Positions 1-64,000 are shown, counted from the stretch's first letter. The stretch is DNA of 64,000 nucleotides from an uncultured Arcobacteraceae bacterium (GCA_964022095.1 CAXHZO010000001.1:342435-406434); one strand, 5' to 3'. Numbers and translations: made by a program. Notes: a model not told the origin generated them from the letters alone.

Positions 1-2551
1 TTTTGATTTAAAAGACAATAGTCATGTTGACAGTAAATTAATCTCTTTTTCACTAAATAAAAAAATAGATACTAAAAAACCAACAGTAAATTTTGAAATA
101 ATCAATAATGATTTTTATATTTCATCTAACTTAAAACTAACACAACATACACAAGATATGACTCAAAAAAGAGATATAAAAGCAAATACAAAAATCAAAC
201 TTGATATAGGCTCTATTTTTCAAATAGGGCAAACACATTTTAGAATACCCCAAGCTCAAATAAAAGGAAATGTGGCAATTGTAAGTGACTTTACAAATGA
301 AATACCAAAAGAGATGCAGTTAAATGCAGTAATTTTAGATGTGACTTACAATAATAATACTATAGAAGTTCCTTTATATGGTAGAGGTGGTTCAAATAAA
401 GGAATCTCTAGAAATCTAATAATAGCAAATAAGAATATTAACTTTCAATGGGGAACAAAAGAGTTTACCCTTCCATTTTCAATTTTATTAAATGACTTCA
501 AATTAGATAGATACCCTGGTTCAATGTCCCCTTCTTCATATTCAAGTGACGTAAAAATATATGATAAACAAGCAGGAGATTCATTTGAATATAAAATATA
601 TATGAACAATGTTCTTGATTATAAAGGATATAGATTCTTTCAATCTTCATATAAAATGGATGAAAGTGCAACAATTCTTTCAGTTAACAAAGATCCAGGG
701 AAAATTCCTACATATATAGGTTATGCACTTTTATTTACGGGTTTACTATTAAGTTTATTTATTAGTAATAGTAGATTTAAAAAACTAAGTACAAAAAAAT
801 ATACAGTTGAAAATATAAAACATACATATTCAATAAAAAAAGCAGCGATAACTTTAATCTTAGGATTACTTTTTGTAGTTACTCCACAAGATAGTTTTAG
901 TCAAAATTTAGATGAATCACAAAAGATAATTTTAAATATAGATAAGAATCATAGTGATCAATTAGGTTCATTGATCATTCAAGACTATCAAGGAAGAATA
1001 AAACCTCTTAACTCTTTAGCTATTGAAATTATGAATAAAATTACAAGAAAAAATGAACTTTATGGTTTAGATGCAAACCAATTTTTTATAAGTATGATTT
1101 TATATCCAGAAACTTGGAAGAAGTTAGCTATTTTTAAAGTAAAAAACCCTAAAACTAAAGAGCTTTTAGATTTAAAACCGCAAAGTAAATACTTTAAATT
1201 TAATGATATTTATACAAAATCTGGAGAATATAAACTACAAAATGTTTTAGAAATAGCAAATAATAAAAAAGCTTCATTAAGAAATAAGTTCGACAAAGAA
1301 ATTATCAAAATAGATGAAAGACTAAATATAGCTTATGCTTTATATGTTGGGGATTTTTTAAGAGCATTCCCTTTAAAAGGTGATAAAAATAATAAATGGC
1401 TAAATATAACTGAAGCTACAAGTTATGATAGTACTGAATCAAAATTGATAAATAATATAATCAAAAAATACTATTTTTCCCTAATCCATGGAACTACAAC
1501 GAATAACTGGGATAAAGCAAATAATGTTTTAGAAGAGATAAAAGACTTCCAAATGATTTATGCTTCAAGATTAATTCCAAGTGATTTAAAAATACAAGCA
1601 GAACTATTTTTCAATAAATTTAATATATTTGAAAGACTTACTCCATTTTACTTAATATTAGGATTTGTACTTTTAACCCTTGTATTTATAAATATTTTTA
1701 ACCCAAAAATTAAAATAACTAAAGTGACAAAAATAACTTTATATTTTCTAATTGTAGCTTTTATTTTACATACAATTGGTTTAGCTTTAAGATGGTATAT
1801 TTCAGGTCATGCTCCATGGTCAAATGGATATGAATCTATGATTTATATTGCATGGGCTATTGCTTTATCTGGAATATTCTTCTCAAAACATTCTCATCTA
1901 GCCCTTGCAACAACTTCTATATTAAGTGGTATTACACTTTTTGTAGCTCACTTAAGCTGGATGGAGCCACAAATTACAACTTTAGCACCAGTACTTAAAT
2001 CTTACTGGCTTACTATTCATGTAAGTGTAATTACAGCTAGTTATGGATTTTTAGCACTTAGTGCACTTTTAGGATTTATTTCATTATGCTTATTTATCTT
2101 TGCAAATCCAAAAAAAGAAAATGATAGATTTTTCAGAATTTTAGTAAGTATTAAAGAATCAAATAGAATCAATGAAATGTCAATTCTTTTAGGACTTGTA
2201 TTACTTGTAATTGGAAACTTTTTAGGTGGTATTTGGGCCAATGAATCATGGGGTAGATATTGGGGTTGGGATCCTAAGGAGACTTGGACTTTAATTTCAA
2301 TTATCATTTATGCAATTATTCTTCATTTAAAATACATTAAAGATGCTTTTAATGATTATACCTTAAGTGTGTTATCTGTAATTAGCTATTTTAGTATTAT
2401 TATGACTTATTTTGGAGTAAACTATTTTTTAAGTGGTAAACATTCTTATGCAGCTGGGGATCCAATACAAATTCCAACATTTGTATACGTATCAATTATT
2501 ATCATATTTGCTGTAATTACAATGTCTTTTAAAAATAGAAAAGTGCTTTAA
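1..2551 (+). CDS. ccsA: Cytochrome c biogenesis system II protein, fused CcsB/CcsA (CcsBA/NrfI-like); 5'-truncated by window edge
   Basis: WWD motif WGRYWGWDPKETW, GHAPWSNGYE, YWLTIHV, VNYFLSGKHSY; ResB-like part DRYPGSMSPSSYSS/MNNVLDYKGYRFFQSSY. Frame is open from base 2 to the ATG at 158, so the true start is upstream of the window. Confidence 0.92.
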   Translation, partial: FDLKDNSHVDSKLISFSLNKKIDTKKPTVNFEIINNDFYISSNLKLTQHTQDMTQKRDIKANTKIKLDIGSIFQIGQTHFRIPQAQIKGNVAIVSDFTNEIPKEMQLNAVILDVTYNNNTIEVPLYGRGGSNKGISRNLIIANKNINFQWGTKEFTLPFSILLNDFKLDRYPGSMSPSSYSSDVKIYDKQAGDSFEYKIYMNNVLDYKGYRFFQSSYKMDESATILSVNKDPGKIPTYIGYALLFTGLLLSLFISNSRFKKLSTKKYTVENIKHTYSIKKAAITLILGLLFVVTPQDSFSQNLDESQKIILNIDKNHSDQLGSLIIQDYQGRIKPLNSLAIEIMNKITRKNELYGLDANQFFISMILYPETWKKLAIFKVKNPKTKELLDLKPQSKYFKFNDIYTKSGEYKLQNVLEIANNKKASLRNKFDKEIIKIDERLNIAYALYVGDFLRAFPLKGDKNNKWLNITEATSYDSTESKLINNIIKKYYFSLIHGTTTNNWDKANNVLEEIKDFQMIYASRLIPSDLKIQAELFFNKFNIFERLTPFYLILGFVLLTLVFINIFNPKIKITKVTKITLYFLIVAFILHTIGLALRWYISGHAPWSNGYESMIYIAWAIALSGIFFSKHSHLALATTSILSGITLFVAHLSWMEPQITTLAPVLKSYWLTIHVSVITASYGFLALSALLGFISLCLFIFANPKKENDRFFRILVSIKESNRINEMSILLGLVLLVIGNFLGGIWANESWGRYWGWDPKETWTLISIIIYAIILHLKYIKDAFNDYTLSVLSVISYFSIIMTYFGVNYFLSGKHSYAAGDPIQIPTFVYVSIIIIFAVITMSFKNRKVL

Positions 2552-2691
2552 AAGAATATTTTATTACTAATATCTATTTTTAAACTTAAAACTGTAAGTA
2601 TGTTTAAAAACTAATCAAAAAAATTAAGATATTTTTTATAAAGATAGCATTAACATAGCAATTTTTAAGTTTATACAGGTATAATTTTACT

Positions 2692-2834
2692 AAATAAGAA
2701 GTTTTATCATTATCTCTCCTTAGTAAATATTACATATGTAATTATTTCAGATGGAACTTCCTTATTTATTTACTTCTTAATTAAATTTAGTCATACAAGG
2801 AAATGTAGTGGGTACATCTCCTTGTATTTTTTTT
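2692..2834 (+). ncRNA. Candidate intergenic small RNA with CU-rich anti-SD segments
   Basis: TATAAT at 2680-2685; stem TAAGAAGT(2695-2702)/ACTTCTTA(2772-2779); terminator hairpin 2793-2827 plus T-run; no ORF on this strand; lies between convergent genes. Confidence 0.5.
2793..2834 (+). terminator. Intrinsic terminator
   Basis: ATACAAGGA-a-ATGTA-gtggg-TACAT-c-TCCTTGTAT followed by a T-run. Confidence 0.75.
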
Positions 2835-2846
2835 GCCTAAAATTTC

Positions 2847-4595
2847 CTAGATAGTTTCTAAAGTATTATTTCCAGCAGTAGATTTTAAAGACATTTGTCT
2901 TGTAGTATCCATTGTATATGTAGTTGAATCAGTATTATTTAAATAGTGCCAAGTCGTATTTACCTCATCATTAGTAAATGTAACTTCCATAAATCCTCTT
3001 TGATTAAAATTCGCATATAATAAATCATCAATTAATGTTGTAATCGCATATTCAAATTGCATCGAAGCTTGCATTGTAGGTAAACCTACACTTTGTTCAA
3101 ATCCTGGAGAACTAATAGAAGTTGTAGCAAACTCCACTCCTACATTATTCCCAGAATTATCTTTTAAGTTATTTGCCCAAGAGTTATGTGTATCCCCTGA
3201 AAGAACAACTAAGTTTTTACCATAAGCAGCGGCTGTTCCTAAAATCACTTCTCTTTCATAGAAATATCCATCCCATGCATCTAAATTATATGGTAAAAGT
3301 GTAGTTAATCTTACATTTGTAGGATCTGTTAATTTCAGTGTCACAAGTTCAGTAATAGTAGCGTTTAATTGAGTTAAAACTGCAACTTTTTGCTCGGCAT
3401 TTAAAGCTGCATCAAGTTGAGAAATCAATACTAATAATTCTGCTGGTAAAAACATTTTACCCATTAGAACTTGTTGTCCTAAAACCTGCCATTTTGTATT
3501 TGATGATACAAGTTTTGTTTGAAGCCATGTTAATTGTTCACTGCCTAACATAGTTCTTGTATCATTTGTTAAATCAGCAGAAAATGAAGCTGAATCAAAA
3601 TTCCCTAAGTTATCATAATAGTTGATATAGCTTAATTGTTTGTCTCTTCCTATAACTCTAGTATCAAGCATATATAAACTTACTAAATCACCAAACTCGA
3701 AGTTTCTGTATATTGTTTCATTATCATTTTTATCAAATGGTCTTATTGGAAGCCATTCAAAATATGCCTGAAGTGCAGCTAATTTTCTATCTTCAAAATC
3801 ACCTTCAGTGTCATTATGATTTTCTGCTCCATCTTTATATGTATCATTTGCTACTTCATGATCATCCCAAACAGTTATAAATGGCACACTTTTATGTAAA
3901 GCTACTGAGCCTTCATCTGTATGGTATAAAGCATATCTATTTCTATAGTCTTCTAAAGTCAAACATTCTGTATCATTACTACTTGGTAATACTCTTCCAA
4001 TAGTTGAAGCATTTTGAGTAGCATATGCAGGTGTTATACCATCTGATTCAAACATACCATACTCATAAATGTAATCACCTAAATGTACAACAACATCTAA
4101 ATCTTCAATTTTTGATGCTTCCATATATGAGTTAAAATAACCATTTGTATAATTTGCACATGAGAATACTGCCATTTTAACTTGACTTGGATTTGATGAA
4201 ATTGTTTTTGTTTTACCTACTATTGAGATTTTATCATTTGATTTAAATCTATAGTAATAAACTGTGTTTTCTTCTAGATTTTGTAAATCAATTTTTACTG
4301 TATAATCTTGATCTTTTTTAGTAGTTATTTCTCCAGAGTGAGTAAGAGTAGTAAAGTTACTATCTTTTGATACTTCATATCCTAATCTTAAAATATTAAG
4401 TTCTTTTTGTGGAGTCAATCTAGTCCATATGATTAATTTATCAGTAAGAGGATCACCACTAGCAACTCCATGTTTAAAATCAACATCTGTAGGGTTCCAA
4501 ATATTTGCACAGCCACTAAGTCCTGTTGATACAACTAATGAGCAAGCTGTTAGTGCAGAAATTTTTATAAAATCTCTTCTAGAAAGTTTTAACAT
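2847..4595 (-). CDS. phoD: Alkaline phosphatase D family protein, Tat-exported, probable lipoprotein
   Basis: Twin-arginine SRRDFIK, lipobox LSGC, FKHGVASGDP, HLGDYIYE, WDDHE, LDAWDGY, SGDTH motifs. Confidence 0.92.
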   Translation of the reverse strand: MLKLSRRDFIKISALTACSLVVSTGLSGCANIWNPTDVDFKHGVASGDPLTDKLIIWTRLTPQKELNILRLGYEVSKDSNFTTLTHSGEITTKKDQDYTVKIDLQNLEENTVYYYRFKSNDKISIVGKTKTISSNPSQVKMAVFSCANYTNGYFNSYMEASKIEDLDVVVHLGDYIYEYGMFESDGITPAYATQNASTIGRVLPSSNDTECLTLEDYRNRYALYHTDEGSVALHKSVPFITVWDDHEVANDTYKDGAENHNDTEGDFEDRKLAALQAYFEWLPIRPFDKNDNETIYRNFEFGDLVSLYMLDTRVIGRDKQLSYINYYDNLGNFDSASFSADLTNDTRTMLGSEQLTWLQTKLVSSNTKWQVLGQQVLMGKMFLPAELLVLISQLDAALNAEQKVAVLTQLNATITELVTLKLTDPTNVRLTTLLPYNLDAWDGYFYEREVILGTAAAYGKNLVVLSGDTHNSWANNLKDNSGNNVGVEFATTSISSPGFEQSVGLPTMQASMQFEYAITTLIDDLLYANFNQRGFMEVTFTNDEVNTTWHYLNNTDSTTYTMDTTRQMSLKSTAGNNTLETI

Positions 4596-4650
4596 ATTAT
4601 TACCTTATAATTTTTTAATAATAATATAATAAATTTTATTACAAAATAGC

Positions 4651-4674
4651 CTCAAAGGAGTTAAACCCCTTTGA
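4651..4674 (-). terminator. Hairpin after serS (probable terminator)
   Basis: Minus strand TCAAAGGGG-tttaa-CTCCTTTGA directly after the serS stop. Confidence 0.5.
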
Positions 4675-4676
4675 AA

Positions 4677-5915
4677 TTACATATATTTTTTAAGAACTTC
4701 TGGAATTGCTACAGTTCCATCTGCTTGTTGATAGTTTTCCATAATTGCAACTAATGTTCTTCCAACTGCTAGTGAAGATCCATTTAAAGTATGAGCAAGA
4801 ATATTTTTCTTTCCATCTTTATATCTGATTTTAGCACGTCTTGCTTGGAATTCTTTAGTATTTGAAATTGAGCTTATTTCTCTAAATTTATTTTGTCCAG
4901 GAAGCCATACTTCTAAATCAATTGTAGTTGCTGCACTAAATCCAAGGTCACCAGTACATAATTGAACTTTTTGGTGAGCAAGTCCTAAAGAAGTTAATAA
5001 ATCACTAGCACAAGCAACCATTTTTTCAAATACTTCAGCTGATTGCTCTTGTTTTGTAATAGCAACCATTTCAACTTTGTCAAATTGGTGTTGTCTTATT
5101 AATCCTCTTGTATCACGTCCTGCACTTCCTGCTTCTTTTCTAAAACAAGGAGTATAAGAAGTTAACATTAAAGGTAATTCTTCAGAGGGAACAATTTCGT
5201 CATTATAAAGATTTGTTAAACTAACTTCAGCAGTAGGAATTAAGTATAAATCTTCACCTTCAATTTTAAATAAATCATCTTCAAATTTTGGTAATTGTCC
5301 AGTTCCCTGAAGTGTATTTGAGTTTGCCATAAATGGAACATACCACTCTTCAAAACCTCTTTGTCTATTAAAGTCAAGCATATAATTAATAAGTGCTCGC
5401 TCTAATCTTGCACCTTGACCTTTAATAGCTGAGAATCTAGATTTTGCTAGCTTAACTCCTCTTTCAAAGTCTAACCAACCATTAGGTAAATCCCAATGCT
5501 CTTTTGGTTCAAAATCAAATGTTGGCTTTTCACCAATAGTTTCTAAAACAACATTTTCATCTTCATCAGCACCATCTGGTACATTTTCATCTGGTAAATT
5601 TGGAACACCTAAAGCAAGAGAAGTTAGCTCATCTTCAATAACTCTTACTTCATCTTCCATTGTTTGTTTATTGTATTTTAATTCATTTATTTCAGCTTGA
5701 AGAGAAGCAATATCTAAGCCCTCTTTTTTATATCTTCCAAACTCTTTTGATAATTTATTTTGCTGTGCAGTGATATCTTCCATCTCTTGTCTTTTTGCTT
5801 TTGCAGTAAATGAGATGTTTTGTAGATTATCAAGAATATCTTGTGATACGCCTTTTCTTTTTAAAGCGCTTGCAGTTGTTTCAAAGTCTTTTTGTAGTTG
5901 TTTTATATCAATCAT
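4677..5915 (-). CDS. serS: Serine--tRNA ligase
   Basis: [46 protein letters not shown]. Confidence 0.98.
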
Positions 5916-5986
5916 TCTAAACTCTTTGTACTTATTTTTTGTGGCATTATAGCTAAAAAAATCTACAAAGAGATTAGATGAAAAAT

Positions 5987-6193
5987 TTATCCGTTCATTT
6001 CCATTTTTATAATAACTTCATCATTTATATATTCAGCTTTAAATTTATGTTTGTGACAGAAGTCTTCATTCATTGCCATACACATTTCTTGTGCTTTTTG
6101 TAATGCTTCATCTACTGTTTCAAATTGTGTTTCAGCTTCAAAATCAGAATTTCTAAAACATCCACATTGTCTTTCAACTTTTACAATTGTCAT
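5987..6193 (-). CDS. Small Cys/His-containing hypothetical protein (68 aa)
   Basis: Strong AGGAG RBS upstream; motifs QCGCF and FCHKHKF. Confidence 0.8.
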
Positions 6194-6272
6194 AATATCT
6201 ATCTCCTATAATTTTTTTCGAAATTGTAGCATAAACTTTTTACAATATCTTTTATAAATCAATAATTAATAG

Positions 6273-6287
6273 TTATCAAATTGATAA
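6273..6287. promoter_or_regulatory. Palindromic candidate operator in divergent promoter region
   Basis: TTATCAA-a-TTGATAA perfect 7-1-7 inverted repeat. Confidence 0.4.
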
Positions 6288-6339
6288 ACTAGTAATATAT
6301 CTTATGACAAATAACAAAAAATTTTATGAAAGAATATAT

Positions 6340-7617
6340 ATGAAATACAAATTTTTAACAGTTTCTATTCCTATTTTGATTTTTATTATCGCATCTTTTT
6401 ACATTACAGCACAGTTTATAAAACCAAGCCCAAAAAAGGAGATTACAATTGCAACGGGTTCAAAATCTGGTCAATATTATCAAACTGCACTAAAATATAA
6501 AGAGCTTTTAGAAAAAGAGAAAGTTACAGTAAATATCATAAATACAAGTGGTTCTATTGAAAACTTAGAGCTAATTCAAGAAAACAAAGCAGATATTGCT
6601 TTTGTTCAAAATGGCAGTGTAAAAGATACTAAAGATATTGAAGCATTAGCTTCTGTTTATAATGAACCTTTATGGATTTTTTTTAATAACAATATAGAAA
6701 AAACAAACTATATAAAAGATTTTGTTGGTAAGAAAATCTCAATTGGGGCTTTTAAAAGTGGAACTGAAGATTTGAGTTTAGAAGTTTTAAACACAAATGG
6801 ACTTGATAATTCAAATACTGAATTTGTAAACCTAGATTCAACACAAGCAAAACAATCACTTCTAAATGGAGATATAGATGCTATCTTTTTAGTAACATCT
6901 GCAAATAATACAATAATAAAAGAATTACTTTTAGAAAAAGATATTTCGCTTTTTTCATTTAGAAGAGCAAATGCTTATGGCAAAAAGTTTAATTACTTAA
7001 ATGCTGTGAATCTTCATGAAGGAACTATAAACCTTCATAAAAATTTACCAAATGAAGATAAAAAACTATTAGCAACATCAGCTTTACTAATAGCTCATAA
7101 AGATTTTTCAGATGAATTAATTAGAATCTTACTTAAAAAAGTAAAAGAAGTACACGCTCCTAAAAGTATGTTCTCACAAGCAGGTGAATTTCCAACAAAA
7201 TTTGGAATAACAATTTCTATGAATGAAGAAGCTGACAGATACCTAACATATGGCGATACTTGGTTAGAGAAGATCTTTCCATATTGGATAGCTTCAAACC
7301 TAGATAGATTAAAAATTTTACTAATTCCATTATTAACTTTAATGATTCCTATTTTTAAAGGAGTATTTCCTTTATATAGATGGAGTATTAGATCTAAAAT
7401 TTATAGATGGTATGATGAGCTTCAAGAGCTAGATTTATCTTTAGATGGATTACAAAAAGATGAAATGCTTAAAAAAATCGAAGAACTTGAAGTACTAAAA
7501 AAAGAGATAAAAGATGAAACAAAAGTTCCATTAGCATATATGGGTGAATATTATGATCTTATTATGCATATAGAATTAATCATCTCAAAGGCAAATATAC
7601 GAATTCACGGTGAGTAA
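6340..7617 (+). CDS. TAXI-family (TRAP) solute-binding protein with N-terminal anchor and C-terminal TM/helical extension
   Basis: ITIATGSKSGQY, TSGSIENL, ADIAFVQNG, GKKISIG..SGT; hydrophobic ILLIPLLTLMIPIF near the C-terminus. Start 6340 preferred, 6304 possible. Confidence 0.8.
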   Translation: MKYKFLTVSIPILIFIIASFYITAQFIKPSPKKEITIATGSKSGQYYQTALKYKELLEKEKVTVNIINTSGSIENLELIQENKADIAFVQNGSVKDTKDIEALASVYNEPLWIFFNNNIEKTNYIKDFVGKKISIGAFKSGTEDLSLEVLNTNGLDNSNTEFVNLDSTQAKQSLLNGDIDAIFLVTSANNTIIKELLLEKDISLFSFRRANAYGKKFNYLNAVNLHEGTINLHKNLPNEDKKLLATSALLIAHKDFSDELIRILLKKVKEVHAPKSMFSQAGEFPTKFGITISMNEEADRYLTYGDTWLEKIFPYWIASNLDRLKILLIPLLTLMIPIFKGVFPLYRWSIRSKIYRWYDELQELDLSLDGLQKDEMLKKIEELEVLKKEIKDETKVPLAYMGEYYDLIMHIELIISKANIRIHGE

Positions 7618-7666
7618 TTTTAGCTACTTTTGATATAATATCACCAAAAAATATAAGGACTTTGAT

Positions 7667-8632
7667 TTGAGAATTTTATCAGGTATTCAACCATCAGGAA
7701 CTATTCATATCGGAAACTATTTTGGTATGGTAAAAAAGATGATTGAATCACAAGATCAGGGTGAATTATTTGCATTTATTGCATCTTATCATGCCCTAAC
7801 TTCAGTAAAAGAAAAAGAGGTTTTAGAGCAAAACACTTTTGAAGCAGCAGTAAACTTTCTAGCACTTGGAATGGACCCAGAAAAATCTACATTTTGGGTA
7901 CAGCATCATGTAAAAGAGGTTTTAGAGCTTTACTGGATATTATCAAATCATACTTCTATGGGGCTTTTAGAAAGAGCTCACTCATACAAAGATAAAACTG
8001 CAAAGGGTATTCAAGCAAATCATGGATTGTTTTCATACCCTGTTTTAATGGCAGCAGATATCTTACTATTTGATTCAAATATCGTTCCAGTTGGAAAAGA
8101 CCAAATCCAACACGTAGAGATGACAAGAGATATTGCAAATAGCTTTAATCATCACTACAACACAGATATTTTAGTTTTACCTGAAGCGAAGGTTGATGAA
8201 GTGGTTGCAACAGTTCCAGGAACTGATGGTGCAAAAATGTCAAAATCGTATAACAACACTATTGATATGTTCAACACTAAGAAAAAAATCAAAAAGCAAG
8301 TTATGGGAATAGTAACTGATTCAAAAGAACTTGATGAGCCAAAAGAGTGGGAAAACTGTAATGTATATAAGCTTTGTGAACTATTTATGAACGAAGATGA
8401 ATTAAAAGAGTTACAACAAAGATATGCAACTCCAGGTGAAGGTTATGGACACTTTAAATTAAGTTTATTTGATAAAATCAATGAACATTTTGAACCATAC
8501 GCTCAAAAAAGAGAGCACTACTTAAACAATCCAAAAGAAGTACATGAAATCTTAGCACATGGTGCAAGTAAAGCTAAAAAAATAGCTGCTGCTAAAATGG
8601 AAGTTATTAGAGATACTGTGGGGTTGATTTAG
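7667..8632 (+). CDS. trpS: Tryptophan--tRNA ligase
   Basis: SGIQPSG, HIGN, YPVLMAADIL, VPVGKDQ, KMSKS; TTG start with AAGGA RBS. Confidence 0.98.
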   Translation: MRILSGIQPSGTIHIGNYFGMVKKMIESQDQGELFAFIASYHALTSVKEKEVLEQNTFEAAVNFLALGMDPEKSTFWVQHHVKEVLELYWILSNHTSMGLLERAHSYKDKTAKGIQANHGLFSYPVLMAADILLFDSNIVPVGKDQIQHVEMTRDIANSFNHHYNTDILVLPEAKVDEVVATVPGTDGAKMSKSYNNTIDMFNTKKKIKKQVMGIVTDSKELDEPKEWENCNVYKLCELFMNEDELKELQQRYATPGEGYGHFKLSLFDKINEHFEPYAQKREHYLNNPKEVHEILAHGASKAKKIAAAKMEVIRDTVGLI

Positions 8633-8635
8633 TTA

Positions 8636-8666
8636 AAATATAAAAGAGACTTTCTCTTTTATATTT
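8636..8666. terminator. Bidirectional terminator-like hairpin after trpS
   Basis: AAATATAAAAGAGA-ctt-TCTCTTTTATATTT. Confidence 0.7.
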
Positions 8667-8961
8667 ATTTATATTTTTTCCAATCAGATGAATAAAACAT
8701 TCTAATACTTAATATAGTATATAGAAGACAAATAAATATAATATACTCAAATGATAATTCAAATACACTGTAAAAAAATAATGATGGATATATTATTCCA
8801 GAAAAAACAATAGCAATTATTTGTGAATAAAGTAACTCTTGCCAAAAAAGTTTAATCTTAAAAATATGTGGGAATAATATTCAAAAAAATAATCCTCCTA
8901 TATAAGAAGGTATTAAAAATATCAAAATCCATATAAATAAAGACAATTCATTATAACTCAT
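8665..8961 (-). pseudogene. Small hydrophobic membrane protein gene (98 codons) with one in-frame TGA at codon 27
   Basis: Manual translation MSYNELSLFIWILIFLIPSYIGGLFF*ILFPHIFKIKLFWQELLYSQIIAIVFSGIIYPSLFFYSVFELSFEYIIFICLLYTILSIRMFYSSDWKKYK; TGA at 8883-8881; ends at the shared terminator. Confidence 0.6.
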
Positions 8962-9035
8962 AAAATACTCTTATTTTTAAGATATACAAAGAATACAATA
9001 AATTTTATAAGATTATTATTTAGTAAGATTGATAT

Positions 9036-9728
9036 TTATTTCTTACAAACAAATATCAATTTGTCAGCATCTTCATCACTATGAAGGTTAAAGTCTCTTA
9101 TTTCTTTTACTTCAAAACCACATTTTTTAAGTACTTTTTCTAAATACTGTTTTGAGTGATACTCTTGAGTAATACTATCACTCTCTTTTGTAAAAGTTCC
9201 ATTATCATTTTGTGTAAATAGCGTGAAATCTGTTTGTAGTTTTTCTTCATCAAAGTTTGCATCAATACCTATAAATCTATTTTCTAAATCTATATTAATA
9301 CACCCTTGAGCAACCATATCAAAACCAAAGTATGAATTAACATCAAATACAAAGTATCCATCAGTATTTAAAACCTCATATGTTTCTTTGATAAAATTTT
9401 CTAAGTCATTTTTTGAAATATAGTTTAATACATCAAAAATTGCAGTCGCACAATCAAATTTTTGATTAACTTCATTTAGTGGTATAGCTTTTGCGTCTAA
9501 GCCTTTTTCTTGACAAACTTTTATTTGCTCAATACTTAGGTCCGTTCCAAAAGCTTTTTTGTCATTTATTTTAAGATTCTCTAAAAAGTACCCTTGTCCA
9601 CATCCAATATCAATGATATTATCAAGTTCATTTACCATCACAAACTCCATAAACTGTTTGTGTAGTGAGTAAACCTCATCCTCGAAATCTAAATATGGCT
9701 CTATTTTAGAGTATAAATCTAATCCCAT
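9036..9728 (-). CDS. Class I SAM-dependent methyltransferase
   Basis: IIDIGCGQG motif I, FDVLNY, GYFVFDVN. Confidence 0.88.
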   Translation of the reverse strand: MGLDLYSKIEPYLDFEDEVYSLHKQFMEFVMVNELDNIIDIGCGQGYFLENLKINDKKAFGTDLSIEQIKVCQEKGLDAKAIPLNEVNQKFDCATAIFDVLNYISKNDLENFIKETYEVLNTDGYFVFDVNSYFGFDMVAQGCINIDLENRFIGIDANFDEEKLQTDFTLFTQNDNGTFTKESDSITQEYHSKQYLEKVLKKCGFEVKEIRDFNLHSDEDADKLIFVCKK

Positions 9729-10336
9729 TATAAAGTAGCTTCTATCTTTTCTTTTAAATCTAAGATTAAATCTTTTTTAGCATAAAATGAGTTTTTATTA
9801 GATATTAATTGAGCACTACTTTCCATAATTGTAGGCCCTACTTCAAGACCGTTTTGTTTCATTGTTTCACCAGTTTCAACAATATCAATAATACAATCAG
9901 AAAGGCCAACTAAAGGTGCAAGTTCAATCGATCCATAAAGTTTAATAATCTCAACTGCCATTGCTTTTTGCTCAAAATATTTTTTAGCAATCTTCTCATG
10001 TTTTGTAGCAACAGTGATTTTACTTTTAGTCATATCAAGTTTTTCACCTTTTCTAAGACCAAAAGCAACTTTACATTTTCCTAATTGCAAATTTAAAAGT
10101 TTGATTAAGTCATACTCTTTTTCTTCAAGCACATCTTGTCCTACAACTCCTAGGTCTGCTGCTCCATGCATTACATATGTTGGTACATCTTGGTTTCTTA
10201 CATTTAAAAATCTAAAACCACTTTTTTCTAAAATTAGTTTTCTGTTTTCAAATACAAATTTTTCGCCAAAGGCTTTCTCAAATTTATCTAAAGTCTCTTC
10301 AGCGATTCTACCCTTTGGTAATGCAATCGTTAGCAT
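9728..10336 (-). CDS. hisG: ATP phosphoribosyltransferase (short form)
   Basis: LTIALPKGR, ADLGVVGQD, GSIELAPLVGLSDCIIDIVETGETM; no C-terminal regulatory domain. Confidence 0.96.
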   Translation of the reverse strand: MLTIALPKGRIAEETLDKFEKAFGEKFVFENRKLILEKSGFRFLNVRNQDVPTYVMHGAADLGVVGQDVLEEKEYDLIKLLNLQLGKCKVAFGLRKGEKLDMTKSKITVATKHEKIAKKYFEQKAMAVEIIKLYGSIELAPLVGLSDCIIDIVETGETMKQNGLEVGPTIMESSAQLISNKNSFYAKKDLILDLKEKIEATL

Positions 10337-10940
10337 CAATAATCCTTTTCATGTTCTCAAATATTAAATCTTTTTTATATATACTATTTTTAAAATACTT
10401 ATTTAACATCTTTCCATCACCACCGGTGAAGATAATATTTCTATTTTCACTCACTTCTTTTATAGGTAAAATGATAGATTTCATTATGGCGTATGTAATA
10501 GCATCTTTTGTTTGAAGCGGTATTTTATCTAAATTTATTTTTTTTTCAAAATCAAATTTTAGTTTTTTTGAGATTTTTGGATAAGTTTTCATAAATGCCC
10601 TAAATCCAGGCAATATAAACCCACCTTTGTGTTTTGAATTTTCCATAATATCAACAGTAATTGCACTTCCAGCATCAACTATCACTGCATCTTTTTCAAA
10701 ATAACTCCCTATTGCTCTATCTATTCCAAGCCCTACGTATTTTGTTTTAAAATCCATTAGTTTTTTAATATTTTTTGCTTGGGGATTAATTTGTTTTAAT
10801 TTTTTTGATGCAGTTTTATTTACTGATACAAAATATAAGTCATCTTCAAACTTTGGCAATTTTTCATCTAAAAAATATACTTTATGTTTTCCATTTATAA
10901 AAAAGTGGTAAGTACTATTACCAATATCACATAAAATCAA
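10308..10940 (-). CDS. coaX: Type III pantothenate kinase
   Basis: DIGNS, LGIDR, VDAGSAITVD, GGFILPG, FTGGDG. Confidence 0.93.
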   Translation of the reverse strand: MILCDIGNSTYHFFINGKHKVYFLDEKLPKFEDDLYFVSVNKTASKKLKQINPQAKNIKKLMDFKTKYVGLGIDRAIGSYFEKDAVIVDAGSAITVDIMENSKHKGGFILPGFRAFMKTYPKISKKLKFDFEKKINLDKIPLQTKDAITYAIMKSIILPIKEVSENRNIIFTGGDGKMLNKYFKNSIYKKDLIFENMKRIIDANDCITKG

Positions 10941-11259
10941 CTCTTACACTCCAACCATTTTCTTTTAAAAATGCTTTTGCTTTACTACACAGTGGACTTG
11001 AAACTAGTAACTCTTTTTTCTTAAAATTATGATCTTCAAAATCTGCTAATTTTCCACAAAGTTCTATTAAATCATTAGCATTTTTTCTAATAAATCTACT
11101 TTTAGCATCAACTATAAAAATTGCATAGTAGTTCTTTTCTATACTAGTAGCACTATAAATACCTATTTTTTTTCTACTTCCCAATTCTTTTGGTGTAACT
11201 TCTTTAATATCTTTAAATAATATATTTTTATCATTAAAATATTTTGTTAAATCTTTCAA
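10927..11259 (-). CDS. Hypothetical protein, first gene of coaX-hisG-methyltransferase unit
   Basis: 110-aa ORF, TTG start with AAGGA RBS, overlaps coaX start. Confidence 0.8.
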   Translation of the reverse strand: MKDLTKYFNDKNILFKDIKEVTPKELGSRKKIGIYSATSIEKNYYAIFIVDAKSRFIRKNANDLIELCGKLADFEDHNFKKKELLVSSPLCSKAKAFLKENGWSVRVDFM

Positions 11260-11299
11260 AACTTTCCTTTATTAATCGCAATTATAACTAAATTAGACT

Positions 11300-11320
11300 T
11301 TTTCATAGATTCAATGAAAA
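11300..11320. promoter_or_regulatory. Inverted repeat, LysR-type (T-N11-A) candidate site
   Basis: TTTTCAT-agattca-ATGAAAA upstream of TATAAT (11349-11354) serving the exporter pair. Confidence 0.35.
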
Positions 11321-11385
11321 TATCATAAGTTTGACACACTTATTTAGATATAATAATATTAAATTAATATAAATAATAAAGTAAA

Positions 11386-12159
11386 ATGCAAGAAATAACC
11401 TACAAAGAACAATCAAAAATAACAAGATCAATAATCAAAGCAGCAGTACTTATGTTAGAGTTTGGTGCAGAAAGTATACTAATAGAGCAAACTGCCCAAA
11501 GATTAGGGAAAGCCTTAGGAGTTGATTCTGTTGAAGTATCTTTAATTCCATCAGCAATAGTTTTAACTACACTTTATGATGGACAATCAGCAACTACAAC
11601 TAGAAGTGTTCACCATAAACCAATTAACATGTCAATAGTTTGTGATGTACAACAAATGGTAATTGAAGTAGAAAAAAATAAATATGATTCATCATGGGTT
11701 ACAACTCACATGAAAGAGATTCAACCAAACTATTATAATAGATGGATTGTAATACTTATGGTAGGACTTGCTTGTGCATCATTTTCTTATCTTTATGGAG
11801 CTGATATTTGGGCATTTGCCATCACTTTTATAAGTGCTTGTATTGCAATGTTTATTAGACAAGAACTTACAAAAAAAAGATTTATGATGATTATTACCTT
11901 TGGGATAACTGCATTTATAGCAACCCTACTTTCTAGTATATCTTTACTTTTTAATTTAACTTCAACACCTAATGTAGTTTTTGCAGCAAGTGTACTTTTA
12001 CTTGTTCCTGGATTTCCCTTTGTAACATCATTTTTAGATGGATTCAAAGGTTATTTAAGTATGGCTTGGGGAAGATGGCTTCAAGCTTCACTTCTTACTA
12101 TCGCTACTTGTATGGGTATCGTTTTAGCCCTTTCTGTATTAAATATAAAAGGGTGGTAA
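11386..12159 (+). CDS. ThrE/YjjP family threonine/serine (or succinate) exporter, subunit 1
   Basis: MLEFGAES..IEQ, INMSIV, ASVLLLVPGFP; multiple TM helices. Confidence 0.88.
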   Translation: MQEITYKEQSKITRSIIKAAVLMLEFGAESILIEQTAQRLGKALGVDSVEVSLIPSAIVLTTLYDGQSATTTRSVHHKPINMSIVCDVQQMVIEVEKNKYDSSWVTTHMKEIQPNYYNRWIVILMVGLACASFSYLYGADIWAFAITFISACIAMFIRQELTKKRFMMIITFGITAFIATLLSSISLLFNLTSTPNVVFAASVLLLVPGFPFVTSFLDGFKGYLSMAWGRWLQASLLTIATCMGIVLALSVLNIKGW

Positions 12160-12623
12160 TGAGTATTTTAGATATTTTTATAAATTCAATGTTTGCTTCA
12201 ATTGCATCAACTGGATTTGCAATGCTTTTTAATGTACCAAAACATGCTTTAGGATTTTGTGCATTTGGTGGAGCTATTACTTATCTTATAAAAGATACAG
12301 GAATGGATTTTGGATTATCAATTGAACTTTCAACTTTTATTGCTTCAACTTTTATTGGTATTATTGCTTTAAGATGGTCAAAAAAGTTTTTAATTCCAAG
12401 ACCAGTTTATACTGTTGCATCAATTATTCCTATGATACCTGGAACTTATGCCTTTACAGCAATGATAACTTTAGTTGATATGAACTCACATGGAGTAACA
12501 CCTGAATTAATTACAATCTTTGTAGAAAATGCATTAAAAGCTATATCAATTTTAGGAGCAATTAGTTTTGGTTTGGCCTTAACTTCATTATATTATTTAA
12601 GATTAAACAGGCCAGTTATTTAA
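12159..12623 (+). CDS. ThrE_2/YjjB family exporter, subunit 2
   Basis: GFAMLFNVP, IIPMIPG; ATG at 12159 overlaps the upstream stop (TAATG). Confidence 0.88.
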   Translation: MSILDIFINSMFASIASTGFAMLFNVPKHALGFCAFGGAITYLIKDTGMDFGLSIELSTFIASTFIGIIALRWSKKFLIPRPVYTVASIIPMIPGTYAFTAMITLVDMNSHGVTPELITIFVENALKAISILGAISFGLALTSLYYLRLNRPVI

Positions 12624-12625
12624 AT

Positions 12626-13582
12626 CTAGTCTGATTTAACAAGAAAATAAAGCCCAGTAAAAGTAACTGCGATTCCAATAATTCCTATACTATTTGGGAA
12701 TAATCCACTTAAAAATATTACTTCAGCAAAAAGAGTAAATATTACTTCTAAAGATTGTGCAGAATCAACAACCATAATCTTTGTTGAAGTATTTGCTTTA
12801 TTTCTTGCATATAAAAAAAGTGAAGTTGCAAAAACCCCTGAAAATAAAGAAATTATTGCAATATTAGATACTTGATAAACAGTAACAGGAGCTTTTTCAG
12901 CAAAGAAAAAAAGTACAATCCATAAAGGAGTACTTCCAAGTACTAATAAAAAAGCTTTTACTAAGCCATTATTTAAAATATCAAGATTTTCGCCTTTTTC
13001 AATTCGTTTTTTCTTCTTTTCCCAAACTAATTGATTACCAAAAGGATAACAAAAAGCAGCTATTAAAACAGGGAAAAAGCCTAATATAAAAGCGTCTAAA
13101 TTATCAAAATCAAAGTGACTAAAGTTTACCAATGTAACCCCAGAAAAAATTAAAACACTATAAATCCAAATTTTCTTACTTAGTTTTTGTCCAAATATCC
13201 ATAAAACAAAAAGTGAGCAGATAATAGTGATTTGCCAAGTTGTGGCAATAATCCATCCAGGAGAGTAATCAGCTGAGTAGCAAAGTAAAAAATAGAAAAA
13301 ACCAAAACCAATAGTTCCAGCAATAAGCCAAAACTTTAAATTTGAGAAGAATTCATTTATAACAGATTTATAATATTTGAAACCATTAAATACAATAATA
13401 AAAATACTTAAAAAAAGAACGGTAAAAACATATCTAATACTAGCAGCCCAATACCAAGAGATTCCATCTAAAGAGTTAGCTCTATTTAATGCAAAAGTAA
13501 AACTAAAAAAAAGTGCTGCTAAAATCCCAACAAAAAGTAAGAAAACTGTATTTTGATTATATTTTTCTAAAAATAGTTTCAT
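12626..13582 (-). CDS. DMT-superfamily putative multidrug efflux transporter (YjlA-like)
   Basis: GILAALFFSFTF, GTIGFGFFY, PGWIIATTWQITI, SGVFATSLF; about 10 TM segments. Start uncertain (13582 or 13603). Confidence 0.8.
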   Translation of the reverse strand: MKLFLEKYNQNTVFLLFVGILAALFFSFTFALNRANSLDGISWYWAASIRYVFTVLFLSIFIIVFNGFKYYKSVINEFFSNLKFWLIAGTIGFGFFYFLLCYSADYSPGWIIATTWQITIICSLFVLWIFGQKLSKKIWIYSVLIFSGVTLVNFSHFDFDNLDAFILGFFPVLIAAFCYPFGNQLVWEKKKKRIEKGENLDILNNGLVKAFLLVLGSTPLWIVLFFFAEKAPVTVYQVSNIAIISLFSGVFATSLFLYARNKANTSTKIMVVDSAQSLEVIFTLFAEVIFLSGLFPNSIGIIGIAVTFTGLYFLVKSD

Positions 13583-13659
13583 GAATGATTCCTTTGGGCG
13601 CAATTATAATTAAAAAGTATTAATATTATTTAAAGTAAAGAGTAAAGAGTTTTATACAC

Positions 13660-13727
13660 TAGTGAACAGGCATACATTTGAAGTATTGACAAGGAGTTGG
13701 GTTGTAGGAAAGTATACCTGCTCACTA
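13660..13727 (-). ncRNA. Candidate structured small RNA/leader: 16-bp stem with 36-nt CU-rich loop
   Basis: Minus strand TAGTGAGCAGGTATAC pairs with GTATGCCTGTTCACTA (two G-U pairs; these are mismatches on the plus strand); loop TTTCCTACAACCCAACTCCTTGTCAATACTTCAAAT. Confidence 0.55.
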
Positions 13728-13738
13728 ATATATAATCT

Positions 13739-13760
13739 AAAAAAGGCCGAAGCCTTTTTT
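13739..13760 (-). terminator. Intrinsic terminator of porin gene
   Basis: Minus strand AAAAAAGGC-ttcg-GCCTTTTTT. Confidence 0.85.
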
Positions 13761-13765
13761 ATTGA

Positions 13766-14929
13766 TTAGAATTTATATGAAACATATAATCTTGATCTAT
13801 AACTTTCAGTATCAATATTATCGTAAGTCGCTAATACAAATTTTGTAGATAAGTTCTCATTAAATTTGTAATTTGCAATATAATCTGTTTCAGATTTTCT
13901 TTCATCACTTCCTGTTTTCCATGCTGCATATATTAAGTTTAATGATAAATCACTATTAACTGCATATCCAGCAGATAATTTATACGCATCAGTGTCAGCA
14001 GAATAAACTCCACCATAAATATCAGACCATGTGTAAAGGTAATCTGCACCATTCCCTAATCCTGCAACTACATCACCTTCATCATCAATTGTAGAGTATG
14101 CTGCACCTAAAGATAATGCATCAAAATTAGCTGTTAAATTAACTGCATATGCTTTACCATCAGAGTCAGTAGCTTCACCATTATCAGTTTGGAATGTTTG
14201 TGCTTCAATAGTAAATGGATTTAAGTTATAAGCTGCTGCTGCATAAAATGCTTTTACATCATCACCAGTTGATGACATCTCATTAATTTGTGCATATTGA
14301 GCTTCTAAAGTTAAATTTTCAACAGAGTTATTTTTAACATATAATGTATATGCTCCATCTGCAACTTGCTCAAATCCAGATACTGCTTTTACATCACTTC
14401 CACCAGAAGCTACATCAGTTCTATATTGATATTTGTCAACATATGCTGCAACTAATGTTGTATTTGGTAAATCAGTATTAGCTAAAACAACACCCTCAAA
14501 AGATTCTCTAAAAATTCTAGAACCAGATCCAGCTACTAATGGAGTAGAAATAAATTGTCTACCAACTTTAACAGATGTATTACCAGTAGCGTATCCTAAA
14601 TATACTTGAGATGCAACAGCACCTGAAACATTTTGGTCACTATTGTATGCAGTTGGTGCATCATCTAAATCATCAGCAGTTACAGTTGCTGCTTGAAAAG
14701 TTACTCCTGCATTAAAACCATAAAATGAACCAGTTTCATAAGATAAGTTTCCACCATTAGTCCAAATACTTACTTTTTTATCTGATACTTCTTTTTGGAA
14801 ATATTGAGATTTAATCTCTCCACTTACTTTACCTTCTGCAAATGCTTCTGATAAAGTATCTGCACTGAACGCTTGAGTTGAGATTAGAGCTAATGTAGCT
14901 ACTAAACTTAATTTTTTGATTTTTTTCAT
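13766..14929 (-). CDS. Outer-membrane porin, OprD/Campylobacterota MOMP-like family
   Basis: Signal peptide, ADTLSEAFAEGKVSG, VKVGRQFISTPL, terminal RLYVSYKF beta-signal. Confidence 0.88.
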   Translation of the reverse strand: MKKIKKLSLVATLALISTQAFSADTLSEAFAEGKVSGEIKSQYFQKEVSDKKVSIWTNGGNLSYETGSFYGFNAGVTFQAATVTADDLDDAPTAYNSDQNVSGAVASQVYLGYATGNTSVKVGRQFISTPLVAGSGSRIFRESFEGVVLANTDLPNTTLVAAYVDKYQYRTDVASGGSDVKAVSGFEQVADGAYTLYVKNNSVENLTLEAQYAQINEMSSTGDDVKAFYAAAAYNLNPFTIEAQTFQTDNGEATDSDGKAYAVNLTANFDALSLGAAYSTIDDEGDVVAGLGNGADYLYTWSDIYGGVYSADTDAYKLSAGYAVNSDLSLNLIYAAWKTGSDERKSETDYIANYKFNENLSTKFVLATYDNIDTESYRSRLYVSYKF

Positions 14930-15105
14930 GTTTATCCTTTTTTTACAAATGACAAAAACAATTAAAGAAATTTATACTTAATTGTTTCAACAAAACTTTC
15001 CTAATATTCACTGGTCAATAGGCATAACTGTTTTAATATTTGGGAGAACAAATGATTTTATAGCATGCTTCTCCTACTCACCAATAAATACTTCTCTTTT
15101 TTAAT

Positions 15106-16803
15106 CTATTTTTTTTCAAATATCCTTCGTTCAAATAAAGCATCCATATCATCATGGATTTTTGAGTCTTTATCTAAAAAGATTAATTTATCTTTATTTA
15201 ACTGTTTTACATTTTTTAAACCCATAACTGCTAATAAACTTTTCATACTTTTTAGCAAATTATTATGGTAATTTTTTATATAATCAGAGTGTTTTTTTAC
15301 AAAATAGTGCTTTCTCTTTTTTATATCTTGTGTTGCAAGACCAACTGGGCATTGATGCTTTGTAGAACCAGAGCAGTATCTTGCTCTAATACACCCTGCA
15401 CTCATCATAAAACCTCTAGCAATTTGTACAAAATCAGCACCTAAACTTAAAATAATTACAATATCATCAGGCGTCAAAATTTTACCACTTGCACTTATTT
15501 TCACTAAATCTCTAATCTCATAATCTTTTAATACTTTATCAACTAAATAAACAGCATCTCTAATATCCATACCAATTCTTTCCATCATATCAAGTGGAGC
15601 TGTAGCACTTCCACCACTACCTCCATCTATAGATATATAATCAGGATAAGGTAAGTTCAAGGTTGCTCTTCTTTTTATCTCTTTTGCAATAGGAACAATA
15701 TTGTCATAATCTGATATAACTATTTTAATGCCAACTGGTTTTTTTGATTCCTCTTGTAATGTTCCAATAAAATCAAATAACTCTTCTAAACTGTTTGCAT
15801 ATGGAAACCTGTTTGGAGAAAATGCATCTTTGTATGCTTCAATATTTCTATAATATGCAATTGATGGTGTTACTTTTTTTGCAATTAACTTTCCACCTGT
15901 TTGTTTTGCACCTTGAGCAATTTTTATTTCTGTCATTTTACAAAAGCTCATTTGTTTTTTATATCTTTGAATATCAAACTTACCATCTTTAGTTCTTACA
16001 CCATAAAAACCTGAACTTATTTGTAAAATAATATCAGGCATATCAGCAGGAACTTCTTTAGGGAAAGCCTCAATTGGTGCATCCCAGTTTGGTCTATAAA
16101 AACATTCATTTTGCTTATTAAAGACATATGTATCTGCTAAAGGATCTTTTCTAAATACTAGTTTTCTATAAAAATCAACTGCAACTGGAAAGTTAAAGAA
16201 AAACTTTGAAAGAGCAAAAACTTTTTGTTCAAATTTATTTCCTTTTACTTGCGTTATATATGCTTTATCATAATCATTATGTGTAACGAAAAAGTTTGAA
16301 GTTAATCCACCTTCTCCACTATTTATAGGAAATTTAGCCATTTGTGAGCCTTGAACAAATGCTCTTGTTCCTTCTGGGGAAATAGACCCATCACTCATAG
16401 GAGCTCTAGCTATTATTGAAGATGTTACAAAAGGTTTTTCTCTATCTTGTCCAAATACAATTGAAAAATCATTTTCTACTTCATCATCATTTAAAACAAT
16501 ATTTGTATGTCTTAACATAAATTTTGGTTTAGGAAGAGGTTGGCCAGGAGAGAAAGATGAAAAATTTACTTTATCCCTTGATGCACTATAAACCCAATCA
16601 AGTTTATCCATTGATTCATAGAATTTTTCATCACCAAAGTATTGTCTAAAAGGTTCTCTAAACTCTTGAAAAACAAATCTTAATCTTCCAATAATTGGAT
16701 AATTAACTAAAATTTGATGCTTTCTTTGAACATACTTATCATGTACATACCAAGCAACCATCACAATTATAAAAAATAAGAATACAAATATCCCAGCTGT
16801 CAT
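15106..16803 (-). CDS. Membrane-anchored FMN-binding glutamate synthase family protein
   Basis: N-terminal TM, NYPIIGRLR, NSGEGG, EIKIAQGAK, KPVGIK, IDGGSGGSATAP, ARGFMMSAGC...CPVGLATQD. Confidence 0.88.
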   Translation of the reverse strand: MTAGIFVFLFFIIVMVAWYVHDKYVQRKHQILVNYPIIGRLRFVFQEFREPFRQYFGDEKFYESMDKLDWVYSASRDKVNFSSFSPGQPLPKPKFMLRHTNIVLNDDEVENDFSIVFGQDREKPFVTSSIIARAPMSDGSISPEGTRAFVQGSQMAKFPINSGEGGLTSNFFVTHNDYDKAYITQVKGNKFEQKVFALSKFFFNFPVAVDFYRKLVFRKDPLADTYVFNKQNECFYRPNWDAPIEAFPKEVPADMPDIILQISSGFYGVRTKDGKFDIQRYKKQMSFCKMTEIKIAQGAKQTGGKLIAKKVTPSIAYYRNIEAYKDAFSPNRFPYANSLEELFDFIGTLQEESKKPVGIKIVISDYDNIVPIAKEIKRRATLNLPYPDYISIDGGSGGSATAPLDMMERIGMDIRDAVYLVDKVLKDYEIRDLVKISASGKILTPDDIVIILSLGADFVQIARGFMMSAGCIRARYCSGSTKHQCPVGLATQDIKKRKHYFVKKHSDYIKNYHNNLLKSMKSLLAVMGLKNVKQLNKDKLIFLDKDSKIHDDMDALFERRIFEKK

Positions 16804-16865
16804 TTTTAATCCTAGTTTATTTTATATAAAATCATATCAATAAAAAGTGTCTAAAAAGTAGTCAT

Positions 16866-17732
16866 TTAAAAACTATTAATTAAACCTGCAATTACGACAC
16901 AAAAAAGACCTACTATATAAGCTGTTTGAAGAGGTTCATTAAAAAACATGATCAAGTAAACAGCTGATATAATGGGCGTTAAAAATATAAATGGTGCTAA
17001 AAAAGATGCTTGAGTTAACCTCAATGCATTTATCCAAAATAGATATGAAAACCCATTAATTAAAACACCATTTAATACTACTGGTAAAAGTTCATTTGTT
17101 GTTGGTAATAAAAAAGAAGAAAAGTAGTTCATTGAAAAAAATGAAGCCACTGTAGCACTTAAAAAATATATACTAATTGCACTAATTGGTTCATACTTAA
17201 CTTTTTTTCCTAAAATAGAAAAAAGAGCAAAAGAGCTTGCACCTAAAAATACTAAAAAGATTACATAAGGATTATCTAAATAAACTTTAGAAAAATCACC
17301 TTTTGTTAAAACAAAAATTACACCAATAAAACCAATAATAATTGATAATACTTTTTGTAAAGTTAATTTCTCATTTAAAACTAATAAAGATAAAAAAACT
17401 ATAGATATAGGCCATGTATATTGTATAACTAAAACCTCTAAACCTTTAGCTTCTTTATATCCTAAATACAAAAAAAGATAGTATATATATGTTCCAAGTA
17501 AACCTAAAACAATTAATATAAGCCAATCTTTTAGTTTGTACTGTTTAAAAATTGCTATTTTCTTTTTTATTAATGCTGTACTAAACAAGCAAATAAACGA
17601 TATCAAACTAGACCAAAACAAAAATTGATGATTATCCATATTTACTTGTGCAAGTTTTGCAACTACAGGAATCATAGCCCATAAAATCACACAAATAAAT
17701 ACTAATAAAATTGCTTTTGTTCTATTTGACAA
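16866..17732 (-). CDS. EamA/DMT family transporter
   Basis: Two EamA-like halves, IQYTWP, LNEKLT, about 10 TM segments. Confidence 0.88.
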   Translation of the reverse strand: MSNRTKAILLVFICVILWAMIPVVAKLAQVNMDNHQFLFWSSLISFICLFSTALIKKKIAIFKQYKLKDWLILIVLGLLGTYIYYLFLYLGYKEAKGLEVLVIQYTWPISIVFLSLLVLNEKLTLQKVLSIIIGFIGVIFVLTKGDFSKVYLDNPYVIFLVFLGASSFALFSILGKKVKYEPISAISIYFLSATVASFFSMNYFSSFLLPTTNELLPVVLNGVLINGFSYLFWINALRLTQASFLAPFIFLTPIISAVYLIMFFNEPLQTAYIVGLFCVVIAGLINSF

Positions 17733-17765
17733 AAAACTACCTTTAAAATAAGAAGTTAAACCTTC

Positions 17766-20700
17766 TTATTTTACTTCCCTTGCTCCAATATTTCCATATC
17801 TGTGGAATGAGTGAGAAACTGATTGTTCTTGGAAGTAGTTTAATAACTCTAATCTTCCCTCCATCATTGGTTCTTGTCTTACAATAAATGTTAAACTTTC
17901 TGTTGCTTTTTCAAATACTTTAGTAGGAACTTTAGAAACACTTGAGTAGATAACTCTTTGATAATTAGAAATTGTTGACATAAACTGATCATCAGTTTCA
18001 ATAGCAATTGAATCACCTGCCCCAAATAACTCTTTAGAGCTTTCTAATAATTTTTGAACTTCTGAATTGTTGTTAATTGAAACTTTAAAATTAACACCAG
18101 AAACTTTTGCTGCTAAAATTCTAGATACTGATTCAAATATAGTATCATCACTACTTACTCTAATAACAACTTTCTTTAAAGGAACATATCTAAAGTGATT
18201 GTCTTCACCTCTTACTTCACAATAATCTTTTTCAACACTAAACTCATCTTCATAGTTTTCAAGATATGATTGCAGTGCAACTGATAATTTTTCAAATTCA
18301 TCTTTATTTGATCTAGTTTGTTTACAAGTATCAATAAATTTTGTTAACTCATTTGTATATCTTCTTTTTACTTTTGGAACTGATTTTTCTGTAAAGTTAA
18401 CAAATTGAGTTATATAATTGTAAATACCAACTTTTCTACCTGCTCCAATTGCAGATTTACCCATACCACCAAATGGCTGTCTTAATACGATTGCACCAGT
18501 TGTCCCTCTATTTACATAAAGATTCCCAGCTTTTAAATTTGCTTTCCAGTACGATACTTCTCTTTCATCTAGTGATTCAATTCCAGAAGTTAATCCATAT
18601 CCAGTAGAGTTTACAATATCAATTGCATGCTTTAAATCTTTTGCTTTCATTACAGCAAGTACTGGTCCAAATAACTCATTCATATGAATAAAGTTACCCT
18701 CTTCAACTCCCCATTTAATTGAAGGCTTTAACATAAACTCATTATCATCTGCATACTCAGGAGCTAATAACCATGATTCATTTTTTTCTAATGATGAGAT
18801 AGCTTTTTTAAGATTACCTGATACTGGATTTGCTAAAGTTCCTATTTTATTAGAAAAGTCCCAAACCGTACCAACACTCATAGAACGTGCAGTATCAACT
18901 AAAGCTTTTTTAAACGCTTCATCATTATAAACTTCCTCTTCTAAAACTAAAAGTGAAGTAGCAGAACATTTTTGTCCTGAGTTGTTAAATGCACTTAAAC
19001 ATACATTTTTAACTGCTTGTTCTCTATCTGCCATATTTGTAACAATTGTTGCATCTTTTCCACCAGTCTCTGCAGTTAATAATAAATCTGGTCTAGTTTT
19101 TAACATAGAAGCAGCTGTATCTTCACCACCAGTTAAAATTACAAAATCAACATCTTTATTAGCAATTAAATGCTCACCTGCAAGTGCTCCTGGACAAGGT
19201 GCAAACTGTAAAACATTTTTTGAAATTCCAGCATCCCAGAAACATTTACACATTTCATATGCAGTTAATGCTGCAACTGAAGCTGGCTTGATAATAACAG
19301 TATTACCAGCAGATAAAGCAGATGCAACTCCACCTAAAGGAATAGCTACTGGGAAGTTCCATGGTGGAACAACAACTCCAACACCTTTACCTGTAAATTC
19401 TAAGTTTCCATACTGTTCCCAATGACCAGCACTGTGTGCATAAAATTCGATAAAGTCAACTGCTTCTGATACTTCTACATCAGTTTCTGTAAATATTTTC
19501 CCAACTTCAGCAGCGGCAACACCAATTAAATCATCTCTTCTTTCTCTAACTTTTATTGCAGCTTCTTTTAATAAGGCATGTCTTTGTTTATTAGTTAAAC
19601 TTCTCCAACCATCAACATCATCTTTTGCTACTTGTACTGCTTTTTGTAAATCTTGTGCAGTTGCATTTGCAAATTTACCTGCAAGTACTCCTTCTTTTAA
19701 TTGAGATTTATCAATAGCATCTACTATTTTTCTATCTCCAATTAAATCTTCACCACCAATTACAACTGGAGCAACTTCATGTTGTGTATCTTTTGTAAAC
19801 TTCCATTTTTTTACAATATTTCTTGCCCACTCTTGGTTATTTGGTAAAACAAAATCAGTATCAGCTTCAGCGTGGTATTCTCCTAAATCATAAGAAGAGC
19901 CTTTAAAATCATCCCACTTTTCATTTAATCTATCTTGTGTTCTTTTTGCACCTACAAAAGAAGTTTTTTCATTCTCAAAAGATTTTAAGAATAACTCTTT
20001 TTGCATTTTCCAATCCCTTGAACCAACTTGTAGCCCAAATGAATATCTAATAAAGTTATCATCACCCGTATTTTCATCTAATCTTCTAACTAAATAGGCA
20101 ATTGCATTTGTAAACTGTTCTTTTGCAGCTGTTGGAGCATATAAAATTACAGTTTTTGAAATTTCATTAATTGCAAGTCTTGCAGACTCACTCATACCTT
20201 CTAACATTTCTAAAGTATGATATTTTGTAGTTCCAAACTCTTGAGCTAATTGTGTTGCAAATGCTAATTCAAATAAGTTATGTGATGCTGTTCCAATATG
20301 CATGTATGGTGCATTTTCTGGATTTAATGCAAACCTTGCCATTCTCTTATAGTTTGAGTCTGTATCACTTTTATCTGTATAAGTTACCATTTCCCAATGT
20401 TTTTGACTAGCTTCAGTCTCTTCCATTTCCATATTAGCACCTTTTACAAGTCTAAACTTGATAGGACTTCCACCATTTTGAACTCTATTTTTTGCCCATG
20501 CACATAAATCTTGTTGAACTAAGAATGAATCAGGAATATAAGCTTGAAGTACAATACCTGCATAAAAGTCTTTAAACTGTGGTAAGTCTAATGTTCTTTT
20601 AAATACCTCAACTGTGATATCTAAATCTCTATACTCTTCCATATCAAGATTGATGAACTTATTTGATTTTGTTCCATCTGGTGCTATATAAGGGTATTTT

Positions 20701-21335
20701 TTAGCTTGCTCATAAATTCTAGTTAATTTTTTAACTAAAGTTTGAACTGTACCTTCAAAATTAAGTGGATTAATTTGAGAATATATAGTTGAAATTTTAA
20801 TAGAAATATAGTCAATATTTGGATTTTTTAAAGCTTTTAGATACTTTTGAATTCTCTCTTCTGCTTCTTCTTCTCCAAGAACAACTTCACCAATAAGGTT
20901 AATATTTACCCTTGTTCCTTCTTTTTTTCTCATAACTAAGTGTTTATTAAAAGGCTCTTCTTCTCCTTTAATAACTACTGTTTTTGTGTCTTCTCTAATT
21001 TGGTCTACGAACATTGGAACAGATAGATCAGGTACAAATTTACCGAAATTTTTAAATAGCCATAAAAGAGCTTTATCTTTTGTAGTAAAGAAGTGAGCCA
21101 TTCCATGTTTTTCTAATAAAAAGATGATTTGGTTAGCAACTCTATCATTTGATTCACATCTAAAACATTGGTCCATTAATTCAATAAGTAATGCTTTATC
21201 TTCTGGTTGTTCAAGCATTTTATTCATTTTTACATTAAATGCTTTATCCCAATCACTAACTAGCTGTGAAGCTCTGTTTTGCCATTTTTCTGCTAACTTA
21301 ACTGCAGATTCTATAATTTCTTGTTCATTTCTCAT
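17766..21335 (-). CDS. putA: Bifunctional proline dehydrogenase / P5C (glutamate semialdehyde) dehydrogenase
   Basis: PRODH motifs NLDMEEY, GIVLQAY, RLVKGAN, ASHN, AYLVRRLDEN; ALDH motifs PPWNFP, AETGGK, SGQKCSA, ELFGP, YGLTSG; no N-terminal RHH domain. Confidence 0.96.
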   Translation of the reverse strand: MRNEQEIIESAVKLAEKWQNRASQLVSDWDKAFNVKMNKMLEQPEDKALLIELMDQCFRCESNDRVANQIIFLLEKHGMAHFFTTKDKALLWLFKNFGKFVPDLSVPMFVDQIREDTKTVVIKGEEEPFNKHLVMRKKEGTRVNINLIGEVVLGEEEAEERIQKYLKALKNPNIDYISIKISTIYSQINPLNFEGTVQTLVKKLTRIYEQAKKYPYIAPDGTKSNKFINLDMEEYRDLDITVEVFKRTLDLPQFKDFYAGIVLQAYIPDSFLVQQDLCAWAKNRVQNGGSPIKFRLVKGANMEMEETEASQKHWEMVTYTDKSDTDSNYKRMARFALNPENAPYMHIGTASHNLFELAFATQLAQEFGTTKYHTLEMLEGMSESARLAINEISKTVILYAPTAAKEQFTNAIAYLVRRLDENTGDDNFIRYSFGLQVGSRDWKMQKELFLKSFENEKTSFVGAKRTQDRLNEKWDDFKGSSYDLGEYHAEADTDFVLPNNQEWARNIVKKWKFTKDTQHEVAPVVIGGEDLIGDRKIVDAIDKSQLKEGVLAGKFANATAQDLQKAVQVAKDDVDGWRSLTNKQRHALLKEAAIKVRERRDDLIGVAAAEVGKIFTETDVEVSEAVDFIEFYAHSAGHWEQYGNLEFTGKGVGVVVPPWNFPVAIPLGGVASALSAGNTVIIKPASVAALTAYEMCKCFWDAGISKNVLQFAPCPGALAGEHLIANKDVDFVILTGGEDTAASMLKTRPDLLLTAETGGKDATIVTNMADREQAVKNVCLSAFNNSGQKCSATSLLVLEEEVYNDEAFKKALVDTARSMSVGTVWDFSNKIGTLANPVSGNLKKAISSLEKNESWLLAPEYADDNEFMLKPSIKWGVEEGNFIHMNELFGPVLAVMKAKDLKHAIDIVNSTGYGLTSGIESLDEREVSYWKANLKAGNLYVNRGTTGAIVLRQPFGGMGKSAIGAGRKVGIYNYITQFVNFTEKSVPKVKRRYTNELTKFIDTCKQTRSNKDEFEKLSVALQSYLENYEDEFSVEKDYCEVRGEDNHFRYVPLKKVVIRVSSDDTIFESVSRILAAKVSGVNFKVSINNNSEVQKLLESSKELFGAGDSIAIETDDQFMSTISNYQRVIYSSVSKVPTKVFEKATESLTFIVRQEPMMEGRLELLNYFQEQSVSHSFHRYGNIGAREVK

Positions 21336-21371
21336 TTGCGATCCTTAAAATTTATTCAGTTTTAAACAAAT

Positions 21372-21451
21372 TTTAAGTAGCTTAAAGCGCACGCTTTTAA
21401 ATGTGCTTTAGAGGGGAGCAACCGCCAAGTATGCCCCTCTTGCTACTTAAA
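21372..21451 (-). other. GC-rich branched (three-way) hairpin between livF and putA
   Basis: TTTAAGTAGC/GCTACTTAAA closing stem enclosing TAAAGC/GCTTTA and AGAGGGG/CCCCTCT stems. Confidence 0.6.
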
Positions 21452-21471
21452 TATTTTTCTTCTACTATTTA

Positions 21472-22194
21472 TTAATGTTTTTTACCTAAATATGCCTCTT
21501 GAATTGTTTCAGAATTTAATAACTCTTCAGCAGTACCTTGGTGTGTAATTTTCCCAACTTCTAAAACATATGCTCTATCAGCTAATTTTAAAGCCGCTTT
21601 AGCATTTTGTTCAACTAATAAAACTGTAACACCACTTTGAGCAATCTCTTTAACAGCTTTGAAAATTGCTTTAATTAAAATTGGTGCTAATCCTAAACTT
21701 GGTTCATCAAGTATCAATAACTTTGGCTTAGACATAATAGCTCTACCAATAGCAAGCATTTGTTGCTCACCTCCAGAAAGTGTCCCAGCAAGCTGCTTTC
21801 TTCTCTCTTTTAATCTTGGTAAAATATCATATATCCAAGCAAGTGTTTCTTTATCATGGTCTTTTAATGTATAAGCACCCATCATTAAGTTTTCTTCAAC
21901 ACTTAGTGTTCCAAAAACTTTTCTTCCCTCAGGAGAATGTGCCATACCAAGAGACACAATATCATGTGCAGGAGTTGCAGTGATATCATTTTTATCAAAA
22001 ACTATACTTCCCTCTTTTGCTTTTAATAAACCAGAAATAGTTCTTAAAGTTGTAGTTTTACCAGCACCATTAGCACCTAAAATAGTTACAACTTCTCCTC
22101 TTCTAACTTGAATATCAATACCTTTAATAGCATTAATTGCTCCATATGAAACATGAAGGTTTTTTATATCTAATAATATTTCATGATCTACCAT
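21472..22194 (-). CDS. livF: HAAT-family ABC transporter ATP-binding protein
   Basis: GANGAGKTT, LSGGEQQMLAIGRA, LDEPSLGLAP, LLVEQN. Confidence 0.93.
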   Translation of the reverse strand: MVDHEILLDIKNLHVSYGAINAIKGIDIQVRRGEVVTILGANGAGKTTTLRTISGLLKAKEGSIVFDKNDITATPAHDIVSLGMAHSPEGRKVFGTLSVEENLMMGAYTLKDHDKETLAWIYDILPRLKERRKQLAGTLSGGEQQMLAIGRAIMSKPKLLILDEPSLGLAPILIKAIFKAVKEIAQSGVTVLLVEQNAKAALKLADRAYVLEVGKITHQGTAEELLNSETIQEAYLGKKH

Positions 22195-22976
22195 TATGCA
22201 TCCTCCTCATCGTCATCATCTGAACCAATATATGCCTCAATAACTCTTGGATCACTTTGAACAAAACTAGGCTCACCTTGAGAAATCTCTTTACCAAAGT
22301 TAATAACAGTTATATAATCAGTAAGATTCATAACCATTTCCATATCATGCTCAATCATCATAATTCCAAGACCCATTTCTTTGATCTTTTGAATAATTCC
22401 TGTTAACTCAATTGTTTCATTTTCATTTAATCCTGCTGCTGGTTCATCTAAAATTAATAGTTCAGGATCAGCTGCTAAGGCTCTAGCCATTTCAACTTTT
22501 CTTTGAACTCCATAAGATAAATCACCAGTTGGATGCATTGCAAATTTTGTTAAACCAAAGAATTCCATTAACTCTTCAACTTTTTTCCAATGCTTATCTT
22601 CATCTTTTCTAAATGCAGGAGTATGAACAATTGCGTGGTACCATTTTTGATTACTTTTAGTATGACATCCAGCCATAATATTTTCAGCAACACTCATCTC
22701 TTTGAACAGTCTAATATTTTGGAATGTTCTTAAAACTCCCCTTTGGGCAATTTTATGTGGAGCCATTCCTGTAATATTTTCACCTTTATATTTTATACTT
22801 CCTTTTTCAGGAGTATAAATACCTGTTACACAGTTAAATAAAGTTGTTTTTCCTGCACCATTTGGTCCAATAATTCCATAGATTTGACCTGGTTTAACTT
22901 TAATAGTTAAATCATCAATTGCAACTAATCCATGAAATAGTTTTGAAACATTTTCTATTTCTAATACATATTCCAT
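22194..22976 (-). CDS. livG: HAAT-family ABC transporter ATP-binding protein
   Basis: GPNGAGKTT, RTFQNIRLF, LDEPAAGLN, IEHDM, VIEAYIG. Confidence 0.93.
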   Translation of the reverse strand: MEYVLEIENVSKLFHGLVAIDDLTIKVKPGQIYGIIGPNGAGKTTLFNCVTGIYTPEKGSIKYKGENITGMAPHKIAQRGVLRTFQNIRLFKEMSVAENIMAGCHTKSNQKWYHAIVHTPAFRKDEDKHWKKVEELMEFFGLTKFAMHPTGDLSYGVQRKVEMARALAADPELLILDEPAAGLNENETIELTGIIQKIKEMGLGIMMIEHDMEMVMNLTDYITVINFGKEISQGEPSFVQSDPRVIEAYIGSDDDDEEDA

Positions 22977-23935
22977 TACTTATCTCCTTTCTTAGCTACT
23001 TTATCTCTAATAAATTTTGGAACAATTCCAAATTTAGCTGGCCAAACACCATTTGGTCTTAAAATCATAGTAAGTACCATAGCTGCACCAAAGATTAAAT
23101 ATCTTGATTCTTTAAACTCTGTAAATAACTCTGGCAATACAAACATTACAAATGTTCCAATAACTACACCAGGAAGTGAAGCAGATCCACCAACAAGTAC
23201 AATTGCAAAGAACATAACAGATTGCATAAAGTTAAATGATTCTGGAGATACAGCTGAATATTGAATAGCAAATATACTTCCAGCAGCACCTGCAATAGCA
23301 GCACCTAATGCAAAAGCAAATAGTTTATAATATGAGATATTTATTCCCATAGATTTAGCTGCAATTTCATCTTTATTTATGTAATATAATGCTCTACCAT
23401 AAGCTGATGTATCTAAATTTCTAATAATTAATAGTGTAATTAAAAGTAATCCAAATGCCATATAATAAATACTCATATCAGACCATAATTCATATCCAAA
23501 GATTCTAACTACATCGATTCCGAAAATACCATTAGGTCCACCAGTTAAACCAAATACATCATTTTTTAATACTTGTTCAAAAATGATATTAAATCCAATT
23601 GTTGCAACTAATAAATAATCCCCTCTTAAGTGAATAATAGGACCTGCTAATAGCACTGCTATAACAGCTGGAATAATAATTGCAAAAGGTAATGTTTCAA
23701 TAATTTCAAATCCAAAATGTACATTTAAAATTGCAGTTGTATATGCTCCCATACCAAAGAAAATGGCATGACCCATATTAAATACTCCAGCACGACCAAG
23801 AATAATATCCTGAGAAAATGCTACAACTGAGAATACTAAAAATGTAATACCAATTGATAACCAAGTTGAATCAACAAAAAGTGGGAAAAATGCCATTAAT
23901 ACGACAAAAGCTAACATTATATTTCTATTTACCAT
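22976..23935 (-). CDS. livM: HAAT-family ABC transporter permease
   Basis: GHAIFFGMGAY, LRGDYL, LTGGPNG, DEIAAKSMGIN. Confidence 0.92.
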   Translation of the reverse strand: MVNRNIMLAFVVLMAFFPLFVDSTWLSIGITFLVFSVVAFSQDIILGRAGVFNMGHAIFFGMGAYTTAILNVHFGFEIIETLPFAIIIPAVIAVLLAGPIIHLRGDYLLVATIGFNIIFEQVLKNDVFGLTGGPNGIFGIDVVRIFGYELWSDMSIYYMAFGLLLITLLIIRNLDTSAYGRALYYINKDEIAAKSMGINISYYKLFAFALGAAIAGAAGSIFAIQYSAVSPESFNFMQSVMFFAIVLVGGSASLPGVVIGTFVMFVLPELFTEFKESRYLIFGAAMVLTMILRPNGVWPAKFGIVPKFIRDKVAKKGDK

Positions 23936-24837
23936 TATACTTTCTCCGCTGTTTTTTCACCAAGTAATCCAGTTGGTTTTACAATTAAAATTACAATCAA
24001 CAAGATAAATGTGAATGCTTCTGCCCATTGTGTTGAAATATATCCTGCAATCATTGCATTAAATAATCCAAGTAATAAACCACCTAGCATCGCTCCAGGA
24101 ATTGAACCAATTCCACCAATAATTGCTGCAATAAATGCACTTAAACCATAAAGCCATCCCATATCAAATGTTAAACCTCTATAGTAAATACCAATAAATA
24201 ATCCACCAATTGCACCTAAAACTGAACCAATAACAAAAATTGTTACAATGATTCTATTTACATTAATACCCATTAGTTTTGCTGCATCTTGATCAATTGC
24301 TGTTGCTCTAATAGCTGTACCTATTTTTGTTTTATTAATAAAGAAAAATAGTGCAATCATAACAACTGCTGATAATACTAAAATCACTAATTGAGTAAAT
24401 GAAACTACTACTGTTCCAAATGTCCATGAAATATTTGGGAATAAATCAGACGGGAAAATCTTCATATTCGGTCCCCAAATTAACATAATTCCATTTTGAA
24501 TAACCAATGATGCACCAAGAGCAGAAACTACTGCACTAAGTCTTGGTGCCGTTCTTAAAGGTCTATATGCAAGACGCTCAAGAAGAACACCTACAATAGC
24601 CACTATAATTGCTGTTAAAATAAATATAATAACTATACTTACAAGATTTGTAGCACTTGCTCCAAATAGTTGTGAAAAAATTGTCAGTCCAACATATGCA
24701 GAAAAGGCAACAAGGTCACCGTGTGCGAAGTTAATTAACTTCATCACACCGTATACCATTGTATAACCTAAAGCTACTAATGCATAAAGACTTCCAATAG
24801 TTAAACCATTTATTAACTGTTGAAGAAAAATATCCAT
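23935..24837 (-). CDS. livH: HAAT-family ABC transporter permease
   Basis: YALVALGYTMVYGVMKLINFAHG, ERLAYRPLR, GGIGSIPGA, PTGLLG. Confidence 0.93.
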   Translation of the reverse strand: MDIFLQQLINGLTIGSLYALVALGYTMVYGVMKLINFAHGDLVAFSAYVGLTIFSQLFGASATNLVSIVIIFILTAIIVAIVGVLLERLAYRPLRTAPRLSAVVSALGASLVIQNGIMLIWGPNMKIFPSDLFPNISWTFGTVVVSFTQLVILVLSAVVMIALFFFINKTKIGTAIRATAIDQDAAKLMGINVNRIIVTIFVIGSVLGAIGGLFIGIYYRGLTFDMGWLYGLSAFIAAIIGGIGSIPGAMLGGLLLGLFNAMIAGYISTQWAEAFTFILLIVILIVKPTGLLGEKTAEKV

Positions 24838-24856
24838 AATACCTCTTTATTTATGA

Positions 24857-25972
24857 TTATTGTACAACTTCTTTTGTACCATCATTTTTTAATCTATATA
24901 CAACAAATTTTGCTCCAACTCTTTCACCATCTTCTCTAATGTTAAATGGTCCAGTAATTCCTGGGAAGTCTTTCATATCATTTCTAATATATTCAGAAAT
25001 AGTTTTTGTGTCTAAAGATTTTGTTTTCTCTGCTGCTTCTAAAATAGCTCTTAATCCATCTGCATTAGTTACAGGCCAAATTGATGGAGGATCAATTTTA
25101 AATCTTTCTTTATATGCAGTTAAATATTTTTTAGCTTCTTTATAAGGTAAAATCTCTGGTGTTGGGAAGTTAATTAAAACTGTACCTTCTGCAGATTTTC
25201 CAGCTAATTTATAAAAGTCTGGATTATCATTAGAATCACCACCAACAAAATCAGCTTTAATTCCAAGTTGTGCTTGTTGTGATCTTAATTGACCACCATC
25301 AGTGTAATATCCTGAATAATAAATTACATCTGGATTCATTGATTTAATTTTTGTTAATACTGCTGTAAAGTTTTGAGTACCTGATTTAATTTTACCTCTA
25401 AAGATAACATTTCCACCAATTTTTTTAATTGACTCTTCAGTTGCTGTACCTAAACCGTCTGAGTAAGAAGAGTAATCAGATAAAACAACAATTTTTTCAT
25501 ATTTTTTCTCATTTACTAAATATTCCGCTGTAAAATCAGACTGTGCTGAATTTGGGAATGAATTTCTAAAGAAAGTCCAGTATTTTTTCTTAATTAAAGA
25601 ATCACTTGTACCATCACTAGTTTGTAAAACTTTACTTCTATAGTAAGTAGTTTGTGCAGCTTCAGTTGCACCTGATGTATAAGAACCAATTACTGCAATA
25701 ACACCTGCATTTGATAATTTTTTAGCACAAACAGCTGCTTTTTGAGCTTTTGCTTCATCATCACAAGTTACAACTTCGATTTTCTTACCTAAAAGTCCAC
25801 CTTGTTCATTCTTTTCATCTGCAATTAATCTTACAAAGTTATCAATACTTTGACCTTCATTTGCATACTTACCAGTAATAGGTGCTTGAACACCAATTTT
25901 TACAACATCACTTGCCATTAAAGAACAAGCTAATACACCACTTAGTGCAACTAATTTTGTTAAATTCTTCAT
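24857..25972 (-). CDS. HAAT-family (LivJ/LivK-like) periplasmic amino-acid-binding protein; substrate possibly proline
   Basis: Signal peptide MKNLTKLVALSGVLACSLMA, KIGVQAPITG, GGLLGKKIE, VIGSYTSG; AAGGAG RBS before ATG at 25972. Confidence 0.9.
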   Translation of the reverse strand: MKNLTKLVALSGVLACSLMASDVVKIGVQAPITGKYANEGQSIDNFVRLIADEKNEQGGLLGKKIEVVTCDDEAKAQKAAVCAKKLSNAGVIAVIGSYTSGATEAAQTTYYRSKVLQTSDGTSDSLIKKKYWTFFRNSFPNSAQSDFTAEYLVNEKKYEKIVVLSDYSSYSDGLGTATEESIKKIGGNVIFRGKIKSGTQNFTAVLTKIKSMNPDVIYYSGYYTDGGQLRSQQAQLGIKADFVGGDSNDNPDFYKLAGKSAEGTVLINFPTPEILPYKEAKKYLTAYKERFKIDPPSIWPVTNADGLRAILEAAEKTKSLDTKTISEYIRNDMKDFPGITGPFNIREDGERVGAKFVVYRLKNDGTKEVVQ

Positions 25973-26000
25973 ATAACGCTCCTTATTTAATTTAATTTTT

Positions 26001-26660
26001 TTATAATGAATGCTCAATGATGTAACATCCTATACACCATTCGCCAACTTTTTCGATTTTATTTATCTCTCCTCCTTTAAAGCTTGATTTCAAATTTTTA
26101 TGTTCATTTACTATTTTGTCAAATGATTCAATTATTGCGCTTAATCTCTCATCTGCTTTCTTTCTTGCACTTGATGAAATATCTAAATAAAAAGCGAAAA
26201 CTCCATAATCTAATGTTGTTTCATCTTTTTGCTCTCGCTCTAACATTTTACACATTAGTTCAATATCATCTAAATACTCTTGTTGAACATTTCTAACACC
26301 ATTTTTAATAGACATTACAACTTTAGAAATTGAATCATTATCACTTTTATGCGTAAATCTCTCATCTAAAGTAACACACATTGTTCTATCAATGATGTAT
26401 TTACTTTTCATAAACTCTCTAAAATCACTTCTATTTGGAAGTGAACATCTTAAAATATCAGATACTGTTGCATCTAAAAAAACCTCTGGTGCATCAGATA
26501 ACTTTCCAATTTCTTGTGCAACATGAATTGATAAAAACTTTGGTGGTGCATATGATAAATATAATTCATCACATGTCCAAAAAGTATAGTTTGTTTTAGC
26601 ATTTAAAATACCAGCTATTACCGAATCAATTAGATCATCTTTTTTGGGAAATATACTCAT
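26001..26660 (-). CDS. Hypothetical protein, possible degenerate PD-(D/E)XK nuclease-like fold
   Basis: 219-aa ORF coupled (TAATG) to the upstream RHH gene; alpha/beta pattern with YAPP, RTMCVTL, VVMSIKN, YLDDIE, YGVFAF. Fold call is by-eye inference. Confidence 0.75.
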   Translation of the reverse strand: MSIFPKKDDLIDSVIAGILNAKTNYTFWTCDELYLSYAPPKFLSIHVAQEIGKLSDAPEVFLDATVSDILRCSLPNRSDFREFMKSKYIIDRTMCVTLDERFTHKSDNDSISKVVMSIKNGVRNVQQEYLDDIELMCKMLEREQKDETTLDYGVFAFYLDISSSARKKADERLSAIIESFDKIVNEHKNLKSSFKGGEINKIEKVGEWCIGCYIIEHSL

Positions 26661-26893
26661 TAGTCTAACTCCACATAGTTTTCATCAACTTCTTGAACTA
26701 TTCCACTTTCAAATAAAATATCTTCAATTAATTTATTTTTAGAAATATTTAACTCACCACTTAAAACTTTTAAGGCATCATCTAATTTACTATCAATTTT
26801 TATAGTTAATTGAGAAATCTTTTTCTTATTTGATTTAGTGTGTTTATTAATTACTGTTTGAATTACTGATCTTTTATTTTTTAGCTTTGCCAA
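26660..26893 (-). CDS. Ribbon-helix-helix (CopG/Arc-like) DNA-binding protein
   Basis: QLTIKIDSKLDDALKVLSGELNISKNKLIEDIL fits strand-helix-(G/N)xS-helix RHH pattern; TTG start, AGGGG RBS. Confidence 0.75.
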   Translation of the reverse strand: MAKLKNKRSVIQTVINKHTKSNKKKISQLTIKIDSKLDDALKVLSGELNISKNKLIEDILFESGIVQEVDENYVELD

Positions 26894-26916
26894 AACTGCC
26901 CCTATTGCTTAAGAAA

Positions 26917-26940
26917 TTTTAGTACTACTTTTAGTACTAC
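26917..26940. promoter_or_regulatory. Perfect tandem 12-bp repeat, candidate RHH operator
   Basis: TTTTAGTACTAC twice (26917-26928, 26929-26940), each with palindromic AGTACT, between a minus-strand TG-a-AATAAT -10-like element (about 26956-26964) and the RBS. Confidence 0.6.
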
Positions 26941-27055
26941 CTTTTTTTCTTTAAGCATTATTTCACAGTAAAACTTAACTGAATCTTAATTTTTTTGAGT
27001 TTTGTGCCTATTATTTATACAATTTTGATTTTTACTCATAATTGCTACGTTGTTG

Positions 27056-27964
27056 CTATTTTAGGCCATTATCTGAATTAGTATTCATTGTTTTTAGTTG
27101 CTGAATTATCAATCCAGCAATAATTGTAATTAATCCAATTACAGTAGAAATATAAATCTCTTCACCTAAAATAAAATAGATGAAAATTAAAGAGATGAAA
27201 GGAGATAAAAATATTAAATTTGCAATTTTTGCAGTTGATTGAGCATATTGCATTGCATTTAACCAAAATAAAAAAGTAATTCCCATTTCAAATACTCCTA
27301 CATAAAAAGATGATGCAATCCCTCTTATATCAGGAATAGCTGATAGCTCGCCTGTGAAATATGCATATATAAAAATGATAGGTATAGAAAATAAAAAGTT
27401 GGCAAAAACTGAAATAAGAGGATCTGCTTTTGTTTTAGTATTAGTAATCCAATATAAAGACCAAAGTACAGTAGATAATAAAGCTAAAAGTACTCCATCT
27501 ATATTTGAAAAACTCAAACTAAAAGGTGCTCCTTTTGTTGATATAATTAAAACACCAAAATAGCAAATAATACCTGCAACAATATCATTTATTGTTAATT
27601 TTTGTTTTAAAAAAATTACTGAAAGATAAGTTAACATTAAAGCCCAAGTATAATTAATAGCTTGTGCTTCTTGTGCTGGTAATAGCTCATAAGCTTTAAA
27701 CAAAACTAAGTAGTATAAAAATGGATTAATTAATGCTAGTATGAATATCTGAAGATATGATTTTTTTATATAATTTAAAACATTTCTTAACTGTTTTTTA
27801 TATGTAACAATTGCAAATAAAATAAGAAAAGAACTAATAGAAGCATACAAAACTAATTGTACAGCAGATAAGTATTGTAATGAAATTTTAAATGCAGTTG
27901 CAACGGTTGACCAGAAGAATATTGCTATTAATGCAAATTTATATGCTGTAGTTTGTGATTTCAT
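27056..27964 (-). CDS. EamA/DMT family transporter
   Basis: WSTVATAFK, INPFLYYLVLFKAY, AQAINYTW, NLIFLSPF. Confidence 0.9.
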   Translation of the reverse strand: MKSQTTAYKFALIAIFFWSTVATAFKISLQYLSAVQLVLYASISSFLILFAIVTYKKQLRNVLNYIKKSYLQIFILALINPFLYYLVLFKAYELLPAQEAQAINYTWALMLTYLSVIFLKQKLTINDIVAGIICYFGVLIISTKGAPFSLSFSNIDGVLLALLSTVLWSLYWITNTKTKADPLISVFANFLFSIPIIFIYAYFTGELSAIPDIRGIASSFYVGVFEMGITFLFWLNAMQYAQSTAKIANLIFLSPFISLIFIYFILGEEIYISTVIGLITIIAGLIIQQLKTMNTNSDNGLK

Positions 27965-28030
27965 TTTATGCCCCTAAAGGGCATATTTTAATAGATTAAG
28001 ATTAAATTTTATTTAATCTTTGTGTAAATT

Positions 28031-28630
28031 TTATTTAGTATTTTTGTTTTTTTTATAATACCAAACTGCAAGAATAACTAAGAAGAAAAGTATTCCTGCA
28101 ATAATATATCTTAAGTACTCTTTTACTAAAGCCTCATTATCTCCAATATAATAACCCAATAGTGCAAGTATAATAACCCATATAGCAGCTCCTAATGTAG
28201 TATAAATTGAAAATACTAACAGATTCATTTTAGCAAGGCCAGCTGGAAATGATATATATTGTCTAACAGCTGGAATTAATCTACCTGAGAAAGTTGATAT
28301 ATGTCCATGTTTTTTAAAGAACTCTTCCATTTTTATAATAGTTTCTTCTTTTATAAAAAAATATTTTCCATATTTAACTAAAAATTTTCGACCATACTTA
28401 ATAGCCAAAAAGTAATTAAACAGTGCCCCAGCTAAAGATCCAGCAATACCAGCTAAAATAGCAATATAGATATTCATTTCACCCTTATAAGCTAAATAAC
28501 CAGCTGGAACCATCACTACTTCACTTGGGAAAGGAAAAAAAGAACTCTCTAAAAACATCATTATAAAAATTCCTGCATAACCTAATGCACCAACTGTATC
28601 AACTATAAAATTTACTATTTCGCCTAACAT
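28031..28630 (-). CDS. DedA family membrane protein
   Basis: [35 protein letters not shown]. Confidence 0.93.
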
Positions 28631-28642
28631 CAATTACCTTAT

Positions 28643-29152
28643 TTATACTAATTTTTTCCATTTAATTATTGAGTGTTCAATTAATTTACTTACTTTTTTA
28701 TCATCAAGTAAAGTTTCTTCAAAGTAATCACTAACAACTTTTATTATATAAAAATCTTTTATTTTATTATTAAAAAATTGTGTAAAAAACTGCGCTTGCT
28801 TATCTACTAATAAAGTTTCTAAATTTTCATCACTAACTAAATCTTTTTCAATTGTAGTTATATTAGCAAAATTAAATCCAAAAATAAGTTTATTTGTACA
28901 AAAAATTGTTCCAATTTTGACAGATGTATCACAGCAAGATGCAATACTGATATCTATAGCTTTGTTTATTTGATAGTTTTTAAATACAAAATCTAGTGAT
29001 TTATTAATTTCTTTAGCAGTTACTCCAGATACAACAAGTAATATTTTATCATTAGAGTATAGATTAGTCCTATCCGTTTCTTCAAGATTGAAGAAACGGA
29101 TAATAGGATTAGCTTCATTAAGAGTTGTTGTATGTATTAATGTTTTAAACAT
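28643..29152 (-). CDS. Hypothetical protein, nucleoside phosphorylase-like fold (divergent)
   Basis: EANPII, LLVVSGV, LVDKQA, IIKVVSD resemble PNP/UDP family segments. Confidence 0.6.
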   Translation of the reverse strand: MFKTLIHTTTLNEANPIIRFFNLEETDRTNLYSNDKILLVVSGVTAKEINKSLDFVFKNYQINKAIDISIASCCDTSVKIGTIFCTNKLIFGFNFANITTIEKDLVSDENLETLLVDKQAQFFTQFFNNKIKDFYIIKVVSDYFEETLLDDKKVSKLIEHSIIKWKKLV

Positions 29153-29184
29153 ATCAACAACCCAAGGTTAAACCTTATGCTTAA

Positions 29185-29541
29185 TTATTTTCTAAGCTCT
29201 TTAATTTTTGCAGCTTTACCTTTTAATCCTCTTAGGTAGTGAAGTTTAGCTCTTCTTACTTTACCTTTTCTGATTACTTCAAAAGACTTTAAAGATTCAG
29301 AATATAATGGGAAGATTCTCTCTACACCAACTGAGTTAGCAGCGATTTTTCTTACTGTAAATGAAGCAGAAGCACCTTCTCCACTTCTAGCAATAACTAC
29401 ACCTTCAAAAGTCTGTACTCTAGTTTTAGCACCTTCTTTAATTTCAACACCAAGTCTAACTGTATCTCCAGCTCTGAACTGAGGAACTTCTTTTTCTGCA
29501 ATTTGCGCTGCTTCAAAGCTCGCAATATATCTATTTTTCAT
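29185..29541 (-). CDS. rplS: 50S ribosomal protein L19
   Basis: [41 protein letters not shown] at 29541 with AAGGGA RBS. Confidence 0.98.
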
Positions 29542-29559
29542 TGTATTTCCCTTTGGCGA

Positions 29560-29596
29560 AAGTGCCCGCATTTGCAAGTTGCGGGGTATCACACTT
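29560..29596 (-). promoter_or_regulatory. GC-rich hairpin between trmD stop and rplS RBS (candidate L19 leader)
   Basis: Minus strand AAGTG..CCCGCA-acttgcaaa-TGCGGG-CACTT. Confidence 0.5.
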
Positions 29597-30286
29597 CTAT
29601 TTTAATTTTTTGTTTCTAACTGAACCTGGTCTAAAATATTTTGTTTTGCAAATAGCCAGATCATTTTTTAAGTCGGATATTTTACTATGGTTTCCCTTTA
29701 AGAATTCTTTAACAACACTTAAATTTTGGAAATTTTCAGGCTTAGTAAAAGATGGTGCTTCTAAAAGGTTATTTTCATAGCTTTCCATTACTAGTGAGTC
29801 AGCATTTCCTAGAACTCCATCAACATTTCTAGAAATTGCATCTGCCATTACAGTTGATGCTAACTCTCCACCTGTTAAGATATACTCACCTATAGAAAAT
29901 ACCTCATTAGCATATTTTTCTATTACTCTTTCATCAATTCCTTCATACCTTCCACTAACAAAAACTATGTTTTCTTTTTTTGCTAATCTTTTTGCATCAT
30001 TTTGCCTAAAAGGTTTAGCAGCAGCCAATGGAAATATAATATATGATTCAGGATTGTTTTTTCTAATATCATCTAAACAATCGAAAAGCGGTTGAGGAGT
30101 CATAAGCATTCCTGCACCACCACTAATTATTTGTTTATCCACTTTATTGTGTTTGTTAGTTGTATAGTCTCTAGGATTATAAAACTCATAACTAATGAAG
30201 TTTGATTCAATGGCTCTTTTTAAAATAGAGTCTTGAAAATATGGCTCGATAAGATTTGGGAAAAGAGTAACAAATGTAAAATTCAA
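29597..30286 (-). CDS. trmD: tRNA (guanine-N1)-methyltransferase
   Basis: [37 protein letters not shown]. Confidence 0.97.
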
Positions 30287-30349
30287 TAATAAACCTATAT
30301 ATTAATTTTTCTAAATATTATCTAATTTTAAATTAAGTTTAGTTTTTCT

Positions 30350-30358
30350 TGATATAAT
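30350..30358 (+). promoter_or_regulatory. Extended -10 promoter for leader ORF-metE
   Basis: TGaTATAAT about 30 nt upstream of the GTG at 30389. Confidence 0.6.
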
Positions 30359-30388
30359 TACACTCTTAAATTTTAAGAAAGGATTGTT

Positions 30389-30730
30389 GTGAAGTCACCT
30401 AAGGGTTTTGGAAAAAAATATTTTACATTTGCTAGTATCTTAGCTCATAATATTCAAAAAAAACTAGAATCACAAGTTACTATTGCGAAAAAGACTTTAC
30501 AATATAGATCATCTAAAGATATAGATGAAGTAGAAAATGAAGATCCCCCCGAACTTTTACTTTGTACAACATCAATTATAAACTTTAATAAACCTTGTCA
30601 CTGTGACTGCTTATTTAAAAGAAAAACTAAACTAACAGTACTACTTTTCAAGTTTATTCCTAGATGTCCATATTATACTACTTGTTTCGCATTTAGACGT
30701 ACAGGAGTTCATCCCCCACTACAACTTTAA
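30389..30730 (+). CDS. Cys-rich hypothetical protein / candidate regulatory leader peptide upstream of metE
   Basis: AAGGA RBS, GTG start, 113 aa with EDPP, CHCDC, CPYYTTC and C-terminal TGVHPPLQL; ends 44 nt before metE. Confidence 0.65.
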   Translation: MKSPKGFGKKYFTFASILAHNIQKKLESQVTIAKKTLQYRSSKDIDEVENEDPPELLLCTTSIINFNKPCHCDCLFKRKTKLTVLLFKFIPRCPYYTTCFAFRRTGVHPPLQL

Positions 30731-30774
30731 TATTCAATCATTCAAAAAAAAGAAAAATATTAAAGGATATATTA

Positions 30775-33051
30775 ATGTCAAAATCATACGTAGTAGGTTT
30801 TCCAAGAATTGGAGAACAAAGAGAACTTAAAAAAGTACTAGAGAGTTTTTGGGCAAAAGATTGCTCATTTGAAGAAGTTAAAGAAGTAGCAAGTGTATTA
30901 AAAAAAAGACACTGGAGTTATCAAAAAGAAGCAGGAATTGAGTTTATAAGCTCAAATGATTTTTCACTATATGATAATGTTTTAGATACTTGTATTATGT
31001 TAAATGCTATTCCTAAAAGATTTGAAAACCTAGAGAATGAAGAGCTTTATTTCTCAATGGCTAGAGGAAATAAATCTAGCGTTGCAATGGAAATGACAAA
31101 GTGGTTTAATACAAATTATCACTATATAGTTCCTGAACTTAGTTTAGAAGATGAGTATAAACTAAATGCTACAAAAATCATAGAAGAGTATAAAGAGGCA
31201 AAAGAGTTAGGAATTAAAACAAAAATTAATTTAATTGGACCTATAACATTTTTAGGTTTATCAAAAAGAGTTGATAGAGGTGATACATTTGAATTATTAG
31301 GAAAGATTCTTCCAATATATGAAGAGTTATTAAAAGAGATATCTAAACTAGATAATAAAGTAATTGTTCAATTTGATGAACCAATTTTTGTAAAAAACAA
31401 TGAAGCAAAAGTTTTAAGTTTAATAAAACCTACATATGACAAGTTAAGTAATATAAGTGATAATTTAAAATTAGTAGTAACTACTTATTTTGAACACTCA
31501 AATGAAGCAACAAGAATATTGACACAAACTTCAATTTGGGCATTAGGACTTGATTTTGTATATGGAAAAGAAAACTTTGAGAGCTTAGAAATCATTAATG
31601 CAAGTGATAAAAAACTTATCGCAGGGGTTGTTGATGGAAGAAATATTTGGAAAAATGATATAAAATCAACTTTAAAGCTTTTGATAAAAATTTCAACTAA
31701 TGTTAATAAAGAAAAACTAATTATTTCTTCATCTTGTTCACTTTTACATACACCTTTTACCTTAAAATATGAAGAGAAACTTCAAGCTGAGATAAAAAGT
31801 TGGTTAAGTTATGCTTGCGAAAAACTTCAAGAAATTAATATCATTTCAAAAGTTTTCTTTCACAGTATAAATGAATTGAATAACTCAGAATTAGATATAT
31901 TTGAGAAAAATATTAAAGCAAACGAAGAAAGAAAACTTTCAAAAATAATACACGATGAAAAAGTACAAGATAGAGTAGATAATTTTGATAAATTTAATAG
32001 AGATGGAAAATATGAAGATAGAATTAAACTTCAAAAAAAGCTTTTAAAATATGAAGATTTAGCAACTACAACTATTGGTTCTTTCCCTCAAACACCAGAT
32101 ATTAGAAAATCAAGAAGAGATTTTAAAAAAGGTGAAATTTCACAAGAGCTATATGAAAAAGATATGAAAAAATATATTGATGATTGTATCTCTTTTCAAG
32201 AAGATTGTGATATTGAAATTTTAGTTCATGGAGAGCCTGAAAGAAATGATATGGTTGAGTATTTTGGTGAACAATTAAAAGGGTATGGATTCTCTCAAAA
32301 TGGATGGGTTCAATCTTATGGAAGTAGATGTGTTAAACCACCATTTATTTATGGAGATATAAGTAGACCAAAACCTATGACAGTTGATTGGATTACTTAT
32401 GCACAAAGTAAAACACAAAGAATTATGAAAGGTATGCTAACAGGACCTGTTACTATTTTAAATTGGTCTTTCGTGAGAGATGATATTCCTAGAAGTGAAG
32501 TATCAAAGCAAATTGCAATTGCACTAAGTGATGAAGTTGATGATTTACAAAAAGCTGGAATTAAAATTATTCAAGTTGATGAAGCTGCTTTTAAAGAGGG
32601 TTATCCTTTAAGAACTGAAAAAATAAAAGAGTATGAAAATTGGGCAGTAAGAGATTTTAAAATAGCAGTTAGTAGTGCAAAAGAGCAAACACAAATTCAT
32701 ACACATATGTGTTACAGCGAGTTTAATGACATTATTAAAACAATTGAAGCAATGGATGCTGATGTTATTTCAATAGAAACAGCAAGAAGTGGAAATGAGC
32801 TTTTAAAAATTTTTAAAGAAGTAGGATATAAGCAAGAAGTAGGACCAGGAGTTTATGATATTCATAGTCCAAGAGTTCCAAGTGTAGAAGAAATGAAAAA
32901 ACAAATAAACCTATTACTTGAAGTTTTACCTAAAGATCAATTATGGATAAATCCTGATTGTGGATTAAAAACAAGAAAATGGGAAGAGACAAAACAGAGT
33001 TTAAAAAACATGGTAGAAGCTGTAAAACAAATAAGAAAGGAAAATAGATAG
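30775..33051 (+). CDS. metE: Cobalamin-independent methionine synthase
   Basis: GFPRIG..RELK, MTKWFNTNYHY, TTTIGSFPQT, HGEPERNDMVEYF, HTHMCY, WINPDCGLKTR. Confidence 0.98.
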   Translation: MSKSYVVGFPRIGEQRELKKVLESFWAKDCSFEEVKEVASVLKKRHWSYQKEAGIEFISSNDFSLYDNVLDTCIMLNAIPKRFENLENEELYFSMARGNKSSVAMEMTKWFNTNYHYIVPELSLEDEYKLNATKIIEEYKEAKELGIKTKINLIGPITFLGLSKRVDRGDTFELLGKILPIYEELLKEISKLDNKVIVQFDEPIFVKNNEAKVLSLIKPTYDKLSNISDNLKLVVTTYFEHSNEATRILTQTSIWALGLDFVYGKENFESLEIINASDKKLIAGVVDGRNIWKNDIKSTLKLLIKISTNVNKEKLIISSSCSLLHTPFTLKYEEKLQAEIKSWLSYACEKLQEINIISKVFFHSINELNNSELDIFEKNIKANEERKLSKIIHDEKVQDRVDNFDKFNRDGKYEDRIKLQKKLLKYEDLATTTIGSFPQTPDIRKSRRDFKKGEISQELYEKDMKKYIDDCISFQEDCDIEILVHGEPERNDMVEYFGEQLKGYGFSQNGWVQSYGSRCVKPPFIYGDISRPKPMTVDWITYAQSKTQRIMKGMLTGPVTILNWSFVRDDIPRSEVSKQIAIALSDEVDDLQKAGIKIIQVDEAAFKEGYPLRTEKIKEYENWAVRDFKIAVSSAKEQTQIHTHMCYSEFNDIIKTIEAMDADVISIETARSGNELLKIFKEVGYKQEVGPGVYDIHSPRVPSVEEMKKQINLLLEVLPKDQLWINPDCGLKTRKWEETKQSLKNMVEAVKQIRKENR

Positions 33052-33068
33052 GGAATATTCCCTATCTA
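33045..33068. terminator. Perfect palindrome at the metE 3' end
   Basis: TAGATAGGGAAT/ATTCCCTATCTA. Confidence 0.6.
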
Positions 33069-33127
33069 AAAATAGTGTGTATTTATTAGTGTACAAACTA
33101 TTTTTAGATAACATTCAAGGAATTTAA

Positions 33128-34348
33128 ATGAAAAGAAATAAAATGATTACATTAGACGATATAAAAAAAGCCAGAAAAAACTTAGAGAACATTGCTCTAA
33201 ATACTCCAATGGCTAAAGCTCCTTATTTAAGTGAAACATTCCATAGTAATATTTATCTAAAAAAAGATAATTTACAACTAACGGGAAGTTTCAAACTAAG
33301 AGGTGCATTTAATAGAATTGCAAATTTAGCAGAAGATAAAAAAGCAAATGGTGTAGTAGCAGCAAGTGCAGGAAACCATGCACAAGGTTTAGCCTTTGCA
33401 GCAAAGCATTTTAATATTGAAGCGACTATCTTTATGCCAGAAGCGACTCCTCTTACAAAAGTTAGTGGGGTAAGACAATATGGAGCAAATGTTGTCTTAA
33501 CAGGTGAAAACTTTGATGAAGCAAAAGATGCTGCTGTAAAATTTCAAGAAGAAAATGATTGTGAATTTATTCATCCGTTTGCTGATGATGATGTAATTGC
33601 AGGACAAGGAACAATTGCACTTGAGATTTTAGAAAAAAATCCTGATATTAAACAAATTATTGTACCAATTGGTGGTGGTGGACTAATATCTGGTATCGCA
33701 ATTGCTGCAAAAGCGATAAACCCAGATATTAAAATCATTGGTGTAGTAGCAAGTGGTGCAAGAGGAATGAAAGAGTCTTACAAATCACAAATGCCTATTG
33801 ATTCAACATCAGTTAAAACTATTGCAGATGGTATAGCTGTTCGTGATGTAACACCAAAACTTCTTAATATTATTATAGATTATGTTGATGATATTGTTGA
33901 AGTAAGTGATAATGAAATTGCAAATGCAATTTTATTTTTACTTGAAAGACACAAACTTGTGGTTGAAGGAGCAGGAGCTGTTGCAGTTGCTGCAATTATG
34001 CATGAAAAAATAGAAATAGAAGACTCAAATGTTTGTGCAATTGTAAGCGGTGGAAATATTGATGTGACTGTGATTTCTCAAATTATAGAAAAAGGTTTAG
34101 TAAAATCATATAGAAAAATGAACTTAATAATTAAACTTATTGATAAACCAGGTTCTCTTACAAGATTAACAGAAATATTTAAAGAGTGTTCAGCAAATAT
34201 TGTGCAAATTGATTACGATAGAGACTCTATTAAATTAGAGTTTGGAGAAGCACAAATTACAATTGCTTTAGAAACAAAAGGTGAAGCACATCAGAAAAAA
34301 ATTCGAGAATCTTTGAAACAAAATGGTTACAAATACAAACAAATTTAA
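33128..34348 (+). CDS. ilvA: Threonine ammonia-lyase with C-terminal ACT domain
   Basis: LQLTGSFKLRGA, ASAGNHAQG, PIGGGGLISG, TIADGIAV, SGGNID, DKPGSL. Confidence 0.94.
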   Translation: MKRNKMITLDDIKKARKNLENIALNTPMAKAPYLSETFHSNIYLKKDNLQLTGSFKLRGAFNRIANLAEDKKANGVVAASAGNHAQGLAFAAKHFNIEATIFMPEATPLTKVSGVRQYGANVVLTGENFDEAKDAAVKFQEENDCEFIHPFADDDVIAGQGTIALEILEKNPDIKQIIVPIGGGGLISGIAIAAKAINPDIKIIGVVASGARGMKESYKSQMPIDSTSVKTIADGIAVRDVTPKLLNIIIDYVDDIVEVSDNEIANAILFLLERHKLVVEGAGAVAVAAIMHEKIEIEDSNVCAIVSGGNIDVTVISQIIEKGLVKSYRKMNLIIKLIDKPGSLTRLTEIFKECSANIVQIDYDRDSIKLEFGEAQITIALETKGEAHQKKIRESLKQNGYKYKQI

Positions 34349-34436
34349 TGTAATTTTTTTGCTTTAGAAAATTTTTAGAATTAAAACAATATAATAGGCA
34401 CGTAATTTAGTATTGTGAAACATAAAAAGGAAGAAA

Positions 34437-35123
34437 ATGGAAGGAAGACTGTTTACGTTCTTAGGCACTATCGGTGGACACGGTCAAGAATGGATGATTC
34501 TATCTCACTACATTTTAGTAATTGGTATTATTTTCTTAGTTGCAAGAGCAGCTACTAAAAAAATGCAATTAGTTCCAACTGGAACTCAAAATGTAATGGA
34601 AGCCTTTGTAGGTGGAATTGTTTCTATAGGAGCAGATACAATGGGTGAAAAGAATGCTAGAATTTATATGCCATTAATTGCATCTTTAGCATTAGTAGTT
34701 TTTGTTAGTAACTGGATGGGACTTATTCCTGGTTTCGAGTCACCAACTGCAAACATTAACTTCACTTTATCACTTGCATTAATCGTATTTGTATACTATA
34801 ACTACCTTGGAATTAAGAAAAATGGTTTTGTAAACTATTTTAAACATTTCATGGGACCTATGCCAGTATTAGCACCTTTAATGTTCCCAATCGAAATAAT
34901 TTCTCATTTATCTAGAATTGTTTCACTATCATTCAGACTTTTTGGATCAATTAGAGGAGATGATATGTTCCTAATGGTATTACTTATGTTAGTACCTTGG
35001 ATTGTACCTATCTCTGGATTCTTTATGTTAGCTGCGTTTGGTTTTTTACAAGCGTTTATTTTTGCTATATTAACTTATGTTTATATTGCAGGTTCTATTA
35101 TGATGGAACATGAAGATCACTAA
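34437..35123 (+). CDS. atpB: F0F1 ATP synthase subunit a
   Basis: NWMGLIPG, PTANIN, SRIVSLSFRLFG, LQAFIFAILTYVY. Confidence 0.97.
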   Translation: MEGRLFTFLGTIGGHGQEWMILSHYILVIGIIFLVARAATKKMQLVPTGTQNVMEAFVGGIVSIGADTMGEKNARIYMPLIASLALVVFVSNWMGLIPGFESPTANINFTLSLALIVFVYYNYLGIKKNGFVNYFKHFMGPMPVLAPLMFPIEIISHLSRIVSLSFRLFGSIRGDDMFLMVLLMLVPWIVPISGFFMLAAFGFLQAFIFAILTYVYIAGSIMMEHEDH

Positions 35124-35148
35124 TTAGTTACAAAAAACTGATATACTT

Positions 35149-35183
35149 AGGGAAGGTAAGTTTTACTTATCTTCCCTTTTTTT
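35149..35183 (+). terminator. Intrinsic terminator after atpB
   Basis: AGGGAAGGTAAGT-ttt-ACTTATCTTCCCT followed by T-run. Confidence 0.85.
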
Positions 35184-35208
35184 ATACTATATATTAAAGG
35201 AAAATCCA

Positions 35209-35775
35209 ATGAATATGGATTTTAAATACTATTTAATTACTGACCCAAAATATTATTCAAATAACCCAAAAATATTTAAAAGAACTTTAGAAGAAAATTT
35301 AAAAAAACATAAAATAAATATTGCTTGTTTTAGAGATAAAAAATCTGATAACTTTAAAGAATTAGCGCAAATATTTATTGAAACTTGTAGAGAGTTTAAT
35401 ATTGAAAAAGTTTTAATAAATGGAGATTATCAATTAGCAAAAAAGCTTAATGCTTCAGGAGTTCATTTAACTTCAACACAGTTTAATGACATACAAAAAG
35501 CAAAAGACTTAGATCTTTATACAATAATATCTTGTCATAGTTTTAATGATATCCAAAAGGCTATAGACAAACATGTAAATACTATTACATACTCACCTAT
35601 TTTTAGTTCACCAAATAAAGGAGAACCAAAAGGTATTGATAAATTAAAAGAGGCTAAAAGAATCTTTGAAGATATAGATATCATTGCTTTAGGTGGAATA
35701 ATAAATACCCAACAAATCCAAGAAATACAAAAAGCAAAAGCTTATGGCTTTGCTTCAATTAGATATTTTATTTAA
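35209..35775 (+). CDS. Thiamine phosphate synthase (ThiE/TenI) family protein
   Basis: YLITD, FRDK, GVHL, SCHS, SPIF, IIALGGI. Confidence 0.85.
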   Translation: MNMDFKYYLITDPKYYSNNPKIFKRTLEENLKKHKINIACFRDKKSDNFKELAQIFIETCREFNIEKVLINGDYQLAKKLNASGVHLTSTQFNDIQKAKDLDLYTIISCHSFNDIQKAIDKHVNTITYSPIFSSPNKGEPKGIDKLKEAKRIFEDIDIIALGGIINTQQIQEIQKAKAYGFASIRYFI

Positions 35776-38503
35776 CCTCATCAATACTAATAAATTCATC
35801 ACGCATATAAACTAAATAAGAATAAACATTTGATGTATCAAAGATTTCACTAATAGCTTTTTTATAGTGATTTACTTGTACTTTATGCTCATTGTGTTTG
35901 TCTTTTGTAGTCTTGTAATCAAGAATATAATAACTATCATTTTTATATAAAAGAAGATCAATAATTTTTATCTCTTCTTTATAAATAATTGACTGCTCAC
36001 TAATAAACTGCGCATCGCTTATTAAGTTATTGAACTCTTCATTTTCAAGTAAGTTATGTATTTGATATTTAATTTTATCAAAATCACTTACATCTAAATA
36101 GTTTGAATATCTACTCTTTGCTAAATTAATACAGTAGTTTAAACTATCAATACTAAACTCATCCATCATCTCTAAACAATAATGAGTTGCTAATCCAAAA
36201 TACTTTGAGTGTAAATGGTTTTCATAATACTCTTTTTGTATTTCAATTTGTTTATCTTGTGTTCCTAAATCAAGTGGTTTATATACAATTTTCTCTGTTT
36301 TTTCATGATTTTTTGACATATTATCACTTGCAATTATATTTCCAACTTTGATTACTTTCATACTTAAGTGATCAAAAACGGAGTTCTTTTGTTTTTTAAA
36401 AATTATCATATTGTTTTTGGCTCTTGTTAGTGCAACATACAAAATATTTAACTCATCATCAATTACTAAAGCTTTCTCTTTTTTTAAAGCCTTTGCATAA
36501 TCAATATTATAGTTCTCATACTTCTTTATCTTATAAAAAATATTGTTTAACTCAACACTATCATAATCAAATAGTAATGTTGATCTATCTGGAGTTTTTT
36601 TCTTTATTCTATCTAGAAGTAAAACAGTATGAAACTCTAATCCTTTTGATTTAAAGATTGTTAATATTTGAAGACCCGTTGACTCACTATTTTCAATACT
36701 ACTATCAAGTCTATCAATCTCATAGACAAAATCTACAATATTATTATAAACCTTGCACTCATCTATAAATTTAATTACATTTTCATCTATAATTTTTAGG
36801 TTTAATGCAAGCTCTTTTATTATTTCTTGCATTGATTTTTTATTAAATGAAATTTCAAAATTAAACTCATGAAGTAATTTTTCTCCAATAAGTGCATTTA
36901 AATTCTCTTTATAAATCTCTTCTTTAAAATATAAATACTTAACTGCATTTATAACTGCTTTTACATTTTGTTGATTAATTAATTTAGATGTCATTTCTGT
37001 AGATATTTTAAGACTTGGAAACTTCTTTTTTAAATAGTAATAAAGACTTAGTACATCATCATTTGTATATGTTAAAACTGCAATATCATTTGAATTAACA
37101 CCCTCTTTCATTAAAGATGCAATCTTAGAAGCTATGTTTTCATATTTATCATCTTCATCTAAAGCCTGATCTTCAAGAACTTCAACATAACCACCTTTTG
37201 TAATACTTTCTTGTTCATAGTATTCATAGCTTGGCAGGTTTATAAATTGAGTGTTTACATAGTTTATTATACTTTCACAAGATCTGTAGTTAGTATTTAA
37301 TACCTCAACTTCAAGTAATTTATTAGTATTTGCTACATAATCAAATAGTTCTCTTTTCCCACCTCTAAATCTATAAATAGATTGTTTTGTATCCCCTACA
37401 TAAAAAAATGTTTTAAACTTACTTTCGTCACCTGATAGAATCTCTTTTATAAGTGGTTCTAAAATCTTGTATTGTAAAAGTGAAGTATCTTGAAACTCAT
37501 CAATTAGCATATGTGAAAATGAACTATCAAGTCTAAAGTATAAAAATTCTTTGTCAATTTTACTTGATAATAAATCATAAACCAAATTTGAAATATCATT
37601 AAATTCTAAATAGTTTTTAGCTTTATTAAACCCTAATTTAAAATCTTTGAACATCTTATATAGCTCAAATAGTTTACTTAAACTATAACCTGCTCTTAAT
37701 TTATAATAAACACCCATTTGTTCTTTTAATTTAAAAAAGTATTCATCTAAAGTTTCATTTGCACATTTTTTAAAATTATTGTGTTCACTTAATGAATCTT
37801 TTTCTAACCATGCTTTAGCAAATAATTCATCAAAACTTTCAAAATCAACTGCTTTTTTAACAGCATTTGAAGCAACAGGACAGTTTAAAATAAACTCTTT
37901 TATTTTATATGCTTGTTTTAAAACTTCATCTTTTTGTAAATCTATTAAAGTTGCATCGATATTTATAGTTTTAATATCTTCATTTTTTTCAAGCAAATTT
38001 TTAAATAGTCCAAATACAGAATTAAACTTCTTTTTTTCATAAAGTGAAAAATCAATCAAGGTTTCAAACTGTTTTGAATCAAGTGATTGCAAAAACCTCA
38101 TACTAAGATTTTCTATATCATCATATTTGATTTCAAAATCATCACTTATTCCAACATATCCACAGAACTCTCTTAGAATTTTATTAATAAATTTATCAAT
38201 TGTAAAAATAGACAAAGTAGCATTTGAAAATGAGTTTATTAAAGAACTTTTTTTACCTAATATTTCTTGTTTTGTTAGTCCTGATTGATTTATTATTTGA
38301 GTTAAATAAGCTTCATCATCACCTAAAGTTAAAAGTGTTTTAAAAATTCTTTCACTCATTTCATTTGCAGCTTTATTAGTAAATGTTAAAGTTAAGATTT
38401 CATTTGGTTTTGCACCAAGAAGTAATAAAGAGATATATCTTACAGTTAATGCAAATGTCTTACCACTACCTGCACTTGCTTTTAGGGCTAAATATTTTTT
38501 CAT
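35768..38503 (-). CDS. addA: RecB/AddA-like helicase-nuclease
   Basis: ASAGSGKT, LTFTNKAA, IDEFQDTS, VGDTKQSIYRFRG, KSKGLEF, YVALTRA; C-terminal nuclease IDLL..ILDYKT. Confidence 0.92.
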   Translation of the reverse strand: MKKYLALKASAGSGKTFALTVRYISLLLLGAKPNEILTLTFTNKAANEMSERIFKTLLTLGDDEAYLTQIINQSGLTKQEILGKKSSLINSFSNATLSIFTIDKFINKILREFCGYVGISDDFEIKYDDIENLSMRFLQSLDSKQFETLIDFSLYEKKKFNSVFGLFKNLLEKNEDIKTINIDATLIDLQKDEVLKQAYKIKEFILNCPVASNAVKKAVDFESFDELFAKAWLEKDSLSEHNNFKKCANETLDEYFFKLKEQMGVYYKLRAGYSLSKLFELYKMFKDFKLGFNKAKNYLEFNDISNLVYDLLSSKIDKEFLYFRLDSSFSHMLIDEFQDTSLLQYKILEPLIKEILSGDESKFKTFFYVGDTKQSIYRFRGGKRELFDYVANTNKLLEVEVLNTNYRSCESIINYVNTQFINLPSYEYYEQESITKGGYVEVLEDQALDEDDKYENIASKIASLMKEGVNSNDIAVLTYTNDDVLSLYYYLKKKFPSLKISTEMTSKLINQQNVKAVINAVKYLYFKEEIYKENLNALIGEKLLHEFNFEISFNKKSMQEIIKELALNLKIIDENVIKFIDECKVYNNIVDFVYEIDRLDSSIENSESTGLQILTIFKSKGLEFHTVLLLDRIKKKTPDRSTLLFDYDSVELNNIFYKIKKYENYNIDYAKALKKEKALVIDDELNILYVALTRAKNNMIIFKKQKNSVFDHLSMKVIKVGNIIASDNMSKNHEKTEKIVYKPLDLGTQDKQIEIQKEYYENHLHSKYFGLATHYCLEMMDEFSIDSLNYCINLAKSRYSNYLDVSDFDKIKYQIHNLLENEEFNNLISDAQFISEQSIIYKEEIKIIDLLLYKNDSYYILDYKTTKDKHNEHKVQVNHYKKAISEIFDTSNVYSYLVYMRDEFISIDEVK

Positions 38504-38580
38504 CTTGACATCATACTAAATTTTTTATTAATAAGATAATTTTAGATATAATCACGACTAAATTTTTGATAGGATGATTA

Positions 38581-39486
38581 ATGCAAAAAAAACACCAAAA
38601 AGTTCAAGTACTACTTGATGCAATACCACATATTAAGAAATTTTTCGGGAAAACCATAGTTATAAAATATGGAGGATCTGCTCAAACAAGTCCAGAACTA
38701 AAAGAAAAATTTGCAGAGGATATAGTACTACTTTCACTTGTAGGAATTAAACCTGTTATTGTTCATGGTGGTGGGGCTAGAATTTCTGAACTATTAGAAA
38801 AACTAGAGATTCATTCAGAGTTTATTGATGGGCATAGAGTTACTAGTGAAGAGACTATGAGAGTAGTTGAAATGGTTTTAAGTGGTGAAATTAATAAAAA
38901 TATTACTTCACTTTTAAATCATCATGGTGCAAAAGCAATTGGTATTTCAGGAAAAGACTCAGCAATAATCAAAGCTACTCCAAAAGATAATGGAAAATTC
39001 GGATACACAGGTGTTATTACTGAAGTAAATGGAACTATGATTAATAATCTTATCAAAGAAGGTTTCATTCCAGTTATTGCTCCAATTGCAGATAGTGCAG
39101 AACCTAATCATCCAGGTTTTAATATCAATGCAGATGTAGCAGCATCTAAAATAGCACAAGCTATTGGTGCCCAAAAAGTACTATTCTTAACAGATACAGT
39201 TGGAGTACTTGATAAAGAGGGTAACTTATTAAATTCATTAGATAAACAAGATGTTAAAAGTTACAAAGATGATGAAACAATCGCAGGGGGAATGATCCCA
39301 AAAGTTGATTCATGCATTGACGCAATTTACAACGGTGTAAATAAAGCTCACATCATAGATGGAAGAGTTGAGCACTCAATTTTATTAGAACTATTTACTA
39401 GTGATGGAGTTGGCACTCAATTTTTAAGAAAAGACAATCCAAACAATGGCATTGATATGGAAAAACTATTAAACGAGGAAGCATAA
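38581..39486 (+). CDS. argB: Acetylglutamate kinase
   Basis: VIKYGG, VHGGG, NINAD, GGMIPKV, HIIDGR. Confidence 0.97.
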   Translation: MQKKHQKVQVLLDAIPHIKKFFGKTIVIKYGGSAQTSPELKEKFAEDIVLLSLVGIKPVIVHGGGARISELLEKLEIHSEFIDGHRVTSEETMRVVEMVLSGEINKNITSLLNHHGAKAIGISGKDSAIIKATPKDNGKFGYTGVITEVNGTMINNLIKEGFIPVIAPIADSAEPNHPGFNINADVAASKIAQAIGAQKVLFLTDTVGVLDKEGNLLNSLDKQDVKSYKDDETIAGGMIPKVDSCIDAIYNGVNKAHIIDGRVEHSILLELFTSDGVGTQFLRKDNPNNGIDMEKLLNEEA

Positions 39487-39487
39487 A

Positions 39488-40969
39488 ATGAATTTTATAG
39501 AAACTAGAGGAAATGACGGTGTTAAACCTAGTGAAGTAACATTTAGTGAAGCTATTTTAAGCCCAAGTGCTTCATTTGGTGGACTTTATGTACCAAAAGA
39601 GTTACCTAAATTAGAAGATAACTTTTTACAAAACCATTTAAACTCTACATACAAAGAGTTAGCATATGATATTTTAAAAGCTTTTAAAATTGATATTGAA
39701 GAAGTAGAAATTCAAAAAGCATTAGATTTATATGACAATTTTGATGATCCATCAAATCCTTGTCCTGTAGTAAAAGTAAAAGATGACTTATTTGTTCATG
39801 AACAATATCATGGCCCAACTAGAGCATTTAAAGATATGGCATTACAACCATTTGGTTCAATTTTAAGTTCAATTGCAAAAGCTAAAAATGAAAAATATCT
39901 TATTTTAGCAGCAACATCAGGTGATACAGGACCAGCTGCACTTAATACTTTTAAAAACAAAGAGAATATTCAAGTTGCATGTTTATATCCAGATGGAGGA
40001 ACAAGTGATGTTCAAAGATTACAAATGGTTTGTGAAGATGGGAAAAACCTTAAAGTAATTGGAATTCATGGTAACTTTGACGATGCACAAAGTGCACTTA
40101 AAAATTTACTTGCTTCTGATTCATTTAAAGAAGAGCTAAAAAATGATGGTATTAAATTAAGTGCTGCAAATTCAGTAAACTTTGGAAGAATTATATTTCA
40201 AATAATTTATCATTTTTGGTCATATATTCAATTACTTAAACAAGAAGAGATTAAATTTGGTGAAAAAATTTATTTAGTAGTTCCATCTGGAAATTTTGGA
40301 AATGTACTTGGTGGTTTTTATGCACTTCAAATGGGTGTTCCAATTGAAAAACTTTTAGTTGCTTCAAATGAAAACAAGATCTTAACTGAATGGATTAATA
40401 CAGGTGTTTATGATATTAATGACAAAGAGTTAAAACTTACAAAATCACCTGCAATGGATATTTTAAAATCATCAAATATAGAAAGAGTAATTTATTCACT
40501 ATATGGAGCAGAAAGAACAAAAGAGATGATGGAAAGTCTAAATAGTAACAAAAAGTTTGTAATGAGTGAAGATGAAACAAAACAGTTACAAAAATATTTC
40601 AGTGCAATTAACTCAAATGATACATATGGAGCAAAAGTTATCAAATCGTTTTTAGATGAAGGATACCTTATGGATCCACATACAGCCACTTGTATAAAAG
40701 CATATGAAGATTTAAAAGAAAAAGATTTAAAAACTGTTATTTATTCAACTGCTGAGTGGACAAAGTTCTCTCCTACAGTACTAAATGCATTAAAAGAAAA
40801 TAATGAAAAATATGCAGATAAAGAAGCTTTAGAAGAAATATCTTCAAAATATGATGCAAACTTACCTCAAAGTATTAAAGAACTATTTAACTCAAAAATA
40901 CTACATGATTCAATTATTGACAAAGACAATATTGAGTCACAAATCGTTAAATTCATTAGAGAATCATAA
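39488..40969 (+). CDS. thrC: Threonine synthase
   Basis: GGLYVP, HGPTRAFKDMALQ, ATSGDTG, SANSVNFGR, VPSGNFGN, SPAMDILKSSN. Confidence 0.96.
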   Translation: MNFIETRGNDGVKPSEVTFSEAILSPSASFGGLYVPKELPKLEDNFLQNHLNSTYKELAYDILKAFKIDIEEVEIQKALDLYDNFDDPSNPCPVVKVKDDLFVHEQYHGPTRAFKDMALQPFGSILSSIAKAKNEKYLILAATSGDTGPAALNTFKNKENIQVACLYPDGGTSDVQRLQMVCEDGKNLKVIGIHGNFDDAQSALKNLLASDSFKEELKNDGIKLSAANSVNFGRIIFQIIYHFWSYIQLLKQEEIKFGEKIYLVVPSGNFGNVLGGFYALQMGVPIEKLLVASNENKILTEWINTGVYDINDKELKLTKSPAMDILKSSNIERVIYSLYGAERTKEMMESLNSNKKFVMSEDETKQLQKYFSAINSNDTYGAKVIKSFLDEGYLMDPHTATCIKAYEDLKEKDLKTVIYSTAEWTKFSPTVLNALKENNEKYADKEALEEISSKYDANLPQSIKELFNSKILHDSIIDKDNIESQIVKFIRES

Positions 40970-41052
40970 GATTCTTTAATGGCAAATATCCTATAAAAAA
41001 CTTGCTTTACTTGTGTAAATTCTTCTCAAAAACTTCTACATAAGTTTTCCTT

Positions 41053-41066
41053 ATGACTTAAATCAA
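41053..41066 (+). promoter_or_regulatory. Crp/Fnr-family-like site upstream of petABC promoter
   Basis: ATGAC-ttaa-ATCAA (8/10 match to TTGAT-N4-ATCAA); TATAAT at 41089-41094. Confidence 0.45.
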
Positions 41067-41129
41067 TTCAATTTAAGTATGAAAATTATATAATAACCTG
41101 ATTTAAAACTAAAAAAAAGGAAGCCAAAT

Positions 41130-41627
41130 ATGTCTAACGAAACAAATAGACGAGATTTTATTGGTTACTCATTTGCTGCAGTTGCTGCAGTAGGTGGTGC
41201 TGCGTCGCTTGTTGGTATGAAACAAGTTTGGGATCCATTACCAAGCGTTCTTGCTGGTGGATTTACTAAATTTGACCTAAGTACTTTAAAAGCAGGTACT
41301 CCAGAAGTTATTACATGGAGGGGTAAACCTATCTTTGTTCTTAAAAAAACAGCTGATATGGAGCCAAGTGAAAGAGATTTAGTTATCGGTGAAGATAGAT
41401 TCACTGTTGTTATTGGATTATGTACACACTTAGGATGTATTCCTGCTTGGAAAAAAACTCAATGGAAATGTGCCTGTCACGGTGGAGAGTTTAACTCTTC
41501 TGCAAAAAATACTTTTGGTCCACCACCAAGACCTCTTGATTTAGCTCCATTTAGTGTTTCTGGTACAACTATCACTTTAGGTGAAGATGGTCCTGAGTAT
41601 CAAAAAATGCTTAATGCAGTAATATAA
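41130..41627 (+). CDS. petA: Rieske iron-sulfur subunit of cytochrome bc complex
   Basis: Tat signal NRRDFI, CTHLGC, CACHG, GPPPRPL. Confidence 0.97.
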   Translation: MSNETNRRDFIGYSFAAVAAVGGAASLVGMKQVWDPLPSVLAGGFTKFDLSTLKAGTPEVITWRGKPIFVLKKTADMEPSERDLVIGEDRFTVVIGLCTHLGCIPAWKKTQWKCACHGGEFNSSAKNTFGPPPRPLDLAPFSVSGTTITLGEDGPEYQKMLNAVI

Positions 41628-41637
41628 GGGAGTAGTT

Positions 41638-42888
41638 ATGGCAAAATTTGAAAAAGCAAACTCTGTTGGAGAATGGTTAGACCAAAGATTAAATACTACT
41701 ACACTTAATAAAGTACTAATGACTGAGTACTGGATTCCAAAAGATATTAACTTCTTATGGGCAATGGGTGTTTTATTAGCAACAACTTTTGGTATCTTAG
41801 TGATTTCTGGTTTATTCTTAATGATGTACTACAAGCCAGATGTAAATTTAGCATTTGATTCTGTTAACTACACAATTATGCAAGAAGTTGCATTTGGTTG
41901 GTTATTTAGACATATGCATGGTGTTGCAGCTTCTGTTGTATTCTTAATTATTTATATTCACATGTTTACAGGTATCTACTATGGTTCTTATAAACAAGGT
42001 AGAGAAATGATTTGGATTTCTGGTATGTTATTATTTATGACATTCTCTGCTGCTGGATTCTCTGGATATATGTTACCATGGGGACAAATGTCTTACTGGG
42101 CTGCAATGGTTATTACTAACTTATTTGGTGGTGTTCCAGTTATTGGTGATGCTTTAGTTGTATGGATTAGAGGTGACTTTAACGTTGCTGATGCTACATT
42201 AACTAGATTCTTTATGTTACACGTATTCTTATTGCCTATTACAATTATGGGTATTATTGGATTACACTTCTATACATTAAGAATTCCTCACGTTAATAAT
42301 CAAACATCTGATGAATTTGATTTTGATGAAGAAGCTGAAAAATATTTAGCTGGTAATAAAAGAGAATCAAAAGTTATTCCTTTCTGGCCAGTATTTATCT
42401 CTAAAGATTTAGCTGTATTAGGTATTTTCTTAATTTTCTACTTCTATTTAGTATTCTTCCATTACAATTTTGCAATGGACCCAGTAAACTTTGACCCTGC
42501 AGATAACATGGTTACTCCTGCACATATTTACCCTGAGTGGTATTTCTTATGGTCATATGAAGTATTAAGAGGATTCTTCTTTGATATTGCTGGATTTAAA
42601 GCATTTGATATTGGTTTAATTGCATTTGCATTTGCTAATGCGATCTTCTTAGTATTACCATGGTTAGATAGAGATCCAAAAATCTTACCAGCACACAGAA
42701 GACCTAAATTCTTTATTTGGTTCTGGATATTAATGATTGACTTAATTGTATTAACTGTTTATGGTAAATTACCTCCAACAGGTACAAATGCATGGGTTGG
42801 ATTCTTTGCAGCGGTTGCATTTATTTTATTATTCGTTGTATTACCAATCGTTACGAAGTTAGACGCTAAGAAAAGAGGAGATGCATAA
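41638..42888 (+). CDS. petB: Cytochrome b
   Basis: GWLFRHMH, GYMLPWGQMSYW, TLTRFFMLH, HIYPEWYF. Confidence 0.98.
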   Translation: MAKFEKANSVGEWLDQRLNTTTLNKVLMTEYWIPKDINFLWAMGVLLATTFGILVISGLFLMMYYKPDVNLAFDSVNYTIMQEVAFGWLFRHMHGVAASVVFLIIYIHMFTGIYYGSYKQGREMIWISGMLLFMTFSAAGFSGYMLPWGQMSYWAAMVITNLFGGVPVIGDALVVWIRGDFNVADATLTRFFMLHVFLLPITIMGIIGLHFYTLRIPHVNNQTSDEFDFDEEAEKYLAGNKRESKVIPFWPVFISKDLAVLGIFLIFYFYLVFFHYNFAMDPVNFDPADNMVTPAHIYPEWYFLWSYEVLRGFFFDIAGFKAFDIGLIAFAFANAIFLVLPWLDRDPKILPAHRRPKFFIWFWILMIDLIVLTVYGKLPPTGTNAWVGFFAAVAFILLFVVLPIVTKLDAKKRGDA

Positions 42889-43772
42889 TGAGAGAATTAA
42901 AAATATTAGCAGTAGTTGTAGCTTTAACGCTAGTAACTTACTGGGGAGTTGAGCCATTTGCTCACTCTCAAATGCACCCTCATGTAGCACCAGCTGATTT
43001 TACATTTTCTGATACAAAAGAAGATGCAGCTGATGTTAAAGCTTTAACTGGAGATGCAGCTAACGGTCAAGTTTTAGTAACATCAAATTGTACAGCTTGT
43101 CACTCAATTGAGTCTCAAGGTTTCCCAAAAGTTATGGATGATGCTACTAGTTCAGCAGCATATGGTGTTGTTCCACCAGATTTAGGAAGTGCTGGGAAAT
43201 TATATAATGAGTCTTATTTAGCTGCATTTATAAAAAACCCTGCTAAAGCTGCAAAAGTTGAACACAAATTCCAAGATGGAGCTGTTCATCCAATGCCAGG
43301 TTATGGATGGATGCAACCTCAAGAGATTGCAGATATGATTGCTTATTTAAAATCTATTGCTCCAAAAGAGATGACAAATAAAGAAGTATTTAGTAATGCT
43401 TGTCAAAGATGTCATGGTATTAAATATGCAGATATGTTAAACGGTACAATGGCTGCATATACACCAGATGCTGATATCAAAAAGTATATGGGTAAACTAC
43501 CACCTGATTTATCTCAACATATTAGATCAAGAGGACATGAATATTTAGAGACATTTATAAATAATCCTCAAAAACACTTAGAAGGTACAGCAATGCCTAG
43601 AGTTGGACTAAATGAAGAGTCACAAGCTCAAGTTGTTGCTTACTTAGAAGAAGTGGGTGATTCTAAAAAAGCGCAGAGAGAAGAGTTAGGACCTAAGTTC
43701 TTAATCTACTTAGTAATCTTTGCTATCTTTGCTTGGTTATGGAAATCAAGTAAATGGAGAGAACTTCACTAA
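42888..43772 (+). CDS. petC: Diheme cytochrome c subunit of bc complex
   Basis: Two CXXCH motifs (CTACH, CQRCH), two PPDL motifs, C-terminal TM. Confidence 0.95.
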   Translation: MRELKILAVVVALTLVTYWGVEPFAHSQMHPHVAPADFTFSDTKEDAADVKALTGDAANGQVLVTSNCTACHSIESQGFPKVMDDATSSAAYGVVPPDLGSAGKLYNESYLAAFIKNPAKAAKVEHKFQDGAVHPMPGYGWMQPQEIADMIAYLKSIAPKEMTNKEVFSNACQRCHGIKYADMLNGTMAAYTPDADIKKYMGKLPPDLSQHIRSRGHEYLETFINNPQKHLEGTAMPRVGLNEESQAQVVAYLEEVGDSKKAQREELGPKFLIYLVIFAIFAWLWKSSKWRELH

Positions 43773-43788
43773 GAAGTTTTCTTCATAA

Positions 43789-43828
43789 ATAAAAAAGGGG
43801 AAGCTAAAATAGCTTCCCCTTTTTTTAT
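43789..43828. terminator. Bidirectional terminator between petC and rsmE
   Basis: AAAAAAGGGGAAGCT-aaaat-AGCTTCCCCTTTTTT. Confidence 0.9.
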
Positions 43829-43842
43829 ATTCTTAAATTTAT

Positions 43843-44514
43843 TTAAATCAATATTTTTGAGCTTAAACTAATAGCTGCAGTTTCACTTTTTAAAATCAAA
43901 TTTGAATTAAAACCAACTATATATTCAGGATTAAAATCATTTCTCTCATCTGAAGAAAAACCACCTTCACAGCCAACAACAATTGTTTTTATTTTATCTT
44001 TTTTTTCATCAACTAAACTTGAACTAAAATCTAAAAAATAAACCTCATCATTTTGAGCTAAAAAGTCATCTAAAGTTTTACAAACTTCTAGTTTTATAAT
44101 ATCACTTCTACCACATTGACTAGAAGAGTTTATTAAAATCTTTTCTAGTTTTTCAATATTTATTTTAAAGTTCTTTTGTGAATATTCACAATAAATAAAA
44201 GTGATCTTATCAACTCCAAGTTCATTTAATGATGCAATATTCTTCTCAATAGTTTTTGGATCAACTAAGCACCAACCTATATGAATTTTTTTGTTATTAT
44301 TAATAACTTTCTCTTCACTTGATATTAATTGAAATGTTGCATCTTTTTTTGAAATATTTACTAATTTGTATAAATATATTTTTGAATCTTTTAAATTTCT
44401 AAAATATATTTCATCATTAATCTTATGACGCCTTGCTTTTATTAAATATTTATAAACATCATCTTTGATGATTAAAATAGATTCTCCACTGTTCTGCTCA
44501 TAAGTGAACTGCAT
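43843..44514 (-). CDS. rsmE: 16S rRNA (uracil1498-N3)-methyltransferase
   Basis: ELGV, SSQCGR, VGCEGGFS, ILKSETA. Confidence 0.92.
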   Translation of the reverse strand: MQFTYEQNSGESILIIKDDVYKYLIKARRHKINDEIYFRNLKDSKIYLYKLVNISKKDATFQLISSEEKVINNNKKIHIGWCLVDPKTIEKNIASLNELGVDKITFIYCEYSQKNFKINIEKLEKILINSSSQCGRSDIIKLEVCKTLDDFLAQNDEVYFLDFSSSLVDEKKDKIKTIVVGCEGGFSSDERNDFNPEYIVGFNSNLILKSETAAISLSSKILI

Positions 44515-44918
44515 TAAAATACCTTAGAAATAACATACACTAATACTAATACCATTATTTCAATAGTATATATTTTTTTAGCATATTTATAAAACTCTTG
44601 TTGAAGTTCTACATCTGTACTTTTAATAACTCTCATTTTTTTGAATCTTTTAATCTCTATTACAAGTAAAAATATTGAAGCTGGTATCATCAGCGCAATT
44701 GTTACACTAAAATATTGAGCATAAAAAGCAACAACTGTTCCTGTATAAATTACTATTGCATTTGTTAAATGATATAAAGGGGTCATAAACTTTAATCTTC
44801 TAGCTAATTTAATAAAATCTTTTTGTGTACTCACACTGTATAAATTAAAAAGCATTATCCCAAGAAAAAAGTATATTACATATACGTGTGTGTCTATTGC
44901 ACTTTGCATTAATTCCAT
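44514..44918 (-). CDS. Hypothetical membrane protein
   Basis: 134 aa with about four hydrophobic segments; coupled to rsmE. Confidence 0.8.
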   Translation of the reverse strand: MELMQSAIDTHVYVIYFFLGIMLFNLYSVSTQKDFIKLARRLKFMTPLYHLTNAIVIYTGTVVAFYAQYFSVTIALMIPASIFLLVIEIKRFKKMRVIKSTDVELQQEFYKYAKKIYTIEIMVLVLVYVISKVF

Positions 44919-45001
44919 AATTTGTTTATCTCTCTTTTAAAAAATTTTGGTATTATATCTAACTTGTCATAAGTTTTTTATTTCAACAAAAAAGGAATAA
45001 T

Positions 45002-46225
45002 ATGGCTATAAGTACTCAAGAAGCTATAGACATAATTTCAAATTTAAATATTAATTTAGATTTTGAAATACTACCAATCGAAAACGCAGTAGATAGAATC
45101 AGTGCAGAAGATATATATGCAACATCTTCATTACCTAAATTCAATAACTCAGCAATGGATGGCTATGCAATAATATATAGTTCGAAACATAAAGAGTTAA
45201 AAATAATAGATACTATTTTTGCAGGTGATGATAATAAAACTTTATTAGATGAAAACAGTTGTATTAAAATTATGACTGGTGCTAGAATTCCTTCTAATGC
45301 AACAGCAGTTATTCCAAAAGAAGATACTTTAAAACTTAACGATAATAAAATAAAAATAGAAAAAAATGTTAAAGAATTTCAACATATCAGATTTATTGGT
45401 GAAGATATAAAAGAAAAAGATTTATTAATTAAAAAATCTGAAACTATAAATTTTGCAAAAATTACACTTCTTGCAAGTCAAGGATTTTCGCACATGAAAG
45501 TTTTTAAAAAACCAAAAGTAGTTGTTTTTGCAAGTGGAGAAGAGTTAAAACTTCATTATGAAAAAATACAAGAACATCAAATATACAACTCAAATACACC
45601 AACTTTTATGGCAAGAGCCAGTGAACTTGGATGTGATGTTACTTTCATAGGACAAGCACAAGATAGTATTGAATCAATTAAAACTTTAGTAAAAAATAGT
45701 TTAGATGCTGATTTAATAGTAACTTCTGGTGGAGTTTCTGTTGGTGATGCTGATTTTACAAAAGAAGCTTTTAATGAGCTTGATTGTGAAAATATATTTG
45801 ATGGAATAATTATCAAACCAGGTAAACCAACAGTTTTAGGAAAAATTAAAAATACATATATTTTAAATCTTCCAGGAAATCCACTTGCAAGTGCTTTAAT
45901 TTTTGAATTATTTGGAAAAATATTAGTTCAAAAATTAATTGGCTCAAATGAAATCTATCCTAAATATATCGTGGGAAAACTAAGTGAAGATTTTAAAACA
46001 AGAAAAGGAAGACTTTCTATGATTCCAGGAATGTTTGATGGTGAATATTTTACTATGGAGCAAAAAAGAAGTCCTGGTATGGTTTCAACACTTAGTAGTT
46101 GTAACTCTATAATCGTAATTGATGAAAATGTTGGAGAATTAAAGAAAGACTCATTAGTAAAAATTTTACCAATAAACTGGAAATTCTTTAGAGAAGACAA
46201 TAAGGATTTTTTAACCTATGAATAA
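45002..46225 (+). CDS. moeA: Molybdopterin molybdotransferase
   Basis: NSAMDGYA, IMTGA, SGEEL, TSGGVSVGDAD, KPGKP, LPGNP. Confidence 0.96.
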   Translation: MAISTQEAIDIISNLNINLDFEILPIENAVDRISAEDIYATSSLPKFNNSAMDGYAIIYSSKHKELKIIDTIFAGDDNKTLLDENSCIKIMTGARIPSNATAVIPKEDTLKLNDNKIKIEKNVKEFQHIRFIGEDIKEKDLLIKKSETINFAKITLLASQGFSHMKVFKKPKVVVFASGEELKLHYEKIQEHQIYNSNTPTFMARASELGCDVTFIGQAQDSIESIKTLVKNSLDADLIVTSGGVSVGDADFTKEAFNELDCENIFDGIIIKPGKPTVLGKIKNTYILNLPGNPLASALIFELFGKILVQKLIGSNEIYPKYIVGKLSEDFKTRKGRLSMIPGMFDGEYFTMEQKRSPGMVSTLSSCNSIIVIDENVGELKKDSLVKILPINWKFFREDNKDFLTYE

Positions 46226-46907
46226 AAAAAGTTCAAAGAAAAAAGCAATATGTATTTTAAGTGGAGGTATGGATTCAACTTTAGCTTCATATATTGCAAA
46301 AAAACAAGATAATTATGAAATTATTGCTGTTCATTTTAATTATGGACAAAGAACTGAAAAAAGAGAGCTACAAGCTTTTAGAGATATTTGTGCAGATTTA
46401 GAAATTTTAGAAAAATATGAAATAGATATTCCATTTTTCACACAAATTGGTGCTAGTGCATTAACAGATAAAGCCATTGATGTACCAACAGATGGGGTAG
46501 AAGCTGGTGTTCCTATTACATATGTACCCTTTAGAAATGGTATTTTTCTTTCAATTACAGCTGCAATTGCTGAAAAAGAAGGGGCAACAGCTATGTATAT
46601 AGGTGTTGTACAAGAAGACAGTTCAGGATATCCTGACTGTACTGATACATTTATAAATGATATGACAAAAGCGATTAATCAAGGAACGAAAGATGATACT
46701 AATATAGAAATATTAACTCCTTTAGTTCATTTATCAAAAGCTCAAATTGTACAAGAAGCAATTAAACTTGAGGTTCCGTTAGAACATACTTGGTCATGCT
46801 ATAAAGAAGAAGACCAAGCTTGTGGGGTATGTGATTCTTGTAGATTAAGATTAAATGGATTTAAATTAGCAAATTCAATTGATCCAATACCTTACAAGGC
46901 TTTATAA
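46218..46907 (+). CDS. queC: 7-cyano-7-deazaguanine synthase
   Basis: SGGMDS, FNYGQR, TYVPFRN, GYPDC, WSCY..CGVCDSC. Confidence 0.97.
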   Translation: MNKKSSKKKAICILSGGMDSTLASYIAKKQDNYEIIAVHFNYGQRTEKRELQAFRDICADLEILEKYEIDIPFFTQIGASALTDKAIDVPTDGVEAGVPITYVPFRNGIFLSITAAIAEKEGATAMYIGVVQEDSSGYPDCTDTFINDMTKAINQGTKDDTNIEILTPLVHLSKAQIVQEAIKLEVPLEHTWSCYKEEDQACGVCDSCRLRLNGFKLANSIDPIPYKAL

Positions 46908-47440
46908 TGCATTGGAAAATATCAAAAGAGTTTGATTTTTGTTATGGTCATAGAGTTTGGTCACAAACTTTAAATGCAGAGTTTTCACTAGATTCATGTT
47001 TAAAGTGTAGACATTTACATGGTCATCAAGGTAAAGTAATAGTATATTTAGAAGCTAGTGAATTAAAAGATGGAATGGTAACTGACTTTAAACACTTAAA
47101 TTGGTTTAAACAGTTTTTAGATGATGCACTTGATCATAAATTCATCCTTGATACAAATGATCCATTATTTGATACCCTACTTCCTCATTTTAAGAAAAAT
47201 GAATTAAGAAGTTTTGAAGAAGGATACTATTTAGTTAATTTTGACAAAATTAAAGATGAAGAGATTCATATTAAAGAGATGTATGAAGGTTATGTTTTAG
47301 TTGATTTTGTTCCAACAAGTGAAAATATCTCGGCATGGTTGTTAAAAATAGTTCAAAATAAAATGCAAAAACTTAATGTAAAAGTTTCCCATATAGAGTT
47401 TTTAGAAACACCAAAAAGTAAAAGCACATTTTATGCTTGA
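46907..47440 (+). CDS. queD: 6-carboxytetrahydropterin synthase
   Basis: CRHLHGH, GMVTDF, LDHKF, PTSEN, ETPKS. Confidence 0.93.
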   Translation: MHWKISKEFDFCYGHRVWSQTLNAEFSLDSCLKCRHLHGHQGKVIVYLEASELKDGMVTDFKHLNWFKQFLDDALDHKFILDTNDPLFDTLLPHFKKNELRSFEEGYYLVNFDKIKDEEIHIKEMYEGYVLVDFVPTSENISAWLLKIVQNKMQKLNVKVSHIEFLETPKSKSTFYA

Positions 47441-48197
47441 AGTTAATGAAATTTTTGGTCCTACAATCCAAGGTGAAGGTAAACTTGTAGGAACGCCTTC
47501 TGTGTTTATAAGATTTGGGAAGTGTAATTTTACTTGTGAAGGTTTTAACGTTGAATATGAAACACCAAGTGGCATTAAAAAGTGTGCTTGTGATTCATAT
47601 TTTGCTGTAGATAAAGAGTTTAAAGACACATGGACAAAATACAAGTCTTATGAAGATATCGTAAAAGAAGTTGATAAGTTAACAAATCTTTTTAATTATG
47701 ATTATAAAATGGATATAGTGATTACTGGTGGAGAACCACTTTTATACTGGAATAAAGAAGAGTTCCAAAAACTACTAGAACACTACATAACTAAGGGACA
47801 TAAAGTTACCATTGAAACAAATGCTTCATTAAACCTAAACTTTACAAAAGAGTATCAAAAAGAGATTCTTTTTTCTATGAGTGTAAAACTAAGTAACTCT
47901 CTAGAACCTCTTAAAAAAAGAGTTAATAAAGAGACTCTAACTAAAATCTTAACAAACTCAAAAGAGTCATACTTAAAATTTGTTATTGGAAAAGATTTTA
48001 TGGAAAATGCAATTAATGAAATTAAAGAGATATTAAAAGATATTCCAAAATGTTCAGTTTATCTTATGCCAATGGGCGATACAGCACAACAAATAAGCAT
48101 AATAAGTGAAGATGTTATCAATTTAGCCATTAAAAATGGATATAGATATTGTGATAGATTACATATTAGAGTTTGGGATAACAAAAGAGGCGTATAA
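47433..48197 (+). CDS. queE: 7-carboxy-7-deazaguanine synthase (radical SAM)
   Basis: EIFGPTIQGEG, FIRFGKC, ITGGEP, IETN, RLHIRVW. Confidence 0.94.
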   Translation: MLEVNEIFGPTIQGEGKLVGTPSVFIRFGKCNFTCEGFNVEYETPSGIKKCACDSYFAVDKEFKDTWTKYKSYEDIVKEVDKLTNLFNYDYKMDIVITGGEPLLYWNKEEFQKLLEHYITKGHKVTIETNASLNLNFTKEYQKEILFSMSVKLSNSLEPLKKRVNKETLTKILTNSKESYLKFVIGKDFMENAINEIKEILKDIPKCSVYLMPMGDTAQQISIISEDVINLAIKNGYRYCDRLHIRVWDNKRGV

Positions 48198-48259
48198 ATA
48201 AACTTTAGCCTTATTTGGATACAATAAATGAATTTTTTAAAACTATTAAAAGGAAAGTG

Positions 48260-49003
48260 ATGAATTTTACAGGTTCAAATGTACTAGTTACTGGAGCTTC
48301 AAGAGGTATTGGAGCTCAAATCGCAAAAACTTTAGCTAGTAATGGATTAAAAGTTTGGATTAACTATAGAAGTGGAGCTGATGCTGCTGAAAAAATCAAA
48401 GAAGAGATTGAAGCTGCTGGTGGAAAAGCTGCAATTGTTAAAGCTGATGTAACAAAAGAAGATGAATTTACTGCTGCAATTAAAACAATTGTTGATGCAG
48501 ATGGAGAGTTAGCATATTTAGTTAACAATGCTGGTATTACAAAAGATAAATTAGCATTAAGAATGTCTGTTGAAGACTTCAATGATGTAATTGCTGCAAA
48601 CTTAACTTCAGCATTTATTGGATGTAAAGGTGCCCTAAAAGCAATGGGTAAAAAAAGATTTGGATCTATTGTTAATATCTCTTCTATTGTTGGAGAGATG
48701 GGAAACCCTGGTCAAACTAATTACTCTGCAAGTAAAGGTGGATTAAATGCGATGACAAAATCATTCGCAAAAGAAGCAGCAGCAAGAGGAATTAGATACA
48801 ACGCAGTAACTCCTGGATTTATCCAAACAGATATGACTGATGAATTAAAAGATGATGTTAAAGCAGAATATGAAAAAAATATTCCTTTATCAAGATTTGG
48901 TCAACCAAGTGAAATTGCAGATGCAGTAGCATTTTTATTAAGTGATCACTCATCGTATATCACAGGTGAAATTTTAAAAGTAAATGGTGGATTATACGTT
49001 TAA
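48260..49003 (+). CDS. fabG: 3-oxoacyl-ACP reductase
   Basis: TGASRGIG, NNAGIT, YSASK, PGFIQTDMT; ATG 48260 after AAGGA RBS. Confidence 0.97.
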   Translation: MNFTGSNVLVTGASRGIGAQIAKTLASNGLKVWINYRSGADAAEKIKEEIEAAGGKAAIVKADVTKEDEFTAAIKTIVDADGELAYLVNNAGITKDKLALRMSVEDFNDVIAANLTSAFIGCKGALKAMGKKRFGSIVNISSIVGEMGNPGQTNYSASKGGLNAMTKSFAKEAAARGIRYNAVTPGFIQTDMTDELKDDVKAEYEKNIPLSRFGQPSEIADAVAFLLSDHSSYITGEILKVNGGLYV

Positions 49004-49085
49004 TATTAACGTATAATCAAATTTAAAAGAGAATTTAAACCTTTTTGGTTATAATTCAGTGTTAATTTTATAAAAGGAAATAAAT

Positions 49086-49316
49086 ATGGCATTATTAGAT
49101 GATGTAAAAGAAGTAGTTGTAGAGCAATTAGATTGTGATCCAGCAGAAGTTAAAGAAGATTCGAAATTTATTGAAGATTTAGGTGCTGACTCTTTAGACG
49201 TAGTTGAGCTAGTTATGGCATTAGAAGAGAAATTTGACATCGAAATCCCTGATGAAGATGCAGAAAAAATCTTGACTGTTGCTGATGCTATTAAATACAT
49301 CGAAGATAACGCGTAA
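49086..49316 (+). CDS. acpP: Acyl carrier protein
   Basis: [18 protein letters not shown]. Confidence 0.98.
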
Positions 49317-49329
49317 TTTATACGCTAAC

Positions 49330-49357
49330 AAATAGAAGAGTTTTCTCTTCTATTTTT
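49330..49357 (+). terminator. Terminator after acpP
   Basis: AAATAGAAGAG-tttt-CTCTTCTATTT followed by T's. Confidence 0.75.
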
Positions 49358-49434
49358 ATTTAAAATATTGAGTTTTTTGTTAAAAATTGAATATTTCAAA
49401 TAACAAAAATAATTAATAAATTGGAGCTTATTTA

Positions 49435-50694
49435 ATGAAAAGAGTTGTTGTAACAGGTTTAGGTACTATAAATTCTACTGGTCATAGTGTAAATGAATCA
49501 TTTGATGCAGTAGTTAATGGAGAGTGTGGAATTGATAGAATCACACTTTTTGACGTGAGTGAGTTCCCTGTTCAAATTGCTGGTGAAGTAAAAGATTTTG
49601 ATCCTACTACAGTTATGGATAAAAAAGAAGTAAAAAAAGCTGATAGATTTATCCAATTAGGAATTAAAGCAGCACTTGAAGCAATGATTGATTCAGGTTT
49701 TGTAGATGCAGAGAATAAAAAAGTTGATGATTCAATTTCAGAAAGATTCGGAATTATTTCTGGTTCTGGAATTGGTGGATTAGCAACAATTGAAAAAAAT
49801 TCTGTTGTATGTGAAAATAGAGGACCAAAAAGAATTTCACCATTCTTTATTCCTTCAGCACTAGCAAATATGTTAAGTGGATTTATTTCAATTGAACATA
49901 ATTTAAAAGGTCCAAACTTAGCAGCTGTAACTGCTTGTGCTGCTTCAACTCATGCAATTTGTGATGCAGTAAAAACAATCACAATGGGTGGAGCTGATAG
50001 AATTTTAGTTGTTGGTGCTGAAAGTGCTGTTTGTGGTGCTGGTGTTGGTGGATTTGCAGCAATGAAAGCATTAAGTGCAAGAAATGATGATCCTAAAAAA
50101 TCTTCTAGACCATTTGATACTGGTAGAGATGGATTTGTAATGGGAGAAGGTGCTGGTGCATTAGTTGTTGAAGATTTAGAATCTGCAAAAGCAAGAGGAG
50201 CTAAAATCTATTGTGAAATCATTGGATTTGGTGAATCAGGTGATGCAAATCACATTACTGCTCCTGTTATGGAAGGTCCATTAAGAGCTATGAAAGCAGC
50301 ATTTGAAATGGTTAAATCAAGAACTGGAGAATATCCAAAAATTGATTACATCAATGCTCATGGTACATCAACTCCTGTTGGAGATAAAAATGAAACAACT
50401 GCAATTAAAGCACTATTTGGTTCAAAAGAATCTTGTCCTCCAGTTTCTTCAACAAAAGGACAAATTGGTCACTGTTTAGGTGCGGCAGGAGCTATTGAGT
50501 CAATTTTTACAATTAAAGCATTAAATGAAGGGATAATCCCTCCAACAATTAACTTAGAAAATCCAGATCCTGATTGTGATTTAGACTATGTTCCAAATAC
50601 AGCAAGAAAAGCTGAGTTAACTACAGTTATGAGTAATAACTTCGGATTTGGTGGAACAAACGGTTCTGTTATATTTACAAAATATAACGACTAA
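49435..50694 (+). CDS. fabF: Beta-ketoacyl-ACP synthase II
   Basis: RVVVTGLG, TACAAS, DGFVMGEG, NAHGTST, GHCLGAAG, FGFGGTN. Confidence 0.97.
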   Translation: MKRVVVTGLGTINSTGHSVNESFDAVVNGECGIDRITLFDVSEFPVQIAGEVKDFDPTTVMDKKEVKKADRFIQLGIKAALEAMIDSGFVDAENKKVDDSISERFGIISGSGIGGLATIEKNSVVCENRGPKRISPFFIPSALANMLSGFISIEHNLKGPNLAAVTACAASTHAICDAVKTITMGGADRILVVGAESAVCGAGVGGFAAMKALSARNDDPKKSSRPFDTGRDGFVMGEGAGALVVEDLESAKARGAKIYCEIIGFGESGDANHITAPVMEGPLRAMKAAFEMVKSRTGEYPKIDYINAHGTSTPVGDKNETTAIKALFGSKESCPPVSSTKGQIGHCLGAAGAIESIFTIKALNEGIIPPTINLENPDPDCDLDYVPNTARKAELTTVMSNNFGFGGTNGSVIFTKYND

Positions 50695-50711
50695 TAACTA
50701 AACCTACGTAC

Positions 50712-50746
50712 AAAAAGAGTTAGTAATAAGCTAACTCTTTTTTTTT
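50712..50746 (+). terminator. Terminator after fabF
   Basis: AAAAAGAGTTAG-taataag-CTAACTCTTTTT followed by T-run. Confidence 0.8.
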
Positions 50747-50763
50747 ATAAAAGGGGAAATAAT

Positions 50764-51708
50764 TTGGCAGCTTATTTAGATTTCGAAGATAAAATTAAGA
50801 AAATTGAAGAAGATATTATTATTGCTAAAACAAAAGCAGACGAACATGCTATTGAAATTTTAAGCAAAAAACTTGAGAAAGAAGTTGAAAAAACTTTCAA
50901 AAATTTAAGTGACTATCAAAAATTACAACTTGCACGTCATCCAGATAGACCTTATGCATTAGATTATATAAATGAAATATTAACTGATGCTTATGAGATA
51001 CATGGAGATAGACATTATGTAGATGATAGTGCTATTGTATGTTATTTAGGTTTTATTGGTGAGCAAAAAGTGATGGTAATTGGTGAGCAAAAAGGTAGAG
51101 GAACTAAAGATAAACTTCATAGAAACTTTGGTATGCCTAGTCCTGAAGGATATAGAAAAGCTTTAAGAGCTGCGAAAATGGCTGATAAATTCCAAATTCC
51201 AATACTTATGTTAGTAGACACTCCGGGTGCATATCCAGGAATTGGAGCCGAAGAGAGAAATCAATCTGAAGCAATTGCTACAAATTTATTTGAATTTGCT
51301 GACCTTACAACTCCAACAGTATCTGTTGTAATTGGTGAAGGTGGATCAGGTGGAGCATTAGCTATTTCAGTTGCAGATAAACTAGCAATGATGAGATACT
51401 CAGTTTATGCAGTTATTTCACCTGAAGGTTGTAGTGCGATTTTATGGAATGATCCATCAAAAGTTGAAACTGCAGCAAATGCACTTAGAATTACAGCTGA
51501 AAACTTAAAAGAATTAAATCTAGTTGATGATGTTGTAAATGAACCATTAATTGGTGCACATAGACAAAAAGAAGAAGCTATTAGAGCTTTAAAAGAGTAT
51601 TTTTTAACTTCATTAGATGAATTAAAACAATTAACTCCAGCGCAAAGATACCAAAAGAAATATGAAAAAATTATGTCTTTAGGATCATTTCAAGAAGCTA
51701 AAAAATAA
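50764..51708 (+). CDS. accA: Acetyl-CoA carboxylase carboxyltransferase alpha
   Basis: [38 protein letters not shown]. Confidence 0.97.
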
Positions 51709-51716
51709 ACAAGAAA

Positions 51717-52061
51717 TTAATCTTCTTGTTTATCTCTAACTAACCTACCAGCAGGTTCTCCACCAATTAAATGAAAATGTAAATGTGGCACTTCTTGTCC
51801 ACCATCTTTTCCAATATTTGTAATTAACCTATAACCACTTTGGCTCACATCAAGCTTTTTAGCTACTTTTTGAGTAAATTCAGTTAATCCAGACATAACA
51901 CTTGGTGGTACTACGTCAAATGACTCATAGTGAGCTTTTGGAATAATTAGCACATGAATTTTTCTAGTAGGATTTATATCATGAAAACATAAAAAGTTTT
52001 CATCTTCTAAAACTGTTTTATTTGGAATCTCACCTGCTACAATTTTACAAAAAATACACAT
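51717..52061 (-). CDS. Histidine triad nucleotide-binding (HIT) protein
   Basis: CIFCKI, GGQEVPHLHFH. Confidence 0.95.
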   Translation of the reverse strand: MCIFCKIVAGEIPNKTVLEDENFLCFHDINPTRKIHVLIIPKAHYESFDVVPPSVMSGLTEFTQKVAKKLDVSQSGYRLITNIGKDGGQEVPHLHFHLIGGEPAGRLVRDKQED

Positions 52062-52182
52062 CTTTTTTCCTTGAAATTAATATAAAAAATATTATAACCA
52101 AACTCTAATAAATCTTTAAGTATAATCGCCATAAATTAAAAAAACAATAAGTTTAAAAACATTGAAATTTAGGGAGAAGTAA

Positions 52183-53175
52183 GTGACTACTTGGATTGAA
52201 AAAATAAACAATGCAGCATCACTTGAAGAGTTAGAAAATTTAAGAGTAGAAACGCTTGGTAAAAAAGGTGTTATAACTTCAGAATTTGCTAAAATGAAAA
52301 GTGTACCAAATGAAGAGAAAAAAGCTTTTGCAGAGAATTTAAATAATCAAAAAGCATTAGTAACTGAAGCTATAGAAGCAAAAAAAGAAGTTTTAGAAAA
52401 AGAAGCTTTAAATCAAAAACTACAATCAGAAAAAATTGATGTAACAAAATTTAATAATGAATTATCTAGTGGCGCAACTCATCCTGTTGTTGAGACAATG
52501 GATAGAATTATTACATATTTCCAAAACCTTAATTTTGCAGTTGAAGAAGGTCCATTAGTAGAAGATGACTTTCATAACTTTGAAGCATTAAACCTTCCAA
52601 AATATCATCCTGCAAGAGATATGCAAGACACATTTTATAACAAAGATTACACATTACTAAGAACTCATACTTCTCCAGTACAAATCAGAACTATGTTAAA
52701 ACAAAATACTCCAATTAGAATGATAGCTCCTGGAACTGTTTTTAGAAGAGATTTTGATATTACTCATACTCCTATGTTTCATCAAATTGAAGCATTAGTT
52801 GTTGATGAAGAAGATAAAGTATCTTTTGCAAATCTAAAACATGTTTTAGTTGAATTTTTACATCATATGTTTGGTGATGTTGAAGTTAGATTTAGACCAT
52901 CTTTTTTCCCGTTTACAGAACCATCAGCTGAAGTTGATATTTCATGTGTATTTTGTAAAGGTGAAGGCTGTAGAGTTTGTTCACACACAGGTTGGCTAGA
53001 AGTATTAGGATGTGGTGTAGTTGATGAAAACGTATTCAAAGCAGTTGGATATGAAGGAAAGTCTGGTTATGCCTTTGGTTTAGGAGTAGAAAGATTTGCA
53101 ATGTTAATTCATAACATTGGTGACTTAAGATCACTATTTGAAAGTGACACAAGATTAATAGGACAGTTCAAATGA
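52183..53175 (+). CDS. pheS: Phenylalanine--tRNA ligase alpha subunit
   Basis: [31 protein letters not shown]. Confidence 0.98.
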
Positions 53176-55496
53176 TAGTTACAAGAAATTGGTTACAAGA
53201 ATTTATTGATATTTCTAAGATTTCAACAGAAGATATTTGTAAAGCTTTAAACTCAATTGGACTTGAAGTTGACAGTTTGCAAACAGTTTGTATTCCTTCA
53301 AAAGTTGTTGTTGGTAAAGTATTAGAAAAAGAAAAACATCCTGATGCTGATAAATTAAATATTTGTCAAGTTGATATTGGAAGTGAGCAAGTACAAATTG
53401 TATGTGGTGCTAAGAATGTAGATGCAAACCAATATGTGCCAGTTGCAGTTAATGGATGTAACCTTGGTGGTGGTTTCAAAATCAAAAAAGCAAAACTAAG
53501 AGGTGTTGAATCAAATGGTATGATTTGTTCTTCAACTGAAATTGGATTAGCTAAATTAAATGATGGAATTTTAGTTTTAGACGACTCTATTGGTGAATTA
53601 GTAATTGGTAAAGAGCTTTGTGAATATGACACTTTAAATGATGATATTATTGAAATTGAATTAACTGCAAATAGAGGTGATTGCTTAAGCATTCACGGTG
53701 TTGCAAAAGAGTTAAGTACATATTATAATATTCCTTTAAATGAATTCGAAAACCATTCAAATTACAATGATTTTGGTATTGGTCAGGTACTAGAAGTAGA
53801 ATGTGAAAGTGATATAGACTCCTCTTTAATCTTTAAAGCTATAGATTTTTCAGACTACAAATTTAATGTTTTACACAAAATAAGAGTAGGAACAATTGAC
53901 AAATATGAAGAATCAAATAATATCAATAATGTTTTATCATATGTGACTCACTGTACAGGTGTAGTTTTAAATGCATATCCAAAAGAAAAAGCAATTAAAA
54001 AAGATGCATTAAGTATTATTCATGTTAAAAAAGATGCTGAAGGTTTTGATAACACTTATGGAGAAGAGCATTTAAGTAAGATTGGAATTGAACATAATAA
54101 AATAGATGCAAATGAGTGCAATTTTATTATTGAAGCTTCTTATGTAAACCCTGAACTTATTTCTAAAAAAGTTTTTGAAACAAAAATAAAAACTGGTGAC
54201 ATTTATTACAGAACTTCTAGAGGGAGTGAGCCAGATATTGAGTTTGGAATTAACTATTTTACTTCAATTGTATCTACAAATGGAGCATTACTTTATAGAG
54301 GAAGTGAATCGTTTATTGAAGAAAAAGAGAAACAAGTTTTAGATATTAATGTTAATAAAATAAATTCTATTATTGGTCAAGAAATAAAAAAAGTTGAAAT
54401 AGAAAGAATTTTAACTTCACTACAATTTGAAGTAAAAGATGCTGGAGATAATATCTTAGTAGTTAAAATACCTCAATTTAGACATGATATAAAAAATATT
54501 GCTGATATAACTGAAGAGATTGTAAGAATTATTGGGATTGACAATATTATTGCAAAACCTTTACAAATTGATGAAGTTAATAGGTTTAATAAAACTTCAC
54601 AAGACTTAATCAAGAAAAACAAATTAAGAGCAAAAGCTATTGAAAATGGCTTTTATGAAACTTTAACATATGTATTTTCATCTAAAGAAAATTTAGAAAA
54701 ATATGGTTTTGAAACAGTAAGAGATGAACTTGATATTTTAAATCCTATTGTAAAAGAGTTAAATACTTTTAGAAGTACAATTTTATTAAATCTTGTAGAA
54801 GCTTGTTCTAATAACTTTAAAAATGGTTCAAGATCATCAGCATTCTTTGAAATAGGTACTATTTTTGATAAAAACAGAGATGAATCAAAGAAAATATCAT
54901 TTATTCAAACAGGTGCTTCGCAGCAAGAAAGTACTACAAATTCAGGAAAACCTGAAAATATTGACTTCTTTGGTTTTGCAAAAAAAGTACTAAATTGTGT
55001 TGGTAAATTTGATTTAGAACCAATGAAAGATATTAATAATTCATTTATTCATCCATTCCAAAATGCAGATGTAATAGTTGATGGAAAAGTTATTGGTTAT
55101 ATTTCAAAACTACATCCAAGTGTTTGTGAAGATTTTGATTTAAATGATACTTTCATTGCTGAAATTGATTTTGATTTACTTAAAAATGATTTAGTAAAAG
55201 CTCAATCATACTCAAAATTCCAAGCATCGAAAAAAGATTTAAGTATTGTTGCTCCAAAAGAAATGGAGTACAAAAAGATCAAAGATGTAATTAATTCATT
55301 AAATGACAAAAGAATCAAACAATTTAACTTAATTGATATATATAATGATGAAAAATTAGGGGATAATGAGAGTTTAACAATTAGATTTGTTCTACAAGAC
55401 AATGAAAAAACAATGGAAGAAGAAGATATTTTAACTTCTATGAATTCTATTTTAGATGCTTTAGATAAAGAGTTATCTATTGGATTAAGACAATAA
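53172..55496 (+). CDS. pheT: Phenylalanine--tRNA ligase beta subunit
   Basis: [35 protein letters not shown]-terminal anticodon-binding domain. Confidence 0.97.
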
Positions 55497-55510
55497 ATTA
55501 AAGGAAAAAA

Positions 55511-56791
55511 GTGGAAAAGTTTAGTATAAAAAAATTAGATAAAGCATTTAATATTGAAATTGATAATATTGCAAGTGATAAATCTATATCTCACAGATGT
55601 GCTATGTTTTCACTTTTTTCAAATGAAACTTCATATGTTAAAAACTTTTTAACAGCGGAAGATACACTAAATACTCTAAGTATTGTAGAACAATTAGGTG
55701 CTAAAATAAAAAGAGATGGGAGTAGTGTAGAAATAACTCCTACTAATAAACTAAGTGAACCTAGTGATGTACTTGATTGTGGAAACTCTGGAACTGCTAT
55801 GAGACTGTTTTGTGGTCTACTTGCAAGTGTTGATGGAGCATTTACATTAAGTGGTGATAAATATTTAAGAGCAAGACCTATGAAAAGAGTTGCAAATCCG
55901 CTTAGAAGTATAGGTGCTCAAATAGATGGAAGAGAAGATGGGAATAAAGCTCCATTATTTATTAGAGGAGTTAAAGAGTTAAAACCTTTTGTTTATGAAT
56001 CTCCTGTTGATTCAGCTCAAGTAAAATCAGCAATGATTCTAGCAGCGCTTAGAGCAACAGGTGTTTCAAAATATAAAGAAAATGAACTAACAAGAGACCA
56101 TACTGAAAGAATGCTAAAAGGTATGGGAGCAAAATTAGAAAATGACGATGAAGGGTTTATTCATATTCATCCACTAACAGATCATTTAAAACCTTTAAAT
56201 ATCACAGTGCCAACAGATCCATCATCTGCATTTTTCTTTGCCTTAGCAGCTGCTATTACAAAAGGTTCAAGAATAGTGATTAAAAATGTTACTTTAAATC
56301 CAACAAGAATTGAAGCATATCAAGTTTTAAAGAAAATGGGTGTAACAGTTAACTTTATAGAAAAAGAGAATGTTTATGAACCAATTGGTGATATTGAAGT
56401 AATAAACAATGAATTAAATGGTGTAGAAGTTAGTGAAAATATTTCATGGCTAATTGATGAACTTCCTGCACTTTCAATTGCAATGAGTTTAGCAAAAGGT
56501 AAATCTATTGTTAAAAATGCAAGTGAATTAAGAGTAAAAGAAAGTGATAGAATCAAATCAGTTGTGGATAACTTAAAACTTTGTGGAGTAGATTATACTG
56601 AATACGAAGATGGTTATGAAATAACTGGTGGAACAATCTCAAAAGCTGTTATAAACTCACATGGGGATCATAGAATCGCAATGAGTTTTGCAATTGCAGG
56701 TTTAAATAGTGATATGGAAATTGAAGATGTTGATTGTATTTTAACATCATTTCCTAACTTTAAAGAGATATTAGATTCTTTATATAAATAA
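55511..56791 (+). CDS. aroA: EPSP synthase
   Basis: [42 protein letters not shown]. Confidence 0.97.
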
Positions 56792-56800
56792 GGATTAATT

Positions 56801-57637
56801 ATGCAAGTAAAATTAGCATCTAATTATGGATTTTGTTTTGGTGTAAAAAGAGCAATTAAAATTGCAGAAGATTATAAAAATTCTTCTACAATGGGCCCTT
56901 TAATTCACAATCAAGATGAAATAAATAGATTGAAAAATGATTACAATGTAGGTTTATACAATACATTAGAAGATGTAAAAGATAGTGATACAATTATTAT
57001 TAGAACACATGGTATTCCAAAAAATGATTTAAAAAATTTACGAAAACAAAAAGCAAAAGTTATAAATGCTACTTGTCCATTTGTGACAACTCCTCAGCAA
57101 ATCGTGAAAAAAATGTCAAAAGAAGATTACTCAATTTTGATTTTTGGAGATGAAAACCATCCAGAAGTTAAAGGTGTTGCTTCATATGCACAAAACCAAG
57201 AAGATGTACATATTATTATGGAACCTGATGAACTTGACAAACTAAACTTTAAGCATAGTAAGATAGCAACAGTAGCTCAAACAACTAAGAAAAAAGAGAA
57301 ATACCTAGAAATTGTAAATACCCTAATATTAAAAAATAAAGAAGTTAGAGTTTTTAATACAATTTGTGATGCAACTTTTGAAAATCAAGATGCAGCCAGA
57401 GAAATTTCAAAAGAAGTTGATGTTATGGTTGTAATTGGTGGAAAAAACTCTTCAAATACTAAACAACTTCACGCTATTTGTAAAGAGAGTTGTGAAGACT
57501 CTTATTTAATAGAGAATGAATCTGAAATTGATGATTCATGGTTTGATAACAAAAAATTGTGTGGTGTGACTGCAGGTGCTTCAACGCCAGATTGGATAAT
57601 CCAACAAGTAGTAAATAGAATAGAATTAATTAACTAA
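56801..57637 (+). CDS. ispH: 4-hydroxy-3-methylbut-2-enyl diphosphate reductase
   Basis: GFCFGVKRA, ATCP, TICDAT, SSNT, TAGASTP. Confidence 0.97.
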   Translation: MQVKLASNYGFCFGVKRAIKIAEDYKNSSTMGPLIHNQDEINRLKNDYNVGLYNTLEDVKDSDTIIIRTHGIPKNDLKNLRKQKAKVINATCPFVTTPQQIVKKMSKEDYSILIFGDENHPEVKGVASYAQNQEDVHIIMEPDELDKLNFKHSKIATVAQTTKKKEKYLEIVNTLILKNKEVRVFNTICDATFENQDAAREISKEVDVMVVIGGKNSSNTKQLHAICKESCEDSYLIENESEIDDSWFDNKKLCGVTAGASTPDWIIQQVVNRIELIN

Positions 57638-57706
57638 GCAACTTTTTAAGCCTTTTTTTTGTATAATAATCCCATTTAATAAAAATGGTAAATATGAAGG
57701 AATAAA

Positions 57707-59359
57707 ATGGGTATCGAAGATATAGATTTAGGTGAAGACTTTGATTTTGAGCAAATGCTTAATGAGTCTTTTGAGAATGCTGAAAATAATTCTGTAGTTG
57801 ATGGTGTAATTGTTGAAATTACTAGTGATAGAGTACTAGTTGATGTTGGTCAAAAAATTGAAGGTCAATTAAATATTTCTGACATTACAATTGGTGGTGA
57901 AGTTAAATATAACGTTGGTGATTCAATCCCTGTTATGTTAATGGGAAATAGAGGTGAAAGACCAAATATCTCTCATAAGAAAGTACTTCAAAAAGAAAAA
58001 TTCGACGCTTTTGTTGAAAAACATGGTGAAGATGTAGAAGAAGTTACAATCGAAGGTAAAATTATTTCTGTTAAAAACAGAGGTGGATTTATTATTGAAG
58101 ATGAAGAAGGTTGTGAATACTTCATGCCTATGGCTCAATCTTTCTTAAAAGCACATGGTGCTGTTGGAAAAACTGTAAAAGCTAAAGTTTTAAAAGTTAA
58201 TGCTGCACAAAACTCAATTATTGTTTCTAGAAAGAAATTAATTGAAGAAGCAAAAGCTATCAAAGATAACAAAGTTGCAGAAATCATGGAAAATGGTGAA
58301 GCAGTTAACGGAGTAATCAAGAAAATCACTTCTTATGGTATGTTTGTTGATTTAGGTGGAATTGATGGTTTAGTAAACTACAATGAAATCTCTTACAAAG
58401 GTCCAGTTAATCCAGCTAATTATTACAATGAAGGTGACGAAGTTACTGTTGTAGTATTATCTTATGACAAAACAAAACAACACTTATCATTATCAATCAA
58501 AGCTGCACTTTCAAACCCTTGGGAAGAAATCAAAGATGAATTAGAAGTTGGTGATACAATCACTGTTACTGTTTCTAACTTTGAATCTTATGGTGCATTT
58601 GTTGACTTAGGAAATGATATTGAAGGTTTATTACATATTTCTGAAATCTCATGGAATAAAAACGTTAAAAATCCAAAAGAGTTATTAACTTTAGGTGAAG
58701 AAGTAAACGTTGAAGTAATCGAATTAGATGTTGAAAAGAAAAGATTAAGAGTTTCATTAAAGAACTTACAAGAAAAACCATTTGCAAAATTCACAAAAGA
58801 CTTTAAAATTGGTGATGTTGTAAACGGAAAAATTGCTACATTAACTGACTTTGGTGCATTTGTTACTATTGGTGATGTTGATGGATTATTACACAATGAA
58901 GAAGCTTCTTGGGAACCAAATACTAAATGTAAATCAGTATTTAAAAAAGGTGATGAAGTAGAAGTTAAAATTATCAAAATTGATAGAGAAAAAGAAAATA
59001 TTTCATTATCAATCAAAGAAATTGCAGACTCTCCAGCACAAAGATTCCAAGATACTCACAAAATTGGTGATATTGTAAAAGGAAACGTTAAAGATAAAAA
59101 AGACTTCGGTGTATTCATCAAATTAGAAGACAACTTAGATGGTTTAATTAGAAATGAAGATTTCGGTCCATTAGATGTTGAAGAAATCAATAATGGTGAT
59201 GAAGTTGAAGCTGTTGTAGTTAATATCGATACTAAAAGAAATAGAGTAAGATTATCTGTAAAAAGATTAGAACAACAACAAGAAAGAGAAGTATTAAAAT
59301 CTGTTAATGATGATTCATCTATGACTTTAGGTGACTTATTAAAAGATCAAATCAAATAA
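57707..59359 (+). CDS. rpsA: 30S ribosomal protein S1
   Basis: Repeated S1 domains (YGMFVDLG, YGAFVDLG, FGAFV, FGVFI). Confidence 0.97.
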   Translation: MGIEDIDLGEDFDFEQMLNESFENAENNSVVDGVIVEITSDRVLVDVGQKIEGQLNISDITIGGEVKYNVGDSIPVMLMGNRGERPNISHKKVLQKEKFDAFVEKHGEDVEEVTIEGKIISVKNRGGFIIEDEEGCEYFMPMAQSFLKAHGAVGKTVKAKVLKVNAAQNSIIVSRKKLIEEAKAIKDNKVAEIMENGEAVNGVIKKITSYGMFVDLGGIDGLVNYNEISYKGPVNPANYYNEGDEVTVVVLSYDKTKQHLSLSIKAALSNPWEEIKDELEVGDTITVTVSNFESYGAFVDLGNDIEGLLHISEISWNKNVKNPKELLTLGEEVNVEVIELDVEKKRLRVSLKNLQEKPFAKFTKDFKIGDVVNGKIATLTDFGAFVTIGDVDGLLHNEEASWEPNTKCKSVFKKGDEVEVKIIKIDREKENISLSIKEIADSPAQRFQDTHKIGDIVKGNVKDKKDFGVFIKLEDNLDGLIRNEDFGPLDVEEINNGDEVEAVVVNIDTKRNRVRLSVKRLEQQQEREVLKSVNDDSSMTLGDLLKDQIK

Positions 59360-59374
59360 ATAGGACTTATTTAA

Positions 59375-60955
59375 ATGAGTAAACATACAATTGTAGTTTG
59401 TGACCACATTCATGATGCAGGATTAGATATCCTGCAAAATACTGAAGATGTAAACTATGTTTATGCAGCTGACATAGATAAAACGGCATTATTAGATGTA
59501 ATTAAAGATGCAGAAGTTGTAATTACTAGATCTTCAACAGATGTAGATGAAAAATTCTTAAATGCTGCAACTAATTTAAAAGCAATTATCAGAGCTGGTG
59601 TTGGTTATGATAATGTTGATATTGATGGTTGTAGTAAAAGAGGTATCATAGCAATGAACGTTCCAACTGCTAATACTATTGCAGCAGTAGAATTAACTAT
59701 GACACACATGCTATCTTGTATGAGAAAATTTCCATATGCTCATGGTCAATTAAAAGATCAAAGAGTGTGGAAAAGAGAAGATTGGTATGGTAGAGAGCTT
59801 TATGGTAAAAAATTAGGTGTTATTGGTTTTGGTAACATCGGACATAGAGTTGCGTTAAGAGCTAAATCATTTGAAATGGATGTAGTTACTTATGACCCTT
59901 ATATCTCTTCTACAAAAGCAACTGACTTAGGAATTAGATATACAACTAATTTTGAAGAGATTTTAGATTGTGACATTATTACTATTCATACACCAAAAAA
60001 TAAAGAGACAATCGATATGATTGGTGAAGAAGAAATAGCAAAAATGAAAGATGGTGTAGTTTTAATTAACTGTGCTAGAGGTGGCTTATACAATGAAGAT
60101 GCACTAGTAAATAACCTAAAATCAGGTAAAATTGCTATGGCTGGTATCGATGTATTTAAAAAAGAGCCTGCAACAGATCACCCTTTATTAGATTTACCAA
60201 ATGTAACTGTAACTGCTCACTTAGGAGCAAATACAAAAGAGTCACAAAGAGAAATTTCAGTTCAAGCAGCAAATAATGCAATTGAATCTGCAAGAGGAAT
60301 TGCATACCCTAATGCATTAAATTTACCAATTGATGAAAGTAAAATTCCTTCATTTGTAAAACCATACATTGAGTTAACACAAAAAATGGCATTCTTGTTA
60401 GCTCAAAGTGATAAAACAGAAATAAGATCTATTAATATCGCAGCAGAAGGCGAAATTGCTGAGTATTTAGATTCTTTAGAAACATTTGCAACTGTTGGAG
60501 CGTTAGCTGTTTCAACAGAAGATATTAACTATGTTAATGCTAGCTTCATCGCTGAAGAAAAAGGTATTGAAATCACTACTTCTAAATTTTCAGCGCACAG
60601 TGGATACCAAAATAAAGTATCTATTAAATTAACTACTTCTAAAGGTGTTCAAACTGTATCAGGTACAGTATTTAATGAAGACGTACAAAGAATAGTTGAG
60701 ATTAATGGATTTGCACTTGATATTGAACCTCAAGGGAAAATGATTATCATGACTAACTCTGATGTTCCAGGTGTTATTGGTGAAGTTGGTAAAATCTTAG
60801 CTACTTCAAATATCAATATCGCTGACTTTAGATTAGCAAGACAAAAAGATGGTGCATTAGCAGTTATCTTAATTGATGAAAAAGCAAACTCAAGTGTTTT
60901 AGAAGACCTTGGAAATATTGAAGCAGCAAAAACTGTTTCATATGCAGAAATTTAA
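59375..60955 (+). CDS. serA: D-3-phosphoglycerate dehydrogenase
   Basis: RAGVGYDNVD, GVIGFGNIG, NCARGG, HLGANT, C-terminal ACT DVPGVIG. Confidence 0.96.
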   Translation: MSKHTIVVCDHIHDAGLDILQNTEDVNYVYAADIDKTALLDVIKDAEVVITRSSTDVDEKFLNAATNLKAIIRAGVGYDNVDIDGCSKRGIIAMNVPTANTIAAVELTMTHMLSCMRKFPYAHGQLKDQRVWKREDWYGRELYGKKLGVIGFGNIGHRVALRAKSFEMDVVTYDPYISSTKATDLGIRYTTNFEEILDCDIITIHTPKNKETIDMIGEEEIAKMKDGVVLINCARGGLYNEDALVNNLKSGKIAMAGIDVFKKEPATDHPLLDLPNVTVTAHLGANTKESQREISVQAANNAIESARGIAYPNALNLPIDESKIPSFVKPYIELTQKMAFLLAQSDKTEIRSINIAAEGEIAEYLDSLETFATVGALAVSTEDINYVNASFIAEEKGIEITTSKFSAHSGYQNKVSIKLTTSKGVQTVSGTVFNEDVQRIVEINGFALDIEPQGKMIIMTNSDVPGVIGEVGKILATSNINIADFRLARQKDGALAVILIDEKANSSVLEDLGNIEAAKTVSYAEI

Positions 60956-60973
60956 TAGGTTATAATCATATAA

Positions 60974-60998
60974 AAAGAAGTGAATATTTCACTTCTTT
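60974..60998. terminator. Hairpin between serA and efp
   Basis: AAAGAAGTGAA-tat-TTCACTTCTTT. Confidence 0.6.
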
Positions 60999-61045
60999 AG
61001 ATTTAGAACCGTAAATTATATGCCACAGGCATAATTGGAGAAAAA

Positions 61046-61609
61046 ATGGCAAATATTGGAATGAGTGAATTAAAAAAAGGTATGAAAATCCAGATTGATG
61101 GTATTCCATACAAAATTACAGAATACCAACACGTAAAACCTGGAAAAGGTGCTGCATTTGTTAGATGTAAAATCAAATCATTTTTAAATGGTAAAGTTAT
61201 TGAAAAAACTTTCCATGCTGGTGATAAATGTACAACTCCCGACCTAGAACAAAAAACTATGCAATACTTATACGATGATGGTGAAATGTTACAATTCATG
61301 GATACAACATCTTATGAGCAAATTGGATTAACTTATGATCAAGTAGGTGATGCTGCTGATTGGATTATTGATGGAATGAATGTTGATATGATGTTCTTCA
61401 ATGGTAATGCAATAACAGTTGAACCACCAATGACAGTTGAATTAAAAATTGTAGAGACTCCACCTAACTTCAAAGGTGATTCTCAAGGTGGTAAAAAACC
61501 TGCAACTTTAGAATCTGGTGCAGTAGTACAAATTCCATTTCACTTAGTAGAAGGTGACATTATTAAATGTGATACTAGAACTGGTGAATATATCGAGAAA
61601 GTTAAGTAA
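61046..61609 (+). CDS. efp: Elongation factor P
   Basis: [27 protein letters not shown]. Confidence 0.98.
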
Positions 61610-61631
61610 GCAGCTTTTAGCTCTTACTTAA

Positions 61632-62636
61632 TTACTTTCTTTTTAAAAATAAAATCTTCTCTTCACCTATAAAATTTTCATGTACAATATCAAAATCAAT
61701 ATCTAAACTATTTAAGGCATTAATACCTTTTCTTATTTTTGGACTTACTAATAAAACTATATAATCTAATTTCTCTTTTAAAATATCAAGTAAATTATAA
61801 GTTCCTTCAACCATAACAAATTTATAATCTAAAATTTTAAATAAATCATCACTAATAAATACTTTTCTATCAGGTATTTTAAATAATGGTATATTATTAT
61901 CAAATACTTTATTTTTGCTATATATCATTACATCAGGTGAACGTCCTGCTATATATCTAGCGTCAAGAGTTGGTTTGTCTGTTCTAACTGTATTCCCACC
62001 AATTAATAATAAATCAGTTTTATCTCTTAAAGTATGTACATATGCTTTTGCTGCATTTGCAGAAATTGCGCCATCAATACATCCATTTAATGTTTGAGCC
62101 ATTTTATAAAAAACAAACGTGCCACTACTCCATTTTATAAATGGATATAAAAGCTCATAAGCCTCTTTTTTCATACATCCAATACTTACATCTATATTTG
62201 CACTTTTTAATGCCTCACAACCACCTGATGCAAGTTTATTTGTATCTTCATGGGCAATTACAACTTTTAAAGGTTTTATCTCTTTTAATAAATTTGCACA
62301 AGCTGGAGTTTTTCCAATATGATTACATGGTTCTAATGTCACATAAATAGTACAATCATTAAAAAAATCATTGTGATTTTTGATTAAATACTCATGAATA
62401 TCAGAAGAATTGTTTTTAGTTTTAATTAAATCATTGGGATGTTTTTTTAAAAATGCTGCTTTTAATGCATTTACTTCAGCATGGGGTGAACCTGCTTGCT
62501 TATGAGCTTCAATTGAAAGTATCTCCCCATCTTTTACAACTACACATCCAACAGCTGGATTTGGATAAGTTAAGAATTGATACTTCCATGCTTCATCAAT
62601 TGCTAAGTTCATAAAAAATTCATCATTAATTTTCAT
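61632..62636 (-). CDS. ribD: Riboflavin biosynthesis deaminase/reductase
   Basis: PNPAVGC, HAE, VTLEPCNHIGKTPAC, GGNTVRTD. Confidence 0.95.
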   Translation of the reverse strand: MKINDEFFMNLAIDEAWKYQFLTYPNPAVGCVVVKDGEILSIEAHKQAGSPHAEVNALKAAFLKKHPNDLIKTKNNSSDIHEYLIKNHNDFFNDCTIYVTLEPCNHIGKTPACANLLKEIKPLKVVIAHEDTNKLASGGCEALKSANIDVSIGCMKKEAYELLYPFIKWSSGTFVFYKMAQTLNGCIDGAISANAAKAYVHTLRDKTDLLLIGGNTVRTDKPTLDARYIAGRSPDVMIYSKNKVFDNNIPLFKIPDRKVFISDDLFKILDYKFVMVEGTYNLLDILKEKLDYIVLLVSPKIRKGINALNSLDIDFDIVHENFIGEEKILFLKRK

Positions 62637-62731
62637 AAATAATTCCAGTAAAAAAGTTTGTATTTAGATTAAGCAGTATATTAAAATAAGGATAAATTAG
62701 TAGTTAAGAAGTAGTAATTAGAATACTCTAA

Positions 62732-63160
62732 TTACCATTCAAAATAAGTAGATGCAGATAAAATTGCATCATAAGTAATTTCATCGTTGCCAAATTCAGT
62801 TTCAACAACAATCTTTTCATCATCAGCACTTATTAGTTTACCTTTGTAAACTTCAGTTGCAATATCTTTGATTTTAACATTTTCACCAATTGAAGCTTTG
62901 AAGTGCTCTGTTCTTTTAAGTCTTCTCTCAATTCCTGGAGAACTTACTTCTAAAGTATATTCGCCATTCATTGGTTCATTTACATCTAAAATTGGAGAAA
63001 TCATTCTTGAAATTTCAGCACATTTATCTAAACTTATTCCACCAGGAGCAGTCACATATACTCTATAAATATTCTTATCATGTTCTCTAGCATTAACTAT
63101 ATCATAAAGCTGAGCACCTAAAGACTCAACTGCTAATTTAATTGATTCTTCTATATTCAT
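62732..63160 (-). CDS. rimP: Ribosome maturation factor
   Basis: [19 protein letters not shown]; position after infB-rbfA. Confidence 0.95.
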
Positions 63161-63519
63161 TACTCTTCTTCTTTTTTTGATTTTTCAATTTTTGCAAATA
63201 GCGCTTCAATATTCATTGACTTTTCTAATGAAGTATCATTTTGAAATTTGAAGTTAGGACATTTATACCAACCAGTACTTGCTAATACATGTGATTTTAT
63301 TCTTCCATTTGCTTTTTGTAGTGCAGATATAACACCTGGAATCTCTTTATCTTTAAAGTCACTTCCATCAAAGTATACTACTGCATCATATTTACCATTT
63401 TTACAATTTACAGCAGTTATTGGTAAAGTGTTGATTCTATTGTCAGAAAGATTTGAAAGTGCCTCTGGAATCAACTCCATTAGAAGTGATTCCGTTCTTT
63501 GAAGATTAATACTTTTCAT
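63160..63519 (-). CDS. rbfA: Ribosome-binding factor A
   Basis: 119 aa directly after inf[16 protein letters not shown] pattern. Confidence 0.9.
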
Positions 63520-64000
63520 TATTTGTCGTCTATGCTTACTTTTTCTTCAATTTGAATAAATGTTTCAATAAAGTCTCCAACTTTTATATCATTGAATTTA
63601 TCAAACATAATACCACACTCATAACCATTAGCAACTTCTTTTACATCATCTTTAAATCTTTTTAGTGATGAAATTTTACCTGTATAAGTAACAACACCAT
63701 CTCTAATGATTCTAGCATGACCACCTCTGATAACTTTACCATCAGTTACTAAACATCCAGCAACTGTACCAATTTTTGGTACAACGAATGTATCTCTAAC
63801 TTCTGCTTGCCCAGTATTTTCTTCTCTAATTACAGCACTCATCATACCAGACAATGCATCTTTAACATCATCAAGTAAATCATAGATAATTGTATAAGTA
63901 TTAATAGTAATTCCATCAGCTTTTGCTTTAGATTTAACAGAACCAGTAGGTCTTACATTAAATCCTAAGATAATACAACCCTCAGATGCACCTGCAAGAA
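63519..64000 (-). CDS. infB: Translation initiation factor IF-2, C-terminal part (5'-truncated by window edge)
   Basis: [29 protein letters not shown]; frame continues to window end ([16 protein letters not shown]). Confidence 0.97.

Follow-up and report, generated by a model that had tools for sequence, protein, structure and literature searches.

A ribbon-helix-helix protein and its nuclease-fold partner as a probable regulator of proline catabolism in Arcobacteraceae

Introduction

Trifunctional PutA of E. coli and Salmonella carries a ribbon-helix-helix (RHH) module at its N-terminus, and this module represses the put genes through repeated short operators. A stretch of 64,000 nucleotides from an uncultured Arcobacteraceae bacterium (GCA_964022095.1 CAXHZO010000001.1:342435-406434; hereafter the window) raises the question of how proline breakdown is controlled when the RHH protein is encoded by a gene of its own, overlaps a gene for a 219-aa protein (X219) and stands at the head of a gene run that leads to putA. 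A sequence-only reading of the window knew of no described regulator with this architecture, and a literature search likewise found no published description of the RHH-X219 pair. No published account of the control of PutA-type proline catabolism in Campylobacterota was found either. About 360 public proteins belong to each of the RHH and X219 families and lack functional annotation; most are nameless, and the others go under "hypothetical protein" or under automatic JGI labels such as YsxB/DUF464 or HicB family.

Gene organization and distribution

The protein-coding features are as follows (window positions).

26660-26893, minus strand: RHH protein gene, 77 aa, TTG start; Pfam RHH_1
26001-26660, minus strand: X219, 219-aa ORF, predicted PD-(D/E)xK fold, active-site region remodelled
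24857-25973, minus strand: periplasmic binding protein of a HAAT (liv-type) ABC importer; Peripla_BP_6, E 1e-54
21472-24837, minus strand: livH-livF block, two permeases and two ATPases; BPD_transp_2 twice, ABC_tran twice
23935-24837, minus strand: LivH; BPD_transp_2 (Pfam)
22976-23935, minus strand: LivM; BPD_transp_2 (Pfam)
22194-22976, minus strand: LivG; ABC_tran (Pfam)
21472-22194, minus strand: LivF; ABC_tran (Pfam)
17766-21335, minus strand: PutA, 1189 aa; Pro_dh at residues 131-430, Aldedh at 550-978
16866-17732, minus strand: EamA/DMT transporter; EamA, E 3e-34 (Pfam)

All of these reading frames occur where they had been placed, and they form one minus-strand run of RHH, X219, binding protein, livHMGF, putA and EamA. 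RHH and X219 overlap by 1 nt (TAATG). The binding protein is assumed to start at the ATG at 25973, which has an AAGGAG ribosome site and is followed by a signal-peptide-like N-terminus, rather than at the TTG at 26017 given by a mechanical ORF list; with this start, 27 nt separate it from X219. The following gap to LivH is 19 nt, LivH/M, LivM/G and LivG/F overlap by 1 nt each, LivF and PutA are 136 nt apart, and 33 nt lie between PutA and EamA. The HAAT importer set is complete in one cluster, with all five components matched in Pfam, and its livHMGF products are 83-93% identical in relatives. Gene order is the same in seven of the first ten relatives' loci examined and in many further ones, which indicates that the arrangement is not due to chance. 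EamA had been counted as the last member of the operon. Its linkage is not conserved, however: in most relatives EamA does not adjoin putA, a single relative's locus (L037) has it in the vicinity, in a different order, and the gene is probably outside the unit. The locus is contained in no RNA run on record. Contigs of uncertain RNA or DNA nature from four runs include some that span the X219/binding-protein and RHH/X219 junctions, which does not amount to a transcript.

Linkage across the family was surveyed with X219 and the PRODH part of PutA in 184 genomes. X219 occurs in 73 genomes and the PutA part in 81, with both present in 71. Of the 77 X219 matches, 66 have putA no more than 5 kb away and fall into three layouts: 51 stand first in a co-directional operon whose putA follows at a distance of 3.1-4.8 kb, 3 are directly upstream of putA at less than 400 bp, and 12 are divergent from it. 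Three copies are on the other side of putA, six are on short contigs without putA, and two are in genomes without a putA match. Where the pair is inverted, X219 remains beside the RHH gene and not beside putA. The full operon is also present in a second family of the order, and a narrower X219 alignment found one Sulfuricurvum locus. The expected linkage of RHH and 219-aa homologues to putA is therefore borne out in 66 of 77 cases and in two families, whereas the expected tie to liv holds usually but not throughout. The importer is absent in two genomes (G016 and G005) and replaced by a polar-amino-acid ABC system in another (G195), and in the 12 genomes with a divergent pair it appears from sequence to be separately transcribed and terminated. 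The pair's constant companion is putA, and the importer can be dispensed with or exchanged. Ten of the 81 putA-bearing genomes have no pair, so putA can also run without it.

PutA and the RHH protein

PutA has Pro_dh and Aldedh as its only Pfam domains. No RHH or other DNA-binding family matches at E ≤ 0.01, and a GA-module match is below threshold. The NCBIfam bifunctional PutA model matches at E 3e-119, under its curated cut-off, and the match to the trifunctional model begins at model position 277. Pfam and NCBIfam thus agree, as had been read from the window, that this PutA has no RHH domain, and the N-terminal fusion that defines trifunctional PutA is absent. As judged from its sequence, the protein is a bifunctional proline dehydrogenase and P5C/GSA dehydrogenase with a C-terminal extension.

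The separate 77-aa protein belongs to the RHH superfamily by profile match. Pfam RHH_1 covers residues 29-60 with a borderline pass (E 3.1e-4; score 21.0 bits, cut-off 20.5), and the PHROG Arc-like repressor profile matches at E 1.4e-4. The alignment shows a basic N-terminus, an RHH core at residues 27-63 and an invariant C-terminal tail, ESGIxxEVDENY. In the AF2 monomer, the core has a pLDDT of 89-95 and the tail has low confidence; the model contains an extended segment (27-34) and two helices (35-48 and 52-63), with the strand forming only in the dimer. RHH proteins (Arc, CopG, VapB, PutA52, NikR) make up nearly all of the top Foldseek rows, although these matches are weak (E 0.6-3.6). The idea that the protein is a detached PutA domain gains nothing from these comparisons. 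Its sequence has no PDB match at E ≤ 10, and PutA52 (2rbf; rmsd 0.9 over 36 residues, E 3.1) is only at rank 37 in the fold comparison, below Arc and CopG.

X219, a derived nuclease-fold protein

X219 had been described as an unknown, and profile searches leave it so: there is no match in Pfam or NCBIfam at E ≤ 0.01 and none in PADLOC at E ≤ 1, PHROGs give weak rows only (E 0.0025 and 0.24), Foldseek finds nothing in the PDB at E ≤ 0.001, and the ESM Atlas offers only unnamed clusters and a weak MunI lead at 0.76. Structure modelling and alignment tell more. The AF2 model has a pLDDT of 94.6 and a pTM of 0.92, and the best 18 VIA-align rows consist entirely of restriction endonucleases and related PD-(D/E)xK endonucleases, some of known function and some not, although at a Z of only 5.6-6.7. 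The X219 clade aligns to a clade with the motif E..GRxDI..IEVKN with an hhalign probability of 99.8% (E 1.5e-28, 198 columns). By model and alignment, X219 is a derived member of the PD-(D/E)xK nuclease-fold family and not the complete unknown that it had seemed.

The core fold and the homology to motif-bearing members are present; the canonical D...(D/E)xK residues are not. In nearly all members the ExK glutamate is replaced by S117, but K119 is kept, and X219 is classed here as a derived relative rather than a demonstrated nuclease. The column aligned with the catalytic D holds D/E or Q and is followed by one that holds D. The two catalytic strands are separated by an invariant insertion of 11 residues, LTLDERFxHKS, and invariant polar residues include H46, D63, D99, R101, H104, N120, R123, E128, D151 and R166. 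D63, an Asp at 91 or 92, K119 and E128 on the following helix might form a permuted catalytic site like that of Cfr10I and NgoMIV. Distant homologues that retain the motif occur in defence-like settings, as a macro-domain fusion beside a WYL-type regulator or beside Xre-like/ATPase genes, with these neighbours named from ORF reading.

Promoter region and candidate operator

The following elements lie upstream of the RHH gene and between livF and putA.

26922-26940, minus strand: candidate operator GTAGTAC-TAAAA-GTAGTAC, two palindromic heptamers, 12 bp centre to centre
26957-26967, minus strand: -10-like box TGTGAAATAAT, conserved in position upstream of the operator
26971-26989, minus strand: TTAAGNTT-N-TTAAGTTT promoter element, -35 region or upstream element
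27043-27058, minus strand: TAGCA-N6-TAGCA, a distal direct repeat that precedes the presumed start site by about 95 nt
21373-21452, minus strand: three-way-junction RNA-like element with conserved loop ACUUGGCGG, from a 26-sequence alignment

The candidate operator has the consensus GTAsTAC-N5-GTAsTAC, which is found with at most two mismatches within about 120 nt upstream of 73 of 81 RHH genes; the eight regions without a recognisable RHH-proximal copy all belong to the divergent layout. At most one mismatch gives 19 matches in 15 pair-bearing loci, each of them ahead of the start of an RHH, putA or binding-protein gene, and no match in three putA loci that lack the pair. The -10-like box is conserved as TGnGAAATAAT or TGnGATAAT at 13-16 nt upstream of the operator (24 aligned sites), and the TTAAGNTT-N-TTAAGTTT element stands at a conserved position ahead of the RHH, putA and liv promoters of relatives. 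Loci of the divergent layout have one predicted promoter for putA and another for liv, both with this same architecture of box plus operator. The strict pattern is not rare genome-wide, with backwards-read controls giving 0-3 matches per genome, similar to the real pattern, so the case for the operator rests on position and conservation rather than frequency. In the 2.57-Mb genome of origin, GTAsTAC-N4-6-GTAsTAC has a single exact match, and a search for a wider regulon gave 18 near-matches, 15 of them inside ORFs, with the exact match only at the RHH promoter. A consensus promoter and terminator scan of this 29% G+C DNA was uninformative (50 promoter-like sites against 65 expected).

Protein and site covary. 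Where the RHH beta-strand reads Q-L-T, 109 of 134 half-sites are C/G-centred heptamers and the other 25 are A/T-centred, and where it reads Q-L-S, the centre is A/T in 11 of 12 half-sites (six rows, about three independent clades); because the rows come from related genomes, these counts overstate independence. In the aligned sequences, the central base of the heptamer goes with the T or S of the RHH beta-strand.

In most relatives, the distal repeat TAGCA-N6-TAGCA is conserved ahead of the RHH promoter. It was rejected as the RHH operator because the genome of origin has 13 such sites (1 in the backwards control), mostly at unrelated operons; other sites precede pta-ackA-like and actP-like genes, named from N-terminal sequences. 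The repeat is probably the site of a second, genome-wide regulator.

The element between livF and putA is single-copy in the genome of origin and has no Rfam match at E ≤ 1. RNAalifold on a MAFFT alignment gave the outer helix only, and the three-helix structure was set by hand and then counted: 88% of cells are paired, against 29-52% in slid controls, and seven pairs show compensatory change. The element precedes putA where other cistrons lie upstream. It was not found in ten of 12 further loci (L018, L019, L030, L032, L034-L040), which include pair-bearing direct and divergent layouts.

A regulator, an enzyme, a nuclease or a toxin?

Other genomes have a further RHH-X219 pair, with an operator variant of its own, at the head of a proline-producing operon of DDAH-like, ornithine cyclodeaminase (OCD) and arginase genes. 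Apart from these paralogues on the arginase/OCD catabolic operon, X219 has one copy per genome, and it has been duplicated there together with the RHH gene, never alone. A paralogous pair that heads another operon is expected of a duplicated regulator and not of an enzyme. RHH and X219 together are probably a dedicated regulator of proline catabolism, with RHH as an operon-specific repressor and X219 as its partner or sensor. X219 might instead be a co-expressed accessory enzyme or factor of proline/arginine catabolism, leaving RHH as the sole repressor. Its wealth of invariant polar residues and its constant company of catabolic genes would suit an enzyme, but joint duplication does not, nor does an inverted pair in which X219 stays at the RHH gene and away from putA. 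The one-base overlap and an RHH tail that is invariant yet unstructured alone also speak against this role, and we know of no PD-(D/E)xK fold that acts as an amino-acid-metabolising enzyme. We consider it improbable.

Two further possibilities take the nuclease ancestry of X219 more literally. X219 could be an active post-transcriptional nuclease that, for example, processes mRNA at the element before putA, with RHH as its inhibitor and/or a repressor. The fold, the homology to the motif-bearing clade and the retained D63, D91/92, K119 and E128 are consistent with this, as are the conserved position of the structured element before putA when cistrons lie upstream and a related element copy that follows the paralogous pair in one genome (G007; E 0.026). 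Loss of the ExK glutamate in nearly all members and the scarcity of the element in further loci, pair-bearing ones among them, make such activity quite improbable. The pair also resembles a type II toxin-antitoxin or defence module, with an RHH antitoxin and a nuclease toxin, that merely adjoins putA: the DNA-binding gene is small, comes first in a two-gene operon, overlaps a larger gene and has a candidate self-operator, and distant homologues sit near defence-like genes. A mobile, patchy distribution is not seen, however. Synteny with putA is stable across two families, the candidate operator also occurs at putA and liv promoters, PADLOC gives no match, the catalytic glutamate is lost, and copies are single except on the other catabolic operon. 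A toxin-antitoxin-like or defence module that merely adjoins putA is very unlikely.

If the pair is a dedicated regulator, two RHH dimers would bind the heptamers of GTAsTAC-N5-GTAsTAC, over the transcription start, and would act by repressing the promoter rather than activating it. In the genome of origin, a single promoter would drive RHH, X219, the binding protein, livHMGF and putA, so that the operon would be autoregulated, and the 1-nt start/stop overlap would keep X219 made in step with RHH. X219 may be a sensor or co-regulator that binds the invariant, otherwise disordered RHH tail and sets operator affinity according to a proline-related signal, candidates being proline and its breakdown products. 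X219 descends from PD-(D/E)xK nucleases and has lost the ExK glutamate and gained the LDERFxH insertion beside the old active site, changes more in keeping with ligand binding or interaction than with the cutting of DNA. A second, genome-wide regulator would act further upstream through TAGCA-N6-TAGCA.

Relation to known systems

The E. coli PutA operator site is GTTGCA. As in trifunctional PutA, the RHH module here is predicted to repress put genes through repeated short operators; the differences are that it is a separate protein with no detectable sequence relation to the PutA RHH, that PutA has no DNA-binding domain, that the operator is GTAsTAC-N5-GTAsTAC and that the partner has a nuclease fold. 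RHH antitoxin/toxin pairs (RelBE, ParDE, KacAT, FitAB) share the order of RHH first, an overlapping partner and an operator at their own promoter, and here too the partner would be expected to contact the C-terminal tail of RHH and to co-repress. Unlike them, the present pair is conserved in chromosomal position, has a degenerate catalytic motif in the partner and is predicted to control putA, liv and arginase/OCD promoters. RelE is described as a co-repressor (PMC2812701).

NikR and MetJ couple RHH DNA binding to a small-molecule signal, as is proposed here, and NikR is among the fold matches. The NikR sensing domain is fused to its RHH and MetJ binds its co-repressor directly, whereas the presumed sensing part here is a separate PD-(D/E)xK-fold protein. 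Within the PD-(D/E)xK superfamily, X219 has a core fold in common with 3ijm, BstEII, OkrAI, NgoMIV, BglII and Cfr10I, and differs from these nucleases in its Ser for the ExK glutamate, the insertion, the pairing with RHH and the tie to putA. Other put regulators (PutR, PruR, PrcR/PutR) also provide dedicated control from a gene next to putA, often a divergent one. They belong to unrelated families, and none is an RHH plus nuclease-fold pair. PutR is of the Lrp/AsnC type, and PrcR/PutR is the regulator in Bacillus. PruR is an AraC-type regulator of the put genes in P. aeruginosa (PMC5879082).

Implications

The locus provides a defined candidate operator, a specificity rule that relates T or S to a C/G or A/T centre, and a natural paralogue pair. 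A bolder reading, which we regard as unlikely, is that X219 is the first PD-(D/E)xK protein turned small-molecule or redox sensor. It would bind proline (or P5C/glutamate) in the old active site, or dock on PutA, and would thereby couple a separate RHH repressor to the status of proline oxidation; duplication would have put the pair to a second use in the arginine-ornithine-proline operon, and the three-way-junction RNA would be a further layer of control. The system would then amount to the trifunctional PutA switch in a split, non-covalent form. If the proposed regulator is real, a nuclease fold has been exapted as the partner of an RHH repressor, and the autoregulatory logic of toxin-antitoxin modules would be linked to metabolic control.

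Gene order and linkage to putA

The window is AT-rich (G+C ~29%) and comes from a 2.57-Mb genome. The nearest relatives of that genome's proteins carry the names Arcobacter, Halarcobacter and Poseidonibacter. ORFs and domain matches recover every gene of the minus-strand run described in the sequence-only reading, at the positions assigned there.

Genes of the minus-strand run
26660-26893, minus, RHH (77-aa ribbon-helix-helix protein)
26001-26660, minus, X219 (219-aa ORF)
24857-25973, minus, liv-type binding protein
21472-24837, minus, livH, livM, livG and livF (HAAT-type ABC importer)
17766-21335, minus, putA (bifunctional proline dehydrogenase/P5C dehydrogenase)
16866-17732, minus, EamA transporter

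The RHH and X219 genes overlap by one base, as do consecutive liv genes. The gap between X219 and the binding-protein gene is 27 nt, given a start at the ATG at 25973 behind an AAGGAG site (assumed here; the ORF list has a TTG farther upstream), and that between livF and putA is 136 nt. PutA was thought to lack an RHH region, and its Pfam matches bear this out: only Pro_dh (131-430) and Aldedh (550-978) are found, with no DNA-binding domain at E <= 0.01. Encoded at 15106-16803 (minus) is a protein of 565 aa that has a hydrophobic N-terminus and a Glu_synthase (FMN) domain; it is 81-83% identical in several relatives, where it lies immediately 3' of putA, and may be part of the same metabolic neighbourhood.

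A gene-neighbourhood survey links the RHH-X219 pair to liv and putA, as had been proposed, with the closer tie to putA. An initial set of 41 related genomes has X219 in 11 and PutA in 14, and all close X219 copies adjoin putA. Across 184 genomes of the family, X219 is present in 73, the PRODH part of PutA in 81 and both in 71; of the two genomes with X219 alone, one has a distant homologue (27% identical) on a contig of 1.5 kb, and the other is an 84% complete assembly with the gene on a short contig.

Layout of 77 X219 matches from 184 family genomes
Co-directional operon head, putA 3.1-4.8 kb downstream: 51/77
Less than 400 bp upstream of putA, importer not between: 3/77
Divergent from putA, RHH gene between X219 and putA: 12/77
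Other side of putA: 3/77
On a contig without putA: 6/77
In a genome without a putA match: 2/77

In the divergent layout the liv operon is still close by, closed by a plain terminator hairpin and read separately. A polar-amino-acid-type ABC system, named by eye as a binding protein, two permeases and one ATPase, replaces livJHMGF between X219 and putA in one relative (G195, L041 6094-9023); the uptake system of the putA operon is exchangeable. Ten genomes bear putA without the pair; three of these were inspected, and their putA is either isolated or preceded by liv, without an RHH gene. A second family of the same taxonomic order has the complete RHH-X219-liv-putA operon, with X219 in 15 of 19 sampled genomes. 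In the X219 tree the window protein has a terminal branch of 0.37, compared with 0.01-0.2 for its nearest relatives, and the sole other sampled genome of its genus has neither X219 nor putA.

Candidate operator and promoter module

Upstream of the RHH gene, GTAGTACTAAAA is repeated exactly in tandem at 26917-26940. A better description of the tandem is a pair of palindromic heptamers, GTAsTAC-N5-GTAsTAC, and this is the only exact site of that pattern in its genome. The pattern is not rare as such (backwards-read controls give 0-3 matches per genome), and its evidential value is its placement. With up to one mismatch, 15 pair-bearing loci yield 19 matches, every one of them upstream of the start of an RHH, putA or binding-protein gene; no match occurs in three putA loci that lack the pair. 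The 24 aligned operator sites have one promoter architecture in common: a TTAAGTTT-type element, a TGnGAAATAAT box, a spacer of 13-16 nt, both heptamers followed by TAAAA, and then 15-35 nt to the ribosome site. A separate copy of this box-operator module precedes putA or liv wherever that gene or operon is transcribed independently of the RHH promoter (divergent layout; G016, G145, G395). At <= 2 mismatches within ~120 nt upstream, the motif precedes 73 of 81 RHH genes; the other eight are all in the divergent layout, with a good copy facing putA. Some relatives carry a 22-codon ORF (MRHKRR...), absent from the window, just 5' of putA (L014, about 8440-8505; L040, about 8780-8850; L016, L053 and L060). 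It is placed before the RNA element discussed below or right after the putA operator, and may encode a leader peptide or a small protein.

The RHH protein narrowly passes the Pfam RHH_1 cut-off and also matches Arc-like PHROGs; fold matches include Arc, CopG, antitoxins, PutA52 and NikR, all with weak E-values, as expected over 36 residues. Its beta-strand reads Q-L-T in most proteins, with C/G at the heptamer centre in 109 of 134 half-sites, and Q-L-S in six, with A/T in 11 of 12, a pattern rather than a statistic because the rows are related genomes. The six represent about three separate clades (the arginase-operon paralogue, the G110/G145 clade and two second-family genomes), and a sister genome within the second family has Q-L-T and C/G-centred sites. 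Such covariation would be expected if the strand read the heptamer centre directly, and the link between RHH and this operator is highly probable. The monomer model has two high-confidence helices and a low-confidence C-terminal tail (ESGIxxEVDENY), which is invariant across 17 sequences. Conservation without structure in the protein on its own, as modelled here, is typical of segments that bind a partner.

Possible additional control elements

A TAGCA-N6-TAGCA direct repeat at 27043-27058, ~95 nt upstream of the presumed start, is conserved in relatives upstream of RHH and liv promoters. The genome has 13 such sites, compared with one for the backwards control, including window 2645-2660 and C1:169889, 172161 and 176900 among others. 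Some of them precede pta-ackA-like genes, two DUF485-like/actP-like pairs and a nuo-like operon (recognized from N-termini only). A global regulator probably acts at the repeat, and it looks like an undescribed carbon/energy regulator.

The livF-putA gap contains, at 21373-21452 (minus), a three-helix (three-way-junction) RNA-like element with a conserved ACUUGGCGG loop, single-copy in its genome and matching no Rfam family. In 26 sequences, 88% of cells pair, compared with 29-52% when partners are slid, and seven pairs show compensatory change. Positions outside the window are L013 15317-15402 and L041 5932-6009. The element also precedes putA behind the alternative importer in G195, and a weak related copy (E 0.026) lies behind a paralogous pair in G007; it was not found in searched pair-bearing loci where putA directly follows its own promoter. 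It may act in processing or stability, as an attenuator or as a ligand-binding RNA.

Fold and proposed role of X219

X219 has about 356 homologues at E <= 0.001, none functionally annotated (those named are hypothetical proteins or carry an automatic JGI label); a search of 1.84 billion proteins finds only 35 cluster representatives. Its model is confident (pLDDT 94.6, pTM 0.92). Foldseek finds nothing clear among known structures, and the top rows of an exhaustive structural aligner are restriction-endonuclease-like folds (Z 5.6-6.7). Distant homologues (20-28% identity) bear E..GRxDI..IEVKN, a PD-(D/E)xK signature, and the two clades match with 99.8% profile-profile probability. In that alignment X219 keeps the first acidic residue (D63), has D/E, or Q then D, in the catalytic Asp column, and replaces the ExK glutamate with Ser117 while keeping the lysine (K119); an 11-residue insertion with invariant D99, R101, F102 and H104 separates the two catalytic strands.

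The motif-bearing relatives (L034 4807-6618; L063-L067) occupy other, defence-island-like settings, one fused behind a macro-like domain and adjoining a WYL-type regulator, others beside Xre-like, ATPase-like and ADP-ribosylglycohydrolase-like ORFs (neighbours named by eye). Given the altered motif, the insertion and these settings, X219 resembles a nuclease fold recruited to a different function. Some catalysis, residual or through a permuted site with E128 on the next helix, may persist, and the retained lysine would suit an RNA- or DNA-cutting enzyme; with the glutamate replaced, that reading is distinctly unlikely. A parked toxin-antitoxin or defence pair would recall the settings of the motif-bearing relatives, near which no RHH gene or putA occurs in the loci examined, and is very unlikely.

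Linkage to putA would also suit a non-regulatory accessory protein, which we consider unlikely. A second X219 copy, 39-54% identical, occurs in G007, G187, G184 and G185 of the 184-genome survey, and in both loci examined (G007, G184) heads genes for a DDAH-like amidinohydrolase, ornithine cyclodeaminase and arginase, a route from arginine to proline. In G007 and G187 the copy is preceded by an RHH gene and a GTAATAC-type operator variant; no RHH gene was recognized beside it at the G184 locus. Duplication of both genes together, to head another operon in adjacent metabolism, is regulator-like behaviour. The chances that X219 is a partner or sensor are about even.

In membership the module is confined to two superfamilies, RHH and, as a derived branch, the PD-(D/E)xK fold. 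In its proposed working it resembles the RHH part of trifunctional PutA, the autoregulation of RHH toxin-antitoxin pairs, and ligand-controlled RHH repressors. A full-text literature search, with most subscription journals outside its reach, found no published description of the pair, in keeping with the sequence-only reading, whose author knew of no described regulator of such architecture. RHH-X219 would be an autoregulated repressor system in which two RHH dimers occupy the two heptamers over the transcription start and X219, made in step with RHH, binds the RHH tail and modulates repression. On balance we favour this model as a whole, in which an autoregulated RHH repressor and its X219 partner would be tuned by a proline-related signal.
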